From a virus (Duplodnaviria; Caudoviricetes), in IMG/VR virus record IMGVR_UViG_3300037418_002116: a stretch of DNA of 64,000 nt. One strand, 5' to 3'. How positions within the stretch are numbered: the stretch's first letter is position 1; every line of letters starts with the position of its first letter. Below the pieces are notes generated by a model. The model made no database searches. It was not told where the DNA came from and was given only the letters and a program-made list of their open reading frames with translations. Shown here piece after piece: positions 1-64,000 of the stretch. The translations under genes and the position numbers were made by a program.

Positions 1-1
1 C

Positions 2-778
2 GCTCGCTTTTGGCAACCAACCGTTGACAAAGCTGGCAATGGCAACGCTCTTATTCGCTTCCTCCCTGCATCAAAGGAAGATGGTATTGACGCTCTCCCA
101 TGGGTGAAGTACTTTGAACACGGCTTCAAAGGCCCATCGGGCAAGTGGTATATCGAAAAATCCCTTACTTCGCTAGGTCAGAAAGACCCCGTTTCCGAGT
201 ATAATTCTATGCTTTGGAACAAGGGGACCGATGAAGCCAAGGAAATCGCACGTGCACAGAAGCGCAAGCTTGTGTTTGTGTCGAACATTCTGGTAATTAC
301 CGATCCGGGTAATCCAGAAAACAACGGCAAAGTATTCCTGTTCAAGTATGGTCAAAAGATTTTTGAGAAGATCAAGAATATCATGACTCCGGATGAAGCA
401 CTTGGTGAAGAACCAAATGATCCGTTCGATTTCTGGACAGGCCAGAACTTCAAGCTTAAGATCAAGAAAGTTGGCGATTTCCGCAACTACGATGACTCTA
501 GCTTCGCAACTCCATCTGTTCTGTTCAAGAAAGATGAAGAAATCGAAGCCGTCTGGAATTCGCAGTACTCGCTATCGGAATTCCTTGATCCGAAGAACTA
601 CGAAAATTATGACGATCTTCAAAAGAAGCTTCATGAAGTCCTACAGATTCAGACCGAATCTGTTTCAACGACCGCTGAACGCCTTTCTATGAAGGTTGAT
701 GCCGAAGTAGCAAGCGCTGATGCAGAAGTCGAAAGCGGTGAAGACGCCGATTTGGACGAAATTCTGAAAAACTTGTAA
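2..778 (+). CDS. gp32: Single-stranded DNA-binding protein, 5' truncated by window edge
   Basis: Frame open from base 2: RFWQPTVDKAGNGNALIRFLP...WVKYFEHGFKGPSGKWYIE...FLFKYGQKIF...PFDFWTGQNFKLKIKKV; acidic tail ending LDEILKNL. Confidence 0.95.
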   Translation, partial: ARFWQPTVDKAGNGNALIRFLPASKEDGIDALPWVKYFEHGFKGPSGKWYIEKSLTSLGQKDPVSEYNSMLWNKGTDEAKEIARAQKRKLVFVSNILVITDPGNPENNGKVFLFKYGQKIFEKIKNIMTPDEALGEEPNDPFDFWTGQNFKLKIKKVGDFRNYDDSSFATPSVLFKKDEEIEAVWNSQYSLSEFLDPKNYENYDDLQKKLHEVLQIQTESVSTTAERLSMKVDAEVASADAEVESGEDADLDEILKNL

Positions 779-829
779 TCTCGAAACCTGATTTACTTCG
801 TTGAAGTAGTCAAGGTAGCCACCGAGGGC

Positions 830-863
830 AAAAGAGGAAGACTTAATTGTCTTCCTCTTTTTT
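830..863. terminator. Bidirectional intrinsic terminator between convergent gp32 and gp16
   Basis: 13-bp stem AAAAGAGGAAGAC/GTCTTCCTCTTTT, loop TTAATT, T-run on + and A-run for -. Confidence 0.85.
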
Positions 864-1340
864 ATTGTTCAATGCGTCTAGAGTTTGTTCTAGAGTTCCG
901 GTGAAAACGGCCTTGTCGATGTAGACCTTTGCGTTTCCATTCGTATCCGGCATATAAATTTTTCTTTTTTTCTCGATATACGCCATCTTCGAAGAAAAAA
1001 TATTTACTCGCTTTTCGTTGCCATCGATGATGGTTTTGAGCAAGCCGTTGAGCGCTTGGAAGTCTTTGTCATCTTCCGTGTCAGAGGCTATCTGTGCGGC
1101 CTTTTCAGCCGCCTCTACAGCGATTTCCAAGGCATCTGCTATGTTGCGTCTCGCTTCCTCGAAATCTGCCTGTAGCTGTTGCTCTTCGGCATCCATCGGT
1201 TCCGTGACCGCACCGCCGACACTCACGGGAGCCGGAAGATTTTGTGCTTCCGTTAGGGTTTCCGGTTGAGTGTCCGTTAGGTTTTCGTGTTCCGGTTCTG
1301 GATCGATATCCAAAATTTCATGAATTAATTTTTTTGTCAT
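843..1340 (-). CDS. gp16: Terminase small subunit
   Basis: DFEEARRNI...ALNGLLKTIID...KAVFTGT pattern of cyanophage-type gp16; directly downstream of gp15 with ATGA overlap. Confidence 0.75.
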   Translation of the reverse strand: MTKKLIHEILDIDPEPEHENLTDTQPETLTEAQNLPAPVSVGGAVTEPMDAEEQQLQADFEEARRNIADALEIAVEAAEKAAQIASDTEDDKDFQALNGLLKTIIDGNEKRVNIFSSKMAYIEKKRKIYMPDTNGNAKVYIDKAVFTGTLEQTLDALNNKKEEDN

Positions 1341-2209
1341 TTGTCGGTTCCTGTCACAGGATCATATTTCTTTCCGTCCTGAAACTCTTGAATGGCAGTA
1401 ATGAAGCCATAATCGTCTTCTTTATTTATGTCCTGATATGGGATTGTAAGATTTGGGTCTGATGTGGGTTGGCCATCGCTTGTCAGACCGGGAGTCACCA
1501 TGATACGAGCAACACGCCCATGGGCCTGCATTTCGTCTTCTGTGATTTTTCCAAGGCCGGGTATCGAGTGGAAATCCACCTGAACACGTTTGATCACTCC
1601 TGATTTCTGAATCGGGCCAAAAATCCATCCATCGATTTCGAAGTTGAAGGTAGCAGTCAGCACACGGCGTTCCTTGAAATCGCCATCGTAAATGTCGTCC
1701 ATCGTCGGTGCATCCAACATGTTGACACGAGCATCATATTTGTAGGCAGAGCCCGGAATCAAATCGAGCGTCGTGTTGAAATCACCATTGAAGAATGGGA
1801 CAATCTGTTCCACAATCTGGTATACATCATCCGTGTTAACCGACATTGCATAGAGTTGAAATTTAAATTTCACGGCAACCGGCATGAATTGTGTAAGAAC
1901 TTTGTTTCCATCATCGACAATAGACACCAATTTATGTATGGCATTGTTCTTACGGCTTTCATCGATTGTGAAACCATCGCAAATGAACCCCATGCGAGGC
2001 AATTGTATCTTGACAACTGGATTGTTGGCAGGGTGATCCTTCATCAATGCGTACCATTTTTGCTTTGGAGCATAGGTGATAGGAACCTTTATTTGTTGAA
2101 GTTCCGTTTTGTCAGCCGCCAGACGGGTAATGTAGATTTCATTGAAAATGTTTCCGAACATAATCACGTATTTTCTGGTAGTCGAGTGATAAAAGCTGTG
2201 GCCTAAAAT
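1337..2209 (-). CDS. gp15: Tail sheath stabilizer/tail terminator; probable ATT start
   Basis: FYHSTTRKYVIMFGNIFN...IKVPITYAPKQKW...LPRMGF; AGGAGG 5 nt before ATT at 2209, in-frame TAG just upstream. Confidence 0.92.
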   Translation of the reverse strand: MLGHSFYHSTTRKYVIMFGNIFNEIYITRLAADKTELQQIKVPITYAPKQKWYALMKDHPANNPVVKIQLPRMGFICDGFTIDESRKNNAIHKLVSIVDDGNKVLTQFMPVAVKFKFQLYAMSVNTDDVYQIVEQIVPFFNGDFNTTLDLIPGSAYKYDARVNMLDAPTMDDIYDGDFKERRVLTATFNFEIDGWIFGPIQKSGVIKRVQVDFHSIPGLGKITEDEMQAHGRVARIMVTPGLTSDGQPTSDPNLTIPYQDINKEDDYGFITAIQEFQDGKKYDPVTGTDK

Positions 2210-2239
2210 TTTAACCTCCTACTAATTTAAATGGGATAC

Positions 2240-3097
2240 TTACCATTTGAAATCGGTGTTTCTTTTGACGAATGGAGAAATTTCAGAGAAATCTACAACG
2301 CCATCAGCTTCATCAGTGAGAAGCTTGTTGTCCGCTTGTTTGTCCGTATCTTCAACCTGAACGTCTTCATCAATAATCGTGGCTTGGTCTGTATCGTCTT
2401 CCAATTTGATGGAATCGTCATCTTCCGTGGTCATTGGAGAACGCATAAGATCGCCAGAGAACAAATCTTCGATTGAATCGATTTCCGTGTCACCGGTATC
2501 AAGTTTTTCGTGACTGTATTCGAACAATTCACAGAACAATTCGTATGTCTGCAATGAACCACCTTGATAAAAAATGGCGTCGTGCTGTACGAATTTGATT
2601 TCGAAAAGACGCTGGAATGTGGATACCCAGATTAGATCGCCTTCACGGGGACGGTCATAAGGGATATAGTATCCTTCGATATTGCCTTCTTCCATCAAAA
2701 TGCCATTCAATTGGCCGGGCATGTAGCGATTGGTAACCTCTTGCTCCATCGTGTCATCATTTTCCGACATCAGATGTTCCAATCGAACTTCCTCAAAACG
2801 CTTGCGAGATATAGAGAGATGCAATTCATCTTTGATTTGCACATCGAATTTCGACATGAATCGAGCGCCGTCGAATCCTTCCGTATTGTTCGGATAAGCT
2901 TCGATCATCACGGCATCATTGAAGGAATTGACGGTCGATTCCCCGAAAAGATCGTCCAAATTCACGGAAGTACGTGGCAAATAATTTACCCAGAAACCCA
3001 TATTTTTGATAGCACCTATGGTGAGGTCTTCAAACAACTTTTGGGTTGGACCAAAGATGTAGTTGTTAATATATCTATTGGGTGAAAGTGAAGCCAT
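2240..3097 (-). CDS. gp14: Neck protein
   Basis: YLPRTSVNLDDLFGE...IEAY..N.EGF.G...MSKF...P.EGDLIW...LFEIKFVQH...FYQ.G...YEL.CELFEYS.E.LDTG. Confidence 0.93.
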   Translation of the reverse strand: MASLSPNRYINNYIFGPTQKLFEDLTIGAIKNMGFWVNYLPRTSVNLDDLFGESTVNSFNDAVMIEAYPNNTEGFDGARFMSKFDVQIKDELHLSISRKRFEEVRLEHLMSENDDTMEQEVTNRYMPGQLNGILMEEGNIEGYYIPYDRPREGDLIWVSTFQRLFEIKFVQHDAIFYQGGSLQTYELFCELFEYSHEKLDTGDTEIDSIEDLFSGDLMRSPMTTEDDDSIKLEDDTDQATIIDEDVQVEDTDKQADNKLLTDEADGVVDFSEISPFVKRNTDFKW

Positions 3098-3100
3098 CTA

Positions 3101-6100
3101 TCATCTCTTTATGAATTTATTCAAGTATTTATCATATGAAAAATTATTGTCATCGTTCGTGGTATTTCCTATAACACCAAGTGTTGTATTAGAATTTTTC
3201 GTATATCCGGGCACTTTGATACCTTTTGTAAATGTTCGCAAGTAATCATCGTAACTAAGTCTGTTACTCTGGACATATCTCGCAATAGCGATCACTGTAT
3301 CATTTTGTTCGATGCAAACTAGAACGCCTTCAAGTTCGGCATGTAGTCCGAATGCATCTACAAGATCGTTCTCTTCTGCTATATTTGCAAAAGCTTGAAT
3401 TCTTAGCGAGGCTGTATCTTCATCGTTATCATCATCTTCAACGATAGAAGCCGAACCACTAATGCTTAGTGTAGAAGTTCCGTCGATATTGTCATTATCT
3501 TCTACAAGATCGCCAAAAGCCCGAATAGAAATTGCGGTTGATGAAGATACGTTATCATCATTTTCAATTGCTGAAAGCGCCGCTTGAATTATCAGACGAG
3601 TAGCGGATACGAGTCCGTCATCCGCTTCGCCAATAGAAGCACTACCATGTACAGCGATGGCCGATGCAGACGATTCCGTGTCTGAACCTTCGGTGATCGA
3701 GGCCGAAGCCTTAATTGCGATAGCGCCAGTCGCAGAAACAGTATCATTGGCTTCTGCAATCGAGGCAGAAGTTTTAATCGAAATAACACTACTTGCCGAT
3801 ACTGTGTCACCAGATTCTTGAAGGTTGCTGGTGCCTTTGATAAGCAGTGTTGCGGGTGACGATACGGCATCATCAGCTTCTACAATACCCGCTACATCTT
3901 TGATAAGCAGTGTTGCGGTTGACGATACGGTATCGTCACCTTCCGTGACATTCAATATGCCTAGTACTATACCAGCCGCCGCAGCCAATGTGTCATCGGC
4001 TTCTGTAATCGATGCCGTGGCTTTAAGCGGCAATGTAGCAACAGAAGTGAACGTGTCATTGGCTTCTGTAATATTCGCAGTTGCTACCTGTGGCGGCACA
4101 AAGCCTACAGCCGAAACCGTGTCATTGGCTTCTGTAATCGAGGCAGAAGCTTTCAGAGTGATTGTCGAAGCAGAAGAAACCGTATCGTTTGCTTCTGTAA
4201 TATTTACAGTTGCAACCTGTGGCGGAACAAAACCTACAGCGGAAACCGTGTCATCCGCTTCGCTCAATGCAGCTACGGCATGAATTGGTGATGCGCCTGT
4301 AGAAGAAACAGAATCGTTTGCTTCTGTGGATGCTACAGCACCAGCAATCGCAACTTTAGTTGCAGAACCTAGACTATCGTCCGCTTCTGTTACGGATGAA
4401 GTAGCTTTGATAGGCAAAGCTGCTGTAGAAGAAACCGTATCGTTTGCTTCTGTTATAGCAGCATCCGCCGAACGACCACTAGTCAATACAGATGTTGCAC
4501 TTAGCGTATCACTATCTTCTGTGATAGAAGCATTGGCTTTGATTGCAATTGTAGCAGTAGATGAAGAAGTGTCGTTTGCTTCTGTTATGACAGGTGTAGA
4601 ACTGTCATAAGCAACAATGTTGTAGTCATTGTAGTCAAGAGCGGTAACAAACTTGCCGTCCGCAGAACAACTAACTTCCCAATACTGTCCGTTGTATGTA
4701 TTTGGTGGCGTTAGAGCAGTGAATGTTGTAAAGTGGTCTGTAGACTGATATACTGCTGCAAACGTACCATCACCACCTGACAAATACTGGATACTGCCAT
4801 CATCTGACAACGATAGGTAATGAAGTTCAGATGGGCTGGTTAACGTCTTTGACGTCCATGTCGTACCACCATTTGTCGAATAAAGGTAGGTATCGGCTAC
4901 TGGTGTTGTTGCTGAACGTGCTGTAACTGCAATTGTTTGACCATCGACAGAGCAATCGATGTCTTTGTACGCTGAATTTCCGTTAGGACCGGGTGAAGGA
5001 ATCGTTGTTACTTGAGTCCAACTGACACCAGAATTCGTGCTTTTCCATAGTCCTGTCAAAGTTAGGCCATAGATTACCGAGCCATCGCTTGAAAGTGCAA
5101 AATCAACCCATGTTCTAACACCAGCCGCAGTTAGTGACGCCCATGTTGAGCCCTGATTGTATGAGATTACAGGATGTGAACCAGTCGTTCCATTACGTTC
5201 ACCAGCAATGATGACAGAGCCATCATTCGACATTCCTACAGCTTGCCAGTTGCCTGTCAATTCTGCGAAAGTCGATGCGCCTGTGGCAGACCACGTTACG
5301 CCTCTATTGGTTGATTTATAAATGTCCCCGAAAGACAGCGGTGCAATTAGAATGCTACCATCGTAGTTGCTACCGAATAGGTAGGACTGTCCTGATAGAT
5401 TAGTCTGTTGAGTCCATGAAACACCCTTATCAGAAGATGTCCAAGGGAAATCAAACGCACCAGCGATGATCAGTGAACCGTCTGGCACAACATAAGCGCT
5501 GCCAGTCCAATTGAAACTGTTATCGCCGGAATTGGTTACAAAGAAGCCTTTTGGCTTGTTAGCAACGATAGAGATTGTAGCAGTAGAGCTTAGCGTATCG
5601 TTTGCCTCAGATACGCTTTCATTTGCCTTAATTGAAATCGTTGCAGTTGATGACAGTGTATCGTCTGCATCTGATGTGACACCATTTGCTTTAATCGGAA
5701 TCGTTGCTGTAGATGAAACAGTGTCATTGGCTTCTGTGATAGACGCCGCTGCCTTTATGGCCAGTGTCGATGGAGAGACAACAGTGTCACCGGCTTCTGT
5801 GATCGATGCAGAAGCTTTTAGAGCAATTGTGGATGTCGAAGCAACGGTATCATTGGCTTCCGTAATCGAGGCTGTACCTTTGATCGAAATTGTGGAAGTC
5901 GAAGCAACAGTGTCACCGGCTTCTGATATCGCACCAGAAGCCGTAATAGAAATTGTGGAAGCCGACGATACAGTATCGTTCGCTTCGGTGATAGAGGCAG
6001 TTCCGGCAATCGGCGTTACTTGGATAACTGCCGTCACAGTGTCATTTGCTTCTGTTATAGAAGCATTAGCCTTGATCGCAATCGTAGCAGTAGATGAAGT

Positions 6101-8353
6101 GGCGTCGTCGGCTTCTACAATGAATTGACCGGAATTTCCAACCGAGAAATACAGATCACTTGGAGTTCCAGTATAAGAAGTACCGCCAGTATAGATGCTC
6201 GCTGAACCATTAGGATAAGTGCCATTAAATTGACCGGAAGCGAAATAATAGTTTACTGTGTCAGTTGCACCACTTCTGCTAACCAACAGCATATACGTTG
6301 TACCTGCGTTGGCGGTAATCGGAGAAGGAAAGGTAAACGTGGTGTTGGTAGCAGTAATTGTTAATGTGGAGCCAGCAACAGTCGATGACGTCGCTAATAC
6401 GGTCGCACCAGTAGCATCACGCAACTCAACGTAGAGGTTGTCTGTAGGACTACCTTGCTTGGCCAATCTAACAACACAGCTATCAACAACTAATTGTTTA
6501 GATGGTGTGAAAGTCTGCGCTGCACCAATATTGCTAGCATTATAACCAACAAGCAATGTAGTATCGATCGTTGTTGGAAAATTGTATTCGCCGCTTGAAG
6601 ACGATGCTGTATTCGGGTTGCTATTGTGGCTTGCTGATGATAGTGTGTCATCAGCTTCCGTAGGAGTTGAAGTAGCTTTAATCGCAATTGTTGTTGCTGA
6701 TGCAACTGTATCACTGTCTTCTGTAATAGAAGAAGTGCCAGAAATACCAAGTGTTCGAATCGTATATTCATTGTATTTCAATGTTCCATTGTCATTCATA
6801 ATGTATGGAAATACGATTGAATTGCCAGATTGATAAACGGCTCTTGCGTCGTGAGAGATAATCGAAACACTGGTTGTTCCGGTGTAGTCGAGTGTACCAG
6901 AACCCCAAGTTGCGCCGTTATCTGTAGAAGTCTTTACAGAAAGTGTTGTCGATCCAAGACCATAGTATGCATACACATTTCCGCTATCGTTGAATAGTCT
7001 GATAGAACCGCTGTTAGTACCGCCAGTTGATGTTCCGGTAACTGTTGGCGTCAGTGCAGAGTCAAAACGCATACCTTGTGGGGTAATTACCGTCTGGTTT
7101 ACCGATGTACCATGAGCAAATACTATTCTCTGGTTTGTACTTAGGTATGATGTCGATGTACAGACAGGCCCCGGAGTAGAATATAGGAAAGTAGTTGCCG
7201 TTGATTGTGTTTGTAGGACGTTTGCACTAGACAACGCTCTTTGTGCTGCCGTTCCCGACGCCGCAGAGAAAATAAAATGAATAATGTCACTGGTGCCCAG
7301 AATAGCATCAAATACAATACCATCGAATGCGCCACCAGCATCAACCGCCGTGTTGGTCGTCCAAACGCCACCCGTCGAACGACGTGAGTACACGGTTCTT
7401 GAGTAAGAGTTGCTCATGCTGACAACACGAGCGCCTTGGTGCAAGACTACGACTGAACCATCGGAACGAACGATGATCGAATTGGTGTATGCGTTGATTA
7501 GTGCGTTAGTTTGTGTATTCAGCGCAGACGTAATTGTTTCGACAGTACCGAATGTATCTGACGATATATCGAAAGTAAGATATTTGAAGTTTACAGATGT
7601 TGTCGCACCATCTGTTATACACAAGTGGATGATGTTACCTACTTGGAATCCAGAAATCCACTGAATTCCGGTAGTGAAGCCAGTTTTTGTAGTGACACTT
7701 GACCAAGAGGAAGTTGGTGCTGTTGATTTATATGCCTGCAATGTTGTTGCAGTCGTACCATCGACTGCAAAGAAATAGAATGCAGAAGAACCGGCAGTAC
7801 TTATCTTGAATAGCGCATCCGTGGACGTTCCCTGACTGTTCCCCACACCACTGGCGGTGCTGTAAGTGTGGAGTTCACCCCCTGTGTAAACATTATCTGT
7901 ACTCCAATCAAGGAGATAATAATTGCTTGCATCCGCCGCTCCTGAACGGGTGATCACGATGTAATAGATCGTTGAAGCCGATAATGCATATGGAGTACTG
8001 AATGTGAAATTCACCCATGCATAAGAGGTTGTTAGTGATGAACCGGCAACCGTTGCAGATGTAGCCAGTACTGTGGTTCCATCAGATGCAACAATGAGTG
8101 CAGTAAGATTATCGGTAGGGCTTCCGAATTTTTTTAGAGAGAAAGAGGCAGTTGCGATAGTAACAGCGCTGCCTGTAGTGATTTTTTGGGCCATGCCTAT
8201 ACGGCTAGTGGCATCACCCCAAAGGTTGTTAGCATCGCTCAAACCCGCTGAATTAAGGGATTGGGCATATGCAGTACCCGGTGGCGTTCCTAGAAACGGA
8301 CCTACAGGATTTACAGTTGAGCTTATACCAGTAATTGTTACAGGTAGAGTCAT
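3101..8353 (-). CDS. 1750-aa Ser/Thr-rich virion fibre-like protein with about 32 copies of a 21-aa repeat, two related beta-sandwich domains and BNR/Asp-box propeller segments
   Basis: Repeat consensus ASITEANDTVSSTATIAIKA; two AQxxT...GSPTDNL...TVLATS.TVAGS domains; S.D.G.TW Asp-boxes; lies in late neck cluster. Confidence 0.8.
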   Translation of the reverse strand: MTLPVTITGISSTVNPVGPFLGTPPGTAYAQSLNSAGLSDANNLWGDATSRIGMAQKITTGSAVTIATASFSLKKFGSPTDNLTALIVASDGTTVLATSATVAGSSLTTSYAWVNFTFSTPYALSASTIYYIVITRSGAADASNYYLLDWSTDNVYTGGELHTYSTASGVGNSQGTSTDALFKISTAGSSAFYFFAVDGTTATTLQAYKSTAPTSSWSSVTTKTGFTTGIQWISGFQVGNIIHLCITDGATTSVNFKYLTFDISSDTFGTVETITSALNTQTNALINAYTNSIIVRSDGSVVVLHQGARVVSMSNSYSRTVYSRRSTGGVWTTNTAVDAGGAFDGIVFDAILGTSDIIHFIFSAASGTAAQRALSSANVLQTQSTATTFLYSTPGPVCTSTSYLSTNQRIVFAHGTSVNQTVITPQGMRFDSALTPTVTGTSTGGTNSGSIRLFNDSGNVYAYYGLGSTTLSVKTSTDNGATWGSGTLDYTGTTSVSIISHDARAVYQSGNSIVFPYIMNDNGTLKYNEYTIRTLGISGTSSITEDSDTVASATTIAIKATSTPTEADDTLSSASHNSNPNTASSSSGEYNFPTTIDTTLLVGYNASNIGAAQTFTPSKQLVVDSCVVRLAKQGSPTDNLYVELRDATGATVLATSSTVAGSTLTITATNTTFTFPSPITANAGTTYMLLVSRSGATDTVNYYFASGQFNGTYPNGSASIYTGGTSYTGTPSDLYFSVGNSGQFIVEADDATSSTATIAIKANASITEANDTVTAVIQVTPIAGTASITEANDTVSSASTISITASGAISEAGDTVASTSTISIKGTASITEANDTVASTSTIALKASASITEAGDTVVSPSTLAIKAAASITEANDTVSSTATIPIKANGVTSDADDTLSSTATISIKANESVSEANDTLSSTATISIVANKPKGFFVTNSGDNSFNWTGSAYVVPDGSLIIAGAFDFPWTSSDKGVSWTQQTNLSGQSYLFGSNYDGSILIAPLSFGDIYKSTNRGVTWSATGASTFAELTGNWQAVGMSNDGSVIIAGERNGTTGSHPVISYNQGSTWASLTAAGVRTWVDFALSSDGSVIYGLTLTGLWKSTNSGVSWTQVTTIPSPGPNGNSAYKDIDCSVDGQTIAVTARSATTPVADTYLYSTNGGTTWTSKTLTSPSELHYLSLSDDGSIQYLSGGDGTFAAVYQSTDHFTTFTALTPPNTYNGQYWEVSCSADGKFVTALDYNDYNIVAYDSSTPVITEANDTSSSTATIAIKANASITEDSDTLSATSVLTSGRSADAAITEANDTVSSTAALPIKATSSVTEADDSLGSATKVAIAGAVASTEANDSVSSTGASPIHAVAALSEADDTVSAVGFVPPQVATVNITEANDTVSSASTITLKASASITEANDTVSAVGFVPPQVATANITEANDTFTSVATLPLKATASITEADDTLAAAAGIVLGILNVTEGDDTVSSTATLLIKDVAGIVEADDAVSSPATLLIKGTSNLQESGDTVSASSVISIKTSASIAEANDTVSATGAIAIKASASITEGSDTESSASAIAVHGSASIGEADDGLVSATRLIIQAALSAIENDDNVSSSTAISIRAFGDLVEDNDNIDGTSTLSISGSASIVEDDDNDEDTASLRIQAFANIAEENDLVDAFGLHAELEGVLVCIEQNDTVIAIARYVQSNRLSYDDYLRTFTKGIKVPGYTKNSNTTLGVIGNTTNDDNNFSYDKYLNKFIKR

Positions 8354-8931
8354 TAGATCACCACATCAGAACCACGTCTGATCACCAAATCCGGTGAAAG
8401 AAGCGCTTTCCAATCCTCTATTGACTTCATGTTTAATGGTGAACCTTCTGAACTAGGTGTAATACATGACACCCAATGAACAACTTTTGGTGCCAGAAAT
8501 CTTAAATTTTTTGCGAGTTCCAAGCATTCGTCATCCGACAAATTTGGCATCACGTCTTCCGTGATCGCTATATCGATCTTACCTCCCGCAAAATTCTCGA
8601 TATTTTCACGACTTTTCTCGGATAGAGAATCTTCATTCAGAATTTGAATTTTTGCATGGATATGTTTGTTTTCATGAATCCATGTTGAAATATCTGTGGC
8701 GGTCACATTCAAACCTTGGGCAATCCAGTCTTCCGCAGACCAGCCAAAACCAGCCCCAATCAAAGCTATTCTTTGAGTAGGTTGCAAATCCAATGCATTT
8801 TTCAATATTAAATGATCATTTCCGTAATATTGTGTTTTTGCCGAACGAACGTACCCAACGACAACACCGTCAACAAGACAACTATACAGTGAAGACCAAG
8901 TAGTTTCTAGGTTGCTATCTACCAAAGGCAC
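8353..8931 (-). CDS. Class I SAM-dependent methyltransferase-like protein
   Basis: IALIGAGFGW motif I, VTATDIS motif II. Confidence 0.55.
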   Translation of the reverse strand: MPLVDSNLETTWSSLYSCLVDGVVVGYVRSAKTQYYGNDHLILKNALDLQPTQRIALIGAGFGWSAEDWIAQGLNVTATDISTWIHENKHIHAKIQILNEDSLSEKSRENIENFAGGKIDIAITEDVMPNLSDDECLELAKNLRFLAPKVVHWVSCITPSSEGSPLNMKSIEDWKALLSPDLVIRRGSDVVI

Positions 8932-8982
8932 CGATACAAATTCCCCAAATATAACAATACTATTTAGGCTATACTGTCTTCT

Positions 8983-9022
8983 AAAAACAAAAAGCCCCCA
9001 CCGTGAGGTAAGGGGCTTTTTG
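8983..9022 (-). terminator. Intrinsic terminator after the 134-aa virion gene
   Basis: AAAAAGCCCC...GGGGCTTTTT stem followed on - strand by TTTTTGTTTTT. Confidence 0.8.
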
Positions 9023-9044
9023 CTTTATGAAAGGATTATGCAGT

Positions 9045-9449
9045 TTAAGCGTTACCGGCTGTCAATGTGAACGAAGTAACCGAGAATGCCTGTCCCGATG
9101 CGAACGAAGTGTTGTCAACGGTCATGTCGCCACCGCCGCCCGTAGCAGTAACGGTTCCCTGTGCATGACAAGTACCGCCAGACGAGAAGATACGGAAGTG
9201 ACCGGCTGTACCGGTCGCATCGGCAGATGTATCCTGCCATGTGCCAGACAATGCCTTTGTTCCGCCAGATGCAGCGGCCATCCAGTCAGAAGGCAAAGTA
9301 CATGTTGCAAGAACAGTACCGGAGTTAGCAGCGGCGCATGAAGCAGGAGCAGCACCAGATTTAATCAAAAGAGTTGGTGCAGTTCCAATAGTCGATTCGA
9401 CAACATCTAGACGTGCGTTACGAACTGCCACACTATATTGAAGGGTCAT
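9045..9449 (-). CDS. Small Ala/Gly/Thr-rich virion structural protein (probably abundant)
   Basis: RNARLD...SGAAPASC...GTVLAT..LP...A.G...FRI pattern recalled from phage/prophage structural genes; own late promoter and terminator. Confidence 0.65.
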   Translation of the reverse strand: MTLQYSVAVRNARLDVVESTIGTAPTLLIKSGAAPASCAAANSGTVLATCTLPSDWMAAASGGTKALSGTWQDTSADATGTAGHFRIFSSGGTCHAQGTVTATGGGGDMTVDNTSFASGQAFSVTSFTLTAGNA

Positions 9450-9484
9450 AAGTTATATTTCCTCTGAAAGTTAGATTTATATGT

Positions 9485-9492
9485 TATTTATA
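9485..9492 (-). promoter_or_regulatory. T4-type late promoter TATAAATA
   Basis: Exact consensus 36 nt upstream of 9449 ATG. Confidence 0.8.
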
Positions 9493-9496
9493 ATAT

Positions 9497-10249
9497 TTAC
9501 AAACCCGGTCCAAACATATCTGTCAAAGGAATTGAGAACGAACGAATCATTTCTTCTTCTAATTCTTGGATTTCCTTTTCAGCTTCATCAAAAATTTCTT
9601 GACCGGACAATTCTGCACCAGACAAAATTTTAATGGACTTGTATAGTTTTAGGTTTGCACCCCATTGCCTTTTGACAAGCGCCGTGGCATAACGGAGAAG
9701 CCACTTATCAGACCACACTTCCGGATATTCATTCGGATCAAGAACCTGATAGGCGTCAAAAATAATATATGTTCCGACCGCATATTTCGTCCAATCCGTG
9801 TCGATGAAAATCTTATTCATCTTACGATTGAAGCGAATGCCGGGGGTGGAATTAAAGAAATCGTTGAACATATTGATGTGTCTGATCGCCAAATAGTATG
9901 GAACGATAGATGTGCTGGTTAGATTGTAGAAATCATTCAGCATCACTTGGTATGTTGTCGAGAACAGAGCCGAGGCAGAACCAATCAAACCAGAACCGTC
10001 CACTACCTTTGTGATACCGGTAATGGAACTATCAATTTGAATATATTGGTTTGCAATATCGTCGGCGGTGATTTGATGTTTGTAGAAAATTTGGGTCATA
10101 CCATCGAAATGGTATTCCTGATAATACGAAAGAGCATCATCGATACGATCTTCGACTTGTTCGGCATCCACGGCGATTTCAATAACCGGAAAGCCGAGAC
10201 GGCGCATGATGTATTCCTTAAACGCCTTTCTTGTAGTTGGTAACGCCAT
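9497..10249 (-). CDS. gp13: Neck protein
   Basis: RRLGFPVIEI.VD.EQVEDRIDDAL.YY.EYHFDG...ALVKRQWGANL.LY...L..G.EL.GQEI. Confidence 0.95.
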   Translation of the reverse strand: MALPTTRKAFKEYIMRRLGFPVIEIAVDAEQVEDRIDDALSYYQEYHFDGMTQIFYKHQITADDIANQYIQIDSSITGITKVVDGSGLIGSASALFSTTYQVMLNDFYNLTSTSIVPYYLAIRHINMFNDFFNSTPGIRFNRKMNKIFIDTDWTKYAVGTYIIFDAYQVLDPNEYPEVWSDKWLLRYATALVKRQWGANLKLYKSIKILSGAELSGQEIFDEAEKEIQELEEEMIRSFSIPLTDMFGPGL

Positions 10250-10634
10250 AAATTTTCTTTTCCTTAAAAGCTCTTCCGCCGTTCAAGCGCACTACAATCC
10301 ATACGGCCCAAGCAAGCCATCGTGAGGCACCAAGAGCAATCATCGCATCAAACAATTGGTTATCAGCAAAAAGTCTATTCTTATCAAGAACATCGTATAG
10401 TTTGTCGTGCAATGCACCAGCGGCAGCATATTTCCCTGATGTATTTATAAATCCCTCAAAGATTCTGGGGATTGACATAAGATCGGTAAGGTAACCTTTC
10501 TGGACATAAATGTAATTTTCTGAACCAAGTTCACCAACTTCCCAAATAAGGTCACGGGTTAGGCGATATACTCGTCTATCCCCATTAAAATATTCTGTAG
10601 AAACAAATTGAATAGGGTCAGTGAAATTAGACAT
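10218..10634 (-). CDS. DUF1353-like protein
   Basis: V.KGYLTDLMSIPR...AGALHDKLY...AD.QLFDAM motifs. Confidence 0.75.
   Translation of the reverse strand: MSNFTDPIQFVSTEYFNGDRRVYRLTRDLIWEVGELGSENYIYVQKGYLTDLMSIPRIFEGFINTSGKYAAAGALHDKLYDVLDKNRLFADNQLFDAMIALGASRWLAWAVWIVVRLNGGRAFKEKKIYGVTNYKKGV
10442..10449 (-). promoter_or_regulatory. Possible late promoter TATAAATA for gp13
   Basis: Exact consensus but inside a CDS, about 190 nt upstream of gp13. Confidence 0.45.
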
Positions 10635-10636
10635 TT

Positions 10637-11245
10637 TTATCCAGATACGGGCCAGAAAGAGCTATCTTTGTAATTGACCGGCACTGGTGAAGTTTCCTTG
10701 ATTGCTCGTGCCGCAAAGATACATTTTGTTTCCCATGATGCCGCCGCCTGCCCAAAGGCAAAACATGTTTGAGCATCCATGGTTGTTAGAGTGTTGTCAT
10801 CGGCAATCCAAACAAAGTCAGATGAGCCGCCATGCCAACGATAGTTACCAACGGGGGAACCGGATGCTACGGCAAAACCGGCCAATGTAGCCGCTCCGAT
10901 GATCCGAGCCTTAGATTCATTATCCATGGCGTAAGATTTGCCATTAAATACAAACCCATTAGCGATACGATTGTCTCTTTCTTCGTTCACTTCGTCAGAC
11001 GACACAACCTTTGAAATGGTCGCCCACACGTACTTAGGAACACCGGATGTGACAACGATGGAAACAGTAGTTCCAATTTTTCCGTCCGGAATAGGATCGG
11101 CAGGGAGAATTTCTTTTAGAGTGTACGTGCCATTGTCCCATCCGGCACCGGCACCTTGGATGACATCGTTGCCAATGGTGAAAGAACTACCAGCTAACAC
11201 TTCTTTAACCACGCTGGAATTAGATTTCTTTATCAATGCGAGCAT
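10637..11245 (-). CDS. DUF4376-like tail fibre-associated/assembly protein
   Basis: NEERDNRIANGF.FNG...MD.ES..RI.GA...W...DN......C..F. Confidence 0.7.
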   Translation of the reverse strand: MLALIKKSNSSVVKEVLAGSSFTIGNDVIQGAGAGWDNGTYTLKEILPADPIPDGKIGTTVSIVVTSGVPKYVWATISKVVSSDEVNEERDNRIANGFVFNGKSYAMDNESKARIIGAATLAGFAVASGSPVGNYRWHGGSSDFVWIADDNTLTTMDAQTCFAFGQAAASWETKCIFAARAIKETSPVPVNYKDSSFWPVSG

Positions 11246-11886
11246 TTTAGTCCTTCGTAAATTTCAATATCTTTTTCGTAGTATTTATTCACAGCTTTAA
11301 GTGCTGCATCATCGTAAAACCAAGATAAGTAATCTTTCGTAAGACGATTTTTTGGTAGGGATTTATTCTTCCACATCAGCGGAACTTTAATTTGAATGTT
11401 ATGTGTTTCACTGAATTCATCGATGTGTTTTTGTATATCGTCAAATAACCACCATTCGCCTATATTCTGGCCCTTATAGGTAAGAAATGAAGATTGAAGC
11501 TGGTTTTGCCATTTTCTATCTGGAAAATACCCATGCTTCGTCACTATTTTTTTGAAATCCTCCGCAGTTAAAGATTTGTTAAACCCCTGCTTTTGTCGAT
11601 AGAGAAAAAGTGAAACCACTCGTTCTAAAGGATTTCTGATGATGCCGATGAATCTATCTGTTTCATGGGCGAGTCGGTGTTTTATGACATACTCGACATC
11701 CATGTGAGAATGATCGGCATGTTTCGGTGACATGTTTTGTGAATGTGGAATATTAAGTTCATCATAGTAATTCGAGAACGAATCTTCCGGCTGAACTACG
11801 TTATCGATGAAGAAACGTCTTACAGACGTTGAAGCATTCTTTGGAATGTTGATAAAATTGAAGCCGAAACGCTTAATACTAATCAT
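11233..11886 (-). CDS. Sulfotransferase family protein
   Basis: 5'-PSB-like IPKNASTS and 3'-PB-like IRNPLERVVSLF; C-terminal Y..D...F-type motif. Confidence 0.7.
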   Translation of the reverse strand: MISIKRFGFNFINIPKNASTSVRRFFIDNVVQPEDSFSNYYDELNIPHSQNMSPKHADHSHMDVEYVIKHRLAHETDRFIGIIRNPLERVVSLFLYRQKQGFNKSLTAEDFKKIVTKHGYFPDRKWQNQLQSSFLTYKGQNIGEWWLFDDIQKHIDEFSETHNIQIKVPLMWKNKSLPKNRLTKDYLSWFYDDAALKAVNKYYEKDIEIYEGLKCSH

Positions 11887-12445
11887 TTAAAAGAAAGGAA
11901 TTTAGAGAAAGACGAATGCCACCTGTCGATTTGTAGGAGTGCCATGTTAGGCCAGTTTTGCCAGCGAACACCATCATGCGGTTTGGCTTCCATTCGATTT
12001 GCTTGACGAAATTTTTTTCTTGGTCATAGATCAAGGTTCCCTGTCCTTCCTGTGGATAGAGATAGGTAACAGCGGAAATGACTTTATTTTCAGCTTCGTC
12101 ATGAATGGGGTGTTCTGATGCATCTAGACACAGGATAGCCTCACCATAGAGAGTAAGGTTTGAATAGTTTCGTTTATCCGCAAAATATTCGAGGAAATTT
12201 TTTGTGTCTCTGCTTTCTAACAAATTTTTGGTATTCGGAAATTTTGAATTTTTGTATAGATTGCTTTTCGTAATGAAAATTTTGTCCGCTGTTTTGGTGA
12301 TGAATTCGCTTCGATCATTTCGAAGCACGGCGAAAATTTCCATAACGGCCAAAGCCATCTGCCCTTCGGTATAATAATCATCAATAACAATATGCGGCCA
12401 TGGCTTATCGAAACGATACAATTCGTTGCTCAATTTTTTCTTCAA
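11879..12445 (-). CDS. 2OG-Fe(II) oxygenase
   Basis: PWPHIVIDDY; HxD-like IHDE; SAVTYL...GT.IY; WKPNRMMVF; TWHS; R.SLN. Confidence 0.8.
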   Translation of the reverse strand: MKKKLSNELYRFDKPWPHIVIDDYYTEGQMALAVMEIFAVLRNDRSEFITKTADKIFITKSNLYKNSKFPNTKNLLESRDTKNFLEYFADKRNYSNLTLYGEAILCLDASEHPIHDEAENKVISAVTYLYPQEGQGTLIYDQEKNFVKQIEWKPNRMMVFAGKTGLTWHSYKSTGGIRLSLNSFLLND

Positions 12446-13235
12446 ATCCTTCCTTGGAAACGTCGATGCAGAGTTTATGTGTGAACCATGATAGGAATCG
12501 ACTTAAATCATCCTGATTGACCGGTTCGATATCCTCTAGCTGATATGCACTGTCAATTTTCGGGACAATTTCCGAAAATGCCATCGTGTCGTAGGTAGCA
12601 CATGGTTTGCCTTTCAGCATGGCATTGAGGCTCACGCTGGACCATGAACTAAACACTTTGTCGGCATTGTCCAACAAATGATCAAGGTTACAATTTGCAT
12701 CAGCAAAAATTATGTAGTCAGAATTATGTATACAAATTTCGGTCAATGGATGCTGCTTGAAAACAGTATATACTTTTTGTTCTTCCGCATATTTCATCGC
12801 ATCAAGCATATGATCATATTCAGGTCCAATATTGTCTTGCAATAAAAAGAGATTATATTTGTCTGGTAAATCTATAATGCGAGAGCCTTGACTATATTTT
12901 GTTCCAAAAATTTTTGTGACATCGTGGTCTATGTCGCATTCCTTCCATTGATGGAGGAATGGATTAACTTTATCGAGATACATTTTATTTGGTGTGAATA
13001 CATAAAGGTCTGTCTTTGGCGAACCAAAACGCCATGTCAGCGTTTGCTCAAAATTCATGTTATTGTAAAGTTCTGCAAAAATGCAGTTTCTTAAGTCATG
13101 CTTTTCGAGGATTGCGTCAACCAAATTTGCCACTTTTAGCATGTTCGGAAACATGTAATGGGTTTGTGGTAATCCCTTTACACCATTCATCCATTGCAAG
13201 CAGAGGTTACGGTTTGATCGAAAACATGAATTCAT
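12405..13235 (-). CDS. Capsule polysaccharide biosynthesis (KpsS/KpsC)-like or glycosyltransferase-like protein; start uncertain
   Basis: VFKQHP...LDHLLDNADKVFSSWSSVSLNAMLKGKPC resembles the KxHP...LL..AD.V.T..S..G.EAL..GKP motif. Confidence 0.6.
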   Translation of the reverse strand: MNSCFRSNRNLCLQWMNGVKGLPQTHYMFPNMLKVANLVDAILEKHDLRNCIFAELYNNMNFEQTLTWRFGSPKTDLYVFTPNKMYLDKVNPFLHQWKECDIDHDVTKIFGTKYSQGSRIIDLPDKYNLFLLQDNIGPEYDHMLDAMKYAEEQKVYTVFKQHPLTEICIHNSDYIIFADANCNLDHLLDNADKVFSSWSSVSLNAMLKGKPCATYDTMAFSEIVPKIDSAYQLEDIEPVNQDDLSRFLSWFTHKLCIDVSKEGFEEKIEQRIVSFR

Positions 13236-13911
13236 CGTCCTCGCCTACATGTTTGGCTATTAATTTAGCATCTAAAGAAACTATGTTTTTCTTTCGAACA
13301 TAAATTACAGGACATTCGTTGGATAGAGCATTCTTTATTGTTTCTACAAACCAGTCTTCACGATCCGGTCTGCAAACCAGACACACCATGGAACTGTCGA
13401 ATGCAAATTTTGTTGCATCTTTAATCTCTACTGGAAATTCATAACTTTGATATGGCATAATATCGAGACAAGTTACGTCGAACCCGGCATCTGAAAGGGC
13501 CTTTCCTGTGGAGCCGTTACCAGCGCCGCAATCGATGACATGTTTGCCACCATGAAGTTTTTTCATTTTGTTTATGAATGTCTTATTCGGTCGAAAAAAT
13601 TGTTCGGAAGGGAGTAATTCCGGAACTGCTTTTAAAATTTCAGCGAATTGTTCATCGGTTAAAGTTCTCTCACTATAAGAAGCTACAATGTCACTTTCTC
13701 TGCTTTTCTTGTATGCGGCAATTACTTTCTCTGTCCATACAGTGTTATAAGCCTCTATAATTGCTTGTTTGACTTCTTCAATCACATAGTCATTTGGATT
13801 AGTGAGAACCCATTCATTGTTGTAAACATGGGCTGGCGGAATCTCGAATGTCAATCCGGGCAATTCAAGATGGAGAATCTTGAAGGTTCCTACGTATCTT
13901 ACGTTTCTCAC
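13207..13911 (-). CDS. Class I SAM-dependent methyltransferase
   Basis: VIDCGAGNG...GFDVTCLDI. Confidence 0.65.
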   Translation of the reverse strand: MRNVRYVGTFKILHLELPGLTFEIPPAHVYNNEWVLTNPNDYVIEEVKQAIIEAYNTVWTEKVIAAYKKSRESDIVASYSERTLTDEQFAEILKAVPELLPSEQFFRPNKTFINKMKKLHGGKHVIDCGAGNGSTGKALSDAGFDVTCLDIMPYQSYEFPVEIKDATKFAFDSSMVCLVCRPDREDWFVETIKNALSNECPVIYVRKKNIVSLDAKLIAKHVGEDDEFMFSIKP

Positions 13912-14777
13912 GGTTCTACAAATCTCATACTCTGTACAAAATTGCTGTAGAAATAAAAGGTAGTCGTGGTGCCTCCACCACCGTGACCACCGCCACCACC
14001 CGTTGTTATAGATGTATAAGAAGTGTCAGTAGTAAAAGTTCCAGCAGCATCCATTGTATTCAATGCAATTTGTCTAGAATTGCCACCATATGTATTGTTT
14101 GTTTCTAGAATCCTAGTATTTGTTGGTCCTCCATGTGAAATTGAAGGAATACCAGAATCAGCTATACTCAATCCGCCTTTGATGAATACTAAATCATTTT
14201 GTGCTACTGATAGACTTGTTGTACTATGAGATGACGAAGTGCTTTGTCCACCAGCATAGAATGCATTAGATACACCACTCCATCTACCGGGAAGAACATA
14301 GACCATTTGTGAGTTCGTATCAGATGTGCTACTTGCTTTATTGAAGGTTGCAGCGACGGACGTTAAGTTTCCAAAGCCAATTGGCACTTGAAATTGAAGT
14401 AACTTGAAAGCAGTACCAACACCGGTCGTTTTGCTGTACAATAATGTTTCATCTGTTGCTGAATAAGCCCCACTATTAACGTTCACAACAGTAGTTCCGG
14501 GTGTGCTACCTTCATTCAAGACCAACAATGTGGTCCATCGACTCTGTAAACTGATTGCGGCTTGGGGATATGTTAAAGTGCCGGAAACAGACGTTGCGGT
14601 TGCAAAGGTAGAATCAAAAGCTTCATTAAACGGACCAACAGTTGTATTGGTTTCAAACCCCTGATTAACAGAAGTTTTAGAAATCATCGCATTTCTCGAT
14701 GAAATAGTTTTCAGTGCTGAAATTACATCAGATACACCAACTAGAACTACTGATGGAATAGACGCTGGAAAAAACAC
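13908..14777 (-). CDS. Putative tail fibre tip/receptor-binding protein
   Basis: S/T/G-rich beta-type sequence, Gly-rich C-terminal loop, TAGTG overlap with the upstream fibre gene. Confidence 0.45.
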   Translation of the reverse strand: MFFPASIPSVVLVGVSDVISALKTISSRNAMISKTSVNQGFETNTTVGPFNEAFDSTFATATSVSGTLTYPQAAISLQSRWTTLLVLNEGSTPGTTVVNVNSGAYSATDETLLYSKTTGVGTAFKLLQFQVPIGFGNLTSVAATFNKASSTSDTNSQMVYVLPGRWSGVSNAFYAGGQSTSSSHSTTSLSVAQNDLVFIKGGLSIADSGIPSISHGGPTNTRILETNNTYGGNSRQIALNTMDAAGTFTTDTSYTSITTGGGGGHGGGGTTTTFYFYSNFVQSMRFVEP

Positions 14778-16105
14778 TATCCTAGAACTTTCTGAATGTG
14801 GCAGTGTTTAACACCACCAATAGACGTGATGAATAAGAAGAAAGCATTTCCCACTACTGTGTTAAGAGTATCGCCAGTAACTTTATTCCAACCGGAGAAA
14901 GTAATCGCTCCCGGTGCAGAGTTGTAAAAATACACAACCATGCTACCGTCATTTGATGGTGGAGCTATGGTAAATGTCCCACCATTTCTCATGAGAACAT
15001 AGTTGCCAGAAGCCATGTTTGGCGTCCAAGTGCCAGACGAAGTAGTGCCCAAATCTGGCGTTGTAGCCGTATACCCAACCGTGAAATTCTTTGTGACGTT
15101 GGATTTAACAGTAGCAGCATCATATCCTTGCACTGTAACGCCGATAGACCCTGCCAAACCCGCTGGTGTTACCGCTCTTACGGCATCTGTACCCGCCTGT
15201 GTTTCGGCAGTTGTCGCCAATTCAACGATACCGGATGCCGCAGTTGATGATGCCGCCACGGAAATTGTGGGAACACCCGAAACGCCGTCACCATTCGAAA
15301 CCGAAACCGGAGAAGTTCCTGTAATAGCTCTCTGAGTCCATGTGTCAGTACCTATACGAACCGGAAAGCCAGTGCCGCCAAGACCTTCCAAAGCAGCCAA
15401 GTCATTGGCCAATGTGATCGTTGGGTTTCCGGCAACACCGTCACCATTCGATACAGAAACACCAGCGCCGGAAACCGTCACGCTTCTTTGAGCCCACGTG
15501 TCGGCGGCTGTACGCACAGCGATACCGGTAGAAGTCAATGACTCAAGGGCATTCAAATCATTTGCGAGAGCTATTGTCGGATTGCCGGAAACACCGTTAC
15601 CATTACTGATAGACAAACCAGTAGAAGGGCCAGTGAGCGTTCTTTGAGCCCATGTGTCGGCGGCTGTACGAACGGCAATACCGGTAGAGGCCAGAGCTTC
15701 CAAAGCAGCCAAGTCATTGGCCAAGGCTATTGTCGGATTGCCAGAAACACCATCACCGTTACCGATGGTCAAACCAGCGGCGGGAGCCGTGAGTGTACGT
15801 GACGAGAAAGTTCCGTTACCGGTTCTGGCCACCAATCCGGTTCCGGAAAGTCCTGTGATACCCGTAATATTATTTGACGCCAGAGTGTTATTGATTGTAA
15901 CAATCTGTGTCTTAATGGTGTTAACATTGGAAGTTAGGGAAGCGACATTTGCAGTCAACGTTATGACGTTTGCAGTAACAGCAATTACATCAGAATTGAT
16001 CGATGTAATGTCGGTAACAATTCTATTAACATTGTTACCAAATTGTGTGAGCGTCACCGAAGATGTTGGGCGAACGTCCATAATAGTTGCTGTTATTACT
16101 GTCAT
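14777..16105 (-). CDS. Tail fibre protein: N-terminal coiled coil, about four 52-aa repeats, C-terminal head
   Basis: Repeat STGIAVRTAADTWAQRTLTG...SNGDGVSGNPTIALANDLAALE with 156-nt DNA period. Confidence 0.75.
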   Translation of the reverse strand: MTVITATIMDVRPTSSVTLTQFGNNVNRIVTDITSINSDVIAVTANVITLTANVASLTSNVNTIKTQIVTINNTLASNNITGITGLSGTGLVARTGNGTFSSRTLTAPAAGLTIGNGDGVSGNPTIALANDLAALEALASTGIAVRTAADTWAQRTLTGPSTGLSISNGNGVSGNPTIALANDLNALESLTSTGIAVRTAADTWAQRSVTVSGAGVSVSNGDGVAGNPTITLANDLAALEGLGGTGFPVRIGTDTWTQRAITGTSPVSVSNGDGVSGVPTISVAASSTAASGIVELATTAETQAGTDAVRAVTPAGLAGSIGVTVQGYDAATVKSNVTKNFTVGYTATTPDLGTTSSGTWTPNMASGNYVLMRNGGTFTIAPPSNDGSMVVYFYNSAPGAITFSGWNKVTGDTLNTVVGNAFFLFITSIGGVKHCHIQKVLG

Positions 16106-16305
16106 TTATTTTCCAAAGCTCTTAATCTAGTTTCAAGGTCACTCACCATTTTTTCGAGTATGGCAATCCGCTTTTCCATGACAGGGAGATTTTTTGCCGT
16201 CTGTCTTCTTTTGCGGTAAGCTTCCAAAGATTTATTGTCTTTATTTATTAGAGCCCCGGTATCCTCATTTCTGAAAATACCGGGAACTTCGGTTCGTGCA
16301 TCCAT
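16102..16305 (-). CDS. Small conserved T4-like protein usually following DUF4815
   Basis: VPG.FR..DTGALINKD...LEAY...R then coiled coil. Confidence 0.65.
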   Translation of the reverse strand: MDARTEVPGIFRNEDTGALINKDNKSLEAYRKRRQTAKNLPVMEKRIAILEKMVSDLETRLRALENK

Positions 16306-16309
16306 ATTT

Positions 16310-19300
16310 TTACATCTGTAGAGCTATCAAACGAAGGTCTGCCACTCTTGGAACCATGGCCGAATCCGTTGATGTTAGAACAATTTTTATCGAGAATTGT
16401 TTGAAACCAGAGAATGCAACGCCGTTCGAATTTGTATACTGAACAGCACCGAATAGACCGGTCATAATTGTATCAGAGAAACCAAATTCGTATTCAATCC
16501 AATCGTTCTGATTAGAGATAGAAGAGAATACAGTGTCAGATGTTTCCAATTGAATCCATGGATGACTTTCAAAGGTATCCGAGTCTTCGTTATTCGCAAT
16601 TTTTGCATAGACCAAAACGTCTGTATTTGGTGGACGGTAAGCAGTCAGATATACTTTCAAATCTTCTGCATCTTGACCTTCGGCCAAAGTGATAGTTTTG
16701 CAAATATATTTGTTCTGTGCTGCACCACCGGATGCCGCAGTTTCATTAGCCGTATTGGCATTTACAACGTTATGAACAAAGACGCCATGTGTTCTGTTCA
16801 AATCGATCACTGGCGACACATAAGGAGTGCTTGAAACAATCGAGGCTACAGCCTGATTAGAACGGGCGCTCGAAATCAAATCAACTTCCTTCGAACGACC
16901 AAGCAAATTCTTTTCAGAAGTAAAGAAATTATTGTCGTCTGGAATTACGGCAATTGAAGTCGAATCCAACGAATTGGTATTCGATGTTCCTTTCATGGTC
17001 CAGCCAAGAGACGTGTTCTGGAAAGTCAAATAGTTTGGTTCGAAGTCCACAACAGAGTACTTGATTGGAATTTTTGAACCAATTGTGCCACGATCACCAG
17101 AGGCAGAACCAATGATGATTTCGCCGTCTTCCCAATAACCAGTAGTGTCACGCAATTCGAGATGTGTCAAAGTTGCATTCACGGCACGATAGCTGTACAA
17201 TGAGCCGCTTGGGTATGTTACGGTTGCGAGAGTGGCTGTTCCTCTTGTGGTTCCTGTGTTTGATTTGATTGTCAGTGTTTCGCCGGATGTATAGTTCATA
17301 ATGGAGTTAGCTGACAAACGATAGGTTCCGCCAGAGATAGCAACAACTTGGCTGTTTGCGTGAGAAGTAGCGCCAACAAGACGGTTTCCAACTGCGATAG
17401 CGGCAGTGTTACCCGAGATTGTGATTCTGTTCTGACCTCTAACGATTTCACCGAACTTGTCGAAATCCGAAGTAACGGAAGACATGATGAATTTTTCGAA
17501 TGGCTTGTTACCAAAGTTGGCTGTACCAGTCGAGTTTGTGGTGAAGTCGGCACGATAGAAGGTGATCTTCAAATCGGCATTTGGAACTGGAGTCCAATCC
17601 ATATTGTTGTTTGTGTCGAACAACGTTCCTGTATATTTTCTGCTTACAACATTTTGACCAGTTGTAACGTCAGCTTCACCAAGCTTCGTAATCCAGACAT
17701 AAGTATCTGGATTTGTAGCAGTTGGGTGAATAACCAAAGCGTATTCGACGTTGTTGTACAAGAAAATTGGGCATTGGAAATAAATTCTTGTCGCCACTGT
17801 AGCGTCATCAGAAATTTGAATCTGACTTGGTTCTAGAGCAACAACAGAATATGGAACTGTATTTCTAGTAATGTTACCAGAATTATCCACTTCACGAACT
17901 TCAAACCATGCACCAAAGCTTGCATTTTTAGCTTCAAAATACAAATCGAAGCTTGTGAGGAATATACCTTCTTCTGTTGTAGGAGCATTGATAAAGAATG
18001 TATATGCCATACAGTCACTACGACTTCCACCATTGCCACCACGGCCTGTCGTGGTTGTTGACGTTGTGGGGTTTCTGATTGGGTTAATGATTGTAACATT
18101 ACCCTGTACGCCACCAGTCTGTGACACATCATCCTGTGAGGTTACAACCACATTGGTTGAAAGGATTGTGTCTTGCTTTTGTTGAATCAAGCCCGAGGCA
18201 GTGAAATATGCCAATGCATATGTCGTTGAATCATCTTCATTTGTTGGGCTATCCGACACACGAATTTTCTTCGTTCCGGTACGGAATCGCTTGCCAGAAT
18301 CAGGGAAACGAAGCAATGCGTAAGCTTTGCCGTCCGTGCCTGAAATCCAGTTTGCACCTTCGACACCAGTTGTAGAATAAGAACTGTTCGCTGGCGTCGT
18401 ATAGTCCGACATCAATTCATCATCGACATAAACCCATAGACGAGTGTTTGGCTTAATGTCACGTGCCGACAAGAGAACTGTCTGTGGACGAATGTATGGA
18501 ATGATCGAAACGTCAACAACCTTGTTTCCAAGATTCTCTGTTGTCGAAACAACGCTTGACGTTGTGGTCGTTCCCGAGCGTGTCTGCGAACCAAACTGTT
18601 CAATCTTTGTTGATTGACCGGTTCTGTTGCTTGTTGTCTGTGCAGCCGATAAAGCAGCGGCTTCCGTGGTATACGTACCAATCAGAGCGCCAGTGCTGTT
18701 GTTGTAAACTTTATAGCCTGTGATCGTTGTCTGCCAAGAATCCCATGTTGTTTGCAACGGAGGAACGCTTGTCGGTGTAGAATCACCAACCATCGTGTCG
18801 GGCAACTGAACAGTATCAACCCAAACGTCGGAGTCTGGAGTCAATGTCAACAAACCAATGAAGTTGTAGACGGCGTTTGTCGAGTTTCTTGTAGTTGTGG
18901 CGTATGGTTGTTCGATGAACGAAACTTCCGTGTATGGAAGAGTGATCAAGTTGTTCGATTGCTGAACACCAGAACCCGAAACATATTGATATCCAACCGA
19001 GTCCATATCGAATTGTGGACGGATACTCTGTTCCTTCGGATCGACAACGATTGAGTAATCAGGATTTGTGATCGCACCCTGTGAGTGATCACGGAATGTA
19101 TCAACGAAAATACCGTTTTTGAAGCGATCAAGGCCATTTTCGTCAAGGATAGACAAATCCGAAGCTTGCTTTTCAAGCAAATTCAACTGATTATAGTATT
19201 CCAGATTTGAAATACGTTCATCCAAAACGCCAATATCACGTTTTGTGTAGTTTCTGTATGCCGTTTTCTTGACTGTGCAAGCCAAATCTTGGCGATTTGA

Positions 19301-22150
19301 CTCGATGGCATAGGCAGGCGACAATGACGGGTATGGAGCGATTGTCAATGTGGCCAAAGCCATGGCATTTGGAGGCGTTGTTGGCGTGATCGGAACCGTG
19401 GCTGGCTGACCTTCCACAATAGAAATATTTCCAGCGGAATCCATAATCACCAAGTCCTTACGAGACATGTAATACGAATAATCGTATGTTACCTGTCCGC
19501 TTGGCGAAGGAAGATGTAGACCACCAGATGGTGCCGTGAAGCTTGTTGTCTTGGCCGGGTTGGCTGTAGCGCCCGCAACAGTCGTTGAACTGGTAGCAGT
19601 AGCCGCCTTCACAGGACGGAAATCAAGACTGTTGCGAAGATCATAACGGATACCGGTCGTTGGCGACACATAGACCGGAATCTGTTGTGTCAAGATCGAC
19701 GTATCCGAAATTGTAGCGTCGTTGATTGGGTATGAATCTACAGAGAAATAACCCAAGCCTTGTGTAAATGACGGTTCGAAGTGGTCGAGGCAAACCAATA
19801 GGTAATCACCCGAGGCGATAGGCGTAATCGGTGTGATCGTTGCATGATCATAAAGATTATCACGCTGGCCATTGTCGAAGATGAAATTGCTTGTTACGTC
19901 TGTACCGTCTGTAGAGGCAGTGAAAGCTGAACTTTTTGTTCGAACCGAACGAATTTGATACACGTCGGCAATACCCAAATTGAATGGGCCGGTTGTGCCG
20001 GAAGTAGCTCCATCGATCTTCACATAACGAGATGGACGAAGAAGCTTCGCCGTTTCACGTGCCGTTGTCTTTGTCAAGCGCAATGTCGCCGTAGCAGCGG
20101 TTGTGGCCGACAAGGTTTCTTTCATGTCGAATGATGCGCTTGTTGACGAATTGATCGTGATCGTTCTATCTGTTCCGGCGTCCGCACCCTTCCCTGTGAA
20201 ATCAACAATATCACCGATTTTGTATTGTTTAGTGAAAGTTTGTCCGGTAACTGTCGAAGGAATTGCCACAGTGGTTTTTAGAACTGTGTCAGAGACGATT
20301 TGATCGATAAAAAATGTGCCAGTAACAGTCGAAATCGAAATTTTATCACCAACATTCAAACGGGTGAAGAATGTCGATGTTCCATTGATGGTTGTATTTG
20401 AGTGAGTGGCAACTGTACCGCCCATGGTTTTGGTAGCAGCGGCGTCAAGAGAGATGATAATCTCTTCCTTATCGTCATCTACAAGGCCACCAACACCATA
20501 TGGGAAAATTTCATCCACGGCACCAGTGTTGATGGTGAATGTACCGCCAGAGGCGATAGAAATTGGGAATGATTTAGTGAAAGAGTAAGAGGTATCAACA
20601 TTACCTCCCGAATCTCTTATGGCCTTAACCGCACCAGCGCCAATATCATAGATTGAGGCGTCAAGGGATGTTTCCAACAAAGTGGCTGTATTCGAGATAG
20701 GATCAAGAACAACGTCCGCTCCAAGGTCCGCTGTTGAAGCGTTATTCAAATACAGGCTTCGAACAGAAGAGAAGGCACCATTCGACATCTTAACGTCGAA
20801 CAAATACACATTGTACTGTGCAGAAGGAGTTCCGGCTACACCGGAATGGAGTTCAATACCACGAACTTTCGCATTACCGATAGCCGCACCAGTCTGTGCC
20901 GCTGTAGAGAAACCAAGGTTCGTCAAACGTGCCTGTGCAGTGTTGTAAAGCCAGACAACCGAAGCACTGTTCATGTCCCATGAACCACAAAGTTCCTTCA
21001 CACGCAAATAATTGCCCATGCGAGTGCGTGAAACTTGGTTGTTGATGTTCTGTGCATCGATGGCCTTACGAACGTCTGTGTACTTTGTCACCAAAGTTTC
21101 GACATCGTAACCCTTGACATATGCCAAGCCGGGCTCAACACCAGCAACCAACAACGAAGTATTACCAGTTGTTGTGTATAGACCCTGATTTGTGCCATTA
21201 TCTTTGTGTTCACGAATACGAACGTTCAAACCAGTAGCATAGAAGTCACCACAATCAGCGTCGGTTCTTCTAGCTAATTCATCACGAATAGCTGAATATT
21301 GTGTTCTTTCATATGTGACTTCCAAAATGCCGTCACGAATACGGAAAAGTTCAACAAAATTTGGTGGACCAGAAACATCGTCAAGGTCGGTCTTGGCCAA
21401 CACAGCTTCAAGTTTGAATCGATCAGCACCCGGAGCGGCATAGTTATATGCGCCTAGAGCCGGATCATTTAGAGTTGGGTCGTCTTGTGCGGTGACAATC
21501 GATTCTAGAACATTGAAACCGATACGTGCAGATGGAGTTTGTGTGTATCGATCAAGAATGATCGTCTGTTTCACAAATGTAATGAAGTGATCTTTTGAGA
21601 ATACAATACCGTCATCAATGGTAAAAGTTGCGCCTTTACCTGTGGCAGAGGTTGCAAAAACAACTGCATTACCGGCACTAGACGTTAGAATTTCACCATC
21701 GGCAAAAACCTTGGTCACATTATCTGTGCCCGATGAAGTATAACGGACAAAAAGAGTTTTCTTGTCGGTTGCCGCCTGTGATCCATCCGCAACAGAGACA
21801 ACAAAAGCCTTGACACCAGTCGTCGCACCAGTCATGGTTGCGCCAACAAGGTTATTGACCACCACGGCACCGCCACCAGATGTGGTATCGTTGATTTTTA
21901 CGTAATCAATATCGGTATCGATGTGGAATTGACCACCAGCTACCAAAGAACCTTCTTTGAAAATATGCTCTGCAAATCTATCGATCTGCTTTTGAAGCAT
22001 AGTTTGAAGCTGAGTCAATTCACGGGCTTGAACAGCAACCGATGGCTTGAAAACAATACGATAAAAACCCTTGGTCTGATCGTAGTCATCGTACCAAGGG
22101 TTTACATTGAAGTCAGTATTATAGGAAAAACTGATAGTATTAGATGCCAT
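16310..22150 (-). CDS. 1946-aa DUF4815/VrlC-like baseplate-associated structural protein
   Basis: NVNPWYDDYD..KGFYR.VFKP...VQARELTQLQ..LQ.QI; APGADRFKL; DENGLDRFKNGIFVD.F. Confidence 0.9.
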   Translation of the reverse strand: MASNTISFSYNTDFNVNPWYDDYDQTKGFYRIVFKPSVAVQARELTQLQTMLQKQIDRFAEHIFKEGSLVAGGQFHIDTDIDYVKINDTTSGGGAVVVNNLVGATMTGATTGVKAFVVSVADGSQAATDKKTLFVRYTSSGTDNVTKVFADGEILTSSAGNAVVFATSATGKGATFTIDDGIVFSKDHFITFVKQTIILDRYTQTPSARIGFNVLESIVTAQDDPTLNDPALGAYNYAAPGADRFKLEAVLAKTDLDDVSGPPNFVELFRIRDGILEVTYERTQYSAIRDELARRTDADCGDFYATGLNVRIREHKDNGTNQGLYTTTGNTSLLVAGVEPGLAYVKGYDVETLVTKYTDVRKAIDAQNINNQVSRTRMGNYLRVKELCGSWDMNSASVVWLYNTAQARLTNLGFSTAAQTGAAIGNAKVRGIELHSGVAGTPSAQYNVYLFDVKMSNGAFSSVRSLYLNNASTADLGADVVLDPISNTATLLETSLDASIYDIGAGAVKAIRDSGGNVDTSYSFTKSFPISIASGGTFTINTGAVDEIFPYGVGGLVDDDKEEIIISLDAAATKTMGGTVATHSNTTINGTSTFFTRLNVGDKISISTVTGTFFIDQIVSDTVLKTTVAIPSTVTGQTFTKQYKIGDIVDFTGKGADAGTDRTITINSSTSASFDMKETLSATTAATATLRLTKTTARETAKLLRPSRYVKIDGATSGTTGPFNLGIADVYQIRSVRTKSSAFTASTDGTDVTSNFIFDNGQRDNLYDHATITPITPIASGDYLLVCLDHFEPSFTQGLGYFSVDSYPINDATISDTSILTQQIPVYVSPTTGIRYDLRNSLDFRPVKAATATSSTTVAGATANPAKTTSFTAPSGGLHLPSPSGQVTYDYSYYMSRKDLVIMDSAGNISIVEGQPATVPITPTTPPNAMALATLTIAPYPSLSPAYAIESNRQDLACTVKKTAYRNYTKRDIGVLDERISNLEYYNQLNLLEKQASDLSILDENGLDRFKNGIFVDTFRDHSQGAITNPDYSIVVDPKEQSIRPQFDMDSVGYQYVSGSGVQQSNNLITLPYTEVSFIEQPYATTTRNSTNAVYNFIGLLTLTPDSDVWVDTVQLPDTMVGDSTPTSVPPLQTTWDSWQTTITGYKVYNNSTGALIGTYTTEAAALSAAQTTSNRTGQSTKIEQFGSQTRSGTTTTSSVVSTTENLGNKVVDVSIIPYIRPQTVLLSARDIKPNTRLWVYVDDELMSDYTTPANSSYSTTGVEGANWISGTDGKAYALLRFPDSGKRFRTGTKKIRVSDSPTNEDDSTTYALAYFTASGLIQQKQDTILSTNVVVTSQDDVSQTGGVQGNVTIINPIRNPTTSTTTTGRGGNGGSRSDCMAYTFFINAPTTEEGIFLTSFDLYFEAKNASFGAWFEVREVDNSGNITRNTVPYSVVALEPSQIQISDDATVATRIYFQCPIFLYNNVEYALVIHPTATNPDTYVWITKLGEADVTTGQNVVSRKYTGTLFDTNNNMDWTPVPNADLKITFYRADFTTNSTGTANFGNKPFEKFIMSSVTSDFDKFGEIVRGQNRITISGNTAAIAVGNRLVGATSHANSQVVAISGGTYRLSANSIMNYTSGETLTIKSNTGTTRGTATLATVTYPSGSLYSYRAVNATLTHLELRDTTGYWEDGEIIIGSASGDRGTIGSKIPIKYSVVDFEPNYLTFQNTSLGWTMKGTSNTNSLDSTSIAVIPDDNNFFTSEKNLLGRSKEVDLISSARSNQAVASIVSSTPYVSPVIDLNRTHGVFVHNVVNANTANETAASGGAAQNKYICKTITLAEGQDAEDLKVYLTAYRPPNTDVLVYAKIANNEDSDTFESHPWIQLETSDTVFSSISNQNDWIEYEFGFSDTIMTGLFGAVQYTNSNGVAFSGFKQFSIKIVLTSTDSAMVPRVADLRLIALQM

Positions 22151-22180
22151 CTTTGTCTTTAATTATGAGGGAATATCAAT

Positions 22181-22188
22181 TATTTATA
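22181..22188 (-). promoter_or_regulatory. T4-type late promoter TATAAATA
   Basis: Exact consensus 31 nt upstream of 22150. Confidence 0.8.
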
Positions 22189-22195
22189 AGAGATA

Positions 22196-23704
22196 TTACA
22201 GATTGATTACGAGACGGAAGTTTTCTTCCTGATTAACAGAACGAACAATCGGTGATCTATTTTCGACATATAGAAGCGAACCGGAGTACTTCTTTAGCGG
22301 TGAAGCTACGATTGAAGATACTGTTGCGGTTGCTGCCGATGTTCCACCTGTGATCGTTTCCGAAGTCGTGAATGAACCAACCACACTTGTTACAATAATT
22401 GAAGTTGTGTTGGCTTTTTCAACGAACACGCCGGTTGCGCCAGATGTTCCACCTGTGATGGTTTCATCTGGTAGGAAGGAACCCGATTGAGAAGTGAGAG
22501 TGAGCTTTGGAGCAACAAGATATGATGTGTCCGTGGCAATCGAATTGTTCGCCAGCAATGGATTTGCAAGTACCCCGATGACACGGAAATCGTTATTCGA
22601 GAAGAATTTTCCAGCTTCGTCACCCGAAAATTGCACGAACATCATGACATTGTAGCCGTTCAATTCATAGACAGCATTCGATCCGTGACCGCCGTTAGGC
22701 GACAATTGGGCAACGACGCTTGCACCAGAGCCCGTGTTGGCCGTTACAGCCAAGGTTGCTCTTCTGTAACCAGACCCTTCATTGATCACTTCGACTGTCG
22801 AAATAGTACCGTTCGAAACGGTTGAGTAAGCCGAGAATCCGGTTCCATCGCCAGATGTTACGGAGATAGTTGGGGAAACCAAATAGGCTGAACCACCGTT
22901 CGGCGCAATCGAGAATGCAGGCGATACCGTGGCAATCTTGGAAGCACCGGAATAATTGGTGATCACACGCTTCTGACCAGCACCCGTGCCGGACGTAATG
23001 TAGATCGATGAACCAACATAGATGCCACCAGTTGAGTTGGCAGACGATGCGAGAGTGACTTTTGTCGTATTGGAGGTTGTGACTGTGCCCGAATTGGTCT
23101 TGTAGTTGGAACCAACCGCAGCGACACGAACGGTTGAAATTGAACCATCAACGGCAGCGGATTGAACATCCCATTGGAAAGAGCCGTCATCCGCTGTAAG
23201 TTTTTTCAATGGCACGAATGTTGTTGTCACGTACTTAACGGCGTCCGGAGCGGACACTTCACCCATAAATTTCCACTTATAACCGTCACCGGTAGAGAAA
23301 ACGGAAGTCAAACGACCGGAAGGCTTAACTGTTGACGCCGCACCCTTATTATTGTACATGCATTTATACAGGTTATATTCATCCGTCAGGACGAAGAACT
23401 GACTATCTTGAAACTGTGTATCTGTATTATATTCTGTGTAGACTTGGCCACTTGTCCAATTGTATCTTGGGCCTGCAAACGTAACATCTCCCGCCGCAAC
23501 TTTCTTTGCAGAGATGATGTTGTCCCAAATCTGATATTCAGAGGCATTTACCGAGTCTACTGGTGTGGGAGGATTGTTATCGTCGGTCCAAGGCTTTGGA
23601 CGCCCGATAAACACATAGAGATTTTCAAAAGCGGCTTCATCGAAAAGCTCTTTGAATTGTTCCGCTGCAAAAAGACGAAATCTCTTGGTAATAGTTCCTG
23701 TCAT
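22196..23704 (-). CDS. gp8: Baseplate wedge subunit
   Basis: LYVFIGRP.PW.DDN.PP.P; R.NWTSG..Y; FFVLTDEYNLYKC.YN; DGYKWKFM; GSLLYVENR.PI.RS..Q.E. Confidence 0.92.
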   Translation of the reverse strand: MTGTITKRFRLFAAEQFKELFDEAAFENLYVFIGRPKPWTDDNNPPTPVDSVNASEYQIWDNIISAKKVAAGDVTFAGPRYNWTSGQVYTEYNTDTQFQDSQFFVLTDEYNLYKCMYNNKGAASTVKPSGRLTSVFSTGDGYKWKFMGEVSAPDAVKYVTTTFVPLKKLTADDGSFQWDVQSAAVDGSISTVRVAAVGSNYKTNSGTVTTSNTTKVTLASSANSTGGIYVGSSIYITSGTGAGQKRVITNYSGASKIATVSPAFSIAPNGGSAYLVSPTISVTSGDGTGFSAYSTVSNGTISTVEVINEGSGYRRATLAVTANTGSGASVVAQLSPNGGHGSNAVYELNGYNVMMFVQFSGDEAGKFFSNNDFRVIGVLANPLLANNSIATDTSYLVAPKLTLTSQSGSFLPDETITGGTSGATGVFVEKANTTSIIVTSVVGSFTTSETITGGTSAATATVSSIVASPLKKYSGSLLYVENRSPIVRSVNQEENFRLVINL

Positions 23705-23729
23705 GGTTTATCCTGTAATGATTTAAATA

Positions 23730-23737
23730 TATTTATA
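23730..23737 (-). promoter_or_regulatory. T4-type late promoter TATAAATA
   Basis: Exact consensus 26 nt upstream of gp8. Confidence 0.8.
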
Positions 23738-23746
23738 ATCAAATTC

Positions 23747-25837
23747 TTAGGTTCTCGGGAAGGCAGCGGTTGGTACTGTGATAGAGCCGTCTGTGTCATA
23801 GCGACATATACCTTTGGTGATACGAATTTCATCAAGCCAACCATTGTAGATAGCAGAGCTAAGTGAACGACCGATTTCGAGAGGGCCTGTTGAGTTGAAT
23901 ATGGCACTATTCGCAGGCGTCGCACTTGCAACTAATGTGCCATCACGCCATAGTCTAATCTTGCCGCTGGAATTTTTACTGATGGCGATAAAGTGCCAGT
24001 TATCAACGCTGATGGAAGGGGCCGCTCCGGAACCAAGAGATTGGAAATTACTTCCGTCCGATGACCAAGCAAATGACGGCCTTTGAAGGTTGTAATCAAT
24101 ATACCAAGCCCATCCGCCAGTGGTCTGGCCCATTACATATGGAATGGAACTACCAGTGTCATGTGGCATCATCCAAAATTCGATAGTGTATTGATCGGAG
24201 TTTGATGTAGACAATTGCCAATCTGCACTATCTGGAATCGAAATATAGTCACCAGACCCATCAAAAGCAGCGGATGAAACACCGAATTTAAATTGTGTTG
24301 TGTCCAGTTTTGCATTGCCATTAAATGTTAATGGTGTATGGCCAGCCAAACTTTCATCTGTGGTGCTTGTCGCACCATTAGTTCCGTTAAATCCTGCAAG
24401 GAATACCACATTAGAGAAATATGGGTCTGATCCGCTGAGAGCGGCAGATGCTACAGTATCAACAGATTCTGTTATAGATGAAGTACCTTTCAGTGCCAAC
24501 TTAGCGGCTGATAAAATAGTGTCATTAGCTTCTGTAACAAATGTTGATGAATGGTGTTGAGAAGTTGACAATTGATAATGCAAGCCAGCGGTGTTGCCAT
24601 ACTGATATTCTGCCGAAAGAATTAAAACGGTATTGTTCACCACGTATTGCGGGAAATAATACGTGTTTGCAGAATGTGTTGTGTCCAATATCTTTATTGG
24701 AGTCCAACTCGACATAGTGAAAGAAGGAACGTTTGATCTAAACACAATAGTTTTAGACAAATCGGCAAGAGAAAAATTACCAAATTGTTGGAATACTGGA
24801 ATAGTATTCCAAAACCCAATTGTATTCTGCATTTCGGCTTGTTGCGTACCAGCTTGTGTTACCCAAGTGATGGCCGCACAATTACTTGTTGCATTAATCG
24901 CCGTTTCGTTTAGAATGAGTTCATAGGAAATGGTGATCTTTGAAATATCACCTACATTTTCTAGATTTGACAGCAACGAAAGATTGATTTCAGAAAAATC
25001 GGCAGATGCAAGCATATCCACCGCACCGAACAATTTCGTTCCGGCAGGGTGCACTAATTGATTCGCAATGGATTCATATTCTGATATGGCGTGTGAGGAA
25101 CGAATTTGGTATGAGTATTCCTGATAGAAAAAATTGTCTTCAAGATATTTGTTTGACGACAAAAATCCGTCTGTTCCGATCCATCCGCCCGGATATGTGA
25201 CTAAATCAGTAACAAAGCCGAGTTGTTCTCCGGTATTATCGTCTAGAATACCTTCATTGATTTCAAATGTGCCAAATATGTTGTTGATATAAAATTCATT
25301 TGTTTGAACTTCGTTAACAACATATGAAATGAACTTGTCTTTTCTTGCGGTGGCATTGGATGATGCACCACGAATAACAACAACATCTTCAATCTTGCTC
25401 AAAGGAACATTGAGATTCAATTTCAATGAACGCTCGATAACCCACTTACCGTCAGAAGCTCTTAGAATGTCTTTGCCGGGATAATAATATGAAACGTTTT
25501 CGTCGCCGTATAGGATACGAAACAGCATATTGTATGCTTTTTCCGTACCACGGGCACGATAGAAATCAACGATATTCTTCAATAGAAGACGATCATCAAC
25601 CAATGTAACTGGAATAGACTTCATGAATTCATTTCGCATGAATTGGAAGTACTTATCCGGTATTAGATCGGCATCTTTATAGTCAGCAAGTTTCCGAGAA
25701 ACCTGTATTGGATTTTCGAATTGTTGAAGCCATTCATAGTATACTTTAATGAAATTGACCAATTCTTCGCCATCCCGATTCCAGAAATCGGGCACCTGTG
25801 ACTTGACAAAAATGGAGATAGAATTGGACTGTGCCAT
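23747..25837 (-). CDS. gp7: Baseplate wedge initiator (gp7-like) with C-terminal LamG/concanavalin-like domain
   Basis: F.K.YYEWL; IVDFYRARGTEKAY..LFRILY; YQEYSY.IRS...VHPAG.KLFG; C-terminal FTIEFW..P...W.FIA...G.I.L..DG...GWLDEIRITKG. Confidence 0.85.
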   Translation of the reverse strand: MAQSNSISIFVKSQVPDFWNRDGEELVNFIKVYYEWLQQFENPIQVSRKLADYKDADLIPDKYFQFMRNEFMKSIPVTLVDDRLLLKNIVDFYRARGTEKAYNMLFRILYGDENVSYYYPGKDILRASDGKWVIERSLKLNLNVPLSKIEDVVVIRGASSNATARKDKFISYVVNEVQTNEFYINNIFGTFEINEGILDDNTGEQLGFVTDLVTYPGGWIGTDGFLSSNKYLEDNFFYQEYSYQIRSSHAISEYESIANQLVHPAGTKLFGAVDMLASADFSEINLSLLSNLENVGDISKITISYELILNETAINATSNCAAITWVTQAGTQQAEMQNTIGFWNTIPVFQQFGNFSLADLSKTIVFRSNVPSFTMSSWTPIKILDTTHSANTYYFPQYVVNNTVLILSAEYQYGNTAGLHYQLSTSQHHSSTFVTEANDTILSAAKLALKGTSSITESVDTVASAALSGSDPYFSNVVFLAGFNGTNGATSTTDESLAGHTPLTFNGNAKLDTTQFKFGVSSAAFDGSGDYISIPDSADWQLSTSNSDQYTIEFWMMPHDTGSSIPYVMGQTTGGWAWYIDYNLQRPSFAWSSDGSNFQSLGSGAAPSISVDNWHFIAISKNSSGKIRLWRDGTLVASATPANSAIFNSTGPLEIGRSLSSAIYNGWLDEIRITKGICRYDTDGSITVPTAAFPRT

Positions 25838-27711
25838 TAAAGAGTTACCGTATTAGAGATACCGTCCACATCGATTAATGTTTCATTACCAATCACTTGC
25901 ACGATATCAGTAAAGATCAATTTACTCTTTGACGTATCGAACATATTGAATGTAGGATTCGACAAAAGAATGATTTGATTATTTTGTGAGTATATATCTG
26001 TGGCATTCGGTTGTGCAGAAATAACAACTTCGTCATCATAATCTGTGAAAATGAACGACTTCATACTCAAAGTGCCATTCAGGTAATCAACCGTTCCAAC
26101 GTCGTTATCGTAATAGTTCTTTGTAGACCCCACCAGATAGTAGAGGCGCAAGGTGCCGTTCCCGTCGTCATCGAGATACATTGTTTGGTCAGAACCGGCT
26201 ATTTCAAAACCATTCGAAGAGATACACCCTTGATATTCAGTGAAAGGGCAGTATAGTTGATTTTGGAAATCCACGTTGTAGTTAAACTTAGAGTTTAGGA
26301 CCGGCGCAAAACGTTTCTCAATCGTGATGGAGACTTGGTTTGATTCAATTGCATTATCAGAATTATCGACCATGGTTGAGAATTTAGATTGGCGGAATCT
26401 ATTGCCAAATACACCAAGCTCCGTCGTTTCGAAATTTTGAACGTTTGTGGCGATCTTTGAAAAAAGTTCGTCAACTGAAAGAAGCGACTGACTTGAATTG
26501 TAATTTACTTGAACCACTGGCTTGACAAACAAGAATACAGGATCGATAATCGCCGGATCAATTGACATAGGATTGAACTTCTTAATGTCGTTGATGATTT
26601 CCGATTTGCGGTTCTCTGTAATAACAAAGCCAGTGACCGGCTTAACTGCAATGATCGATTTACCATAGAGTGGAGGATTATGGGTTTCGCCGCCCCATAC
26701 GTTCACTGCTTCAATATCCGAGTAATTTGAGAGAATGAAGTTTTTGTAGTCAGCCGCCGTGATCAAACGATTTTGAATCTCGAAATTGCGAGGCGCATTG
26801 AACTTGATTGAATCGATAGTTTCTTCATCCTGTCCCTCACGGGCACGAAGTGTGACACTCACGATATTGCAGATGTACTTTACCGTTGGGCTATCTTTAT
26901 TATAGCCTGTGTAACCGATTTTCGAGAAAGAATATGCATTATTTGGCGCTTCACCGTTGCAAGCACGGAATGTGATTGTCACGATGTTGTTTAAGTCGAG
27001 TGCCTTACCAAGAATGCCATCACCAAAATAGATTTCATAGAAGCCATTGGAATTTTTCTGTAGATAGTACACAGTAGAAGTCGCTGAAACCTCTGTAGCG
27101 TCCTTTACGAGCGTGTATGTGGTCTTTGTCGTGGAGGTAGACGATGCTTGTACTTCGACGGTCATTGTTGAAGTATCGACACCAGCCACCGGAATTTCAT
27201 AGAGTTTGCGAGTAGCGTTCACTGTATATTTGTTAGAAAGCACGACGCCTTCATAGATATCAATATTTTTTTGATATACACCACCGGCTGACTGAACAAC
27301 ATAGTCGGCAAGTGTTGAAAAGTAATAAACTACGCCATCAATAGTTGTCGAAAATTTGGTGTACGCTGGAATAACAATTTCCGATGGAGAATCATTCGGT
27401 GTGAACGAAATGGACAACTGCGCCCGAGCCGAACGGGCCGAACGTGGCGTATAATTTAGCATTTTTGAAATAGAATAAACGCTTTCCTTCATGATTGCCG
27501 AATCGAGGAAAGTTTCGTTTGCCACCATATTCAGATAGAACGAATTATAATATGTGTTGTATGCAAGCACGTCCAACAATGTAGACATGGTTGAACCTTC
27601 GAAGTCAAAATCGGTAAATTCTGGCTTTGCTCTCAAAAAGTTTTTGAGATTATTTTTGATTTCGAAGAAACCAAGTTCTGAAACTTGCAAATTTGTGTTA
27701 GCTAATGCCAT
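25837..27711 (-). CDS. gp6: Baseplate wedge subunit
   Basis: L.F..IKNNLK.FL...EF.DFDFEGS.MS.LLDVLAYNTYYN.FY.NM..NE.FLDSA; ETIDSIKFNAP..F..QNR..TA.DY. Confidence 0.95.
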   Translation of the reverse strand: MALANTNLQVSELGFFEIKNNLKNFLRAKPEFTDFDFEGSTMSTLLDVLAYNTYYNSFYLNMVANETFLDSAIMKESVYSISKMLNYTPRSARSARAQLSISFTPNDSPSEIVIPAYTKFSTTIDGVVYYFSTLADYVVQSAGGVYQKNIDIYEGVVLSNKYTVNATRKLYEIPVAGVDTSTMTVEVQASSTSTTKTTYTLVKDATEVSATSTVYYLQKNSNGFYEIYFGDGILGKALDLNNIVTITFRACNGEAPNNAYSFSKIGYTGYNKDSPTVKYICNIVSVTLRAREGQDEETIDSIKFNAPRNFEIQNRLITAADYKNFILSNYSDIEAVNVWGGETHNPPLYGKSIIAVKPVTGFVITENRKSEIINDIKKFNPMSIDPAIIDPVFLFVKPVVQVNYNSSQSLLSVDELFSKIATNVQNFETTELGVFGNRFRQSKFSTMVDNSDNAIESNQVSITIEKRFAPVLNSKFNYNVDFQNQLYCPFTEYQGCISSNGFEIAGSDQTMYLDDDGNGTLRLYYLVGSTKNYYDNDVGTVDYLNGTLSMKSFIFTDYDDEVVISAQPNATDIYSQNNQIILLSNPTFNMFDTSKSKLIFTDIVQVIGNETLIDVDGISNTVTL

Positions 27712-27716
27712 TTAGA

Positions 27717-28118
27717 TTAACGTGTTCTCTCTAGAAATAGTGAAATTTCGACCGGATGTTGAAAACTCAATGGTTTGATGACTACGGTTATTTCGAATGA
27801 ATTGGCGTCAAGATTGTCTGTCAATGTGATAGAAAGCAATTCAGCACGTTCCGCATAATTTGCGATAACATCAGAAATCGCCGTCTTGACTGTTTGTACC
27901 GTCACGGGGTCGAAACTTTCGAAAAGGGACTCGTTCAAACCACCGAATACCTTTGGACGGAACAAGGTTTCGTAGTGATTGGTGAAAATAAGATTTTTGA
28001 CTTGCTGCTTGACCGCATTTTCATTCTTGACAATATTCACCGCTCCGGTTTCCGGATGGGGAATAAATTTCAAAGATAAATCACGATAGATATCTTTTTT
28101 CGTAAGTTTCGTAACCAT
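27717..28118 (-). CDS. gp25: Baseplate wedge subunit
   Basis: YRDLSL.F..HP.TG.V...KNENAVKQ.VKNLI.T...E..F.P.; ATG overlaps PAAR stop (TAATG). Confidence 0.92.
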   Translation of the reverse strand: MVTKLTKKDIYRDLSLKFIPHPETGAVNIVKNENAVKQQVKNLIFTNHYETLFRPKVFGGLNESLFESFDPVTVQTVKTAISDVIANYAERAELLSITLTDNLDANSFEITVVIKPLSFQHPVEISLFLERTR

Positions 28119-28399
28119 TATGCCCCTATAGTAATTTGTGTTTGCGATGAAACCACCGTCGATGCACCGCAATATCGAGAGTCGCCATGTCTATGAATTG
28201 CTTTCCCGGCAACTGTCCATTTTCCGGAGCCTGTAGAAGAATTGGTAGCACCGGATGGATGAGGGGCTAAATCGCCTCCCGCCACGGTATCAACCGTTGT
28301 CACCAGCTTACCGCCGACTGTCCATGTTGTCTGTGGAGGAGTCTGCAATGCGCCCGCACCATGCGAATTTAGATCGCCAACCAAAGCTAAAAGTGGTAT
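28118..28399 (-). CDS. gp5.4: PAAR spike tip protein; probable ATA start
   Basis: (M)PLLALVGD..SHG.G...H......GS....V.G..IHR.GD...CG; GGAG 7 nt before ATA. Confidence 0.88.
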   Translation of the reverse strand: MPLLALVGDLNSHGAGALQTPPQTTWTVGGKLVTTVDTVAGGDLAPHPSGATNSSTGSGKWTVAGKAIHRHGDSRYCGASTVVSSQTQITIGA

Positions 28400-28424
28400 T
28401 TTCTCTCTCCATTCTTGATATTGA

Positions 28425-28432
28425 TATTTATA
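28425..28432 (-). promoter_or_regulatory. T4-type late promoter TATAAATA
   Basis: Exact consensus upstream of PAAR gene. Confidence 0.8.
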
Positions 28433-28438
28433 AGGAGT

Positions 28439-29035
28439 TTAAAGAAACCCTCGTATAGCCGATAGACCTTGTGTGGTGATGCCACTTACAAGGTCTGACG
28501 TGAATACTTGTGGATTCGGCAACATTGAAGGCGCAATCCCGAGCTTGTTCGGGTTGATATCGACGTGCAGCCATGAATTTTGCGCTCCATTCACCAGATT
28601 GAGCGAGTCTGCCACTCGGGTAAATGGCTGGATTTCCTTGACAATATTGTACATGTTGTCTTCGAAATTGCGAATCTGGATATCGAAGCCAAGGCCGATC
28701 AAGTGAGAGATTTCATTTGGTAGGCCGTTTTGTGGAATGTTGTTCATGAACGCTGCTTTGATGATCAAATCCGGGCCAAAATTTCCTAGCAGACCTTCCA
28801 ACATTCCTCTTGCGCCGGACTGTAGATTTGATACTATCTTCCATAGAGGCATATTGTTTCCGCCCGTGAGGTTGAGCGGCAAACGAGAATCCGGAATAAG
28901 TGTGGCAGAGAATTTAGGCATCCAAGTTGCTGTAACTGGATTGTATGCACCAGAAGTAAGGTGAGATAGGTTGAAATTTCTGGATAATTGAATTCCAACG
29001 TCTATGATTGTATTTTCGGTTATATCAAACGGCAT
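28439..29035 (-). CDS. Peptidase M15A-like protein (endolysin candidate)
   Basis: QLSRNFNL..LT; SHLIG.GFDI; WLHVD zinc-ligand pattern. Confidence 0.6.
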   Translation of the reverse strand: MPFDITENTIIDVGIQLSRNFNLSHLTSGAYNPVTATWMPKFSATLIPDSRLPLNLTGGNNMPLWKIVSNLQSGARGMLEGLLGNFGPDLIIKAAFMNNIPQNGLPNEISHLIGLGFDIQIRNFEDNMYNIVKEIQPFTRVADSLNLVNGAQNSWLHVDINPNKLGIAPSMLPNPQVFTSDLVSGITTQGLSAIRGFL

Positions 29036-29059
29036 GGGTTAATTCCTGTGGGCTGAAAA

Positions 29060-29067
29060 TATTTATA
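29060..29067 (-). promoter_or_regulatory. T4-type late promoter TATAAATA
   Basis: Exact consensus 25 nt upstream of 29035. Confidence 0.8.
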
Positions 29068-29076
29068 TTGTCCCTC

Positions 29077-29105
29077 TTGACTTTCGCTCAAATAATGTGT
29101 ATATG
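29077..29105 (+). promoter_or_regulatory. Early sigma70-type promoter
   Basis: (C)TTGACT-N17-TATATG with TG extension. Confidence 0.7.
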
Positions 29106-29145
29106 AGCGGTGAGATTGGTACTAACCAACAGAGGGTGAACTAAA

Positions 29146-29532
29146 GTGAAGAAGTTTCTTGTAGCCGCTGCGATGCTGCTTTCGAGTGCAGTCGCCGCCA
29201 ATGCCGTAACGCCGGTCGAAGATTTCTATGTAAAAGACTACATCCACGCCGTGGCGGCTGAAAATCTGAACGATTTTTGCTATTTCGAACAGCGTCCGTT
29301 GCGTTTGGCAAAGGATGCTATCGAGCTTGGCGAACAGATTCTTGTCAAATATCCGAATATGAAGGCGAGAATTCAGAAAAAGATCGATCAGCGCATTCAG
29401 GACATGATGTCGGCTGTTCACGTTGACAAAAGAGGGGACTACTGTGCCGCTCACAAGAAAGAATTCTACAAACATCTCAATGAATTAAAGTCGTCTTCGG
29501 ATGAAGACGTTGGCGAGGCTGTGGACAACTAA
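29146..29532 (+). CDS. Secreted/periplasmic protein of unknown function
   Basis: Signal peptide MKKFLVAAAMLLSSAVAANA; AGAGGG SD; two Cys; own promoter. Confidence 0.7.
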   Translation: MKKFLVAAAMLLSSAVAANAVTPVEDFYVKDYIHAVAAENLNDFCYFEQRPLRLAKDAIELGEQILVKYPNMKARIQKKIDQRIQDMMSAVHVDKRGDYCAAHKKEFYKHLNELKSSSDEDVGEAVDN

Positions 29533-30188
29533 GAACTATACTTGTCCTTGCCCAAATCCTGTAGAAACTGCATCTTACCGGCGAAGCCACAACGCTTGTA
29601 GAAGTAGTCATATACTTCACGGTTGGTTCTCTTTTGGGTCTTTGTTCCTCTTTTTTTATTGAGGACTAAATCATCCTTTTGGGTTCCAACCGATTGAGCT
29701 TCATCCTCTGGTGAATTGATACTTTTGTCAAGGATTTCTTTCACCTTCGAAGCTCCATTCAAAGTGTAGGCCATAAACATTTCGGCTTTCATCGGATCAC
29801 GGCCAAGCGATTGGCGAAGTTGTGGAACATATCCAAGCATTTGGTTGGCGATGCCTTGTGCATCCGAGGCGTCAGAACGGGAAGTCATATCCTGTTTCCA
29901 ATCACATGCGAACATAAGAATGTCGTAAGGAACCTTGGTTTTTTTCGCTGCATCCGAGATATCCTCGAAAACTTTTAATGGAATTTCTCCGGAAAGCAAA
30001 GTTTCCTTGGTATTCGACAAGTCCCGAGCGGTATTGATGCACTGAATCATACCATTGGATGTGAAGTATGGATGTTCGTGCCCGACGACGTTCGTTTTCA
30101 ACGAAGCGTCCACCGTTTCATCATGAGCTTCTTCCCCGTCACCAAGTTTGAATTGTGGGTAATTTGGGTCGTTATAATCTAGACTCAT
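29529..30188 (-). CDS. Hypothetical virion-associated protein, weakly transglycosylase-like
   Basis: ATGA-coupled to gp5; EMFMAYTLNGASKV faintly resembles SLT-fold motif. Confidence 0.45.
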   Translation of the reverse strand: MSLDYNDPNYPQFKLGDGEEAHDETVDASLKTNVVGHEHPYFTSNGMIQCINTARDLSNTKETLLSGEIPLKVFEDISDAAKKTKVPYDILMFACDWKQDMTSRSDASDAQGIANQMLGYVPQLRQSLGRDPMKAEMFMAYTLNGASKVKEILDKSINSPEDEAQSVGTQKDDLVLNKKRGTKTQKRTNREVYDYFYKRCGFAGKMQFLQDLGKDKYSS

Positions 30189-32593
30189 ACAGATGTTCTC
30201 TTTGTAGGATCATTCGGTCCATAATTTGTCATAGCGTCATCGGCAGTTGCCACAATATCAGGATTTTTTCTCTGATAAGGCGATTTAAGAACAGTAGATC
30301 GCTTCTGTGGAGCGCCAAGATCGGTTGATTTGCCGGTCATTTCCGGAACTTCCTTGGCTTCACCTTCAAGCCACTTCATGGAACCGGCATCGGCATGGAA
30401 ACCGCCGCTTGAAAATACAGTCGTATCTCCACCAGTTGATGTGTTCATGTTGCCACCAGCCCGCAACTTGATATCTCCACCAGCTTCCATTGTGATGTTT
30501 GAGTGAGCGACAAAATCGATGTTATCGGCTTCAATAATCAAACGGGTGCATTTGATTTGTAGCGTTTCACCAACCAAAACGTCTTTCTTACCCGACGTGT
30601 GTTCGACGGCATCGTTGCGCACCAACATGGTAACGGTTCCATCAGCGTGCATAGTGATGTCAGAAGTCGAACGCATGTCGATATCATCTTTTACCGATAC
30701 TTTGTAAGCACCCATGGCGAGATGGTAAGCATCACCGGACGTGACGTTGTACATATTGCCTTGGCTTTTCAGAAGGGTTGTTCCTTCCGCTCCCATGGCC
30801 AGACGAGAACCTGAACGATGCTGTAGATTGACACGTTCCACACCGGGAGTGTCATCCATTTCCCACATATGTCCAGTCAAAGAGGCATAGACGAAGTTGT
30901 AAGGATACTGTGGAGCTTCCGACATTTGCGGTTCACCAACTGTTCCTTTGTCGCCCGCTGTAGGGAATGTTGTCAGACGAGCATCATTATTCTTCATGAT
31001 TTCTGGTTGAAACATATTTCCGTTGAAACCAACGGCTGTATGATGAGTCGACGGCTTGCCTTGATATCCACCATACGGCAAAGAGCCAGAGGGATCACGG
31101 AAACCAGACTGAACAGCACCGTCACCAGCGCTTGCGCCACCAAGATATTGTGATCCGAGCGCACCACGTCTAGCGGTTTCGGCATCGGAATAATATCCAC
31201 CGGGACCGGGATTAACATATCGTTCATAACTGGCCATGGCTTGGTTGGCCGAATCGAGCGATGTAGCATTTCTAAGTCTGTTACCGGCACCGCTTTCCGA
31301 ACCATTCAATTCAGAAAGGAAGAAATCAATTTGGCCCGATGCAGAACCGCCAGCGCCAGAAGCCAGCATGGCGGCTTTACGATTGTCGGTCCATTGGAAC
31401 AAACCGGTAGCACCGATAGAGTTGGTAACGGTCGGACTGAATGCCGACTCGGATTGCATATGGGCCGTCGCTGCCGCAATGGCGTATTCATTATAGCCTT
31501 GTGCCCGCATCTTTTGTGCGAGCAAATTTTGCACTTCGCCTTTGGTACTTGGTTCGTTTGTTGTCGAACCCGTCGTTGTTGGGTCGGTATTCGAAGTCGA
31601 GTTGTTGGCGGTCGTTGCATTGGTTGTGCGAACGTCTTTTAGGCCCGGCTTGCCCGGATACCAACCCGCTTGTTTGATTGCGTCAATGAACCATGCCTGT
31701 GAAGCGCCGCCCCATGTGCGGCCCGAGCCTGTGTCAATGTGGATGAAGGTAGGGTACAGACCAAATCCGACGAAACCACACTGTACGGCGGTCTGTGCGA
31801 ACTTGGCGAGGTTTCCATGCGAATTGCCACCTATCGATGAATAGGGAATGTCAAAGGCACGGCCATGAAGATGCTGCGAATGCTTTGCGGCACCAGCCAA
31901 AGTGGCATTGTAAGCGGGTGTTCTATAAGCAGAATTGATTTTTGGAGGCGTTCCCCAACGTCTCGCCAATTCTTCAAGGGCCAAAGCCGATGCATAATGA
32001 ATGAAGAGTGACGAATCGGCATCTTTACATGCCAAGCCATAGTCACCACGGGCCGGTGTTGGTTTGTAAATTTTCAATGGCCACTGTGGAATATTCTGTT
32101 TTGTCAAGTGAGAACCGTCATCCGAAATGACCGAACCACCAGATGGATTTATTTGTGGGGTTGGGTAGAATTCTCCCGTTACCGAATTCGGATTGGCAGG
32201 CGTAGCAGCGCCAGAATAGAGCGAATCATCTGTGTGATAACCGGAACCGGAGTTGCCGATATAGGAACCCGGCGAGGATGCTTCATGCACACGTGGAATC
32301 GAGCCTAAAACCATTGGGAATTGAGCCGTGTCGCCATCCAAGAACATGACGAATACCCAAGAATCGGGTTTCAGATAGTTTGGTGAGAATCCAACACCGG
32401 AAGTCGAAGCCGAAGGTTGCAGCACCGTTGCCCATGGAAGATCGATGGTCGGAACCTTGTTGCGATCTACAGGATGGAAGCCGAAGCAACGGACTTTCAC
32501 TCGCCCGAGCGCCAAAGGGTCTGTAATATCTTCTACCACGCCGATAGCGAAGTCGAATTTTCCCTTACCTAGAAACTGTTCAATCTCTTTCAA
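30185..32593 (-). CDS. gp5: Baseplate hub/spike protein with OB fold, M15 peptidase, tail-lysozyme domain and beta-helix; TTG start
   Basis: GVVED..DP..LGRVKVRCFG.H...LPWA; INSAYRTP.YN...S.H..G.AFD...FIHID; HMQSES...GLFQWT..R; YPYN...S.TGH..E.DDTPG.ER....HRSG. Confidence 0.93.
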   Translation of the reverse strand: MKEIEQFLGKGKFDFAIGVVEDITDPLALGRVKVRCFGFHPVDRNKVPTIDLPWATVLQPSASTSGVGFSPNYLKPDSWVFVMFLDGDTAQFPMVLGSIPRVHEASSPGSYIGNSGSGYHTDDSLYSGAATPANPNSVTGEFYPTPQINPSGGSVISDDGSHLTKQNIPQWPLKIYKPTPARGDYGLACKDADSSLFIHYASALALEELARRWGTPPKINSAYRTPAYNATLAGAAKHSQHLHGRAFDIPYSSIGGNSHGNLAKFAQTAVQCGFVGFGLYPTFIHIDTGSGRTWGGASQAWFIDAIKQAGWYPGKPGLKDVRTTNATTANNSTSNTDPTTTGSTTNEPSTKGEVQNLLAQKMRAQGYNEYAIAAATAHMQSESAFSPTVTNSIGATGLFQWTDNRKAAMLASGAGGSASGQIDFFLSELNGSESGAGNRLRNATSLDSANQAMASYERYVNPGPGGYYSDAETARRGALGSQYLGGASAGDGAVQSGFRDPSGSLPYGGYQGKPSTHHTAVGFNGNMFQPEIMKNNDARLTTFPTAGDKGTVGEPQMSEAPQYPYNFVYASLTGHMWEMDDTPGVERVNLQHRSGSRLAMGAEGTTLLKSQGNMYNVTSGDAYHLAMGAYKVSVKDDIDMRSTSDITMHADGTVTMLVRNDAVEHTSGKKDVLVGETLQIKCTRLIIEADNIDFVAHSNITMEAGGDIKLRAGGNMNTSTGGDTTVFSSGGFHADAGSMKWLEGEAKEVPEMTGKSTDLGAPQKRSTVLKSPYQRKNPDIVATADDAMTNYGPNDPTKRTSV

Positions 32594-34048
32594 TTATACT
32601 TTCTCCCCGCCCGAGTTCGGCCATACCGGACTTAGCGGTGTTGTTGTGCTTGTAGGAATGGATGGTCTGTCAGGGAAAGTAGCGATATTTTCCGTAACAA
32701 CACCTTCATCCGCATTTTCTGTAGGATTCGATGGAAGAACATCTTGTTCGTAAGTGTTCTTTGCACATTGCATAACACAAGCGTAACCATCTGCATTGTA
32801 TATATGACGGATGCCAAGTACCAAATACCAACCGGAAACAAACCGATTGATCTTTCCTTCAATATCGTCTGTGGCACCGAATTCCGGAAACTGTAGATCG
32901 ATGATATCGCCACAACGTCTGTCAGTATCACCCGGAATAGTCACTTCAACTAGAACATTATCCAATAATCCAAGAGAACCGGCCTTGATATGGAAGAAAC
33001 TTGGTTTCTGGTCTGTATCCACATTGGAGCCAGATTTGTTCGTCATGAAGTAATTTTCCATTGACGTTTTAGCAGAAATCAGTGTATTATCTTGGGAAAT
33101 GAATTTTCCACCACCTTTGCCAGATGTATGACGAAGGTCTGAATAGTTCGAAAAATAATCATAGGAATATGACGTGAATTCCGAGTATATCGGATCAATG
33201 TAATATGCCGTGTTCTCCCAACCGCCCAAGGCACCAGTACGGTCGGCATTGAACAACTGTATGAACTGAAAATCAGTCATTTTAAGCATTTCATATGGCT
33301 TTGTAGACTGTCTAGCACCGCCGCCAGCGCCAGTTCCGGCATCGTCACGTGGTGAACGATTTGGGTCTTCCCAATCCTTCACGACAGCCCAATATTTTTC
33401 CTTAGTCTTATTCGAAGAAATTAATTCATCGACTGTCTTGAAATTAAATTCGCTATCGCAGTCTTCATAGAAAACGTAATTAGACGGTTTGTACGTGGCG
33501 CTCATAGCTTCCTGTGAAAGCCATTCGATAGCCCGAGTAGGCTTCATGGAAGGGATAACAATGGTTCTCTGTCCCTCCGTATCGGATGCGTTCAGTGTCT
33601 TCTTAGACACCAAATAGGACGTATGAATATCCTTGATCATATCGGAAATCGTCTTTTGTCGATATGATTGCTCTATTCGTGTCATAAAATTTTGGAAATA
33701 TTCTTCCGATGCGAGATGAACAATATAGTTGGTCATGCGAGGCTTTGAGCGCACGACATTTTCGATAGAAACAATGCGAAATTCTACATCGATAGATTTC
33801 AATACGGCATCGTGAGGAGTTTTGAATTTGATATGAACGGTTTCCTGTCCCACAATCGGCACGACTGTTGTCAAGGAAAGGGCGTCGGAAAGCACCATGT
33901 CTGCCGTCAAAAACGGTTCGGTTATTGCTTCATAGATGCTGAATTCTTGAACAAGATTCTTGATTTCCCAAGGATCGCCGCCCAAATCACTTTTTATAGT
34001 GATTGTATCGATAACTATACTACCGGCAGGAAGTTTCTGGTCAGCCAT
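32594..34048 (-). CDS. gp27: Baseplate hub protein (gp27-like)
   Basis: I.NLV.EF.IYE.I..PFL.A..V.SD...L...PI.G.E; YVFYED...FNFK; IPG......GD.I......SG.YLV..IRH; sits between gp53 and gp5. Confidence 0.75.
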   Translation of the reverse strand: MADQKLPAGSIVIDTITIKSDLGGDPWEIKNLVQEFSIYEAITEPFLTADMVLSDALSLTTVVPIVGQETVHIKFKTPHDAVLKSIDVEFRIVSIENVVRSKPRMTNYIVHLASEEYFQNFMTRIEQSYRQKTISDMIKDIHTSYLVSKKTLNASDTEGQRTIVIPSMKPTRAIEWLSQEAMSATYKPSNYVFYEDCDSEFNFKTVDELISSNKTKEKYWAVVKDWEDPNRSPRDDAGTGAGGGARQSTKPYEMLKMTDFQFIQLFNADRTGALGGWENTAYYIDPIYSEFTSYSYDYFSNYSDLRHTSGKGGGKFISQDNTLISAKTSMENYFMTNKSGSNVDTDQKPSFFHIKAGSLGLLDNVLVEVTIPGDTDRRCGDIIDLQFPEFGATDDIEGKINRFVSGWYLVLGIRHIYNADGYACVMQCAKNTYEQDVLPSNPTENADEGVVTENIATFPDRPSIPTSTTTPLSPVWPNSGGEKV

Positions 34049-34614
34049 TACTTAAATATATTCTTCAATTCTTCTTCGATTTGTGGAATGTAGGATGGTT
34101 TAATGAGAGAAATTTCACGCTTACTTTCGTTAAGATCATGTTCATAGTCATAAGCGTAAACTAATTTGCGTTCATCATCCACCAAACCAAGATATGTTGA
34201 TTGATCTACTCTAAGGGAACGCTCTTCAACAATTGTTCCATCATAGTATTGAGTGCGAGGCTGGATAATTTGATAATAAGCATAGATAGTTTGTGTAGCG
34301 ATTGGAACACTACCGTATTTAGTTTCAATGTAATCATCGAATTCCGTTGAAGACAAAGGCCAATCGAAGTAAGGATCGATGATAGAATTCGTGATCAAAA
34401 TCAATTCGGATAGTTCTGGACGACCATAATAGCGGTCTGCCACCACGAAAGGCTTTTCTCCATCACGCACAACGTAGTTGAAGAGAGATTCGGTATACTT
34501 CAATACAACATCCCGAATTTTGTAACGAACCATAATGTTCGTTGACATAACAGGAACACCACTCTTGTTGATATCATATTGTATCTGTGGAAATACGTCA
34601 AAAAAAGCCGACAT
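34048..34614 (-). CDS. gp53: Baseplate wedge subunit
   Basis: FF..FP.I.Y; Y.V.DGEKP..VA..YYG......ILITN.IIDPYFDWPL; NE.KR.I.LIKP.Y. Confidence 0.93.
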   Translation of the reverse strand: MSAFFDVFPQIQYDINKSGVPVMSTNIMVRYKIRDVVLKYTESLFNYVVRDGEKPFVVADRYYGRPELSELILITNSIIDPYFDWPLSSTEFDDYIETKYGSVPIATQTIYAYYQIIQPRTQYYDGTIVEERSLRVDQSTYLGLVDDERKLVYAYDYEHDLNESKREISLIKPSYIPQIEEELKNIFK

Positions 34615-35517
34615 TTAGTACCCCGCCTCAATGTCTTCTTTGGTAAGGATGGAAATTTCTTGGAAATTCAACGACATTGTAAGCGACATTGGGATAGATT
34701 CGTCGGCCCGGAAGTATGACTTTGTTCCTTCTGCATGAAAATCGAAATTTGCTCCTACAAGGGCACACGTCACAAATTTGAATAGATATTCATTCGATGG
34801 AATTTCGATTCTCCATACGTCCGGATATTTGAAAATATTGTCTGAATACCCTTGTGCAAAAGACGGATGCATACCGAGCTTGAATTCTTTTGAAATATCT
34901 CGCAAAATATTTGCTTCCTGCAAATTCGAAGGAATAAGTTTATAAGAAAAATCAAAAGTTCTTAAATTTGGCGATGAATACAGAACAGCTTTATATGGAT
35001 TTACTGCTAATCCAGCCCCACGGGCGATTGCTTGTCCATATTTGGTATCTCCCGCAAAGTCTAGTGCAAAGGCTTGTGCGAAAGCAGAGGCTTTATCACC
35101 AAGATTTGTAGCGGAATATTTTTGTAATCCTTCTGCCAAGCTCGATATCAGACTACCTTTTTTTGAGGCTCTCATGGTTGCAGAAATTTCACCGCTGGCA
35201 GTGATAAGTTGATTACCTACCAACCCTAGATCGACATTCTGCCAATCCGCCGAATAATTAGCTTGCAAACCAACCGGAACAGGAAGTGTAATCAAACTTC
35301 CTACACGACCTTCCTTTGGGTCGGATTTGGCATCTGCACGGGAATATTCATAGCGCTGAAAATGAATAATATGCTTCCATTCGGACATCAACGTCTTTGG
35401 GAACGTCAATGGAGCCGTCGTAGCCGATGTTGAAGCGGCATTCATCTTGTCTTCTGCCGCTTGCGAGGCAGACTTTTTGGTAATTGTAACAGATGTTTGT
35501 GGAGTCTTGGTTGCCAT
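34615..35517 (-). CDS. gp48: Baseplate tail-tube cap
   Basis: I.LP.P...L...Y...W; AVNP....LY.SP.LR.F.FS.KL.P....E; F.YPD.W.I; YF......P....MSL.F.EI.ILT. Confidence 0.88.
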   Translation of the reverse strand: MATKTPQTSVTITKKSASQAAEDKMNAASTSATTAPLTFPKTLMSEWKHIIHFQRYEYSRADAKSDPKEGRVGSLITLPVPVGLQANYSADWQNVDLGLVGNQLITASGEISATMRASKKGSLISSLAEGLQKYSATNLGDKASAFAQAFALDFAGDTKYGQAIARGAGLAVNPYKAVLYSSPNLRTFDFSYKLIPSNLQEANILRDISKEFKLGMHPSFAQGYSDNIFKYPDVWRIEIPSNEYLFKFVTCALVGANFDFHAEGTKSYFRADESIPMSLTMSLNFQEISILTKEDIEAGY

Positions 35518-35526
35518 CAAATGTCC

Positions 35527-35559
35527 CGTAAATAGTATGAAACTATTTATACCTAAATA
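35527..35559. promoter_or_regulatory. Interleaved divergent late promoters for gp48 (-) and gp4 (+)
   Basis: TATAAATA on - at 35544-35551; variants CGTAAATA (35527) and CCTAAATA (35552) on +. Confidence 0.6.
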
Positions 35560-35564
35560 CGGGC

Positions 35565-36062
35565 ATGACGAAGTTTCTATTACCAGAAGAGAACGTACAG
35601 AAACGCCGAAAGGCAAAGAAGAAGTCTAAACTTCCACAACCAAAGTACTTTGTGGCTGAAAATCCTCACAAGTACGTTGGTGATCCAAACTGTATTATCG
35701 CAAGATCGAATCTGGAAAGAAAATTTTACAAAATATTTGACACCAACCCGGCAGTACTGAAATGGGGTTGTGAAGAGATGTACATCAGGTACAAGTCATC
35801 TATTGACGGTACGGTACATCGTTATTTTCCGGATGCTGTTATAGAAATTAAGTCTCGATCAGGCAAAAAAATGCTCTATATGATCGAAATTAAGCCAAAA
35901 AAACAGTGTTTTCCCCCAAAAAATAGCAAATCCAAGCGGTTTTTGACGGAACAAGTCACTTATCAGACGAATCAAGACAAATGGAAAGCAGCCACGGAAT
36001 TCTGTAAATCCCATGGCATGATCTTTCACGTGCTAACAGAAGAGCATGTAGGCGGCTTCTAA
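35565..36062 (+). CDS. gp4: Head completion protein (PD-(D/E)XK fold)
   Basis: P.NP.KY.GD...I..RS..ER......D.NP....W..EE..I.Y....D...HRYFPD....IEIKP..Q. Confidence 0.9.
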   Translation: MTKFLLPEENVQKRRKAKKKSKLPQPKYFVAENPHKYVGDPNCIIARSNLERKFYKIFDTNPAVLKWGCEEMYIRYKSSIDGTVHRYFPDAVIEIKSRSGKKMLYMIEIKPKKQCFPPKNSKSKRFLTEQVTYQTNQDKWKAATEFCKSHGMIFHVLTEEHVGGF

Positions 36063-36340
36063 GCGTAATATCCGAGATACACTACCGGGATGAACCTCAC
36101 TTCGAAGTCATCGCTTCCGTACAGTTTCTCCAAAATATTCTTCGCCATATCTTCGTTGTGATGACATACCGGCAGACAGCTTGAAAACCTTGGGGGAATT
36201 TTGCCCCACTCTTCCCGGCGCTTCTGAAAGCAAACTCCCCGTTCCTTATGGACAACCCAATAGGAGTTGACGATGCATTCTCCGTTTTTGGGATTCTCCA
36301 ATTTTTCCAACGGCATGAAGAAGAGACGTTCAATGTCCAT
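36059..36340 (-). CDS. Hypothetical protein
   Basis: Clean ORF in overlapping - strand run. Confidence 0.55.
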   Translation of the reverse strand: MDIERLFFMPLEKLENPKNGECIVNSYWVVHKERGVCFQKRREEWGKIPPRFSSCLPVCHHNEDMAKNILEKLYGSDDFEVRFIPVVYLGYYA

Positions 36341-36545
36341 TGAGAAACACCTTCTTTTTGATGAATTCTTCCATGTCGCCCTGAAATTTCAGGTACACGG
36401 AAATTGGGTATAGGTTTTCGAACCCATGAGCCCGCAGTCGAATGGTTTCTTTGTCATAGTCGATGATCGCCTTGACCTTGTGTCCATCGATTTTGTAGAG
36501 TCGTTCGACATTATTTTTCTCTTCCGAGATAACAACGAACGACAT
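36330..36545 (-). CDS. Hypothetical protein
   Basis: TGATG-coupled to upstream ORF. Confidence 0.55.
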   Translation of the reverse strand: MSFVVISEEKNNVERLYKIDGHKVKAIIDYDKETIRLRAHGFENLYPISVYLKFQGDMEEFIKKKVFLNGH

Positions 36546-37015
36546 CAGATTCGAGTTCCATCCGGTCGGACCTTCACTCCATCCTTGTCTGTCGGATCAC
36601 ACGGGTGATGGCCCCAGACCGCAAAATATTTGTCTCGCATCAGCTTCTTTCCATTAATCCAAAAAGCCCAACGTCGGGAAGGCTTTCCAGTTATAAGAAA
36701 TGTCCAAGTTCCCGGCAAGACATTTTGCACGGAATGACGAAATTCGGCGGGCCGATACCTGAACATGCCTGCCCGTAGCGTTTCTTTGAAGGAAAATCCC
36801 TCTTTTGGCGTGATCGACACGTCATCATAGCCACCTTTCAGAATAAAGGTGAGAAACCAGTACGGATGATCATGATAGGCCCGATGATCGTCATCACCAA
36901 GCCAATGATGGAGCCGAAGGGAAATGAAGCCGAAATCGAGAACATACCGATAAAAGTACGGACATTCTTTCAGACCGCCCGGCTGTTTCCATGTGAGTTT
37001 GGGAAGAAATCTCAT
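36545..37015 (-). CDS. Cupin-like His-rich protein
   Basis: LRLHHW...D..R.YHDHP.WF.T.ILKGGY...R..A...H.V...TWT..ITG; ATGA overlap. Confidence 0.6.
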   Translation of the reverse strand: MRFLPKLTWKQPGGLKECPYFYRYVLDFGFISLRLHHWLGDDDHRAYHDHPYWFLTFILKGGYDDVSITPKEGFSFKETLRAGMFRYRPAEFRHSVQNVLPGTWTFLITGKPSRRWAFWINGKKLMRDKYFAVWGHHPCDPTDKDGVKVRPDGTRI

Positions 37016-37296
37016 TGATCGCTCTTCGCAAATTCCTTGGCGGCATTGACCCAATAATGACCGGCCATGCCAAGAGTACAAGCGAGAATATTGGCGAGAG
37101 CGTCAAGCTTGCCTTCAATGACAGCCAACTCACGTTTTGTCACTTTGTGCGTGGCAGCGAGTTTGTCCGATGAACGGCACAGATTGACCATTCGAACCCA
37201 GATAAGAGCCTGTGTCTTATCAAACTTCCAACCCGCTGGCGCTGACCACTGTTGCGGTCCACTAAGTGAGTCGATTGTTACTTTCTGGATTTTCAT
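37012..37296 (-). CDS. Hypothetical protein
   Basis: ORF coupled to cupin gene. Confidence 0.5.
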   Translation of the reverse strand: MKIQKVTIDSLSGPQQWSAPAGWKFDKTQALIWVRMVNLCRSSDKLAATHKVTKRELAVIEGKLDALANILACTLGMAGHYWVNAAKEFAKSDQ

Positions 37297-37732
37297 AAAC
37301 AATTAGCCCCGATTCCACATTCTTTCCGTCTATCTGGAACATATCATAAGGAAGCGGATGGTAATTGTCAATATATTTCTCAATATTTTGAGAATCTTTA
37401 CGGACCAGTGCGACAAGTTTGCCGCCCGGTCGTAAAAAGGTAATAGCGTGATCGACGTGGGGGATTGAATTTTTTGGCGGGCACATAAGCACCGCATCGA
37501 ATCGGCCAAGGAAATCCAGTGAACTATATGACATGGAAAGAAAGTCACGGTTGAACACAATGAAGCTATTCCGAAGCTTCATTGCCAGTTCCTTGTTCAG
37601 TTCAACACATGTGACTCGGGCACCAACGGCAACAGCGGCCATCGCAAGATTGCCGCCGCCAGCCGAGGGTTCCAACACTCTGTCATATTTCTGGATACCG
37701 GCAATCTTGACCATTTCATGGGCCAAGAACAT
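37262..37732 (-). CDS. Amino-methyltransferase-like protein with atypical CPP motif IV; start uncertain
   Basis: RVLEPSAGGG.L; CVELN; DFL; FDAVLMCPP; L.PGG.LVAL. Confidence 0.7.
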   Translation of the reverse strand: MFLAHEMVKIAGIQKYDRVLEPSAGGGNLAMAAVAVGARVTCVELNKELAMKLRNSFIVFNRDFLSMSYSSLDFLGRFDAVLMCPPKNSIPHVDHAITFLRPGGKLVALVRKDSQNIEKYIDNYHPLPYDMFQIDGKNVESGLIVYENPESNNRLT

Positions 37733-37755
37733 CGGTGTTTCCGTTGCGGGAAGAT

Positions 37756-38003
37756 TGGTCCGGTGGGAAGGGTTCGAACCCCCGACACCAAGGCTTTCAT
37801 CCGTGTATTCTGCATCATTAAACATTGGAGCTACCATTGTCCTTTGATGCATACATTAAGGAATTACGGACGTTACTAAGTATCATATCGTCATGCAAAG
37901 TGTTGCAACACCTTACATTATTGTTTGACACCGTTGGCATCTTTAGGTTTCCCTTCGGTTCCTTCTTACGGTCCTTGTGCTCTACCAACTGAGCTACCAC
38001 CGG
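37756..38003 (-). tRNA. tRNA-Phe(GAA)-like gene interrupted by a 172-nt structured insert at the 5' side of the anticodon loop
   Basis: CCGGTGG TA GCTC AGTTGGTA GAGC A CAAGG [172 nt] ATGAAAG CCTTG GTGTC GGGGG TTCGAAC CCTTC CCACCGG A CCA; the non-insert parts sum to exactly 76 nt. Confidence 0.8.
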
Positions 38004-38012
38004 ATTACGCTT

Positions 38013-38040
38013 GATATAAGCGAGGATTATTGAATGTCAA
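38013..38040 (-). promoter_or_regulatory. Early promoter for the split tRNA
   Basis: TTGACA-N16-TATATC ending 9 nt before the tRNA 5' end. Confidence 0.75.
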
Positions 38041-38188
38041 CACCTATTTTGATCTTTTTTGCCGTGATGGTCCTTTCATATCTCTCCATGAGAAGTCTGA
38101 GGATATCGGCAATTTCGGAATCATTACAGGCGACCGTAAGGGTTTTGAGTCCACCCTTGTATGATGGAATATAAACTTCATATAGCAT
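38027..38188 (-). CDS. 53-aa hypothetical protein (below ORF-track cut-off)
   Basis: AGGG SD then MLYEVYIPSYKGGLKTLTVACND... Confidence 0.45.
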   Translation of the reverse strand: MLYEVYIPSYKGGLKTLTVACNDSEIADILRLLMERYERTITAKKIKIGVDIQ

Positions 38189-38314
38189 ATGTGTCCCTTA
38201 ACCGGTTATGCCCCCGGTTTCCCATAACGAAAGTTCTATACGGTTTCAGGACGTGGTACAACCCCAAAAAAGGTCAGACATTCCATCTTGACACCGTTTT
38301 TGATTGATTCGGCC

Positions 38315-38342
38315 TTGACGATTTCAATATTTTGATTATATT
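38315..38342 (+). promoter_or_regulatory. Early promoter
   Basis: (C)TTGACG-N16-TATATT followed by GAGG SD. Confidence 0.7.
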
Positions 38343-38363
38343 GAAATAAAAAGAGGAATTGAC

Positions 38364-38585
38364 ATGGCACGATTTAAAGATAAGAAGCTCCAAAAGGTGT
38401 TCGACCTTTACAGCAAGACCCCGCCAACGAAGCGTGGTGATGCTCTCTTGGCCAAATACTATTTCAACGGATTGGAATATCCAAATAAAGAAAACTTAAA
38501 GCCAGAACGAGGCACGTTTGCCTATGCGGCTTGGGCAGCGGGCCACGCACTGGCCAAACAAAGAGAAAAGACACAGAATGAATGA
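38364..38585 (+). CDS. Hypothetical protein
   Basis: SD plus promoter upstream; overlaps next gene. Confidence 0.65.
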   Translation: MARFKDKKLQKVFDLYSKTPPTKRGDALLAKYYFNGLEYPNKENLKPERGTFAYAAWAAGHALAKQREKTQNE

Positions 38586-39402
38586 CTTTCCAGCGATCAT
38601 TGATTTGAGCGGCTATACGGAGAAGATGCGGAAATCTTTTCTGGAAAAGACTTTCTTCCTCACTAAAATTCCAGCAACCGTCTACATGGATTTCGGATGT
38701 GCCGATGGCAGCATGATCGAATTCATGTTCAAGATGTTTCCGGAATATCGATATTTCGGGTATGACAACGATCCGAAAATGATCGAAATGGCAAAGAAGC
38801 TGAACATTCCGAACGCCTTCTTTTCCACGGACTATGACGCAATTGTCAAGGCCATGAACGACTACGATTCACAAAGAAAGACCGAAGGGAAACCACCGGC
38901 CATTCGAGCGGTCATATGTTCATCGCTCATTCATGAAATTTGTTCATATGCGCAACCGGGAAGCATGACGGTGACGCAATTTTGGAATCGAATTCGTTCG
39001 AATTACCATTACGTCTGCATCCGTGACATGGCGATGACGGAGGAAGCCGAAAAATATGATGTCAGCACTCACGACGTTTGGCAGATTGCCAAATTCTTCC
39101 TGAAAAATGAGGATGATGTCTATATCCTTGGAGATTTTCAGAAGAAATATGGGGAAATCACCAAACTAAAGCAGATGGTTCACTTTCTTCTGAAATATCG
39201 GTATAAGAACAATTGGGAGCGGGAGCTAAACGAGAACTACTTGCCGCTCACGGTCGAAAAAATTCTAGAAGAATTTAGTCACAAGGAAATTGTTTATCAG
39301 AACCATTACCTTCTACCATTTTTGAAAGATCGTGTAAAAACCGATTTCAACATCGATCTTAAAGAAGCGACTCACTTGCAATTGATCGTGAAGTTGCGCT
39401 AA
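38578..39402 (+). CDS. Class I SAM-dependent methyltransferase
   Basis: YMDFGCADG...YFGYDNDPKMIEMAK; SSLIHEI. Confidence 0.75.
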   Translation: MNDFPAIIDLSGYTEKMRKSFLEKTFFLTKIPATVYMDFGCADGSMIEFMFKMFPEYRYFGYDNDPKMIEMAKKLNIPNAFFSTDYDAIVKAMNDYDSQRKTEGKPPAIRAVICSSLIHEICSYAQPGSMTVTQFWNRIRSNYHYVCIRDMAMTEEAEKYDVSTHDVWQIAKFFLKNEDDVYILGDFQKKYGEITKLKQMVHFLLKYRYKNNWERELNENYLPLTVEKILEEFSHKEIVYQNHYLLPFLKDRVKTDFNIDLKEATHLQLIVKLR

Positions 39403-39667
39403 TCTCAATCGTGGTTGTTCTAGTGAGAAGCTGAACATCACCGACGATATGATATTTGGTTTGGCCATGCTTGATTTGAGCAATGGCCTTATCCACAGCC
39501 TTTGCATCATCGAACCATAGCTGGTCGATTGGGTCTTCAACCCATCGAACTTCATTAGCCCATGGGCCGTATTCAACAACGCCAAGCGGCAAATAGATAT
39601 TGCCGTCATTGTCTCGGGCTAACACCCGAGCCGAATGTTGCGTTTTGATCGTTCGGGAAACTAGCAT
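39359..39667 (-). CDS. Hypothetical protein
   Basis: Last gene of coupled - strand operon. Confidence 0.55.
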   Translation of the reverse strand: MLVSRTIKTQHSARVLARDNDGNIYLPLGVVEYGPWANEVRWVEDPIDQLWFDDAKAVDKAIAQIKHGQTKYHIVGDVQLLTRTTTIEISATSRSIASESLL

Positions 39668-39876
39668 CTGGCGAGGAAATCTCCCGGCTTTTGCACAGCT
39701 TTGTGAATTTCATTCAGCTTCGATTGCTGGCCTTCCGGATAAGTTTTGTCGATATCGTGAACAAACACCATGTCCAGATGCGCCTTGATACACGCCGTCT
39801 GTTCAGCATTCAAATCATTAGGTTTGCTCAATTCGAACATCCCCTGCAACCAATAACAAAATTCTACTGCTTTCAT
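39661..39876 (-). CDS. Hypothetical protein
   Basis: F.YWLQG.FE...LN..Q...IK.HL..VF pattern recalled from phage proteins; ATGA overlap. Confidence 0.65.
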   Translation of the reverse strand: MKAVEFCYWLQGMFELSKPNDLNAEQTACIKAHLDMVFVHDIDKTYPEGQQSKLNEIHKAVQKPGDFLARC

Positions 39877-40100
39877 TGTACCTTTTCCAACTTTGAGAAA
39901 TAAGATCGTTTGGCCAAAATGTCGGTCGAATCTCGATTGATACGTAATACCAATCGAGTGCCAATAGCAGGCAGCGAACGATCAAGTTTACTTAGAAGAA
40001 CATGATCATAGAGAAGATCAATCTTTTCATCCACTGTAAGATCATCTAATTTGAAAATAAATTGATCTAACTTAGGTTTATTTTTTGTAAAAGGCCACAC
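39873..40100 (-). CDS. Hypothetical protein
   Basis: Coupled ORF. Confidence 0.55.
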   Translation of the reverse strand: MWPFTKNKPKLDQFIFKLDDLTVDEKIDLLYDHVLLSKLDRSLPAIGTRLVLRINRDSTDILAKRSYFSKLEKVQ

Positions 40101-40645
40101 TATTCATATCTCCAAAAGTATTCTTCAATCATTGCTTTATGCGTTGGGAAAGCGATTTCCGACTCCCAAGGTGTATCTTTGACCACTACCAGTTCGGTTA
40201 CTTCTGTGTCGTGCGGTAGATTTAGATCAATTTCTATGGGCTGAACCTTGCAAAAAATCAAGTTCACGCCATCGACGGTCACGATGTCCATCAATTCAGG
40301 TCGTGAGACATCGTGACCAGTCTCTTCCCTAACTTCACGAATAATCGCTTCCTGCCACGTCTCGCCAAGGTTCTGAAAGCCGCCCGGTAGAGCGAGCAAA
40401 CCCGAATCAGCCCGACGAACCATCAGCAAGCCCCCGCTTTCATTGGGCACCAAAGCGACAACCACGGGCGCTGGATTGCGGAATTTCGGGAAGCGCTCTT
40501 CAAGTTCATTGACTGCTTCCATCAGCCAATTTTGGAAGGCAAATACCTTGCGAATGTCTTGGAAAATATGGGTTGTGGAACAAAGTTTCAGTTCCTTTCT
40601 ATACCCTTCGTTGATTTCTTCCATGGCTTTTTCATAATTTTTCAT
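40100..40645 (-). CDS. Nudix hydrolase
   Basis: Nudix box GGFQNLGETWQEAIIREVREETGH; LLMVRR; AFPTH. Confidence 0.9.
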   Translation of the reverse strand: MKNYEKAMEEINEGYRKELKLCSTTHIFQDIRKVFAFQNWLMEAVNELEERFPKFRNPAPVVVALVPNESGGLLMVRRADSGLLALPGGFQNLGETWQEAIIREVREETGHDVSRPELMDIVTVDGVNLIFCKVQPIEIDLNLPHDTEVTELVVVKDTPWESEIAFPTHKAMIEEYFWRYE

Positions 40646-40920
40646 TGCAATTCTCTACAATTTTATTATATTGATTCGTGAAAGGAATTTTGGATGTTTC
40701 TTCCCAAAGGAATAGTTCTGGACAGGCGAGGCGGTATCGTCATCTCCCGGCACATGAAGTGTCTGTATGTGCAAGGGTATTATCGGAACCACTTCATTAG
40801 CAGAATGTTTACCAATAAGAAGCAGGCATTCAAGTTCTTCAATCAGTACCCGAAATAATTCGTGTACCAATTTGACACAGGTCAAATCACGTCTTATATC
40901 AGTCTGTAATGCGAGGACTC

Positions 40921-41145
40921 ATGGTAATGCATAAATCTAAGCCGTCATTGAAAAAGGACTTCGGAACCAAGCCAGCGGCGGCGAAAGCCATTGCGAAGGC
41001 TGGACTTCAACAATTGCCACATACAATCCAGATGAACAGAACCGGTTCTGTCTATCGATTCGAGCCAGTATTCTTGATCGATGACAAGCACATTTGTTAC
41101 GGAAAAGTTAAGTCTTACGGGTTTACCGTTCGGCCTAAACTGTAA
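40921..41145 (+). CDS. Hypothetical protein
   Basis: GAGG SD before ATG 40921. Confidence 0.45.
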   Translation: MVMHKSKPSLKKDFGTKPAAAKAIAKAGLQQLPHTIQMNRTGSVYRFEPVFLIDDKHICYGKVKSYGFTVRPKL

Positions 41146-41297
41146 TCGATTCGTGGGCCACCATCGGGGAACCGCTCCATTTTTTTATCTGTGTTCCCCG
41201 TCCTTTCCATCCAAGCTTCGCACTCCCATTTGACGGTAAAACATGCTAGGATGGTCGTGCCGTCGAGAACGACATAAATGTATGTGCTTCTAGCCAC
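41115..41297 (-). CDS. Hypothetical protein
   Basis: MARSTYIYVV...A.FTVK.E pattern recalled from phage small proteins. Confidence 0.55.
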   Translation of the reverse strand: MARSTYIYVVLDGTTILACFTVKWECEAWMERTGNTDKKMERFPDGGPRIDYSLGRTVNP

Positions 41298-41383
41298 GTC
41301 GATTCAACAACTTCCATAAACCGTAGGCGACCGCCGCCACGGCAATCCAAAACCAAAACATCTAAGACTCCTTGATTTTGGCG

Positions 41384-41452
41384 AATATGCCACAAATAAA
41401 GTTTAAAGTCAATTGAAAATGTCATTGACTTCTTATACAGAACGATTATATT
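41384..41452. promoter_or_regulatory. Divergent early promoter pair
   Basis: +: TTGACT-N16-TATATT (41425-41452); -: TTGACT-N17-CATATT (41412-41384). Confidence 0.65.
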
Positions 41453-41475
41453 AAAAAAGGAAACAGGAGTTCAAC

Positions 41476-41577
41476 ATGCGTTCCTTGAAAGAAATTTTGA
41501 CCGACAAAGGTAATTGGGCGATGTTGATTGCCGGTGCGCTGGTCGGTCTGTTTCTCAAATGGTATTTTGGGATTTGA
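41476..41577 (+). CDS. 33-aa single-pass membrane peptide
   Basis: AGGAG SD; MRSLKEILTDKGNWAMLIAGALVGLFLKWYFGI. Confidence 0.55.
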   Translation: MRSLKEILTDKGNWAMLIAGALVGLFLKWYFGI

Positions 41578-41580
41578 TCG

Positions 41581-42096
41581 ATGGAATGGTCCGAAAAACA
41601 GATTATGGCCGCAAGAGCCATTACGTTGATTCGCCGGAAGCTAGAGCCCAAATGTGAGGGTTGTGGTGTTGGTGCAGATCGTCCGAATTGTGCCAACGAT
41701 CTTGGCGGCTACTGTCAGCGCCACGACCAAGCGAATGTGATCGCCTACCGTGAAGTGATCGAGTCCATTTCGCAGGCGGCGGAATTCCCGTTGGAATTCA
41801 ATCGGCGTTGGGATTTGTACATGCCGTTATATCTCTATAACGATTTTTCGGAAACGGAAATTGCGTTGTTGCGAGATTTAGCGGACACTCCCGACCAGAA
41901 ACTTTCGTCTCGCAAGATCGATGAACGCTTTGCCTCATTGCGGGAAAAGCAGGCCGCTTCGTTGTCCTATCAGTATGATATGTGGACAACGAAACTGGAC
42001 AGGCGTGGCCGGGAAGTTCTGGCATGGGCAGACGAGCAAGAGGAAAAAGCTTTGGCGGAAATGTCCGACGAAGCGAAGAAATTAAATTTAGAATGA
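41581..42096 (+). CDS. Hypothetical protein with N-terminal Cys cluster
   Basis: CxxC...C...CxxH; follows promoter. Confidence 0.6.
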   Translation: MEWSEKQIMAARAITLIRRKLEPKCEGCGVGADRPNCANDLGGYCQRHDQANVIAYREVIESISQAAEFPLEFNRRWDLYMPLYLYNDFSETEIALLRDLADTPDQKLSSRKIDERFASLREKQAASLSYQYDMWTTKLDRRGREVLAWADEQEEKALAEMSDEAKKLNLE

Positions 42097-42130
42097 TATT
42101 GAAATCATGTGGAGGCCATGCCACATGATC

Positions 42131-42219
42131 GGAAGCGAGAGGGAACAGTGAATGATTCCCCTCAAATCAGGCCACACCATCAGTTCAGTCGAATGGCCGA
42201 TGGATTTCCTCTCGCTTCC
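42131..42219. ncRNA. Candidate three-way-junction RNA or unusual terminator
   Basis: 15-bp closing stem enclosing TGATT/AATCA and GGCCA/TGGCC hairpins, in an ORF-poor convergent gap. Confidence 0.35.
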
Positions 42220-42371
42220 CTTCTATTCGTCGCCGTAGTCGTCGCCGTCGAATATCAATTCATATGGTTCGCTAGTTGTATATGGGTCTTCTATTTCAAC
42301 CATTCCGTCGAAATAGACTACCTTGTCAACTTTGCCATTCCAGACGTATTTTGTGCCGTCCGATTCCGTGG

Positions 42372-42620
42372 CTATTCCACGTCGGATGAAAGGGATGAAG
42401 ATCGTTGTTCCTCCAAAAGGATAGGCTCTTCGTCAGCCACCTTTTCTGGTATGCTACGTTTCATAAGAACGACTGTGTGTGGCTTGGAAGCCTTTTCACC
42501 ATATTCCATGGTGATGACTTCCCAACCTTCCGAACCAAATTTGTTCAGTGCGTTCTCGAAAGCTGATGGATTGGTTGTAATAGTTTTGTCGATTGTCTCG
42601 ACACGAAATTCCCACTTCAA
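42372..42620 (-). CDS. DUF4177-like protein
   Basis: KWEFRV...LNKFGSEGWEV. Confidence 0.7.
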   Translation of the reverse strand: MKWEFRVETIDKTITTNPSAFENALNKFGSEGWEVITMEYGEKASKPHTVVLMKRSIPEKVADEEPILLEEQRSSSLSSDVE

Positions 42621-42647
42621 AAAAATTTTTCCTTCTGTTACGTGACT

Positions 42648-42827
42648 CTATGTAGTCATTCCGTAACCGATGGCATAGGAAATCACGATACCCACAATGG
42701 CGAGTATGCCTAGACCAATCATAGGAAACAGGGAAATCATATCCGGCACACTGGCGAAAATGATCAGGATGGCGAAGGTGATAAACATCATCCCGCCACC
42801 AATGAGAATACGTTTCAAATGAACCAT
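42648..42827 (-). CDS. 59-aa two-helix membrane protein
   Basis: Two long hydrophobic segments; below ORF-track cut-off. Confidence 0.5.
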   Translation of the reverse strand: MVHLKRILIGGGMMFITFAILIIFASVPDMISLFPMIGLGILAIVGIVISYAIGYGMTT

Positions 42828-43000
42828 GAAAAAACCTTAACGAATGGGGTAGGGAATGCCAGCATGAATATGGTGATCGCAAAAAGGCCGGTAGGGATGG
42901 CTAATTCGTACCATCCTCGTTTAAAAGCAAACCATGTTCGTTCACACCAATATAGGCAGAACAAAACGATACAAACTGTCTGAAACCACATCATATTTTC

Positions 43001-43059
43001 GATGTATCACATGTTTCTTTGATTGTCAAGATTGACATTTTCGAATCGTGGTTTATGTT
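43001..43059. promoter_or_regulatory. Back-to-back divergent early promoters
   Basis: +: TTGACA-N16-TATGTT; -: TTGACA-N17-TACATC, -35 boxes 2 nt apart. Confidence 0.6.
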
Positions 43060-43080
43060 TAGGCCATAACGGAGAGAGAA

Positions 43081-43338
43081 ATGAAACCTGAATATGAAAT
43101 AGAAGATTGGTGCATCGTCAATCGATCCTATCGCTATGTCGATTTTGTGAGCCCTGCAAACGCCTATCTCATGGGGCATATAAAGGATCACCCAAACTGC
43201 ACACCCGGCAAGCTGCACATCACATCACGCATCGTGACGGTGCATTCGGATGACGTGATCGAAACCCGCAATTCGATCTACCGGCTTGGAAAAATTCGGG
43301 AGCATTACAAAAAATTTCGAGGGACGTTGAATGGCTGA
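43081..43338 (+). CDS. Hypothetical protein
   Basis: GGAG SD; L.G.I..HP....G..HITS.IV.....IET.NS.Y.L pattern common in phages. Confidence 0.7.
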   Translation: MKPEYEIEDWCIVNRSYRYVDFVSPANAYLMGHIKDHPNCTPGKLHITSRIVTVHSDDVIETRNSIYRLGKIREHYKKFRGTLNG

Positions 43339-43561
43339 AAAGATCACCACCAAGGCGGCATTGCTCCGTCTGCGCATGGCTGGCTATCTGGTGGAGGATA
43401 TGCGTCCAACGCCAAAGAAAGCGCCTGTAATTCGGTTCTATGACGATCTAAGCAGGCCGGACATTCTCATTGTCAACGGCGAAGTCGATTCGGCCATGAT
43501 CGACAATCTTTGCAAAAAAAGCTGGCTGAACACCATGCTTTCATCCATGGGTATGGAATAG
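43331..43561 (+). CDS. Hypothetical protein
   Basis: Overlaps upstream stop; followed by terminator. Confidence 0.6.
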   Translation: MAEKITTKAALLRLRMAGYLVEDMRPTPKKAPVIRFYDDLSRPDILIVNGEVDSAMIDNLCKKSWLNTMLSSMGME

Positions 43562-43599
43562 AAAAAGGAGTCAGCAGGGGGGATTCGCTGACTCCTTTC
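43562..43599. terminator. Bidirectional terminator
   Basis: 12-bp stem AAAGGAGTCAGC/GCTGACTCCTTT between convergent genes. Confidence 0.75.
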
Positions 43600-43644
43600 A
43601 TTCTCAGAAGACGCTTGTTAACGTGGCCCGCAAACAAGCGAACC

Positions 43645-44031
43645 CTATGTAACAAGCCTTGGCGCTTTCGTCAACAGCGTTTCATACGACTGGCGTAGCG
43701 TATCCAGTTCCGTGGCCTTCTTGACAATCTGTTGCAGAATTTTATTTTTCTGTGATTCGAACACGGCAAGGGAAATGAAATTCAAAGCGGGCGTCGGCAC
43801 GAAATCATCCATGTTGCTGACAAAGAGGCTTCCCTGTCCATAACTTTCGACGTTCCCTCTCTTGCCATAGCCATTTGCCTTACAATCAAAGTGTTCGCCG
43901 TTGTATTCGACATCAAATTGAAGGTCTTTGTCCTGTTTCCGGTAAGGCCAGATGATCACAGAAAAATCCATCCAAACCCGAGCGCCCGGCTTAATCTTGG
44001 CTGAAAACTTAATGTTAGGCTCTGCCTTCAT
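43645..44031 (-). CDS. Hypothetical protein
   Basis: ATGA-coupled. Confidence 0.6.
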   Translation of the reverse strand: MKAEPNIKFSAKIKPGARVWMDFSVIIWPYRKQDKDLQFDVEYNGEHFDCKANGYGKRGNVESYGQGSLFVSNMDDFVPTPALNFISLAVFESQKNKILQQIVKKATELDTLRQSYETLLTKAPRLVT

Positions 44032-44423
44032 TCCTTTGACCCATTCTTTTTAATCGGTGGATTTTCATAACGAACATCCAATTTAGAGTGACCACCGATA
44101 TGACGTTCCGGCTTAGCGAGAATGTCATAGAAGAGTTGCATGGTCGATTCATAGACCTGTGGACGGAAAGCGCTTATCGAGAATGAAGGCTCAATCATAG
44201 CCCGGCTTCCATCTAGAAAATTACACCAGCGCTGATGATTTACGATTTCTACCAAAAGAATACCCAAGCCACTGCCATCAGAAAATTTGCTCGTTTCGAT
44301 GACATCTCTTACGGTGTAAGTTTGTCTGTATTCTGGAATAACCAAACTAAATGTCTTGGGATCGAAATAGTTTCTGAAATTTTGAATGCAGACGACCTTA
44401 TCGCCTGCTTTAAACTCATGCAT
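44028..44423 (-). CDS. Hypothetical protein
   Basis: F..GDKVVCI...YTVR.V...GI.L.EI.N SH3-like pattern. Confidence 0.6.
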   Translation of the reverse strand: MHEFKAGDKVVCIQNFRNYFDPKTFSLVIPEYRQTYTVRDVIETSKFSDGSGLGILLVEIVNHQRWCNFLDGSRAMIEPSFSISAFRPQVYESTMQLFYDILAKPERHIGGHSKLDVRYENPPIKKNGSKE

Positions 44424-44613
44424 CGTAGTGTTTTTCCCATTGCCTTCTATTAAAGGATTGTGCCCGACGATAGAGAGACATAGCTTCGTCCAAACTCTTC
44501 GAAAGATCGGCATTTGACAGCTTCTCCAAATTTGCCCGTGCCCGGTCCCTCAAATTGTGTGGAATGCATAGGGACAATATAATCTCTCGAATGGCGCTTT
44601 GTCTATCGATCAT
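44416..44613 (-). CDS. Hypothetical protein
   Basis: ATGA-coupled. Confidence 0.5.
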   Translation of the reverse strand: MIDRQSAIREIILSLCIPHNLRDRARANLEKLSNADLSKSLDEAMSLYRRAQSFNRRQWEKHYDA

Positions 44614-44849
44614 TGGGCTTTTCTGTGTGCGTCCAGCCATTCCAGCAAGGGAATGCGGGGTGCCCAATAGGCTTGTGTGGCTGGATTGCGAGTGCCGGGA
44701 ACCGTGAAATATTCCCGGCTCTGCCGATTGTAATCTTCTTGCACGTATTTGTCATAGGCAAGGCGCTCACCCGGCGTCATGGAGCGGTAAATGGCTTGCT
44801 GGCCATCCCGGTTGATGTGGACCCAAATCTGTGAATCGGGAATGTTCAT
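44610..44849 (-). CDS. Hypothetical protein
   Basis: ATGA-coupled. Confidence 0.55.
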   Translation of the reverse strand: MNIPDSQIWVHINRDGQQAIYRSMTPGERLAYDKYVQEDYNRQSREYFTVPGTRNPATQAYWAPRIPLLEWLDAHRKAQ

Positions 44850-45130
44850 GCCAACTTAGTCTCCAAAAAATTTGCAATCTCTTCGAAAGATTGTCCAGTA
44901 TCATTCATGAGCATCATAGCCGACGTTATAGCGAGACTTATGCCATACCATTGCTCACAGTTTTCGTAGGTATGCTTTTCCTTAAGCTTTAACGCCAGCC
45001 CAAGGGCGCAATAGGACTCTGTCTTGGTTTGTGGAATGAATTCGGCCATCTTGCCGACACATTGACTATAGGCACCAGAACGAAGAGCGCCAATGAGCTT
45101 TTCTGTTCTTTGTCTCTGTATTGGAGTCAT
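44846..45130 (-). CDS. Paralog family B member (ALRSGxYxQ...CxxG...ND)
   Basis: Aligns by eye with 59042-59356 and 52658-53119. Confidence 0.7.
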   Translation of the reverse strand: MTPIQRQRTEKLIGALRSGAYSQCVGKMAEFIPQTKTESYCALGLALKLKEKHTYENCEQWYGISLAITSAMMLMNDTGQSFEEIANFLETKLA

Positions 45131-45171
45131 AGATTAATCCATCTGACAAATACAATTATGATGTTCAAAGG

Positions 45172-45241
45172 AACATACGATAGAATCGACAGAAAAGTCA
45201 AGAGGAAAAAGGCTTGACGCCTTAAAGGATTATGTTATATT
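45172..45241. promoter_or_regulatory. Divergent early promoter pair
   Basis: +: (C)TTGACG-N16-TATATT; -: (C)TTGACT-N18-TATGTT. Confidence 0.65.
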
Positions 45242-45261
45242 AATGCAACGGGAGGGATGAA

Positions 45262-45480
45262 ATGCCATATCACCTGACATCCGGAATGCTTCTGTCCATC
45301 GATGACATGGCAGATATCAATGAATGCATAGAGCTTCTGACCAAGGTGGAAGCGAGATTGCACAGCATTGGGGACCGGAAGCAACATCCTCGCATCATGG
45401 CTTTTGCCACCAACTTGACGGCGCTCAAAAGAGATATCGAGGATTTTCACGATAAAAATACCCCGGTTGATCAAGCGTGA
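45262..45480 (+). CDS. Hypothetical helical protein
   Basis: GGAGGG SD and promoter. Confidence 0.65.
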   Translation: MPYHLTSGMLLSIDDMADINECIELLTKVEARLHSIGDRKQHPRIMAFATNLTALKRDIEDFHDKNTPVDQA

Positions 45481-45485
45481 ATCAA

Positions 45486-45656
45486 TCGGCGTTAGAAACC
45501 GTTTGATCAACCGGGGAGAGTGGCCTTTCAGCCGAAACTAAAAAAGACCGGTGGTTGGAGGGCGCTAACCGTCTTTCCCACCGGTCTTTATCTTAGCGCT
45601 CGGGGAGGGGGACCAATCCGAGTATCGCTAGGACAATGCGGTTTACGACGAATCGC
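45486..45656 (+). ncRNA. Candidate multi-hairpin RNA; includes a terminator-like stem for the - strand
   Basis: Four consecutive hairpins, G-U pairs favour the + strand; 12-bp AAAGACCGGTGG/CCACCGGTCTTT. Confidence 0.4.
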
Positions 45657-45669
45657 TGCAACCGTCAAG

Positions 45670-45876
45670 TCATAGATGCAGCGCCAATGAAATTTGCAGG
45701 ATCATCAGAATGACCAGAAATGGCATCGTAACAAAGTAGCCGAGCTTCGAACCAAAGGCGAAGGAACCGATCATGAAAACGCACAGAACAAGCTCACAAA
45801 AGGCTATAAGCACCAAGCCCGGCCCGAAAAGATTGATGGAAATGTCGCTCACTCTTCCACTTCTTTCTTGAACCAA
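45670..45876 (-). CDS. Small membrane protein
   Basis: Two hydrophobic segments. Confidence 0.5.
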   Translation of the reverse strand: MVQERSGRVSDISINLFGPGLVLIAFCELVLCVFMIGSFAFGSKLGYFVTMPFLVILMILQISLALHL

Positions 45877-46067
45877 CCGATTCGGTTCATCATCTTCTCT
45901 AGGTCTTCCGGGGAAGATGGTGGACCATCAAAATTTTCTTCGCCCAACAAGAGCGCCAGAAAAATTTTTTTCTTGTCATAGTGTTTGAATTCAACCCACG
46001 ATCTTCCTTCGCCATAGTGGCGCAGATTGCGAAGGCGAACCACGTCACCGGGACCGATAGAAATCAT
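45849..46067 (-). CDS. Hypothetical protein
   Basis: ATGA-coupled. Confidence 0.55.
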   Translation of the reverse strand: MISIGPGDVVRLRNLRHYGEGRSWVEFKHYDKKKIFLALLLGEENFDGPPSSPEDLEKMMNRIGWFKKEVEE

Positions 46068-46132
46068 GCTTCAAGTGCCTCCACCAGTTCAGCAAAGGTT
46101 TTTACGCCTTTCTGAAACACAGGTTCAGTCAT
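46064..46132 (-). CDS. 22-aa micro-ORF coupled at both ends
   Basis: TGATG overlap upstream and ATGA overlap downstream; MTEPVFQKGVKTFAELVEALEA. Confidence 0.4.
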   Translation of the reverse strand: MTEPVFQKGVKTFAELVEALEA

Positions 46133-46353
46133 CAGAAACTCCAATAATGAGTCGGGTTGCCGTTGTCGGGGAAACCAAACCAATTGACGGGCTCACCTTT
46201 CTTTGGGTCTGGAATGACTGCCTTCCTTGGAAAGTCGCTCTTATCAGACTTCATGATCAATGTAAAGCCATGGAGTGAAAAGTTTTCATCAATGGCAATC
46301 CAATGTGGACCACTGGCCCGAAAAGTTTTTGATCCTACTTTCCATTCAGACAT
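46132..46353 (-). CDS. Hypothetical protein
   Basis: Coupled ORF. Confidence 0.55.
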   Translation of the reverse strand: MSEWKVGSKTFRASGPHWIAIDENFSLHGFTLIMKSDKSDFPRKAVIPDPKKGEPVNWFGFPDNGNPTHYWSF

Positions 46354-46356
46354 GGG

Positions 46357-46713
46357 TCAAAGTTTCCCCAAATCGGCAGACGCCTTTTCGATAAAGGAAT
46401 CGAGAAATTTCAGCACATCGTCATGGCTTCGGTAGGACCAGTCATTGAAACCGGCAAGGCTGGAATAGCCATAATTGGTCGCAAGATGTTGTTTAAGCGC
46501 ATCCCAAATTTCACAATCAAAAGTTCGATGTTCGATGGCTTTGTGGATTGCCCCTTCAAGACACCAGCACACGGCAGTCTTGTCATAGGCAGAGACTTTC
46601 TCGCCCTTGGAATCACGGGCGAACGTACCGATTGTCCAATTCTTTTCATCGGTCAAAATCTTGCGAGCCTGAATAGCGGTTTGGAGTGTTTCAGGATGCA
46701 TCGTTCTCTCCAA
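46357..46713 (-). CDS. Paralog family A member 6 (possibly DUF6197-like)
   Basis: WTIGTFARD..G...AVCWCLEGA...FND...HDDV...D. Confidence 0.75.
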   Translation of the reverse strand: MERTMHPETLQTAIQARKILTDEKNWTIGTFARDSKGEKVSAYDKTAVCWCLEGAIHKAIEHRTFDCEIWDALKQHLATNYGYSSLAGFNDWSYRSHDDVLKFLDSFIEKASADLGKL

Positions 46714-47026
46714 TCAATTCGTCCAGCTTGGCCAGTACGGCGGCATGTGTGGTTTTCTTGTCATCATTGAAACCCATCATGTAGCCGCCCGGAAACAACG
46801 GATCGATTTCGTCATAGAGCGCAACGAATTCGGATGAATGATGCGGGATCACCGCCTTGTTGAAGGCACCTTCAAGGCACCAGCACACGGCTTTGGGCGA
46901 AAGGGAACGAACGTCCCTTCCCTTGTCGTCAACCGCATAATGTCCCTGAACCCAAGCCTCTTTTTCGGCAAGCAGAGCCCGCATGTCTTTGAGTATGGCC
47001 TTGGCCTTGTCGGACAGTTTTTTCAC
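46691..47026 (-). CDS. Paralog family A member 5
   Basis: WVQGHYAVD..G...AVCWCLEGA...FND..TTHAAV..KLD. Confidence 0.75.
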   Translation of the reverse strand: MKKLSDKAKAILKDMRALLAEKEAWVQGHYAVDDKGRDVRSLSPKAVCWCLEGAFNKAVIPHHSSEFVALYDEIDPLFPGGYMMGFNDDKKTTHAAVLAKLDELIGENDAS

Positions 47027-47394
47027 GTCTCGATTTCCCTTGAATGATTTTCGATAGCCCGGTCGATCACGGCAATGACATCTTCATATTTCGTGGTGTA
47101 TGCATCATTCCATGAAGGAATAGAGACATAGCGTGTCAACGTCGGATCGATGGCTATTGCAAGAACCGCCATGGTTCTGGAAAATTCCGACTCTCCCGTC
47201 TCACAAAGAGGCATTTTTCGAGCTACCAAGGCCACGGCACCAGTCAGACACCAGCAAACCGCTTCGCCCGATTCATAGGAGACAACCCCACCATCGTCCT
47301 GTCGGGCCGATGCCCCTTGAGTCCAGCGTTCGGGAGAATTCAAAACTTCTTCCTTCACACTTTTCAGAATTTCGAGTGTCTTCGTGTCTTTCAT
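47023..47394 (-). CDS. Paralog family A member 4
   Basis: WTQGASARQ..G...AVCWCLTGA...WND...YEDV...D.AI. Confidence 0.75.
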   Translation of the reverse strand: MKDTKTLEILKSVKEEVLNSPERWTQGASARQDDGGVVSYESGEAVCWCLTGAVALVARKMPLCETGESEFSRTMAVLAIAIDPTLTRYVSIPSWNDAYTTKYEDVIAVIDRAIENHSREIET

Positions 47395-47615
47395 CCGATT
47401 TCTTCCATCAAATACTTTGCCGCCACATAGGGACAATCATCGGAATGTTCCACGGTATGTGAAGAATTGATTGAATATTCGTTACAATATTCGCACCGAT
47501 AATGAATATTCCGGCCCCGGTCATCTTCCTGAACGGCCCGTTCGATGATCGTCTCACAGACCAGTTTCAGCTTGGCCGTTTCAATCTTGTTCAACAAAAG
47601 ACTTGCCATGATCAC
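47391..47615 (-). CDS. Small Zn-finger-like protein
   Basis: CEYC...HSDDC. Confidence 0.6.
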   Translation of the reverse strand: MIMASLLLNKIETAKLKLVCETIIERAVQEDDRGRNIHYRCEYCNEYSINSSHTVEHSDDCPYVAAKYLMEEIG

Positions 47616-47962
47616 ACCCTTTCAGATTCCTTTGCCCGCTCAATCGCTTGGTCGAGCATGGCTATGACTTCGGAATGTTCCCGGTCGATTTGATCATTCC
47701 AGAGGGTCAGGGGATAGTCGATAATTCTCCGGATCACCGCCCGAGCCGACTCATAGGTATCATCCCACACAGGCATCGAAAGGTTGTGATCGCTCAAAAT
47801 CTTTTGGACACCGCCAGCCAAGCACCAGCGACACGCTGCCGGATCATTGACGCCAACCCCTTCACCATCGATGGTGATGGCCATATTGTACTGTGTCCAA
47901 CGGCTTGGGTCGGACAGAAGCTCACGGGTTTCCGTGAGAATTTGTGATGTTGGAATGGTCAT
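47612..47962 (-). CDS. Paralog family A member 3
   Basis: WTQ..MA...G...ACRWCLAGG...WND...HSEV...D.AI. Confidence 0.75.
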   Translation of the reverse strand: MTIPTSQILTETRELLSDPSRWTQYNMAITIDGEGVGVNDPAACRWCLAGGVQKILSDHNLSMPVWDDTYESARAVIRRIIDYPLTLWNDQIDREHSEVIAMLDQAIERAKESERV

Positions 47963-48318
47963 TTTATTTTGTTCGCCTTTGCTTTTTCGGAAAGCTTTTC
48001 TTTCGCTATGGCCTTGTCGAGAATATTGATCACATCGTCATAGGTGCGACCGATATTGTCGTTCCAAATGGCGATGGAAACGCCAGCGGCATCAGCGGGC
48101 CGAATGGCATTGGACAGAGCCCATAGGCCCTTGGACCAGCGCTCATTGATGCCACCACAAACATGAGCCAAGGCCCCGGAAAGACACCAGCACACGGCGT
48201 CGGGATGACCCCAACCAACCGAATTGCGATTGGCATCATGCGCCATTGCACCCTTGGTCCACTTGTCCGGCGAGGAAAGCAGCGCCTTGGTCTTTTCCAG
48301 ACTTTCCAACTTGTTCAT
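47959..48318 (-). CDS. Paralog family A member 2
   Basis: WTKGAMAHD...AVCWCLSGA...WND...YDDV...D.AI. Confidence 0.75.
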   Translation of the reverse strand: MNKLESLEKTKALLSSPDKWTKGAMAHDANRNSVGWGHPDAVCWCLSGALAHVCGGINERWSKGLWALSNAIRPADAAGVSIAIWNDNIGRTYDDVINILDKAIAKEKLSEKAKANKIK

Positions 48319-48674
48319 CAGTTTGCCGCCCGATTGTCCATCATCGTTTGTGCCGTTCGTGCCAGCGCAATTGCCTTGTCGAAGATTTCCATGACATCGG
48401 CGTGAGTCGTTTCCGGCTTGTCGTTGAAGCGATGCATTTGGTCATTGCCCGGAATGACTTCATAGAGAGTCCGGCGAGCATCGTCATAATCTTTTGTGGG
48501 AGAGGCAAAGCCGGTGACTCGAAGCAGCGCCCCATTCATGCAGAAGCGGCAGGCATAAGGGTCTAGGATGGCCGTTGAGACACCATCGGAATCGGTTGCA
48601 TTCGAGCCCTTGACCCAGAATTCAGGCTTGGAAATCAGTTCCTTGGCCTTTTCGAGAACCGTAACAGTTTGCAC
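48318..48674 (-). CDS. Paralog family A member 1 (GTG start after AGGGG SD)
   Basis: WVKGSNATD..G...ACRFCMNGA...FND...THADV...D.AI. Confidence 0.75.
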   Translation of the reverse strand: MQTVTVLEKAKELISKPEFWVKGSNATDSDGVSTAILDPYACRFCMNGALLRVTGFASPTKDYDDARRTLYEVIPGNDQMHRFNDKPETTHADVMEIFDKAIALARTAQTMMDNRAAN

Positions 48675-48700
48675 GTCTAATCCCCTTTCGAAAAATTTCA

Positions 48701-48865
48701 TGGTGTGGGGAGGAGTCGAACCTTGCCACTAATGACGTATTCGGTCCACGGGTTCTAAGTCCGCAACTAAACGTCACTGCACAGACCTCTTGGCTACTAA
48801 CTGATTTCCAGACAGGTAATGCGCACTTCCTGCTTTCTATCGAGCTTTGACCTCACTGTCACACC
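48701..48865 (-). ncRNA. tRNA-like structured RNA of about 165 nt
   Basis: 5' GGTGTG pairs with 3' CACACC(A); GG-TTCGACT-CC T-loop; internal GCGG-ACTTAGAAC-CCGT hairpin with a UAG (Leu)-like loop; promoter places +1 at the 5' end. Confidence 0.45.
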
Positions 48866-48872
48866 TGATGCT

Positions 48873-48901
48873 CATTTAAGGATTATATGAGGGAATGTCA
48901 A
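48873..48901 (-). promoter_or_regulatory. Early promoter for the tRNA-like RNA and family A array
   Basis: TTGACA-N17-TAAATG; spacer shares ATAATCCT with the 38013-38040 promoter. Confidence 0.55.
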
Positions 48902-48981
48902 TAAAGAAAAAAGCAATAGAATCATTCAGACGAAGGGGGAAACGTGATAGATCGTTTAATGTTGTTTTCGCCAACGAAGAC

Positions 48982-49161
48982 TCATGAGTTTTCATCCTTT
49001 TCCGTCCAGATGCATTCCGGATCATGTAGGATCGAACCATCACGATTGCGAGGTGCACCACAACAGTTGCAATAGCTTTCTGGCAAGCCAAGCTTTTCCC
49101 GGTGTTCCCGGTCACGCTTTGCCGATAGTTGGGCCAAGATTTCGCTAATGGATTTTGTCAT
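48982..49161 (-). CDS. 59-aa Zn-finger-like protein (below ORF-track cut-off)
   Basis: YCNCCGA...LHDPEC, same spacing class as 47391-47615. Confidence 0.55.
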   Translation of the reverse strand: MTKSISEILAQLSAKRDREHREKLGLPESYCNCCGAPRNRDGSILHDPECIWTEKDENS

Positions 49162-49429
49162 ACCGAGTCCGGAAAGGTCGATTGAAGGAAGCTCCGCTTC
49201 CCCTGCCCATCAATAGATCATTTCGTGTCGGTCGCCAGCCTTCCGAGAATGTGCCATCAGCCCGATAGATTTGCAGTGGGATATATGGATGATAAACCTC
49301 AAAGCCGCTCTTGTATCGGATGAATGTTCCAATCAATCTGTCGTCCTTATCGAAATCCTGTCGTGAAGTCTCCACTTCAAAGATTTCGGCCATCGCCTCT
49401 AACAGTTCATCAACCCTATCAGTCATCAT
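49145..49429 (-). CDS. Hypothetical protein
   Basis: ATGA-coupled. Confidence 0.55.
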   Translation of the reverse strand: MMTDRVDELLEAMAEIFEVETSRQDFDKDDRLIGTFIRYKSGFEVYHPYIPLQIYRADGTFSEGWRPTRNDLLMGRGSGASFNRPFRTRYDKIH

Positions 49430-49674
49430 TCCCGCCAATCTTTGGAATAATAGAAATAATTAACGAAAAAGCCCAGATCGAAACGGACTGTCGATTTCCA
49501 GTTGTGCCATCGTTCATGTACCTGAACACGCTCTAGCCATGCATAACGCTGCTTGTCTTCCAAGAACACGGGACGCCACGCAAACCAATAGCGCCCTTTT
49601 TCGGTCCAGTCGAGTTTCCGGTACAGCCATGATTCGGTTAGCCAGTCGGAAAAGCTTGGGATACGGAATTGCAT
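49426..49674 (-). CDS. Trp-rich hypothetical protein
   Basis: WFAWRPV.L......WLE.V motif recalled from phage small proteins. Confidence 0.65.
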   Translation of the reverse strand: MQFRIPSFSDWLTESWLYRKLDWTEKGRYWFAWRPVFLEDKQRYAWLERVQVHERWHNWKSTVRFDLGFFVNYFYYSKDWRE

Positions 49675-49895
49675 TATTTTCGTCCGATATAATGGCTATT
49701 GATTCGCTTGCGAGGCTTGGGCTTGTTCAAGCCATTCACATAATCAAAATGGCCATACCACGGGCGAGGATCACACAGTGAGACAGTGCGCCCGTTGCCG
49801 ATTCCAAAATAATTCATTCCCCAATGCCAGCGAGGAATTTTAGCTTTTTTCGCAGCCCATCGATGATGGCCAAACACGGCATAATTGTTCATCAT
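49674..49895 (-). CDS. Hypothetical protein
   Basis: Coupled at both ends. Confidence 0.5.
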   Translation of the reverse strand: MMNNYAVFGHHRWAAKKAKIPRWHWGMNYFGIGNGRTVSLCDPRPWYGHFDYVNGLNKPKPRKRINSHYIGRK

Positions 49896-50010
49896 CGTAT
49901 CCCCGAAAAAATCATGCAAGCCACGATGGCGAGGGGAAACCAGATATACCAGTAATCGAAGGATGCAAGGATCATGCGTAATTCCACCTTAGAATGCAAA
50001 AATATCCAGT

Positions 50011-50193
50011 CTAACTATAGGTCGAACGATTAATAATTGCAAGCATATCTTGTTTCTCACACAAACGGCATTGTGTCGTCTTGTCATACTCATTCGGGTT
50101 GCCGAGACGATGAAACAATGAACAATCGGTATCGCAGCGAAGCCGTTTGTTGTCAAAGATTTGGTTGTCGGGAAAGACCGAATTACGGTTCAT
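50011..50193 (-). CDS. Cys-rich hypothetical protein
   Basis: ATGA overlap with upstream gene. Confidence 0.45.
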   Translation of the reverse strand: MNRNSVFPDNQIFDNKRLRCDTDCSLFHRLGNPNEYDKTTQCRLCEKQDMLAIINRSTYS

Positions 50194-50387
50194 TGGCGGT
50201 TTGTGTCGCCCTTGGCATATGATCCGGAAGGTTCGAATTGGATGCAATAGGCATTGTACAATCGCTTTGGATTGTCAGCCAATACTTGGAGAGCCGCAGC
50301 GTTACATGTTTCGGGATCATAGTAATAGTTTGGCATGATCGCTTCACCATGGGCAAACATAACGATGAGATAGAATACAGTGTTCAT
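50190..50387 (-). CDS. Small secreted-type protein (C...C pair)
   Basis: Hydrophobic N-terminus; ETCNAA...AYCI. Confidence 0.6.
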   Translation of the reverse strand: MNTVFYLIVMFAHGEAIMPNYYYDPETCNAAALQVLADNPKRLYNAYCIQFEPSGSYAKGDTNRQ

Positions 50388-50629
50388 CTCAATAGTTCAA
50401 TATACTTTGTGATTTGCTTTTGCACATGACCAATATCTTTCTCTGCTTTGATAGAGAAATCATAACCCAAATCGTTCCGGTCATGGTCCGATATGCGGAG
50501 GACGAAATGCCTTCCACCAATTGGGAAATAGAAATAGTTTGAATTGGAAGTCTTGGCTTTTTCTTGGCGAAACTTAATGTTCTTGGATGCCAGAAACTTG
50601 GCCATGATAACGGAGAAAACTGCGATCAT
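50384..50629 (-). CDS. Hypothetical protein
   Basis: S.S.YF......LRISDH motif. Confidence 0.6.
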   Translation of the reverse strand: MIAVFSVIMAKFLASKNIKFRQEKAKTSNSNYFYFPIGGRHFVLRISDHDRNDLGYDFSIKAEKDIGHVQKQITKYIELLR

Positions 50630-50679
50630 AATTTAAATCCATGGCCATTCATGGTGTGGAAATCATTGGGGATAAGCCT

Positions 50680-50862
50680 TCAACACCACGGCCATTCAAG
50701 CCGGAAGAAGGTCCAAGCCGAAGTGGCCAAATAGGTTTTGCCGTTCGACTCGTCACGATAGATTCCAACGGGTTCACCCGTCACCTTGTCCACAAACATG
50801 CAGCGATCAAGACAAGTCATGGGACGGCCAAAGATCGTCATGGGTTTGCCGAAAATTTTCAT
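50680..50862 (-). CDS. Hypothetical protein
   Basis: ATGA overlap. Confidence 0.45.
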   Translation of the reverse strand: MKIFGKPMTIFGRPMTCLDRCMFVDKVTGEPVGIYRDESNGKTYLATSAWTFFRLEWPWC

Positions 50863-51074
50863 ACCCAGAACGGACTCGTTAGAAAGGCAATGAGCGCATA
50901 GAGAGTGCAGAGCCCAACAAATGCCCAAACTCCCTTGGATGTCGAACGATATTTGTGTTCCACATAGGCAGGAAGCCAGAGCGTGAAACCAGCCACCGCT
51001 ACGAGTAACAAAGGCCATGAATGGACAAGGGCACTAAGTAAGTTCGCCCAAAGTGTCGAGAAATACCAAATCAT
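50859..51074 (-). CDS. Small membrane protein
   Basis: Two TM-like segments. Confidence 0.55.
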   Translation of the reverse strand: MIWYFSTLWANLLSALVHSWPLLLVAVAGFTLWLPAYVEHKYRSTSKGVWAFVGLCTLYALIAFLTSPFWV

Positions 51075-51589
51075 GCAGTGACAACCGGAATGGTCAAGCC
51101 ATGGCCATGAGCAAATGACTCAAAGTTCCGCTTGATAGTTGCACCAAGGGTTTCCGGTGAATTCGGAGTGTGAGCATGTTTGTTATTGATCGCCGGATCA
51201 TCGTGACAATACTGCAAATCTTTTATGTTCTCCATGTTCAACTTTGAAAATAAAAGTTTCAATGCGTTAAACGAATCAATCTTTTTTTGGCTATCCAACC
51301 AAACGATTTCTCCCCGAAAAGACATCTCCCCGTCAAAGTGCCATTTCTTGGCTTCGGAACCCTCTATCAGCTTCGGTTTCCTAAGAACAGTGTCGATAGT
51401 TCCGATGTTCGGCATATGGTCGAGGATTTCTTGCGGGATAGCATGGCCAATGGCACAACGTTTTCCATCAGATGGACTCAGATAGACGCAATTGCCATTT
51501 TCCCAAGCCGGTTGCCAGTCCTGCTTTGCCATGCCGAGATAAGCAGCATTGAACACTTCCTGTAGGGATTCATAGGGTTTGATAGTCAT
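51071..51589 (-). CDS. Paralog family C member
   Basis: PYESLQEVF..AYLG...Q...C.Y....G.RCAIGH...LQ.CHD...GLTIP. Confidence 0.75.
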   Translation of the reverse strand: MTIKPYESLQEVFNAAYLGMAKQDWQPAWENGNCVYLSPSDGKRCAIGHAIPQEILDHMPNIGTIDTVLRKPKLIEGSEAKKWHFDGEMSFRGEIVWLDSQKKIDSFNALKLLFSKLNMENIKDLQYCHDDPAINNKHAHTPNSPETLGATIKRNFESFAHGHGLTIPVVTA

Positions 51590-51608
51590 TCAGTCGCACC
51601 CGGAATGG

Positions 51609-51992
51609 TCAGAGGACTATCGGAATAGTCAGCCCAAATTTTTCGGCAAAGTGTTCCAATCGTTCCTTCATTGATTCCGGAGTAAAGCCATTGTCATGAA
51701 CGCCTTGCAGTAGCTTCAAAACATCCACTGAAACGTTTGCAAACAGAGCTTGCCAGTCGGAGTCAGCAACGATAGCAGCGCCTACAGAGGCGAAGCGAAC
51801 TTGATTCGTCACCAGTTCATCGGGAACACAATGGCCAATAGCGCATTTCATATCGCCGTTGCTACGATATGAACACGTCGTCCGGTCCCGGTTCGGATTG
51901 AATTGCATAGCCCGGTGAAAGCCTTGTGCAGCCAAACCACGATAGGCAACGTCGAAAACTTCCTGTAGGGATTCATATGGTCTAATGTTCAT
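51609..51992 (-). CDS. Paralog family C member
   Basis: PYESLQEVF...CSY....KCAIGH..PDE...LQ..HD...GLTIP. Confidence 0.75.
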   Translation of the reverse strand: MNIRPYESLQEVFDVAYRGLAAQGFHRAMQFNPNRDRTTCSYRSNGDMKCAIGHCVPDELVTNQVRFASVGAAIVADSDWQALFANVSVDVLKLLQGVHDNGFTPESMKERLEHFAEKFGLTIPIVL

Positions 51993-52438
51993 GGAGTCGA
52001 CTCCAGTTCAGGAGTGGTCAGAGAACCATTCTCTTCCGGAATGGTCAGACCACGTTCAGCGGCGAAATTTCGCATGGCAGCTTCCACATCGAAAGTTTCT
52101 TTTTCATGGCCATAATACTTGTCATGGCAGTTCTGCAAATCTCGCAACTGATTCAAATCGACGTTAGCGAACAGTTCCCGCCATCGTGGTTCCTCAAAGA
52201 ACACACTTATAATCGCACCAACAACAAATCCCCCATTATCACCATGGATAATCAGTTCATCGGGGACACAGTGACCGATGGCACATTTCTTGCCATCCTT
52301 GTTCAGATACTCACAACCCAACCCATCTTGCGATGTGGCCCGTTCCCAATTCTGGCTTTTCATACCAAGCCAAGCCTTGTCGAAAACTTCCTGCAAATTT
52401 TTGTAAGGAACAATTTCAGTTTCGGTGTTCATTTTCAT
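51989..52438 (-). CDS. Paralog family C member
   Basis: PY.NLQEVF...CEY....KCAIGH..PDE...LQ.CHD...GLTIP. Confidence 0.75.
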   Translation of the reverse strand: MKMNTETEIVPYKNLQEVFDKAWLGMKSQNWERATSQDGLGCEYLNKDGKKCAIGHCVPDELIIHGDNGGFVVGAIISVFFEEPRWRELFANVDLNQLRDLQNCHDKYYGHEKETFDVEAAMRNFAAERGLTIPEENGSLTTPELESTP

Positions 52439-52661
52439 TTCCCTTCGGAATTTCCCATGTAGTTTCTGAATTCCCTTTCGGGAAACAATCGAGCAACACC
52501 CAAGCGTTGTAATGTCCGTCTAGGGAAGCCCTTTGAGTCAGTCGGATTGCATCCATAGCTTTGGTGCAAGATGATAGATCATTGAATTCGGCAGTTAGAG
52601 CCGGTGAACCAGCACCGCCATCAGCATGAGAGAACAACAGAAAGATGAGAACAAATTTCAT
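52416..52661 (-). CDS. Small secreted-type protein (C...C pair)
   Basis: MKFVLIFLLF...AEF....SC..A...DCFPK; resembles 50190 and 54012 ORFs. Confidence 0.6.
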   Translation of the reverse strand: MKFVLIFLLFSHADGGAGSPALTAEFNDLSSCTKAMDAIRLTQRASLDGHYNAWVLLDCFPKGNSETTWEIPKGNENEHRN

Positions 52662-53119
52662 TCTTTATCGATCTTCGAATCGATCTTCGAATCGATCTTA
52701 TAGAATGGTGTTCCCGGCCCGCCTTCGATCATCGCTTCAAGCAGAGTGCCGATTTCATGGGGTTTGATTGTCGAATCATCATTCAGAGCAGCGAGTGAAG
52801 AATAGTTTTCACCATTCCACAAAATCGAACCATTATAGTTGGTTCCATCATTTTCGAACATGCCGAGAGAGTCAGCGACATCCATTGGCAGGACCAGCCT
52901 TTCCTCCCCATAGTACCAATTGCCGTGTCTGTTTGTGGCTTCCACACCCAGAGCATCACACATATGCCCAAGGCAACAGCGACCGCCAACGGCATTTCTA
53001 AGCTTACCCTTGGCTTTTCTAAGCTCCGGATTTTTCAGATAGTCGATGACTTTCCGGCGATTCGCCATGATTTCATCATCAGAATGAGCCTTGCCAACCT
53101 CAAATTCATCAGTTGCCAT
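52658..53119 (-). CDS. Paralog family B-like member
   Basis: K.KG.LR....RCCLG..C...LND....I..LLE. Confidence 0.7.
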   Translation of the reverse strand: MATDEFEVGKAHSDDEIMANRRKVIDYLKNPELRKAKGKLRNAVGGRCCLGHMCDALGVEATNRHGNWYYGEERLVLPMDVADSLGMFENDGTNYNGSILWNGENYSSLAALNDDSTIKPHEIGTLLEAMIEGGPGTPFYKIDSKIDSKIDKE

Positions 53120-53261
53120 TTTCAAAATGCCTTTTGCAAACTTATTGCGTGAAACTATGATTCCATGCAAAGATTCGTCATTGGACTAGGCGTCGAATGA
53201 TGGATTCTTGCATGATAGGTGTGAAAGTTGAAGTTTCTGTGCGAACTTTCGAATTTCCGAA

Positions 53262-53291
53262 CTTTCTATAGGATGACAATGAGAATGTCAA
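53262..53291 (-). promoter_or_regulatory. Probable early promoter
   Basis: (C)TTGACA followed by TATAGAAA at 15-17 nt. Confidence 0.45.
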
Positions 53292-53336
53292 GAGGGAAAC
53301 CACCATAGAATCGAATCTATCGAGGATTCCCGTTGG

Positions 53337-53825
53337 TCACTCGCTTGATATGATTCCCTCAGAATACTTTGCATCCGGATAGAATGTATATGAATAACAT
53401 CCTTCGGCATTGAAGGTCATAAACAGTGTTTTGCCAGTATATGGAACCTTATCTGTGCCAGTATATTTGTACAAATCAATGGCCGAGAAAGTATAATCGT
53501 GCCCATCGCTTAGATAACGACCTTGTAGAAGCATCAGTTCCGGTTTGGTCAAGCTTCTAATATAATGAAAATCGGGGTTATTGGCGATCTTTATGCGCAG
53601 TTCATCCGATTTGGTACAGGCAGCATCTTGGGCAACAGTGGTTTGACTCATTGCTCGGGCAGATAGTGTCATGAAAAGAAGGACGAGGAATGCGAGAAAA
53701 AGTGTAATGATTACAATGGCTTTGCCAGATCGAGACATGAGAAACCTTGGTTGGTTAATGTGATTATGATGATTGTCCAGAGCGCCATCAGCACAATGAA
53801 TGCGATTTTGCGGCGAATAGACCAT
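53337..53825 (-). CDS. Membrane-anchored/secreted protein; start may be 53738
   Basis: Signal-like KAIVIITLFLAFLVLLFMTLSARA; two Cys. Confidence 0.55.
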   Translation of the reverse strand: MVYSPQNRIHCADGALDNHHNHINQPRFLMSRSGKAIVIITLFLAFLVLLFMTLSARAMSQTTVAQDAACTKSDELRIKIANNPDFHYIRSLTKPELMLLQGRYLSDGHDYTFSAIDLYKYTGTDKVPYTGKTLFMTFNAEGCYSYTFYPDAKYSEGIISSE

Positions 53826-53969
53826 GGTCGAGAATACGACATATTATTGTGATTCATTGAGTTTATTCGTGGATTATTGCAAGGAAATCTTTGTTAATGC
53901 AAAAATGTTCCATTGAACAGACTCCTTGTTTTCGGGCATTTCGGAAAAATACCACGTAAATATAACCAT

Positions 53970-54005
53970 CCGGTTATTATATAACTACCCGGTTATTATA
54001 TAACT
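53970..54005. repeat. Tandem 17-bp direct repeat with internal palindrome
   Basis: CCGGTTATTATATAACT x2 at 19-bp period, flanked by partial TATAAC/GTTAT copies. Confidence 0.85.
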
Positions 54006-54011
54006 CTATAG

Positions 54012-54242
54012 TTATGGATCGACGGTATAGGCAGCACACCGCAGTTCTGTTTGTATATCTTCCACGATATACCGTTCCATCATCGGTTTCATGTGACCCA
54101 ATTCCGTCAAGCATTCTTTTTCCGTATCGAAATACATTCTTTCCGAGATAACGGACGTGCCCACAGAAGTGCCCATGGAAGTACCCGGAGTCCCTGTATA
54201 GATTGTAGCTATCAGAATAAAAATTGTAGATGGAACCATCAT
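54012..54242 (-). CDS. Small secreted-type protein (C...C pair)
   Basis: Hydrophobic N-terminus; F.TEKEC...RCA. Confidence 0.6.
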   Translation of the reverse strand: MMVPSTIFILIATIYTGTPGTSMGTSVGTSVISERMYFDTEKECLTELGHMKPMMERYIVEDIQTELRCAAYTVDP

Positions 54243-54247
54243 TTTGC

Positions 54248-54724
54248 CTATAGTTTTCCGTATTCGATTGGAGGCAGTTTTTCTATTTCTTCGTCGCTGA
54301 ATTCGGATAGACCGGTGGACATATTTGTCCCGGTGGACATATCTTTCTCAATTTCTCCGAAAATTCTTCGAATTTCTTTAATGGAAAAGTACTTCCCTAT
54401 CTGGTGTTCCTTTATTCCAAAACCTTTATAGTATTCGATTTCATCGGGAGTTAATTCTGGAAAAGGTTCACAGTAATTTTCCGGATCGAATTCCTTGCAC
54501 CATTCACCATGAGCCTTAAATTCTTCGACTGTCGGTGGATGGCTTAGATAAGGTTCAACTGGTTTCAGGAGGTTAAAGTAACTCAAATCAAGGCATCCAT
54601 CGGAACCGATTATCCAAGCACTTTGGACTCCATCAGACCATGTTCGAATTTCAATGATTTGGCGTGAGCCATCATTTTTTGTTTCAGCCCACCAGTAACC
54701 ATTCTTTATTGTATTATTTTGCAT
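54248..54724 (-). CDS. Hypothetical protein
   Basis: GYWWAE...IIEI..W; acidic tail. Confidence 0.6.
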   Translation of the reverse strand: MQNNTIKNGYWWAETKNDGSRQIIEIRTWSDGVQSAWIIGSDGCLDLSYFNLLKPVEPYLSHPPTVEEFKAHGEWCKEFDPENYCEPFPELTPDEIEYYKGFGIKEHQIGKYFSIKEIRRIFGEIEKDMSTGTNMSTGLSEFSDEEIEKLPPIEYGKL

Positions 54725-54902
54725 TCAATTCCCTTTCTAATTGTTCACCAGTCATACACCGCATATTTCGAGGATCATCGAGGCATGAAGGAACGCCAGA
54801 CGGGACGCCATACGTTGTACATGAAGATAACATAATCATCACGACTACCCATAAAGTTGGGGATGCGAAGCATCCTTTTCCCATTCCCATTCCTTTTCCC
54901 AT
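54714..54902 (-). CDS. Putative lipoprotein
   Basis: Hydrophobic stretch then lipobox LSSC. Confidence 0.5.
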   Translation of the reverse strand: MGKGMGMGKGCFASPTLWVVVMIMLSSCTTYGVPSGVPSCLDDPRNMRCMTGEQLERELNAK

Positions 54903-55303
54903 TACTTTGTGTCCGAACTACTATCTTTGACATGAAGAAATGGCGGTATGTTTCTTCTATTGGTTTTCAGGTGTTCCAAGAGTTTTTCTTTTTTCTCCAA
55001 TTCATCCTTAACCCATTGTTCGGCCAATTCTTCGGACTCAAAAAACATTGGTCTATATGATGAGTTTGATTCCATCACGATTGACCAATAATAGCTAATC
55101 CGCTCATATCCCCGCATTGAATACCGTTCGAGTCCCCATCCCAATTCAGCACCGCCATTCTGTGCCGTTGGATAGATTCGATAGGTTCCAAGTGGAAACT
55201 CTGCTTTCGGACGATTTTCGGGGTTTTGTTGTTGTTCAGGAACCGGGATTGGTTCCCTTTGTGGTTTATATGGAGTGCCAAATAAAAATTCTAATATCGA
55301 CAT
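54902..55303 (-). CDS. Hypothetical protein
   Basis: Coupled ORF. Confidence 0.55.
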   Translation of the reverse strand: MSILEFLFGTPYKPQREPIPVPEQQQNPENRPKAEFPLGTYRIYPTAQNGGAELGWGLERYSMRGYERISYYWSIVMESNSSYRPMFFESEELAEQWVKDELEKKEKLLEHLKTNRRNIPPFLHVKDSSSDTK

Positions 55304-55510
55304 CTATTTTCTCGTTGATTTTTGTATTTCTGATTTGATCATTTCGAATATGAAGTAAAAGAAAATTACTGGCCATATCAGAGACAATAGGATTGCATTT
55401 CTTTTCTCTGATGCCGACCGGTGAGGCGAGAATATACTTCCAAGAGAAAGCAGGAAATACACGGGTACGGCACCCATCGCCCAAAGGATTATGATTATGA
55501 AAATACTCAT
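55304..55510 (-). CDS. Small membrane protein
   Basis: Two TM-like segments, S..WP motif. Confidence 0.55.
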   Translation of the reverse strand: MSIFIIIILWAMGAVPVYFLLSLGSIFSPHRSASEKRNAILLSLIWPVIFFYFIFEMIKSEIQKSTRK

Positions 55511-55523
55511 TCGAAGTTTATTC

Positions 55524-64000: not shown

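Follow-up and report, generated by a model that had tools for sequence, protein, structure and literature searches.

A tRNA-Phe-shaped RNA domain that is probably part of the 5′ end of a methyltransferase gene in soil T4-like phages

In the stretch of viral DNA analyzed here, referred to as the window (64,000 nucleotides; IMG/VR record IMGVR_UViG_3300037418_002116), a tRNA-Phe cloverleaf split by an insert occupies the minus strand from 38003 to 37756, as read from the sequence and from ARAGORN. The RNA of this element is seen without splicing, a coding signature continuous with the downstream methyltransferase gene runs through it, and it is widely conserved. With somewhat better than even confidence, these observations are taken to mean that it is not an interrupted tRNA gene and that a tRNA-Phe-shaped domain is built into the 5′ end of the methyltransferase gene, the same bases supplying both RNA shape and codons. 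The codon-level comparison likewise makes it fairly probable that the methyltransferase begins within this RNA, the insert and tRNA 3′ half supplying its start and first ∼30–90 residues; that the insert is an intron is very improbable. The features of the window, from the promoter onward, are as follows.

38013–38040, minus strand: sigma-70-type promoter read from the sequence, with TTGACA at 38040–38035, a 16-nt spacer and TATATC at 38018–38013.
37973–38003, minus strand: tRNA-like 5′ half (acceptor 5′ strand, D arm and CAAGG), non-coding here, from ARAGORN and compensatory changes.
37801–37972, minus strand: insert of 172 nt between positions 31 and 32, with a non-coding structured 5′ part and a 3′ part in which coding would start.
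37968–37971, minus strand: 5′ strand (CCGU) of closing helix H1, pairing with 37804–37801, from covariation.
37858–37964, minus strand: helix H2, AAGGAA (37964–37959) with UUCCUU (37863–37858); two compensatory pairs among four sequences.
37954–37945, minus strand: GAAA hairpin.
37879–37941, minus strand: alternative pairing of GGUGUC(A) (37932–37926), with GAUGCC upstream or UGAUACU downstream.
37893–37918, minus strand: hairpin H5, whose 11-bp stem carries a UGCA loop; five compensatory pairs among four sequences.
37886–37892, minus strand: GACGAUA, present in 10 of 13 loci (absent from L011, L030 and L032).
37811–37851, minus strand: hairpin H8, 7 bp (37851–37845 with 37817–37811), enclosing H9/H10 (37842–37820).
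37823–37825, minus strand: likely start AUG, conserved in four long-insert sequences, its U and G paired within H9.
37801–37804, minus strand: 3′ strand (ACGG) of H1, which is also the codon ACG and the first base of GAU.
37756–37800, minus strand: tRNA-like 3′ half, with AUGAAAG (GAA at 37798–37796), variable loop, T arm, A73 and CCA.
37729–37755, minus strand: 27-nt spacer from CCA to the first ATG, coding N-L-P-A-T-E-T-P and the next codon, with no in-frame start.
37262–37825, minus strand: 187-codon open frame; N-terminal tail predicted to be disordered, followed by an M.TaqI/TrmN-like core whose motif IV is CPPK.
37763–37993, strand not given by the contigs: union of metatranscriptome contigs from runs X10 and X12–X17, all unspliced.

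When introns are allowed, ARAGORN reports a tRNA-Phe(GAA) interrupted at 31/32 by 172 nt, and the sequence left on removing 37801–37972, which a sequence-only reading of this DNA had described as an exact tRNA, is itself called as a 76-nt tRNA-Phe(GAA) with encoded CCA. Default ARAGORN and Rfam at its gathering score gave no report across the 64 kb. In the 5′ half, the acceptor strand CCGGUGG leads into a standard D arm and then into CAAGG of the anticodon stem; after the insert come AUGAAAG, CCUUG, GUGUC, the T arm, the acceptor 3′ strand, A73 and CCA. The phage is a T4-like myovirus with baseplate families gp5, gp6, gp8 and gp53 in the window, and blastn against deposited phages returned no matches. 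Relatives were gathered via the downstream methyltransferase, by protein search and contig look-up, and the interrupted cloverleaf lies directly upstream of the methyltransferase in all close relatives obtained in this way. Thirteen distinct loci carry the cloverleaf (the window and 12 others), with the insert at 31/32 in every one and insert sizes of 114–182 nt. Long inserts of 171–182 nt are present in the window, L003, L006, L010 and L011, and short inserts of 114–146 nt in L001, L005, L008, L025 and L004, the last being cut at its 5′ end; the distant members L030, L031 and L032, which were reached through protein clusters, have inserts of 149–158 nt. Pattern scans of viral and metagenome contigs with exon and insert motifs recovered only the L001 contig or false positives in tRNA clusters. 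The element thus described occurs in a group of soil T4-like phages.

Covariation was evaluated in the nine full-length sequences gathered first, the distant L030–L032 having been found later. Standard pairs occupy 188 of 189 cloverleaf pair cells, and compensatory changes are found at 16 of the 21 cloverleaf pairs. The helix that closes the insert, proposed earlier as CCGT/ACGG, covaries in the relatives, where the variants CCGU/ACGG, CCGG/CCGG, CUGG/CCAG and CAGG/CUUG give compensatory changes at two of four pairs in the nine sequences; in L030 and L032 it reads CCCG/UGGG and CCCCG/UGGGG. Helix H2 encloses the 5′ domain of the insert. Both hairpins drawn from the window alone, AAGGTGT with ACACTTT around TGCA (H5) and TGCATCA with TGATGCA (H8), are borne out by the comparison, H8 being kept in relatives with one compensatory pair among the four long inserts. 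The GAAA-tetraloop hairpin is also present, and covariation is silent on it because it is invariant in the compared sequences. For GGUGUC(A), a local hairpin (37941–37927) and a long-range pairing with 37885–37879 are both kept in relatives, the long-range form having three compensatory pairs and two mismatched cells. The additional CCGT/ACGG copies that had been suggested to form a pseudoknot are not maintained, ACGG being AAGG in L003 and CCGU being CCGC in L006 and L010. The retention of pairing through compensatory change in the cloverleaf and in the helices of the insert indicates a real structured RNA under selection and not a dead tRNA disrupted by an insertion, an alternative raised earlier that is also countered by the conservation of the cloverleaf and its presence in metatranscriptome contigs. 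A phage attP site carrying a tRNA 3′ half was considered and rejected, as the 5′ half is present and covarying.

The RNA itself is contained in 15 rhizosphere metatranscriptome runs, of which seven (X10 and X12–X17) were compared with the window. Contigs in these seven runs span 37765–37986, 37765–37967, 37763–37962, 37840–37993, 37807–37993, 37817–37991 and 37819–37986. In X12, X13 and X15 contigs pass from the insert into the 3′ half and include 36–38 nt of the latter, and in five runs the 5′ junction is crossed with 14–21 nt of exon; none of the contigs in the seven runs ends at a junction or extends past the tRNA ends, and a gap between RNA contigs occurs at the CCA end in run X10 only. 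No spliced joints were seen in the contigs of the seven runs, where a 76-nt product would be too short to assemble. Across 19 kb in four runs no other phage transcripts were found, apart from a few chance pieces of 18–33 nt; since only the element is covered, carry-over of DNA is an unlikely source of the contigs, and the split-cloverleaf RNA, judged from contig coverage, is far more abundant or more stable than the phage messages. These contigs give neither strand, exact ends nor amounts, and a minor spliced fraction would be compatible with them.

A promoter of its own ahead of the tRNA, as claimed in the sequence-only reading, is supported by the relatives: TTGACA or TTGACG, a spacing of 16–17 nt and TATNTN recur at the equivalent spot in seven of the eight loci having upstream sequence. 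In the window this promoter ends ∼9 nt before the tRNA 5′ end. A consensus promoter scan of the window did not call it at 38040–38013 because its −10 element lacks the final T.

Gene callers assigned many relatives “too long” methyltransferases, the extensions of which aligned. Upstream of the ACC the methyltransferase frame is open for 28–158 codons in all 13 loci (28–52 in nine loci, 158 in L011, and 65–87 in the three distant loci), with stops in the two other frames 10–36 codons upstream of ACC, and in L011, L030 and L032 the open frame spans the whole element. The codons across the tRNA 3′ half read D-E-S-L-G-V-G-G-S-N-P-S-H-R-T, and of the codons that differ within this half a fraction of 0.39 is synonymous in the methyltransferase frame, versus 0.10 and 0.15 in the others. 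In the 27-nt spacer the corresponding fraction is 0.77 versus 0.11 and 0.01, with variation among CCC, CCT, CCG and CCA for Pro, ACA, ACC and ACG for Thr, and CCG, CCA, CCT and CCC for the following Pro, and with an in-frame 3-nt indel in L006. No ATG, GTG or TTG occurs between the T arm and the motif ETP. An ATG right after ETP in the window, L001, L003 and L004 could give a shorter protein, and in L005, L006, L008, L010 and L011 the first downstream ATG lies 3–8 codons inside the conserved ETPxFLAxEM. The lack of a start codon from the T arm to the motif, together with the late ATGs in five loci, argues that translation must begin upstream, inside the tRNA-like element.

The start codon has no single conserved place across the loci. 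The likely AUG of the window is preceded by a weak Shine-Dalgarno sequence; in the short inserts of L004, L005, L008 and L025 an AUG, GUG or UUG follows (A/G)GGACGAUA, and GACGAUA is there the tail of a Shine-Dalgarno-like (A/G)GGA, 5 nt before the start. The sole in-frame start of L032 is an ATG behind an AGGAG Shine-Dalgarno, 12 nt upstream of the tRNA 5′ end, which would place the whole cloverleaf inside the frame. The tRNA-like fold thus overlaps the apparent translation start, located in the insert or, in L032, upstream of the cloverleaf, and the N-terminal tail encoded by the insert and the tRNA half is presumably translated. A conserved 22-codon upstream frame in the long inserts, the UAA or UGA of which overlaps the main AUG, was given no weight, being broken by a 1-nt indel in L006. 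The earlier hunch of a tRNA–mRNA hybrid holds in part: the insert does appear to carry the beginning of a frame, but that frame belongs to the methyltransferase and not to the proposed ANGVKQ tag.

These findings bear directly on the possibility that the element is an independent, non-decoding tRNA-Phe mimic, perhaps a decoy or sponge charged by PheRS, with the methyltransferase starting downstream and the upstream frame untranslated. Such a mimic would account for a stable, discrete RNA within tRNA-like bounds and for the retention of GAA, A73 and CCA; the ATG right after ETP in the window and three relatives and the disorder of the tail in the AlphaFold model are consistent with it, and T4 offers the example of stable RNAs of unknown role from a tRNA region (PMC3014915). 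However, it does not readily accommodate a pre-ATG spacer that varies like codons and contains an in-frame indel, a first ATG within ETPxFLAxEM in five loci, the L032 start upstream of the tRNA, or a frame left unstopped in 13 loci, and we consider it improbable.

Another alternative is a true intron: a member of a new small class, self-splicing or cut and joined by proteins, would be removed to give a working tRNA-Phe, and the frame would be intron-borne or accidental. Exact excision does yield a perfect tRNA-Phe, the insert is structured and covarying, its site is fixed at 31/32 in all loci, and its last base is G in the 10 of 13 loci with the closest methyltransferases. The joined molecule also has the elongator tRNA-Phe features of cloverleaf, GAA anticodon, A73 and CCA, but lacks a conserved U33, and in the RNA seen the 7-nt anticodon loop is opened by the insert. 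Position 33 is U, A, C or G in the relatives, with G34, A35, A36 and A37 invariant, and all four ordinary tRNAs of G001 (the genome of relative L001) have U33. The proposal of a new intron type made from the sequence is also weakened by the abundance of the RNA in unspliced form and by a conserved frame that crosses the 3′ junction and needs unspliced RNA. We therefore regard an intron as quite unlikely.

The junctions and the database searches are in line with this assessment, and several negative statements of the sequence-only reading are confirmed by them. Rfam searches at E up to 10 on 1 kb gave only a partial tRNA and no intron, ribozyme or tmRNA, and at E up to 5 in six relatives gave only partial or full tRNA matches and no Intron_gpI or ribozyme; with inserts as small as 114 nt, the element is not a group I intron by these measures. 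The U expected at a group I 5′ splice site is missing, as stated earlier, the last base of the 5′ exon being G in 12 of 13 loci and U in L031. The junction geometry consists of the anticodon stem, a bulge of 0–2 nt opposite 7 nt, and a helix of 4–6 bp, and no paired 3-nt bulges 4 bp apart (bulge-helix-bulge) were read from the sequence at the junctions, again in agreement with the earlier account. Neither RtcB nor T4 Rnl1 was found in G001, which is 85% complete, although the Rnl1 control matched no genome and the host may supply RtcB. Group I mapping by eye yields a P3/P7-like pseudoknot for the long inserts, and “GGUGUC-AAA” and “GGGAAACCUAAA” recall the Azoarcus and Anabaena introns; this mapping was rejected, the pseudoknot being absent from the short inserts and there being no P1. 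Also rejected were a hammerhead-like CUGANGA in L003 and L010, which is not kept in the window and sits in a helix strand; alternative splice registers giving U33 or another anticodon, none of which forms a canonical loop in all relatives; and a link to Ro60/Y RNA, no TROVE protein being found in relative G001.

Whether RNA or protein governs the shared bases can be judged from how they change. Base 33 falls at the third place of a codon that reads GAU, GAA or GAC, and the Leu codon in the 3′ strand of the anticodon stem varies among CUU, CUA, CUG and UUA with matching changes in the non-coding 5′ strand that keep the pairs. Amino acids encoded by the T arm and acceptor stem vary freely with base pairing maintained, indicating that RNA dictates the sequence there. 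GAA (never GAG) and ACC-A are found in 13 of 13 DNAs, beyond coding need. Stem changes that are compensated on the non-coding strand and synonymous on the coding strand indicate, as far as comparison of sequences can tell, that both RNA shape and protein are under selection. Residues 1–27, from the insert and tRNA half, are predicted to be disordered, with the fold beginning near TETP in the AlphaFold model, and such a floppy tail may be able to tolerate a sequence dictated by RNA. The same observations speak against a purely protein-coding element, that is, a captured tRNA gene serving as the 5′ part of the methyltransferase, with a shape of no role and an RNA that is a decay-resistant fragment. 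The frame is open throughout and three loci have whole-element open frames, as this would require, but 16 of 21 pairs show the non-coding 5′ half changing in step with the coding strand so that pairing is kept, the T-arm and acceptor pairs survive amino-acid change, and GAA and ACC-A are fixed beyond codon need, making this explanation very unlikely. A tmRNA-like ribosome-rescue RNA, to which a tRNA-like domain split by an insert holding the beginning of a frame had pointed, has next to no probability and is refuted on the defining features tested: neither ARAGORN nor Rfam calls a tmRNA, pair 3:70 is G–C or U–A and not G3:U70, the D arm and anticodon stem are complete (both as noted from the sequence), the frame within the RNA contains no stop, and the ANGVKQ* mini-frame becomes AKGIKQ*, ANGIIQ* or AKGV* in close relatives and is absent from the short-insert relatives.

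The enzyme encoded downstream has a core modeled with a pLDDT of 88.8 that resembles TrmN, M.TaqI, RsmD-like proteins, Trm11 and KsgA/Erm; these structural look-alikes are base amino-methyltransferases acting on nucleic acids, and its relatives in PHROG are methyltransferase domains carried by phage proteins of very large size. A Rossmann fold, motif X (TP) and motif I (EPSAG.G) are present. In N-L-P-A-T-E-T-P the TP corresponds to motif X of M.TaqI-type enzymes, the ETP motif aligning with FPTP or FQTP of relatives without the tRNA, in which 30–50 residues precede it; the ETP stretch is also where PHROG matches start and where the AlphaFold model becomes confident. Motif IV is CPPK instead of (N/D)PP(Y/F/W) and is accompanied by a three-residue deletion, with Cys replacing the catalytic Asn, which suggests that the chemistry or the target of the enzyme has probably changed.

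The spread of the arrangement was examined by searching 1.84 billion cluster representatives, from which 4586 enzyme relatives were obtained and the best 149 examined, each representing one cluster at 50% identity. In 23 of these best 149 representatives the T arm is translated in frame, giving G.S[NSI][PRL]...T (such as GVGGSNPS..T), and the residue at the anticodon spot is Glu; three of the 23 have the D arm in frame as well (SSVGRA). Motif IV is (C/N)PP followed by a non-aromatic residue in all 23, and NPPF in the aligned relatives without the tRNA. The in-frame T arm in 23 distant clusters with an altered motif IV indicates, at the level of sequence, that the link between the tRNA shape and the altered enzyme is old and broad. 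Two further CPP-type relatives have an ATG of their own (MIAATQTP...) and a tRNA 3′ end ∼320 nt upstream, at the contig edge.

The favored reading, a tRNA-Phe-shaped domain within the methyltransferase gene, suggests the following course of events. From the host-type early promoter, host polymerase would make one transcript starting just before the cloverleaf. Translation would start in the anticodon-loop insert, in the window at AUG 37825–37823, which is buried in a hairpin; the ribosome would then read the GAA anticodon as Glu and pass through the T arm and ACC-A before reaching the methyltransferase core. In one fate, the folded cloverleaf would be trimmed like a tRNA, by RNase P at the 5′ end and by 3′ trimming to the encoded CCA, giving a stable 248-nt RNA and a methyltransferase message that has lost its start or its first 30–90 codons. 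In the other, a ribosome would start first and melt the 3′ half, giving full-length enzyme with a disordered tail. The two fates would be mutually exclusive because of the layout, and the pairing of the AUG in H9 in the window would favor folding over translation. We infer from this that the tRNA shape serves as a built-in switch between processing and translation, and that the RNA is a partner of the enzyme, either as its substrate or as an operator mimicking the substrate; the identity of the processing enzymes, possible charging of the RNA with Phe and possible binding between it and the enzyme likewise belong to this model. A counterpoint to the favored reading is that beheading a message by tRNA-type processing is a wasteful layout.

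A further-reaching and more tentative interpretation, possible but doubtful, is that these loci represent an undescribed and widespread class in which a tRNA-Phe cloverleaf lies within the coding sequence of a small methyltransferase, RNA and enzyme forming a dedicated pair for early use. The RNA would then be substrate, guide or operator of a methyltransferase without the canonical catalytic motif, and the pair might be used, for instance, against tRNA-directed host defenses. Literature searches on phage tRNA introns, tRNA-like stable RNAs and tRNA-overlapping ORFs returned no cloverleaf co-coded with a protein. If right, this gene layout falls outside the design of tRNA finders and gene callers alike: in many phage lineages some 70–260 bases would belong both to a complete cloverleaf and to an open frame, each constraining the other. 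It would provide a natural example of translation passing through a tRNA fold, a transcript with mutually exclusive tRNA-type processing and translation, and a naturally occurring “tRNA scaffold” conferring high stability on the RNA inserted in it, and it would point to a use of a tRNA-Phe look-alike together with an altered methyltransferase early in infection. It would also serve as a warning that phage “intron-containing tRNAs” may be something else.

Among known systems, tmRNA (SsrA) similarly unites a tRNA-like and a message-like part in one RNA, in which the ends form the tRNA part and a structured insert begins the frame. The present element differs in having a Phe anticodon, a full D arm and anticodon stem and no G3:U70 alanine identity, and its frame is the 5′ end of a ∼190-residue enzyme continuing past the CCA rather than a short tag with a stop. 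Group I introns occur in tRNA anticodon loops, as in cyanobacterial tRNA-Leu and Azoarcus tRNA-Ile, and share with the inserts described here a structured sequence in a bacterial-type anticodon loop, ending in G in 10 of 13 loci. In contrast to those introns, which interrupt the anticodon or follow it, the inserts here lie at 31/32 behind a 5′ exon with G, not U, as its last base in 12 of 13 loci; they are 114–182 nt long, match nothing in Rfam, remain unspliced in the RNA seen and appear to be read as codons. Mimicry of tRNA in mRNA leaders is known from the E. coli thrS operator, and tRNA-like structures are known from plant viruses; in thrS the tRNA-like fold lets a tRNA-handling protein control its own message. 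Like an operator of the thrS type, the present fold lies in cis at or near a translation start, but it is a complete cloverleaf with CCA inside the coding sequence and is seen as a separate stable RNA, its role as an operator being putative. Finally, phage T4 produces RNAC and RNAD, stable RNAs from its tRNA region whose role is unknown (PMC3014915). Like the split-cloverleaf RNA, they are small and stable, come from a T4-type phage and are associated with tRNA genes; they show no sequence match to it, and the present RNA differs in overlapping a protein gene.

The methyltransferase encoded downstream of the tRNA-Phe-shaped element differs from relatives without a tRNA in motif IV:

37262-37726, minus strand: methyltransferase whose motif IV reads CPPK.

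Relatives without a tRNA carry NPPF and three further residues where the window methyltransferase shows CPPK. The motif IV aromatic residue is absent in all 23 tRNA-linked clusters among the 149 best cluster representatives of 4586 relatives, indicating that loss of the canonical catalytic motif accompanies the link to the tRNA. On two more distant contigs (L021:1-9 and L023:1-22) a tRNA 3' end lies at the contig edge, ∼320 nt upstream of a methyltransferase that is of the CPP type and has its own ATG.

Two further features lie in the insert:

37941-37879, minus strand: alternative pairing of a GGYRUC segment.
37886-37818, minus strand: second frame of the long inserts, beginning GAUAUG.

The GGYRUC segment can pair either with an upstream GAUGCC, which is invariant, or with a downstream strand, which covaries; the two folds are mutually exclusive, making a switch possible. 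The second frame encodes a conserved 22-residue peptide in the long inserts (M-I/V-L/F-S-N-V/I-R-N...SSNV), and its stop, UAA or UGA, lies three bases past the main AUG (AUGUUUAA). Such an arrangement could couple termination to reinitiation. Alternatively, the second frame could be a relic of the single frame found in short inserts; in one relative locus, L006, it is disrupted by a 1-nt indel.

Contigs from six of the seven rhizosphere metatranscriptome runs (the exception being X14) share two differences from the window, which at the RNA level are G to A at 37871 and A to G at 37918. Because both contig bases preserve pairing and are those found in close relatives, the differences look like a strain variant, and RNA editing is disfavoured on the same grounds. 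Separately, two contigs (runs X16 and X17) match the window briefly at 36448-36474 and 41367-41385; their sequence between and flanking these matches is unrelated to the window, and they probably derive from another organism.

The neighbouring genes are as follows:

38518-39402, plus strand: second class I methyltransferase, 294 aa, divergently oriented, weakly matching a PHROG named tRNA methyltransferase.
40100-40645, minus strand: NUDIX hydrolase gene, ∼2 kb upstream of the element.
L003:752-1087 and L006:799-1107: small cREC_REC domain (PF20274) protein, two genes upstream of the element.
36545-37081, minus strand: match to a PHROG annotated as cysteine dioxygenase (E 5.6e-35).

The second class I methyltransferase adjoins the element in relative loci L003 and L006 as well. 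No counterpart of the cREC_REC protein of at least 50 aa was seen in the window. The cysteine dioxygenase-type gene is uncommon cargo in a T4-like phage.

Follow-up and report, generated by a model that had tools for sequence, protein, structure and literature searches.

The interrupted tRNA-Phe gene and its surroundings

The window, by which we mean the whole 64-kb stretch of DNA that was analyzed, is a fragment of the genome of a T4-like myovirus, and it carries T4-type genes for a gp5-like baseplate hub, gp6, gp8, a gp48-like protein, the tail sheath stabilizer gp15, a neck protein, and a T4 baseplate protein. The closest cultured relative of its gp6 is that of Ochrobactrum phage vB_OspM_OC (43% identity), followed by those of Pelagibacter and Methylophilales phages. 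At the DNA level, neither the tRNA locus nor a 16-kb stretch of the window matched any of the INPHARED phages, and exact and gapped DNA patterns of the locus recovered from IMG/VR and the JGI metagenomes the contig of L001 and otherwise nothing.

On the minus strand, the locus contains a complete tRNA-Phe(GAA) gene with an encoded CCA end (38003-37756), which is split between nucleotides 31 and 32 by an insert of 172 nt and is followed by the genes of a methyltransferase and of a cupin (Table 1). ARAGORN in its intron mode reports the tRNA-Phe gene as c[37756,38003], with the anticodon GAA and a 172-nt intron after position 31, and gives 0 matches on 20 shuffles of the 64-kb window. Once spliced in silico, the sequence is recognized by ARAGORN in default mode as an ordinary 76-nt tRNA-Phe; the interrupted gene itself is detected neither in that mode nor by Rfam at gathering thresholds. 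Read from the sequence, the stems are the acceptor CCGGUGG/CCACCGG, the D arm GCUC/GAGC, and the anticodon stem CAAGG/CCUUG, and the 3' half holds the loop AUGAAAG, the T arm GGGGG/CCUUC with two G-U pairs, the discriminator A, and CCA. We take the D arm and the variable loop of these tRNAs to resemble those of bacterial tRNA-Phe. An earlier note, made from the letters of this DNA, was right about the coordinates and the anatomy of a tRNA-Phe split by 172 nt, and the ARAGORN check that it proposed finds the gene in place; it needs amending as to the strand, which is minus. The same note had placed the tRNA behind its own promoter, and a promoter-like element is indeed present (TTGACA, 16 nt, TATATC), which the consensus scan does not list because its -10 box ends in C. 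The TTGACAT of the -35 box is kept in L001, and similar boxes can be seen by eye upstream of the copies of L012, of the phages CcrPW and Bajun, and of RHph.

Table 1. Features of the tRNA-Phe locus, in positions of the window
Feature	Position	Strand	Basis
Promoter-like element: TTGACA (38040-38035), 16-nt spacer, TATATC (38018-38013); ends 9 nt before the tRNA 5' end	38013..38040	-	sequence
tRNA-Phe 5' exon, nt 1-31: acceptor 5' strand, D arm, CAAGG anticodon-stem strand	37973..38003	-	ARAGORN intron mode; sequence
Structured, intron-like insert, 172 nt, between tRNA nt 31/32	37801..37972	-	ARAGORN intron mode; fold z = -4.3; 9 compensatory pairs
H0 5' strand, CCGU of the 4-bp closing helix (partner ACGG, 37804-37801); would stack on the anticodon stem	37968..37971	-	covariation in 14 members
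Insert 5' domain: helix a (AAGGAA/UUCCUU), GAAA-tetraloop hairpin (37954-37945), helices c and d, covarying hairpin (37918-37893)	37858..37964	-	compensatory changes in helix a, helix d, and hairpin
GACGAUA strand, most widely shared insert motif (RACGRUAR), opposite AACAAUA across an internal loop	37886..37892	-	k-mer survey
3' hairpin domain: apical UGGUAGCUCCA loop, bulged GAA just before H0; part common to insert subfamilies	37805..37854	-	subfamily-B covariance model
H0 3' strand, ACGG; abuts A32 of the anticodon loop	37801..37804	-	covariation in 14 members
tRNA-Phe 3' exon, nt 32-76: loop AUGAAAG (GAA, 37798-37796), CCUUG, variable loop GUGUC, T arm, acceptor 3' strand, A73, CCA (37758-37756)	37756..37800	-	sequence; ARAGORN
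Small SAM-dependent methyltransferase, 156 aa; starts 23 nt after the tRNA	37262..37732	-	sequence searches; AF2 model
Cupin-fold metalloprotein, 156 aa; HxW...DDDxR..HDHP...H motifs, ECPYF, GHHPC	36545..37015	-	PHROG 4786; AF2 pLDDT 83

Relatives of the locus and the linked enzyme genes

Relatives were recovered with the downstream methyltransferase gene as a handle. A tRNA-Phe(GAA) interrupted at the same place was found in L001, L005, L006, L007/L008, L009/L010, L011, and L012, in all cases after position 31 and with inserts of 114 to 173 nt. Altogether, 22 interrupted tRNA copies were collected, 20 of which are Phe(GAA) types split at 31/32 by inserts of 114 to 200 nt, and their carriers comprise T4-like myoviruses, siphoviruses of the Dolichocephalovirinae, and the Rhizobium phage RHph_Y1_11. 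The forms spliced in silico, those of the window and of 17 homologs, are normal 75- to 77-nt tRNA-Phe(GAA) for ARAGORN in default mode in 18 of 18 cases. In Paraglaciecola phage GD1, a tRNA-Val(GAC) carries a 50-nt insert at 31/32 with a closing helix of the same geometry, and this locus is flanked by an RNA ligase and a phosphatase on one side and by a cupin on the other. Further types of odd tRNA accompany the family: in L002 and L145, a tRNA-Ile is interrupted by 106 to 125 nt after position 38 (38/39), across the loop from the usual site; in L175, two tRNA-like genes (about 130 nt) have the insert in the variable region; and uninterrupted, abnormal tRNAs with loops of 8 to 9 nt lie beside the cupin in L138 (anticodon loop of 8 nt), L143 (9 nt), and L002.

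The methyltransferase of the window is modeled by AF2 with a pLDDT of 90, and its nearest folds are mostly base methyltransferases of tRNA or rRNA (TrmN, Trm11, RsmD-like, KsgA, TrmI), along with M.TaqI; a longer open reading frame (37852-37262) that would read through the tRNA is an artefact. Homologs of this protein, with identities from about 30% to 88%, come after the interrupted tRNA in every lineage. The cupin emerged as the second conserved protein from a BLAST of all open reading frames around the RNA, and is 38 to 88% identical in all loci that have the RNA. Its Foldseek matches are generic metal cupins, searches of Pfam and NCBIfam returned nothing, the PDB sequence search gave a weak cupin match only, and a "cysteine dioxygenase family" label in the ESM Atlas is a sub-threshold lead only. 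The family is large and unnamed, its nearest ESM Atlas clusters are mostly viral, and a scan of bacterial genomes with the cupin yielded two MAG contigs only.

The linkage can be followed from the cupin as well. All IMG/VR cupins of at least 52% identity are immediately preceded by the methyltransferase gene, and this in turn by an odd tRNA, in 10 loci on 9 contigs (L134 and L137 lie on the same contig, that of CcrPW); the large insert is present in 8 of these 9 contigs, and L138 has the 8-nt loop instead. A more distant cupin (39%), that of L149, sits in the same tRNA-methyltransferase-cupin arrangement, and still more distant ones are without the methyltransferase and nonetheless found among tRNA genes, which are often abnormal. 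A complete related phage, G002, has neither enzyme, and its tRNA-Phe is ordinary. Judged by this gene order, the interrupted tRNA or tRNAs, the small RNA-type SAM methyltransferase, and the cupin metalloprotein, in that order, are a conserved three-part module.

The module also occurs in phages that are in culture. Caulobacter phage CcrColossus has two tandem copies of the interrupted tRNA-Phe upstream of gp358 and gp359, and the module is likewise present in Caulobacter phage CcrPW, Brevundimonas phage Bajun, and Rhizobium phage RHph_Y1_11, the RNA being unannotated. Homologs of the two enzymes in GenBank phages pointed to gaps of about 700 nt without annotation, which hold one or two interrupted tRNA-Phe genes, and in RHph_Y1_11 the annotated coding sequence of the methyltransferase runs across the RNA. 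The phiCbK/Colossus genome paper reports tRNAs as the sole RNA elements and calls gp358 a possible rRNA methyltransferase (PMC3556154). We found no description of these interrupted tRNAs in the literature.

RNA ligases are encoded by each of the three complete genomes that have the module, of the Rnl2 type in G004 and G005 and of the RtcB type in G005 and G007, and G006, which is 65% complete, encodes two Rnl2-type ligases. In G004, no more than about 130 nt separate a cREC gene from the interrupted tRNA; the cREC domain is predicted to be a 2',3'-cyclic phosphoesterase (PMC7824862). No RNA ligase was recognized among the open reading frames tested in the 64-kb window, and none was found in G001 (85% complete).

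Fold and junctions of the insert

The insert folds with -49 kcal/mol (z = -4.3), and 0 of 200 shuffles fold as well. In subfamily A, which groups the window with L005 and L012, the consensus structure contains 9 compensatory pairs and comprises the CCGU/ACGG closing helix, the GAAA-tetraloop hairpin, the AAGGUGU-UGCA-ACACUUU hairpin, and the long UGCAUCA...UGAUGCA hairpin; subfamily B (L001, L006, L009, L011) has 12 compensatory pairs. All the hairpins and the closure described in the earlier note are therefore in a consensus of three relatives, and the covariation among homologs that it had named as a check is there in both subfamilies. Its suggestion that extra CCGT/ACGG copies could form a pseudoknot is not borne out, as the internal ACGG is AAGG in L005 and AGGG in L012. 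Similarly, a P7-like alternative pairing GACG/CGUC was discarded, covariation favoring GAUG/CRUC.

In subfamilies A and B, the closing helix (H0) leads to a three-way junction; its other parts are a 5' domain that varies, a hairpin on the 3' side, and, immediately preceding H0, the purine strand N-GAA-W-R-Y. The covariance model built on subfamily B matches the 3' 70 nt of the window insert (37870-37801) with 17.2 bits and an E value of about 5e-5 (filters off) and the full subfamily-C insert of L007 with 32.4 bits; it has no match in the inserts of CcrPW, Bajun, RHph, L056, L135, and L141. By these matches, the T4-like lineage has a shared core made of the junction, the hairpin on the 3' side, and the GAA strand, and the 5' domain is free to vary. 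A motif search across all lineages found no universal core, the best candidate being RACGRUAR, in about half of them, and in the k-mer survey GACGAUAG was found within 1 mismatch in 8 of 16 lineages. By the measure of its compensatory changes, the interior of the insert is under structural selection.

H0 itself is paired in 56 of 56 cells across the 14 parsed members, and sliding the partner strand leaves at most 26 of 56. The pair types covary (CCGU/ACGG, CUGG/CCAG, CCGG/CCGG, CCUG/CGGG, CCGC/GCGG, and AGAA/UUCU), as do those of the anticodon stem (CAAGG/CCUUG, CUAAG/CUUAG, GUAGG/CCUAU, ACAAG/CUUGU, and UUAGG/CCUGA), and every one of the 14 parsed members has only canonical pairs in both helices. 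The last nucleotide of the 5' exon is G31, which pairs with C39, in 13 of them, and U31, which pairs with A39, in L056; 0 to 2 linker nucleotides precede H0 at the start of the insert (5 in the tRNA-Val of GD1). At its 3' end, the insert finishes with a G in 13 of the 14, and this G belongs to the closing C-G pair of H0; L056 has a U. No nucleotide is conserved at either of the two junctions, which is unusual for a ribozyme.

In decoding tRNAs, position 33 is a nearly invariant U. Here, among 16 distinct copies, 9 have a U, 4 an A, and 3 a C at this position, which switches between close relatives, the GAA anticodon being invariant. This variability is compatible both with escape from anticodon nucleases (compare PMC10264068) and with an RNA that does not decode.

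Fate of the insert and known systems

Searches for established RNA classes bear on how the insert may be removed, if it is. At E values up to 10, Rfam 15 has no family that matches the inserts of the window, L010-L012, L002, and CcrPW, self-cleaving ribozymes included (hammerhead, hairpin, twister, twister-sister, pistol, hatchet, and HDV-like); a match to a known group I or tmRNA model, which the earlier note had named as grounds for refutation, is thus missing. The CUGACGA of the GD1 insert can be read as part of a hammerhead, and on inspection the remaining core is absent. A match of CcrPW to YrlA (Y RNA-like), at 24 bits against a gathering threshold of 69, runs from the 3' half of a tRNA into the 5' half of its neighbor and is an artefact of the tandem genes. 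The earlier note had stated that no bulge-helix-bulge is formed, and we agree: with both arrangements drawn from the window sequence, the exon-2 loop and the exon-1 end are not complementary to the required intron strand, so that no such motif can be drawn at either junction. The splicing endonuclease EndA (PF01974) was not found at E values up to 0.01 in G001-G003, the archaeal controls being positive. Nothing like the insert of these tRNAs is present in Rfam 15 or in the searchable literature. There is a substantial chance that it represents a new class.

The reading that we prefer, to which we assign a probability of about one half, is that the locus would encode a live phage tRNA-Phe(GAA) with an intron of a class not yet described, which would be excised at a site set by structure and would form the first part of the three-part module. 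That all tRNA features are conserved, that both junction helices covary, and that ligases are present point to an excision that gives a working tRNA-Phe. The absence of conserved junction nucleotides and the size range of 50 to 200 nt argue against a classical ribozyme and for structure-defined cutting, and the structurally conserved interior suggests that the RNA of the insert itself matters, be it as a catalyst, as a platform for enzymes, or as a stable product. Among the options listed in the earlier note, a new intron type is the one that the comparative data support best.

We propose the following working model. Transcription would start at the gene's own promoter and would probably extend over the two enzyme genes. 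The tRNA body would fold, and the 4-bp closing helix would stack on the anticodon stem, leaving the seven nucleotides of the loop as a bulge. The insert would then be cut exactly at the ends of both stacked helices, once behind nucleotide 31 and once behind the final closing-helix pair, with the tRNA body holding the exons, and these would be joined by an RNA ligase, which may be the phage Rnl2 or RtcB or the host RtcB. The product would be a phage tRNA-Phe that the linked methyltransferase and cupin may modify, or whose processing they may aid, and the variable position 33 may help it to evade host anticodon nucleases. We infer the excision itself, the agent of cutting (the insert's own fold or the cupin), the agent of ligation, and the role against nucleases. 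The cupin fold is not known to be that of a nuclease. Furthermore, a single cutting geometry does not explain both the inserts at 31/32 and those at 38/39 (L002, L145), which counts against the excision model, as do the missing core common to all lineages and the absence of a recognized RNA ligase from G001 and from the tested open reading frames of the window. As a tentative elaboration, the inserts might constitute a new class of tRNA introns, made of a compact structured RNA at the boundary of the anticodon stem and loop and removed by a pathway not known in bacteria; this pathway might rely on a small unknown self-cleaving or self-splicing fold together with an RNA ligase, or on a phage cupin/methyltransferase set that cuts, marks, or matures the tRNA.

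The first alternative to excision, which is less likely and still to be taken seriously, is that the insert is never removed and that a stable tRNA-like chimera of about 250 nt works with the methyltransferase and the cupin, as a substrate, scaffold, or cofactor, or acts as a decoy for a host nuclease directed against tRNA-Phe. Thanks to its tRNA-Phe body, it would be stable, would be processed by RNase P and at the CCA end, and might be charged by PheRS, and the inserted domain would bar it from the ribosome. GAA is an identity element of PheRS, and its invariance alongside a changing position 33 would suit such an RNA, to which the structural selection on the interior, the tight linkage to two enzymes, and the unconserved junction nucleotides can also be referred. 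The abnormal tRNAs with 8- to 9-nt loops that occupy the same place by the cupin in L138, L143, and L002 favor it too, as does the variety of insert positions (31/32, 38/39, and the variable region in L175). However, a "payload" that has no core common to all lineages and whose length runs from 50 to 200 nt would be odd for a functional domain, a stoichiometric decoy would presumably be a costly strategy, and the features of a decoding tRNA are all kept, namely, the exact 7-nt loop, R37, the 5-bp anticodon stem, and the T and D arms. The decoy resistant to anticodon nucleases that the earlier note had envisaged is in line with the variability of position 33, and the RNA may be one.

It is improbable that the insert is a highly reduced, IC3-like group I self-splicing intron with the anticodon stem in place of P1/P10. 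The site at the anticodon loop of a bacterial-type tRNA gene and the terminal G of 13 of the 14 parsed members would suit such an intron. So would the pairing of the exons in the anticodon stem, by which the Anabaena tRNA-Leu intron is helped, and GGGAAACCUAAA and GGUGUCAAA in the window insert as well as CAGACUA in CcrPW copy 1, which may resemble IC3 introns. Yet the group I covariance models found no match at E values up to 10 over five permissive scans of the window, L010-L012, L002, and CcrPW, and, as the earlier note had seen, a U at the 5' splice site is absent: G31 forms a Watson-Crick pair with C39 rather than a U.G wobble. By inspection, no guide sequence covaries with the exon end, the terminal G is base paired in the closing helix and is replaced by U in L056, and inserts of 114 nt, or of 50 nt in GD1, fall far below the known group I cores.

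Finally, the earlier note considered a tRNA gene killed by an insertion and a tmRNA-like RNA for ribosome rescue that uses an ANGVKQ frame. These readings could account for a gene that default tRNA finders and Rfam miss and for a short open reading frame in the insert. Both are very improbable and, for practical purposes, refuted by the comparative data: conservation with compensatory changes across very distant phages and spliced forms that are intact in 18 of 18 tests argue against a dead gene, ARAGORN -m finds 0 tmRNA genes and Rfam no tmRNA match, the acceptor stem has no G.U pair at 3:70 (as the note had itself remarked), and the frame, which reads ANGVKQ-stop, AKGIKQ-stop, and AKGV-stop in three close relatives, lies inside base-paired helices, its motif not being seen by eye in the inserts of other subfamilies.

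Whichever fate the insert has, the module has implications for phage RNA biology. If spliced, it would mean that the bacterial world has an overlooked tRNA-splicing route, the first that is not of group I; to our knowledge, self-splicing group I introns are the sole tRNA introns in bacteria and phages. If not spliced, the RNA would be a new kind of tRNA-based phage RNA that works with a methyltransferase-cupin pair. Either outcome is relevant to the means by which phages shield or adapt their own tRNAs in the arms race with host anticodon nucleases. The occurrence of the module in cultured phages of Caulobacter crescentus, a model organism, makes it immediately testable, and annotations can be corrected, as tRNA finders in default mode miss these genes and the methyltransferase coding sequence of RHph_Y1_11 is overextended.

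Several known systems invite comparison. The stable RNAs species 1 and 2 of T4 (rnaC and rnaD) are likewise tRNA-like RNAs of a T4-type phage, and rnaC has a T arm and an acceptor-like stem, but they are no split cloverleaf, have no anticodon arm and no enzyme partners, and show no sequence similarity to the RNA described here, for which reason they were set aside as relatives. The IC3 group I introns of cyanobacterial tRNA-Leu(UAA) and Azoarcus tRNA-Ile share with the window a structured insert at the anticodon loop, exons paired in the anticodon stem, and, in most copies, a terminal G. In contrast to them, the phage insert is without a covariance-model match, a U.G pair, and a guide sequence, lies at 31/32 and not inside the loop, is 50 to 200 nt long, and has its terminal G paired. 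With the bulge-helix-bulge tRNA introns of archaea and eukaryotes, which occur at noncanonical positions in Crenarchaeota, the phage inserts have in common sites that are apparently set by helix geometry, a variable length and sequence, and a plausible ligation by RtcB or Rnl. Unlike those introns, they form no bulge-helix-bulge, both sites lie at the same end of the closing helix, with an asymmetric internal loop of 0-5 x 7 nt between them, the interior is structurally conserved, and no EndA homolog was found in three related phage records.

The repair systems of T4 (Pnkp/Rnl1) and of bacteria (Pnkp/Hen1) resemble the module in the phage context, in the RNA ligase, cREC, or phosphatase found near some members, and in a methyltransferase linked to a tRNA that would be sealed beside the anticodon loop; in the bacterial system, the Hen1 methyltransferase marks the repaired junction. 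Whereas Pnkp repair mends cuts made by the host in ordinary tRNAs, the discontinuity is here encoded by the gene, and in the tests made the methyltransferase did not prove to be a homolog of Hen1. Phage tRNAs are also known to evade anticodon nucleases by changes in the anticodon loop (PMC10264068), and escape tRNAs have been described for PARIS and for retrons (PMC11464382, PMC11555353). The escape tRNAs described so far have no insert and no linked methyltransferase and cupin, but the likeness to the module lies in a phage tRNA with an unusual anticodon loop, whose position 33 flips among U, A, and C in what looks like an arms race.

The methyltransferase frame and the genes around the module

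In the window, the frame of the module's SAM methyltransferase is open from the insert interior through the tRNA 3' exon, and the same uninterrupted frame is found in locus L001, one of the phage loci collected for comparison. The deposited CDS EVC30_106 of Rhizobium phage RHph_Y1_11 is annotated too long, over the RNA; the true methyltransferase start in the window is the ATG at 37732.

The TnsA-like endonuclease encoded near the module could be a homing nuclease; it is found again in L001, L005, L006, and L009, downstream of the module at a distance of about 2 kb, and is absent at that place in L007 and the remaining lineages. The second SAM methyltransferase is unrelated to that of the module and is 68% identical to a gene of L003, a phage without the module. 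A gene with a cREC_REC domain, a predicted cyclic phosphoesterase linked to RNA ligases (PMC7824862), adjoins the interrupted tRNA in L005 and L007 but is not found upstream of it in the window. Elsewhere in the window, the tRNA-Ala(UGC) call is probably a false positive and coincides in part with small ORFs, and the two very large ORFs presumably encode fibre or wedge-extension proteins.

Features of the window and of the comparison loci (L numbers, each with its own coordinates)
Feature	Location	Strand	Remarks
Read-through ORF, insert interior to methyltransferase	window 37262-37852; L048 1237-1956	window (-)	
TnsA-like PD-(D/E)xK endonuclease	window 35565-36062	(+), opposite	PF08722, E = 8e-20
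Second SAM methyltransferase	window 38518-39402	(+)	divergent from tRNA promoter region
cREC_REC-domain gene	L005 2252-2587; L007 2257-2568		immediately upstream of interrupted tRNA
Anticodon-loop position 33	window 37799		compared: L005, L006, L012, L048, L136, L045
Weak tRNA-Ala(UGC) call	window 39653-39739	(+)	ARAGORN, lowered score threshold only
Very large ORFs (1750, 1946 aa)	window 3101-8353; 16310-22150	both (-)	tail/baseplate region
Uninterrupted tRNAs, 8- or 9-nt anticodon loops	L138 1938-2014; L143 about 2388-2463; L002 52-127		
tRNA-Ile(GAU)-like, insert after A38	L002 216-416; L145 1827-2009		inserts 125 and 106 nt; opposite loop side
tRNA, anticodon CUA (amber-reading)	L145 2017-2089		directly after interrupted tRNA-Ile
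tRNA-Val(GAC), 50-nt insert at 31/32	L178 2168-2294		unannotated; Paraglaciecola Antarctic GD virus 1, MW805361

Anticodon-loop position 33 and internal repeats

The nucleotide at position 33 (U, A, or C) differs among near-identical relatives: U in the window versus A in L005 and C in L012, and, in close pairs, U in L009 versus A in L006 and U in L135 versus C in L136. G34-A35-A36 is invariant while position 33 switches, and this switching could be a mark of host-nuclease selection.

The 8-mer GGUAGCUC of the tRNA D arm (37990-37997, minus strand) recurs within the insert, in the loop at the tip of its 3' hairpin (37828-37835, minus strand), and CCGUAAU inside the insert (37869-37863) resembles the insert's 5' start, CCGUAAG. 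Together, these echoes could be the vestige of an origin by partial duplication.

Abnormal and otherwise interrupted tRNAs beside cupin genes

The uninterrupted tRNAs of L138, L143, and L002, whose abnormal anticodon loops read UAGAUUAA, AGAUCACAU, and GCAAUUAGC, respectively, have the same placement relative to the cupin gene, with the methyltransferase present or absent. Cupin homologs likewise adjoin the interrupted tRNA-Ile(GAU)-like genes of L002, wrongly labeled Arg by ARAGORN, and of L145, a phage in which the CUA tRNA may point to stop-codon recoding. The tRNA-Val(GAC) of L178 is flanked by genes for an RNA ligase (gp191) and a phosphatase (gp192) on one side and by a cupin gene (gp194) on the other.

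What the first reader, a model, noticed from the sequence alone, without database searches (positions are those of the whole stretch)
48701..48865. Second tRNA-mimic RNA leading the paralog array
The predicted +1 coincides with GGTGTG, which pairs with the 3' CACACC-A next to a TTCGACT T-loop. The 165-nt body is about twice tRNA size. It holds a CU-UAG-AA anticodon-like hairpin enclosed by TGACGT/ACGTCA, crossed by GGTC/GACC (possible pseudoknot), and a CAGG/CCTG hairpin. Two oversized tRNA-like RNAs in one region suggest a class of phage tRNA-shaped RNAs (decoys or processed leaders) rather than a single accident.
Basis: partly seen in the sequence, partly recalled or inferred. Interest (0 to 1): 0.62.

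Follow-up and report, generated by a model that had tools for sequence, protein, structure and literature searches.

The report
Double-sized tRNA look-alike in soil phage
Some members of a small group of soil T4-like phages carry, right behind a host-type promoter, a conserved folded RNA with a tRNA's two ends but two extra arms and no fixed anticodon, so it is a non-decoding tRNA look-alike whose job is unproven.

Summary
The RNA is real and lies on the MINUS strand (48865->48701). Two diverged homologs (about 70% identical; 183 and 161 nt) lie at the same locus in related phages, while three other relatives have the promoter and operon without it. The helix at the anticodon-stem position keeps 8 of 8 pairs, 7 by compensatory change (shuffle maximum 3); the acceptor and a D-domain hairpin also covary. 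Several first-reader details fail. The 'CCA' is stem CC plus discriminator (homologs end ACG, CCG). The UAG loop becomes an 8-nt loop in one homolog. The 4-bp GGUC/GACC pseudoknot is not conserved. New here: a 61-nt D-loop arm with a probable loop-E motif, tipped by a palindrome that stays self-complementary (UGCGCA to UGAUCA), hinting at dimerisation. Best reading: an early, optional, non-decoding tRNA mimic, cut from the DUF6197 operon transcript and acting as a decoy or scaffold. It is built like T4 species 1 RNA but is not homologous to it, and is not tmRNA, Y RNA or a decaying tRNA-Leu. Caveats: only three sequences, no expression data, T-arm inferred from geometry. This scan has noted similar oversized phage tRNA-like RNAs on other DNA many times.

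The parts
48873..48901 (-). Host sigma70-type promoter: -35 TTGACA (48901-48896), 17-nt spacer, -10 TAAATG (48878-48873); predicted +1 at or 1 nt before G1 of the acceptor stem
   Evidence: L177 has TTGACA-N17-TATCTT 6 nt before G1; L004 has TATCTG 6 nt before G1. The scan misses it because it demands the last T, which most alphaproteobacterial promoters lack (PMC8407463). Start site is inferred.
48701..48865 (-). tRNA-shaped non-coding RNA, 165 nt (homologs 183 and 161 nt)
   Evidence: not called by ARAGORN or Rfam
48860..48865 (-). 5' strand of the 6-bp acceptor stem (GGUGUG; homologs GGCGUG)
   Evidence: U3-A to C3-G compensatory change
48701..48707 (-). [quoted passage not shown]
48792..48852 (-). 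61-nt insertion at the D-loop position, modelled as one irregular arm: stem 14-16/72-74, probable loop-E motif (GAA/AGUA), stem 25-27/61-63, run of G.A pairs, stem 35-37/50-52
   Evidence: compensatory pairs 15-73, 26-62, 35-52, 37-50; AGUA invariant. Apical stem supported; lower arm inferred (123 two-sided covarying pairs exist among three sequences, and position 15 covaries equally with T-loop position 151)
48820..48825 (-). Self-complementary hexamer at the tip of the arm (UGCGCA; UGAUCA in L177), candidate kissing or dimer site
   Evidence: no conserved intramolecular partner found; homoduplex -12.5 / -9.2 kcal/mol, heteroduplex -3.7
48779..48788 (-). Nearly invariant AGGUCURUGC: candidate G18G19 and 3' D-stem strand
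   Evidence: role inferred from tRNA geometry; register uncertain
48731..48778 (-). Extended anticodon-position arm: 8-bp helix 48778-48771 / 48738-48731 enclosing a variable domain
   Evidence: 8/8 pairs kept in three sequences, 7 compensatory
48748..48764 (-). Inner hairpin resembling a tRNA-Leu(UAG) anticodon arm with an A.C mismatch; replaced by a different hairpin in L177
   Evidence: 16 of 17 nt match the arm of a real phage tRNA-Leu(UAG), L010; not conserved
48708..48727 (-). T-arm: T-loop UUCGACU with an imperfect stem extended to give a 6+6 acceptor/T helix
   Evidence: Invariant in three sequences, canonical spacing, no covariation; ViennaRNA disfavours it unless the D-arm is imposed
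48694..48700 (-). Conserved trailer YGAAAUU, matching the RNase E core RN|WUU
   Evidence: consensus from PMC5222698 (Salmonella); cleavage inferred
46357..48674 (-). Downstream operon: six DUF6197 genes and one small Cys-rich gene; first gene most likely starts at GTG 48674 behind an AAGGGG site
   Evidence: no terminator-like site between RNA and first gene

Best explanation
A phage-encoded, optional, non-decoding tRNA mimic made early in infection. SHOWN: a conserved folded RNA with an acceptor stem, a long helix at the anticodon-stem position and an apical D-domain hairpin; always first behind a TTGACA promoter; present in three lineages and absent from three others at the same locus; anticodon-like loop and discriminator not conserved. 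INFERRED: host RNA polymerase starts at the first G, so little or no RNase P step is needed; RNase E cuts the AU-rich trailer and frees the RNA from the DUF6197 message; the 3' end is trimmed and may receive CCA; the T-loop and the retained GG form a tRNA elbow; the 61-nt arm presents a loop-E protein-binding surface and a palindromic tip that joins two copies. Most likely role: a decoy or scaffold that binds host proteins recognising tRNA shape, for example tRNA-attacking anti-phage toxins, with the exchangeable anticodon-like loop as a variable bait. Real selected structure about 0.95; released tRNA-like RNA about 0.6; decoy or scaffold role about 0.4.
For: Covariation. Homologs at the syntenic site. 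Absence in L002/L171, L003 and G001 with promoter and operon intact. RNA as conserved as neighbouring genes: 70-72% against 64-69%. Conserved -10 to G1 distance and trailer. No shared open frame. Kept although the gene that follows differs (DUF6197 in window and L004, the Cys-rich gene in L177). Precedent for tRNA-ended stable phage RNAs of unknown role in T4.
Against: Only three distinct sequences. T-stem and D-stem never covary. Nearest-neighbour folding prefers, by 1-3 kcal/mol in all three, a fold in which the 5' segment pairs over the T-loop: P(G53-C61) 0.01-0.05, against above 0.5 in 49 of 63 real tRNAs; it rises to 0.27-0.88 when the long arm is imposed. No terminator separates it from the mRNA. 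No binding partner is identified. The palindrome rests on one double change (my rough estimate of chance 4-7%, post hoc).
Confidence: 0.45

Rival explanations
1. A cis-acting structured 5' leader that stays on the DUF6197 operon mRNA, hiding the 5' end in a stem and raising its stability or tuning its translation; the tRNA look is a relic of its origin.
For: Predicted +1 equals G1; no terminator; constant 26-29 nt from the RNA's end to the next start codon; no encoded CCA; discriminator free to vary; an alternative rod fold is slightly favoured.
Against: Relatives express the same operon from a short leader without it. The T-loop and its exact spacing are invariant, which a plain stabiliser would not need. 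An RNase E-like site is conserved directly behind it.
Confidence: 0.25
2. A structural, self-assembling RNA: the palindromic tip and non-canonical motifs build dimers or larger assemblies as in ARRPOF, OLE, ROOL and GOLLD, with the tRNA ends used only for processing and stability.
For: Palindrome kept through a double change; such contacts build natural RNA dimers and cages (PMC12990946).
Against: One event only; the RNA is much smaller than ROOL or GOLLD; no Rfam match.
Confidence: 0.17
3. A precursor from which inserts are spliced out to yield a working tRNA-Leu(UAG).
For: The inner hairpin matches a real tRNA-Leu(UAG) arm at 16 of 17 nt; phage tRNAs with introns have been reported (PMC6784885 listed, not read).
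Against: It would need three separate excisions; the UAG arm is absent in L177; A.C at 31-39; no long variable arm; discriminator C in L177; inserts are far below group I intron size (own knowledge) and give no Rfam match.
Confidence: 0.04
4. A decaying tRNA-Leu pseudogene inflated by insertions, with no function.
For: Missing in half of the relatives; single-sequence folding is not beyond shuffles.
Against: 7 of 8 compensatory pairs in a helix that normal tRNAs lack, at about 30% divergence; inserts as conserved as the tRNA ends.
Confidence: 0.04
5. The palindromic segment is a DNA operator about 40 bp downstream of the promoter, and its symmetry is kept at the DNA level.
For: Dyad symmetry around a variable centre, close to a promoter.
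Against: The invariant G.U and purine-purine oppositions are RNA-like; it does not explain the distant covarying helix or the tRNA ends.
Confidence: 0.05

Closest known systems
Phage T4 species 1 and 2 RNAs (rnaC 139 nt, rnaD 119 nt)
   Same: Oversized stable RNA of a T4-like phage; rnaC folds with a tRNA T-arm near its 3' end and long inner hairpins; function unknown (PMC3014915, PMC12685909).
   Different: No homology (R1 finds nothing in the T4 genome); not in a tRNA cluster but first behind its own promoter, ahead of a protein operon; palindromic arm; optional.
Canonical tRNA-Leu(UAG), Rfam RF00005
   Same: T-loop consensus and spacing, acceptor stem, GG before a short D-stem strand; Leu-like anticodon hairpin in two of three copies.
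   Different: 6+6 acceptor/T helix with mismatches, 61-nt D-loop insertion, anticodon hairpin displaced by an extra 8-bp helix, 3-nt variable loop, loop and discriminator not conserved.
YrlA bacterial and phage Y RNA (PMC4201824)
   Same: tRNA-like non-coding RNA; two homologs carry a GNCGAANG near the 5' end.
   Different: The window copy breaks the motif; YrlA's tRNA domain is permuted with a closed acceptor loop; no Ro60 gene in the two relatives searched.
tmRNA (SsrA)
   Same: tRNA-like ends framing a larger body.
   Different: No G3.U70 pair, no conserved tag frame, half the size, not detected by ARAGORN or Rfam.
allo-tRNAs (8/4, 9/3; PMC5389517)
   Same: 12-bp acceptor/T branch split non-canonically; found in bacteria and phages.
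   Different: The split here is 6/6 and imperfect; no canonical anticodon arm, so decoding is unlikely.

Membership tests
tRNA (RF00005) / tRNA-Leu | Scores as a tRNA | tested here: not met
   ARAGORN 0 genes; Rfam no hit at gathering or E<=10
tRNA (RF00005) / tRNA-Leu | T-loop consensus at canonical distance from the discriminator | tested here: met
   G53 to 73 = 21 nt in all three
tRNA (RF00005) / tRNA-Leu | 7-bp acceptor and 5-bp T stem | tested here: not met
   6 bp, then a 7.66 mismatch; T stem broken
tRNA (RF00005) / tRNA-Leu | 5-bp anticodon stem with a conserved 7-nt loop next to the D arm | tested here: not met
   Hairpin sits beyond an extra 8-bp helix; loop differs and is 8 nt in L177
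tRNA (RF00005) / tRNA-Leu | A73 and long variable arm (LeuRS identity; own knowledge) | tested here: not met
   C73 in L177; 3-nt variable loop
tRNA (RF00005) / tRNA-Leu | Aminoacylation and decoding | not testable with these tools
   Needs biochemistry
T4 rnaC/rnaD | Sequence or CM homology | tested here: not met
   blastn and R1 on NC_000866: no real match
T4 rnaC/rnaD | Oversized body with a tRNA T-arm near the 3' end, T4-like phage | tested here: met
   (design only)
T4 rnaC/rnaD | Located in the tRNA gene cluster | tested here: not met
   No tRNA gene in the 64-kb window or in L177
T4 rnaC/rnaD | Accumulates as a stable discrete RNA | not testable with these tools
   Needs RNA from infected cells
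YrlA Y RNA | GNCGAAN0-1G motif near the 5' end | tested here: inconclusive
   Met in L004 and L177, one mismatch in the window; also explained by a GAAA hairpin or the loop-E strand
YrlA Y RNA | Ro60/TROVE gene within 4 kb | tested here: not met
   Neighbours are DUF6197 and small genes; no TROVE in G001 or G002, control rang in 2 of 14
YrlA Y RNA | Permuted tRNA domain (T arm before D arm, closed acceptor loop) | tested here: not met
   Normal order with free ends at the acceptor
tmRNA | G3.U70 alanine identity pair | tested here: not met
   U3-A70 or C3-G70
tmRNA | Conserved internal tag reading frame | tested here: not met
   No shared frame in three copies; ARAGORN and Rfam negative
Intron-containing tRNA (group I) | Catalytic-core match and exons that rejoin to a canonical tRNA | tested here: not met
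   No Rfam intron hit; no single excision restores a cloverleaf in all three

The most novel reading that the evidence does not exclude
A new family of self-dimerising phage tRNA decoys: a tRNA frame whose D-loop arm pairs two copies through a palindromic tip and whose anticodon-like loop is an exchangeable bait, made in the first minutes of infection to soak up host tRNA-targeting defence enzymes.
Probability: 0.15. Interest if true: 0.8.

Novelty: new variant of a known kind. Interest (0 to 1): 0.47.

Why it matters
tRNA-shaped stable RNAs of T4-like phages (rnaC, rnaD) still have no known role (PMC3014915, PMC12685909). This family is optional, sits alone behind its own promoter and has separable modules (frame, palindromic arm, variable loop), so clean tests of decoy, scaffold and leader models can be designed. 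If it neutralises tRNA-attacking defences it would be an RNA-only counter-defence. Limits: three sequences, uncultured phage, host unknown, and the scan has met many RNAs of this general design.

Tried and rejected
ARAGORN and Rfam (gathering and E<=10): nothing. blastn against cultured phages and plasmids with the three variants: only T-arm fragments or no match. Pattern scans: exact 3' end 0 hits; end-to-end pattern gave a chance ordinary tRNA-Phe (22, 26, 32); UAG-arm pattern gave ordinary tRNAs; D-domain patterns gave chance hits in IMG/VR (37) and 70 chance hits in metagenomes; only the known G002 copy; genome collection 0 hits, then 5 non-homologs. CM searches of Ochrobactrum vB_OspM_OC, Rhizobium RHph_I1_18 and P10VF, Achromobacter Motura, Pseudomonas pf16, CcrColossus and T4: nothing above about 22 bits, the level that ordinary tRNAs reach. 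No RNA holder listed among public runs; only DNA contigs were laid, which say nothing on expression. No whole genome is held. Rejected: plus-strand reading (promoter and genes are on minus); ATG at 48701 as start (overlaps the discriminator, not conserved; GTG 48674 has the ribosome-binding site); a conserved peptide inside the RNA (122); a 3-bp CUGGAAA hairpin as a Ser anticodon arm (broken in homologs); pairing of the palindromic loop with RUGC at 84-87 (broken in L177); homology to the window's other oversized RNA (104). A literature search for the loop-E consensus returned nothing, so that assignment rests on my own knowledge. No structure prediction of DUF6197 was run.

Full report
Setting. 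The window is part of a T4-like myophage: its baseplate wedge protein is 43% identical to that of Ochrobactrum phage vB_OspM_OC, the longest contig carrying the adjacent gene is 261 kb, and DNA runs holding this region are soil and rhizosphere metagenomes (six of eleven may be the source). An alphaproteobacterial host is a guess from this and from promoter style. The feature is on the minus strand, 48865 to 48701, between a TTGACA promoter and an operon of six DUF6197 genes (unknown function in PHROGs). ARAGORN and Rfam see nothing.

Observation. On one sequence they are not beyond chance: folding z is -0.3 and an end-stem plus T-loop signature arises 1.4 times per resampled window. The case rests on homologs. 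Following the downstream protein gave L004/L005, with a 183-nt version at the same place. Following the baseplate protein gave two related genomes; G002 (95% identical protein) holds a 161-nt version (identical in L091). Covariance scores are 113-215 bits, while ordinary tRNAs reach about 22 at most. Pairwise identity is 68-72%, equal to or above that of neighbouring genes (64-69%). Three other relatives (the L002/L171 cluster, L003, and the complete G001) have a TTGACA promoter and the DUF6197 operon with only a short leader. The RNA is therefore an optional module.

Structure that is shown. Acceptor stem: 6 bp, one compensatory change. Helix 88-95/128-135 (RNA numbering), at the anticodon-stem position: 8 of 8 pairs kept, 7 by two-sided change, against a maximum of 3 in 1000 column shuffles; the independent count gave 0/500 shuffles and collapsed on sliding. 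Stem 35-37/50-52: 2 of 3 pairs compensatory, which alone is weak (30% of shuffles reach 2) but is co-linear with further candidate pairs.

Structure that is inferred. Positions 14-74 can be drawn as one long irregular arm inserted at the D-loop: 14-16/72-74 (15-73 G-C, A-U, G-C), then GAA opposite an invariant AGUA, matching the loop-E/sarcin-ricin pattern (own knowledge; the window has C for the first G), then 25-27/61-63 (26-62 A-U, G-C), a run of G.A oppositions and the apical stem. Caution: three sequences give 123 two-sided covarying pairs, and position 15 covaries equally with T-loop position 151. After the arm an invariant GG sits where G18G19 would. The T-loop has exactly canonical spacing, but the T stem is imperfect and never covaries. 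RNAalifold and ViennaRNA prefer, by 1-3 kcal/mol, a fold in which the 5' segment pairs over the T-loop; imposing the arm raises T-arm probability to 0.27-0.88. The elbow is plausible, not shown.

The terminal CCA is stem CC plus discriminator; the homologs continue ACG and CCG. The UAG hairpin matches a real phage tRNA-Leu arm at 16 of 17 nt, which suggests a Leu ancestry or borrowing, but L177 has a different hairpin with an 8-nt loop and discriminator C, so no amino-acid identity is conserved. The GGUC/GACC pseudoknot keeps only two pairs in all three. The other oversized RNA of the window (38003-37757) is unrelated in sequence.

The palindromic tip. The loop hexamer is UGCGCA in two copies and UGAUCA in the third, with invariant flanks. 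The two central bases cannot pair within one hairpin, and I found no conserved partner elsewhere in the RNA; homoduplexes are -12.5 and -9.2 kcal/mol, the heteroduplex -3.7. This fits kissing or palindromic dimerisation, as in other natural RNA dimers (PMC12990946), but it is a single event, with a rough post hoc chance of 4-7%.

Expression and processing (inferred). The -10 element lies 6-7 nt before G1 in all three, so transcription would begin at the stem. Two of three -10 boxes lack the last T, as is common in Alphaproteobacteria (PMC8407463). A TATAAT inside the spacer of the window copy could give an alternative start about 10 nt upstream. All three are followed by YGAAAUU, matching the RNase E core RN|WUU (PMC5222698), then a start codon 26-29 nt on. 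No terminator-like site intervenes.

Mechanism. I favour an early, released, non-decoding tRNA mimic acting as decoy or scaffold for host proteins that read tRNA shape (0.45). The outer frame is invariant while decoding and charging determinants vary, the module is optional as counter-defence elements often are (inference), and it survives a change of the downstream gene. Rivals: cis-acting leader (0.25), self-assembling structural RNA (0.17), DNA operator (0.05), spliced tRNA (0.04), pseudogene (0.04). No partner is identified.

Comparison. It is built like T4 species 1 RNA, an oversized RNA with a T arm and unknown role, but is not a member: no homology and no tRNA cluster. It fails tmRNA (no G3.U70, no tag) and YrlA (not permuted, no Ro60 in relatives). 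A 3'-end pattern also retrieved other unannotated oversized RNAs with GGYGUG/CACRCC ends in unrelated phage contigs. One, L204, shares a 14-nt 5' segment and scores 27.5 bits, only slightly above tRNA background, so I do not count it as a member. Earlier notes of this scan describe many such RNAs in other genomes and several in this one; they are unchecked and used as leads only.

Verdict. A real, previously unannotated small family of structured phage RNAs: a new variant of a known but unexplained kind. Interest 0.47.

Noticed in passing
window 38003-37757 (-); L089:1273-1549 and L089:1562-1809: The window's other oversized RNA (tRNA-Phe-like ends, about 170-nt insert, own TTGACA promoter, ahead of a methyltransferase gene) has look-alikes in cultured Caulobacter phage CcrColossus: two tandem unannotated copies upstream of a putative rRNA methyltransferase; CcrPW matches too. 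This gives a culturable test system.
   Followed up: partly
L204:639-769 (+), L200:2810-3036 (-), L199:3528-3669 (-): Unannotated 131-, 227- and 142-nt tRNA-ended RNAs in unrelated IMG/VR contigs with GGYGUG/CACRCC ends; L204 and L200 fold with a 6+6 acceptor/T helix, and L204 shares AGGC-GNRA-GCCGGU with L177.
   Followed up: partly
window 46357-48674 (-): Array of six DUF6197 paralogs with a conserved Cys motif; copy number and order vary among relatives (at least 8 in L003, 5 in G001, 4 in G002).
   Followed up: partly
L002:100-160, L003:2870-2940, L171:3490-3550: RNA-less relatives carry in the same leader a short near-perfect palindromic hairpin (GAAAGCCATGGCTTTC in L171) just before the ribosome-binding site.
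   Followed up: no
window 51071-52438 and 56804-57301 (-): A second paralog family (PYESLQEVF...KCAIGH motif, at least four copies) with no Pfam hit for the one tested.
   Followed up: no
L011:9900-10090: Short tandem repeats each containing a T-loop-like GGTTCGAATCC, with no tRNA called.
   Followed up: no
window 48887-48882 (-): A perfect TATAAT sits inside the promoter spacer, only 8 nt after TTGACA, also in L002 and L003 but not in L177.
   Followed up: no
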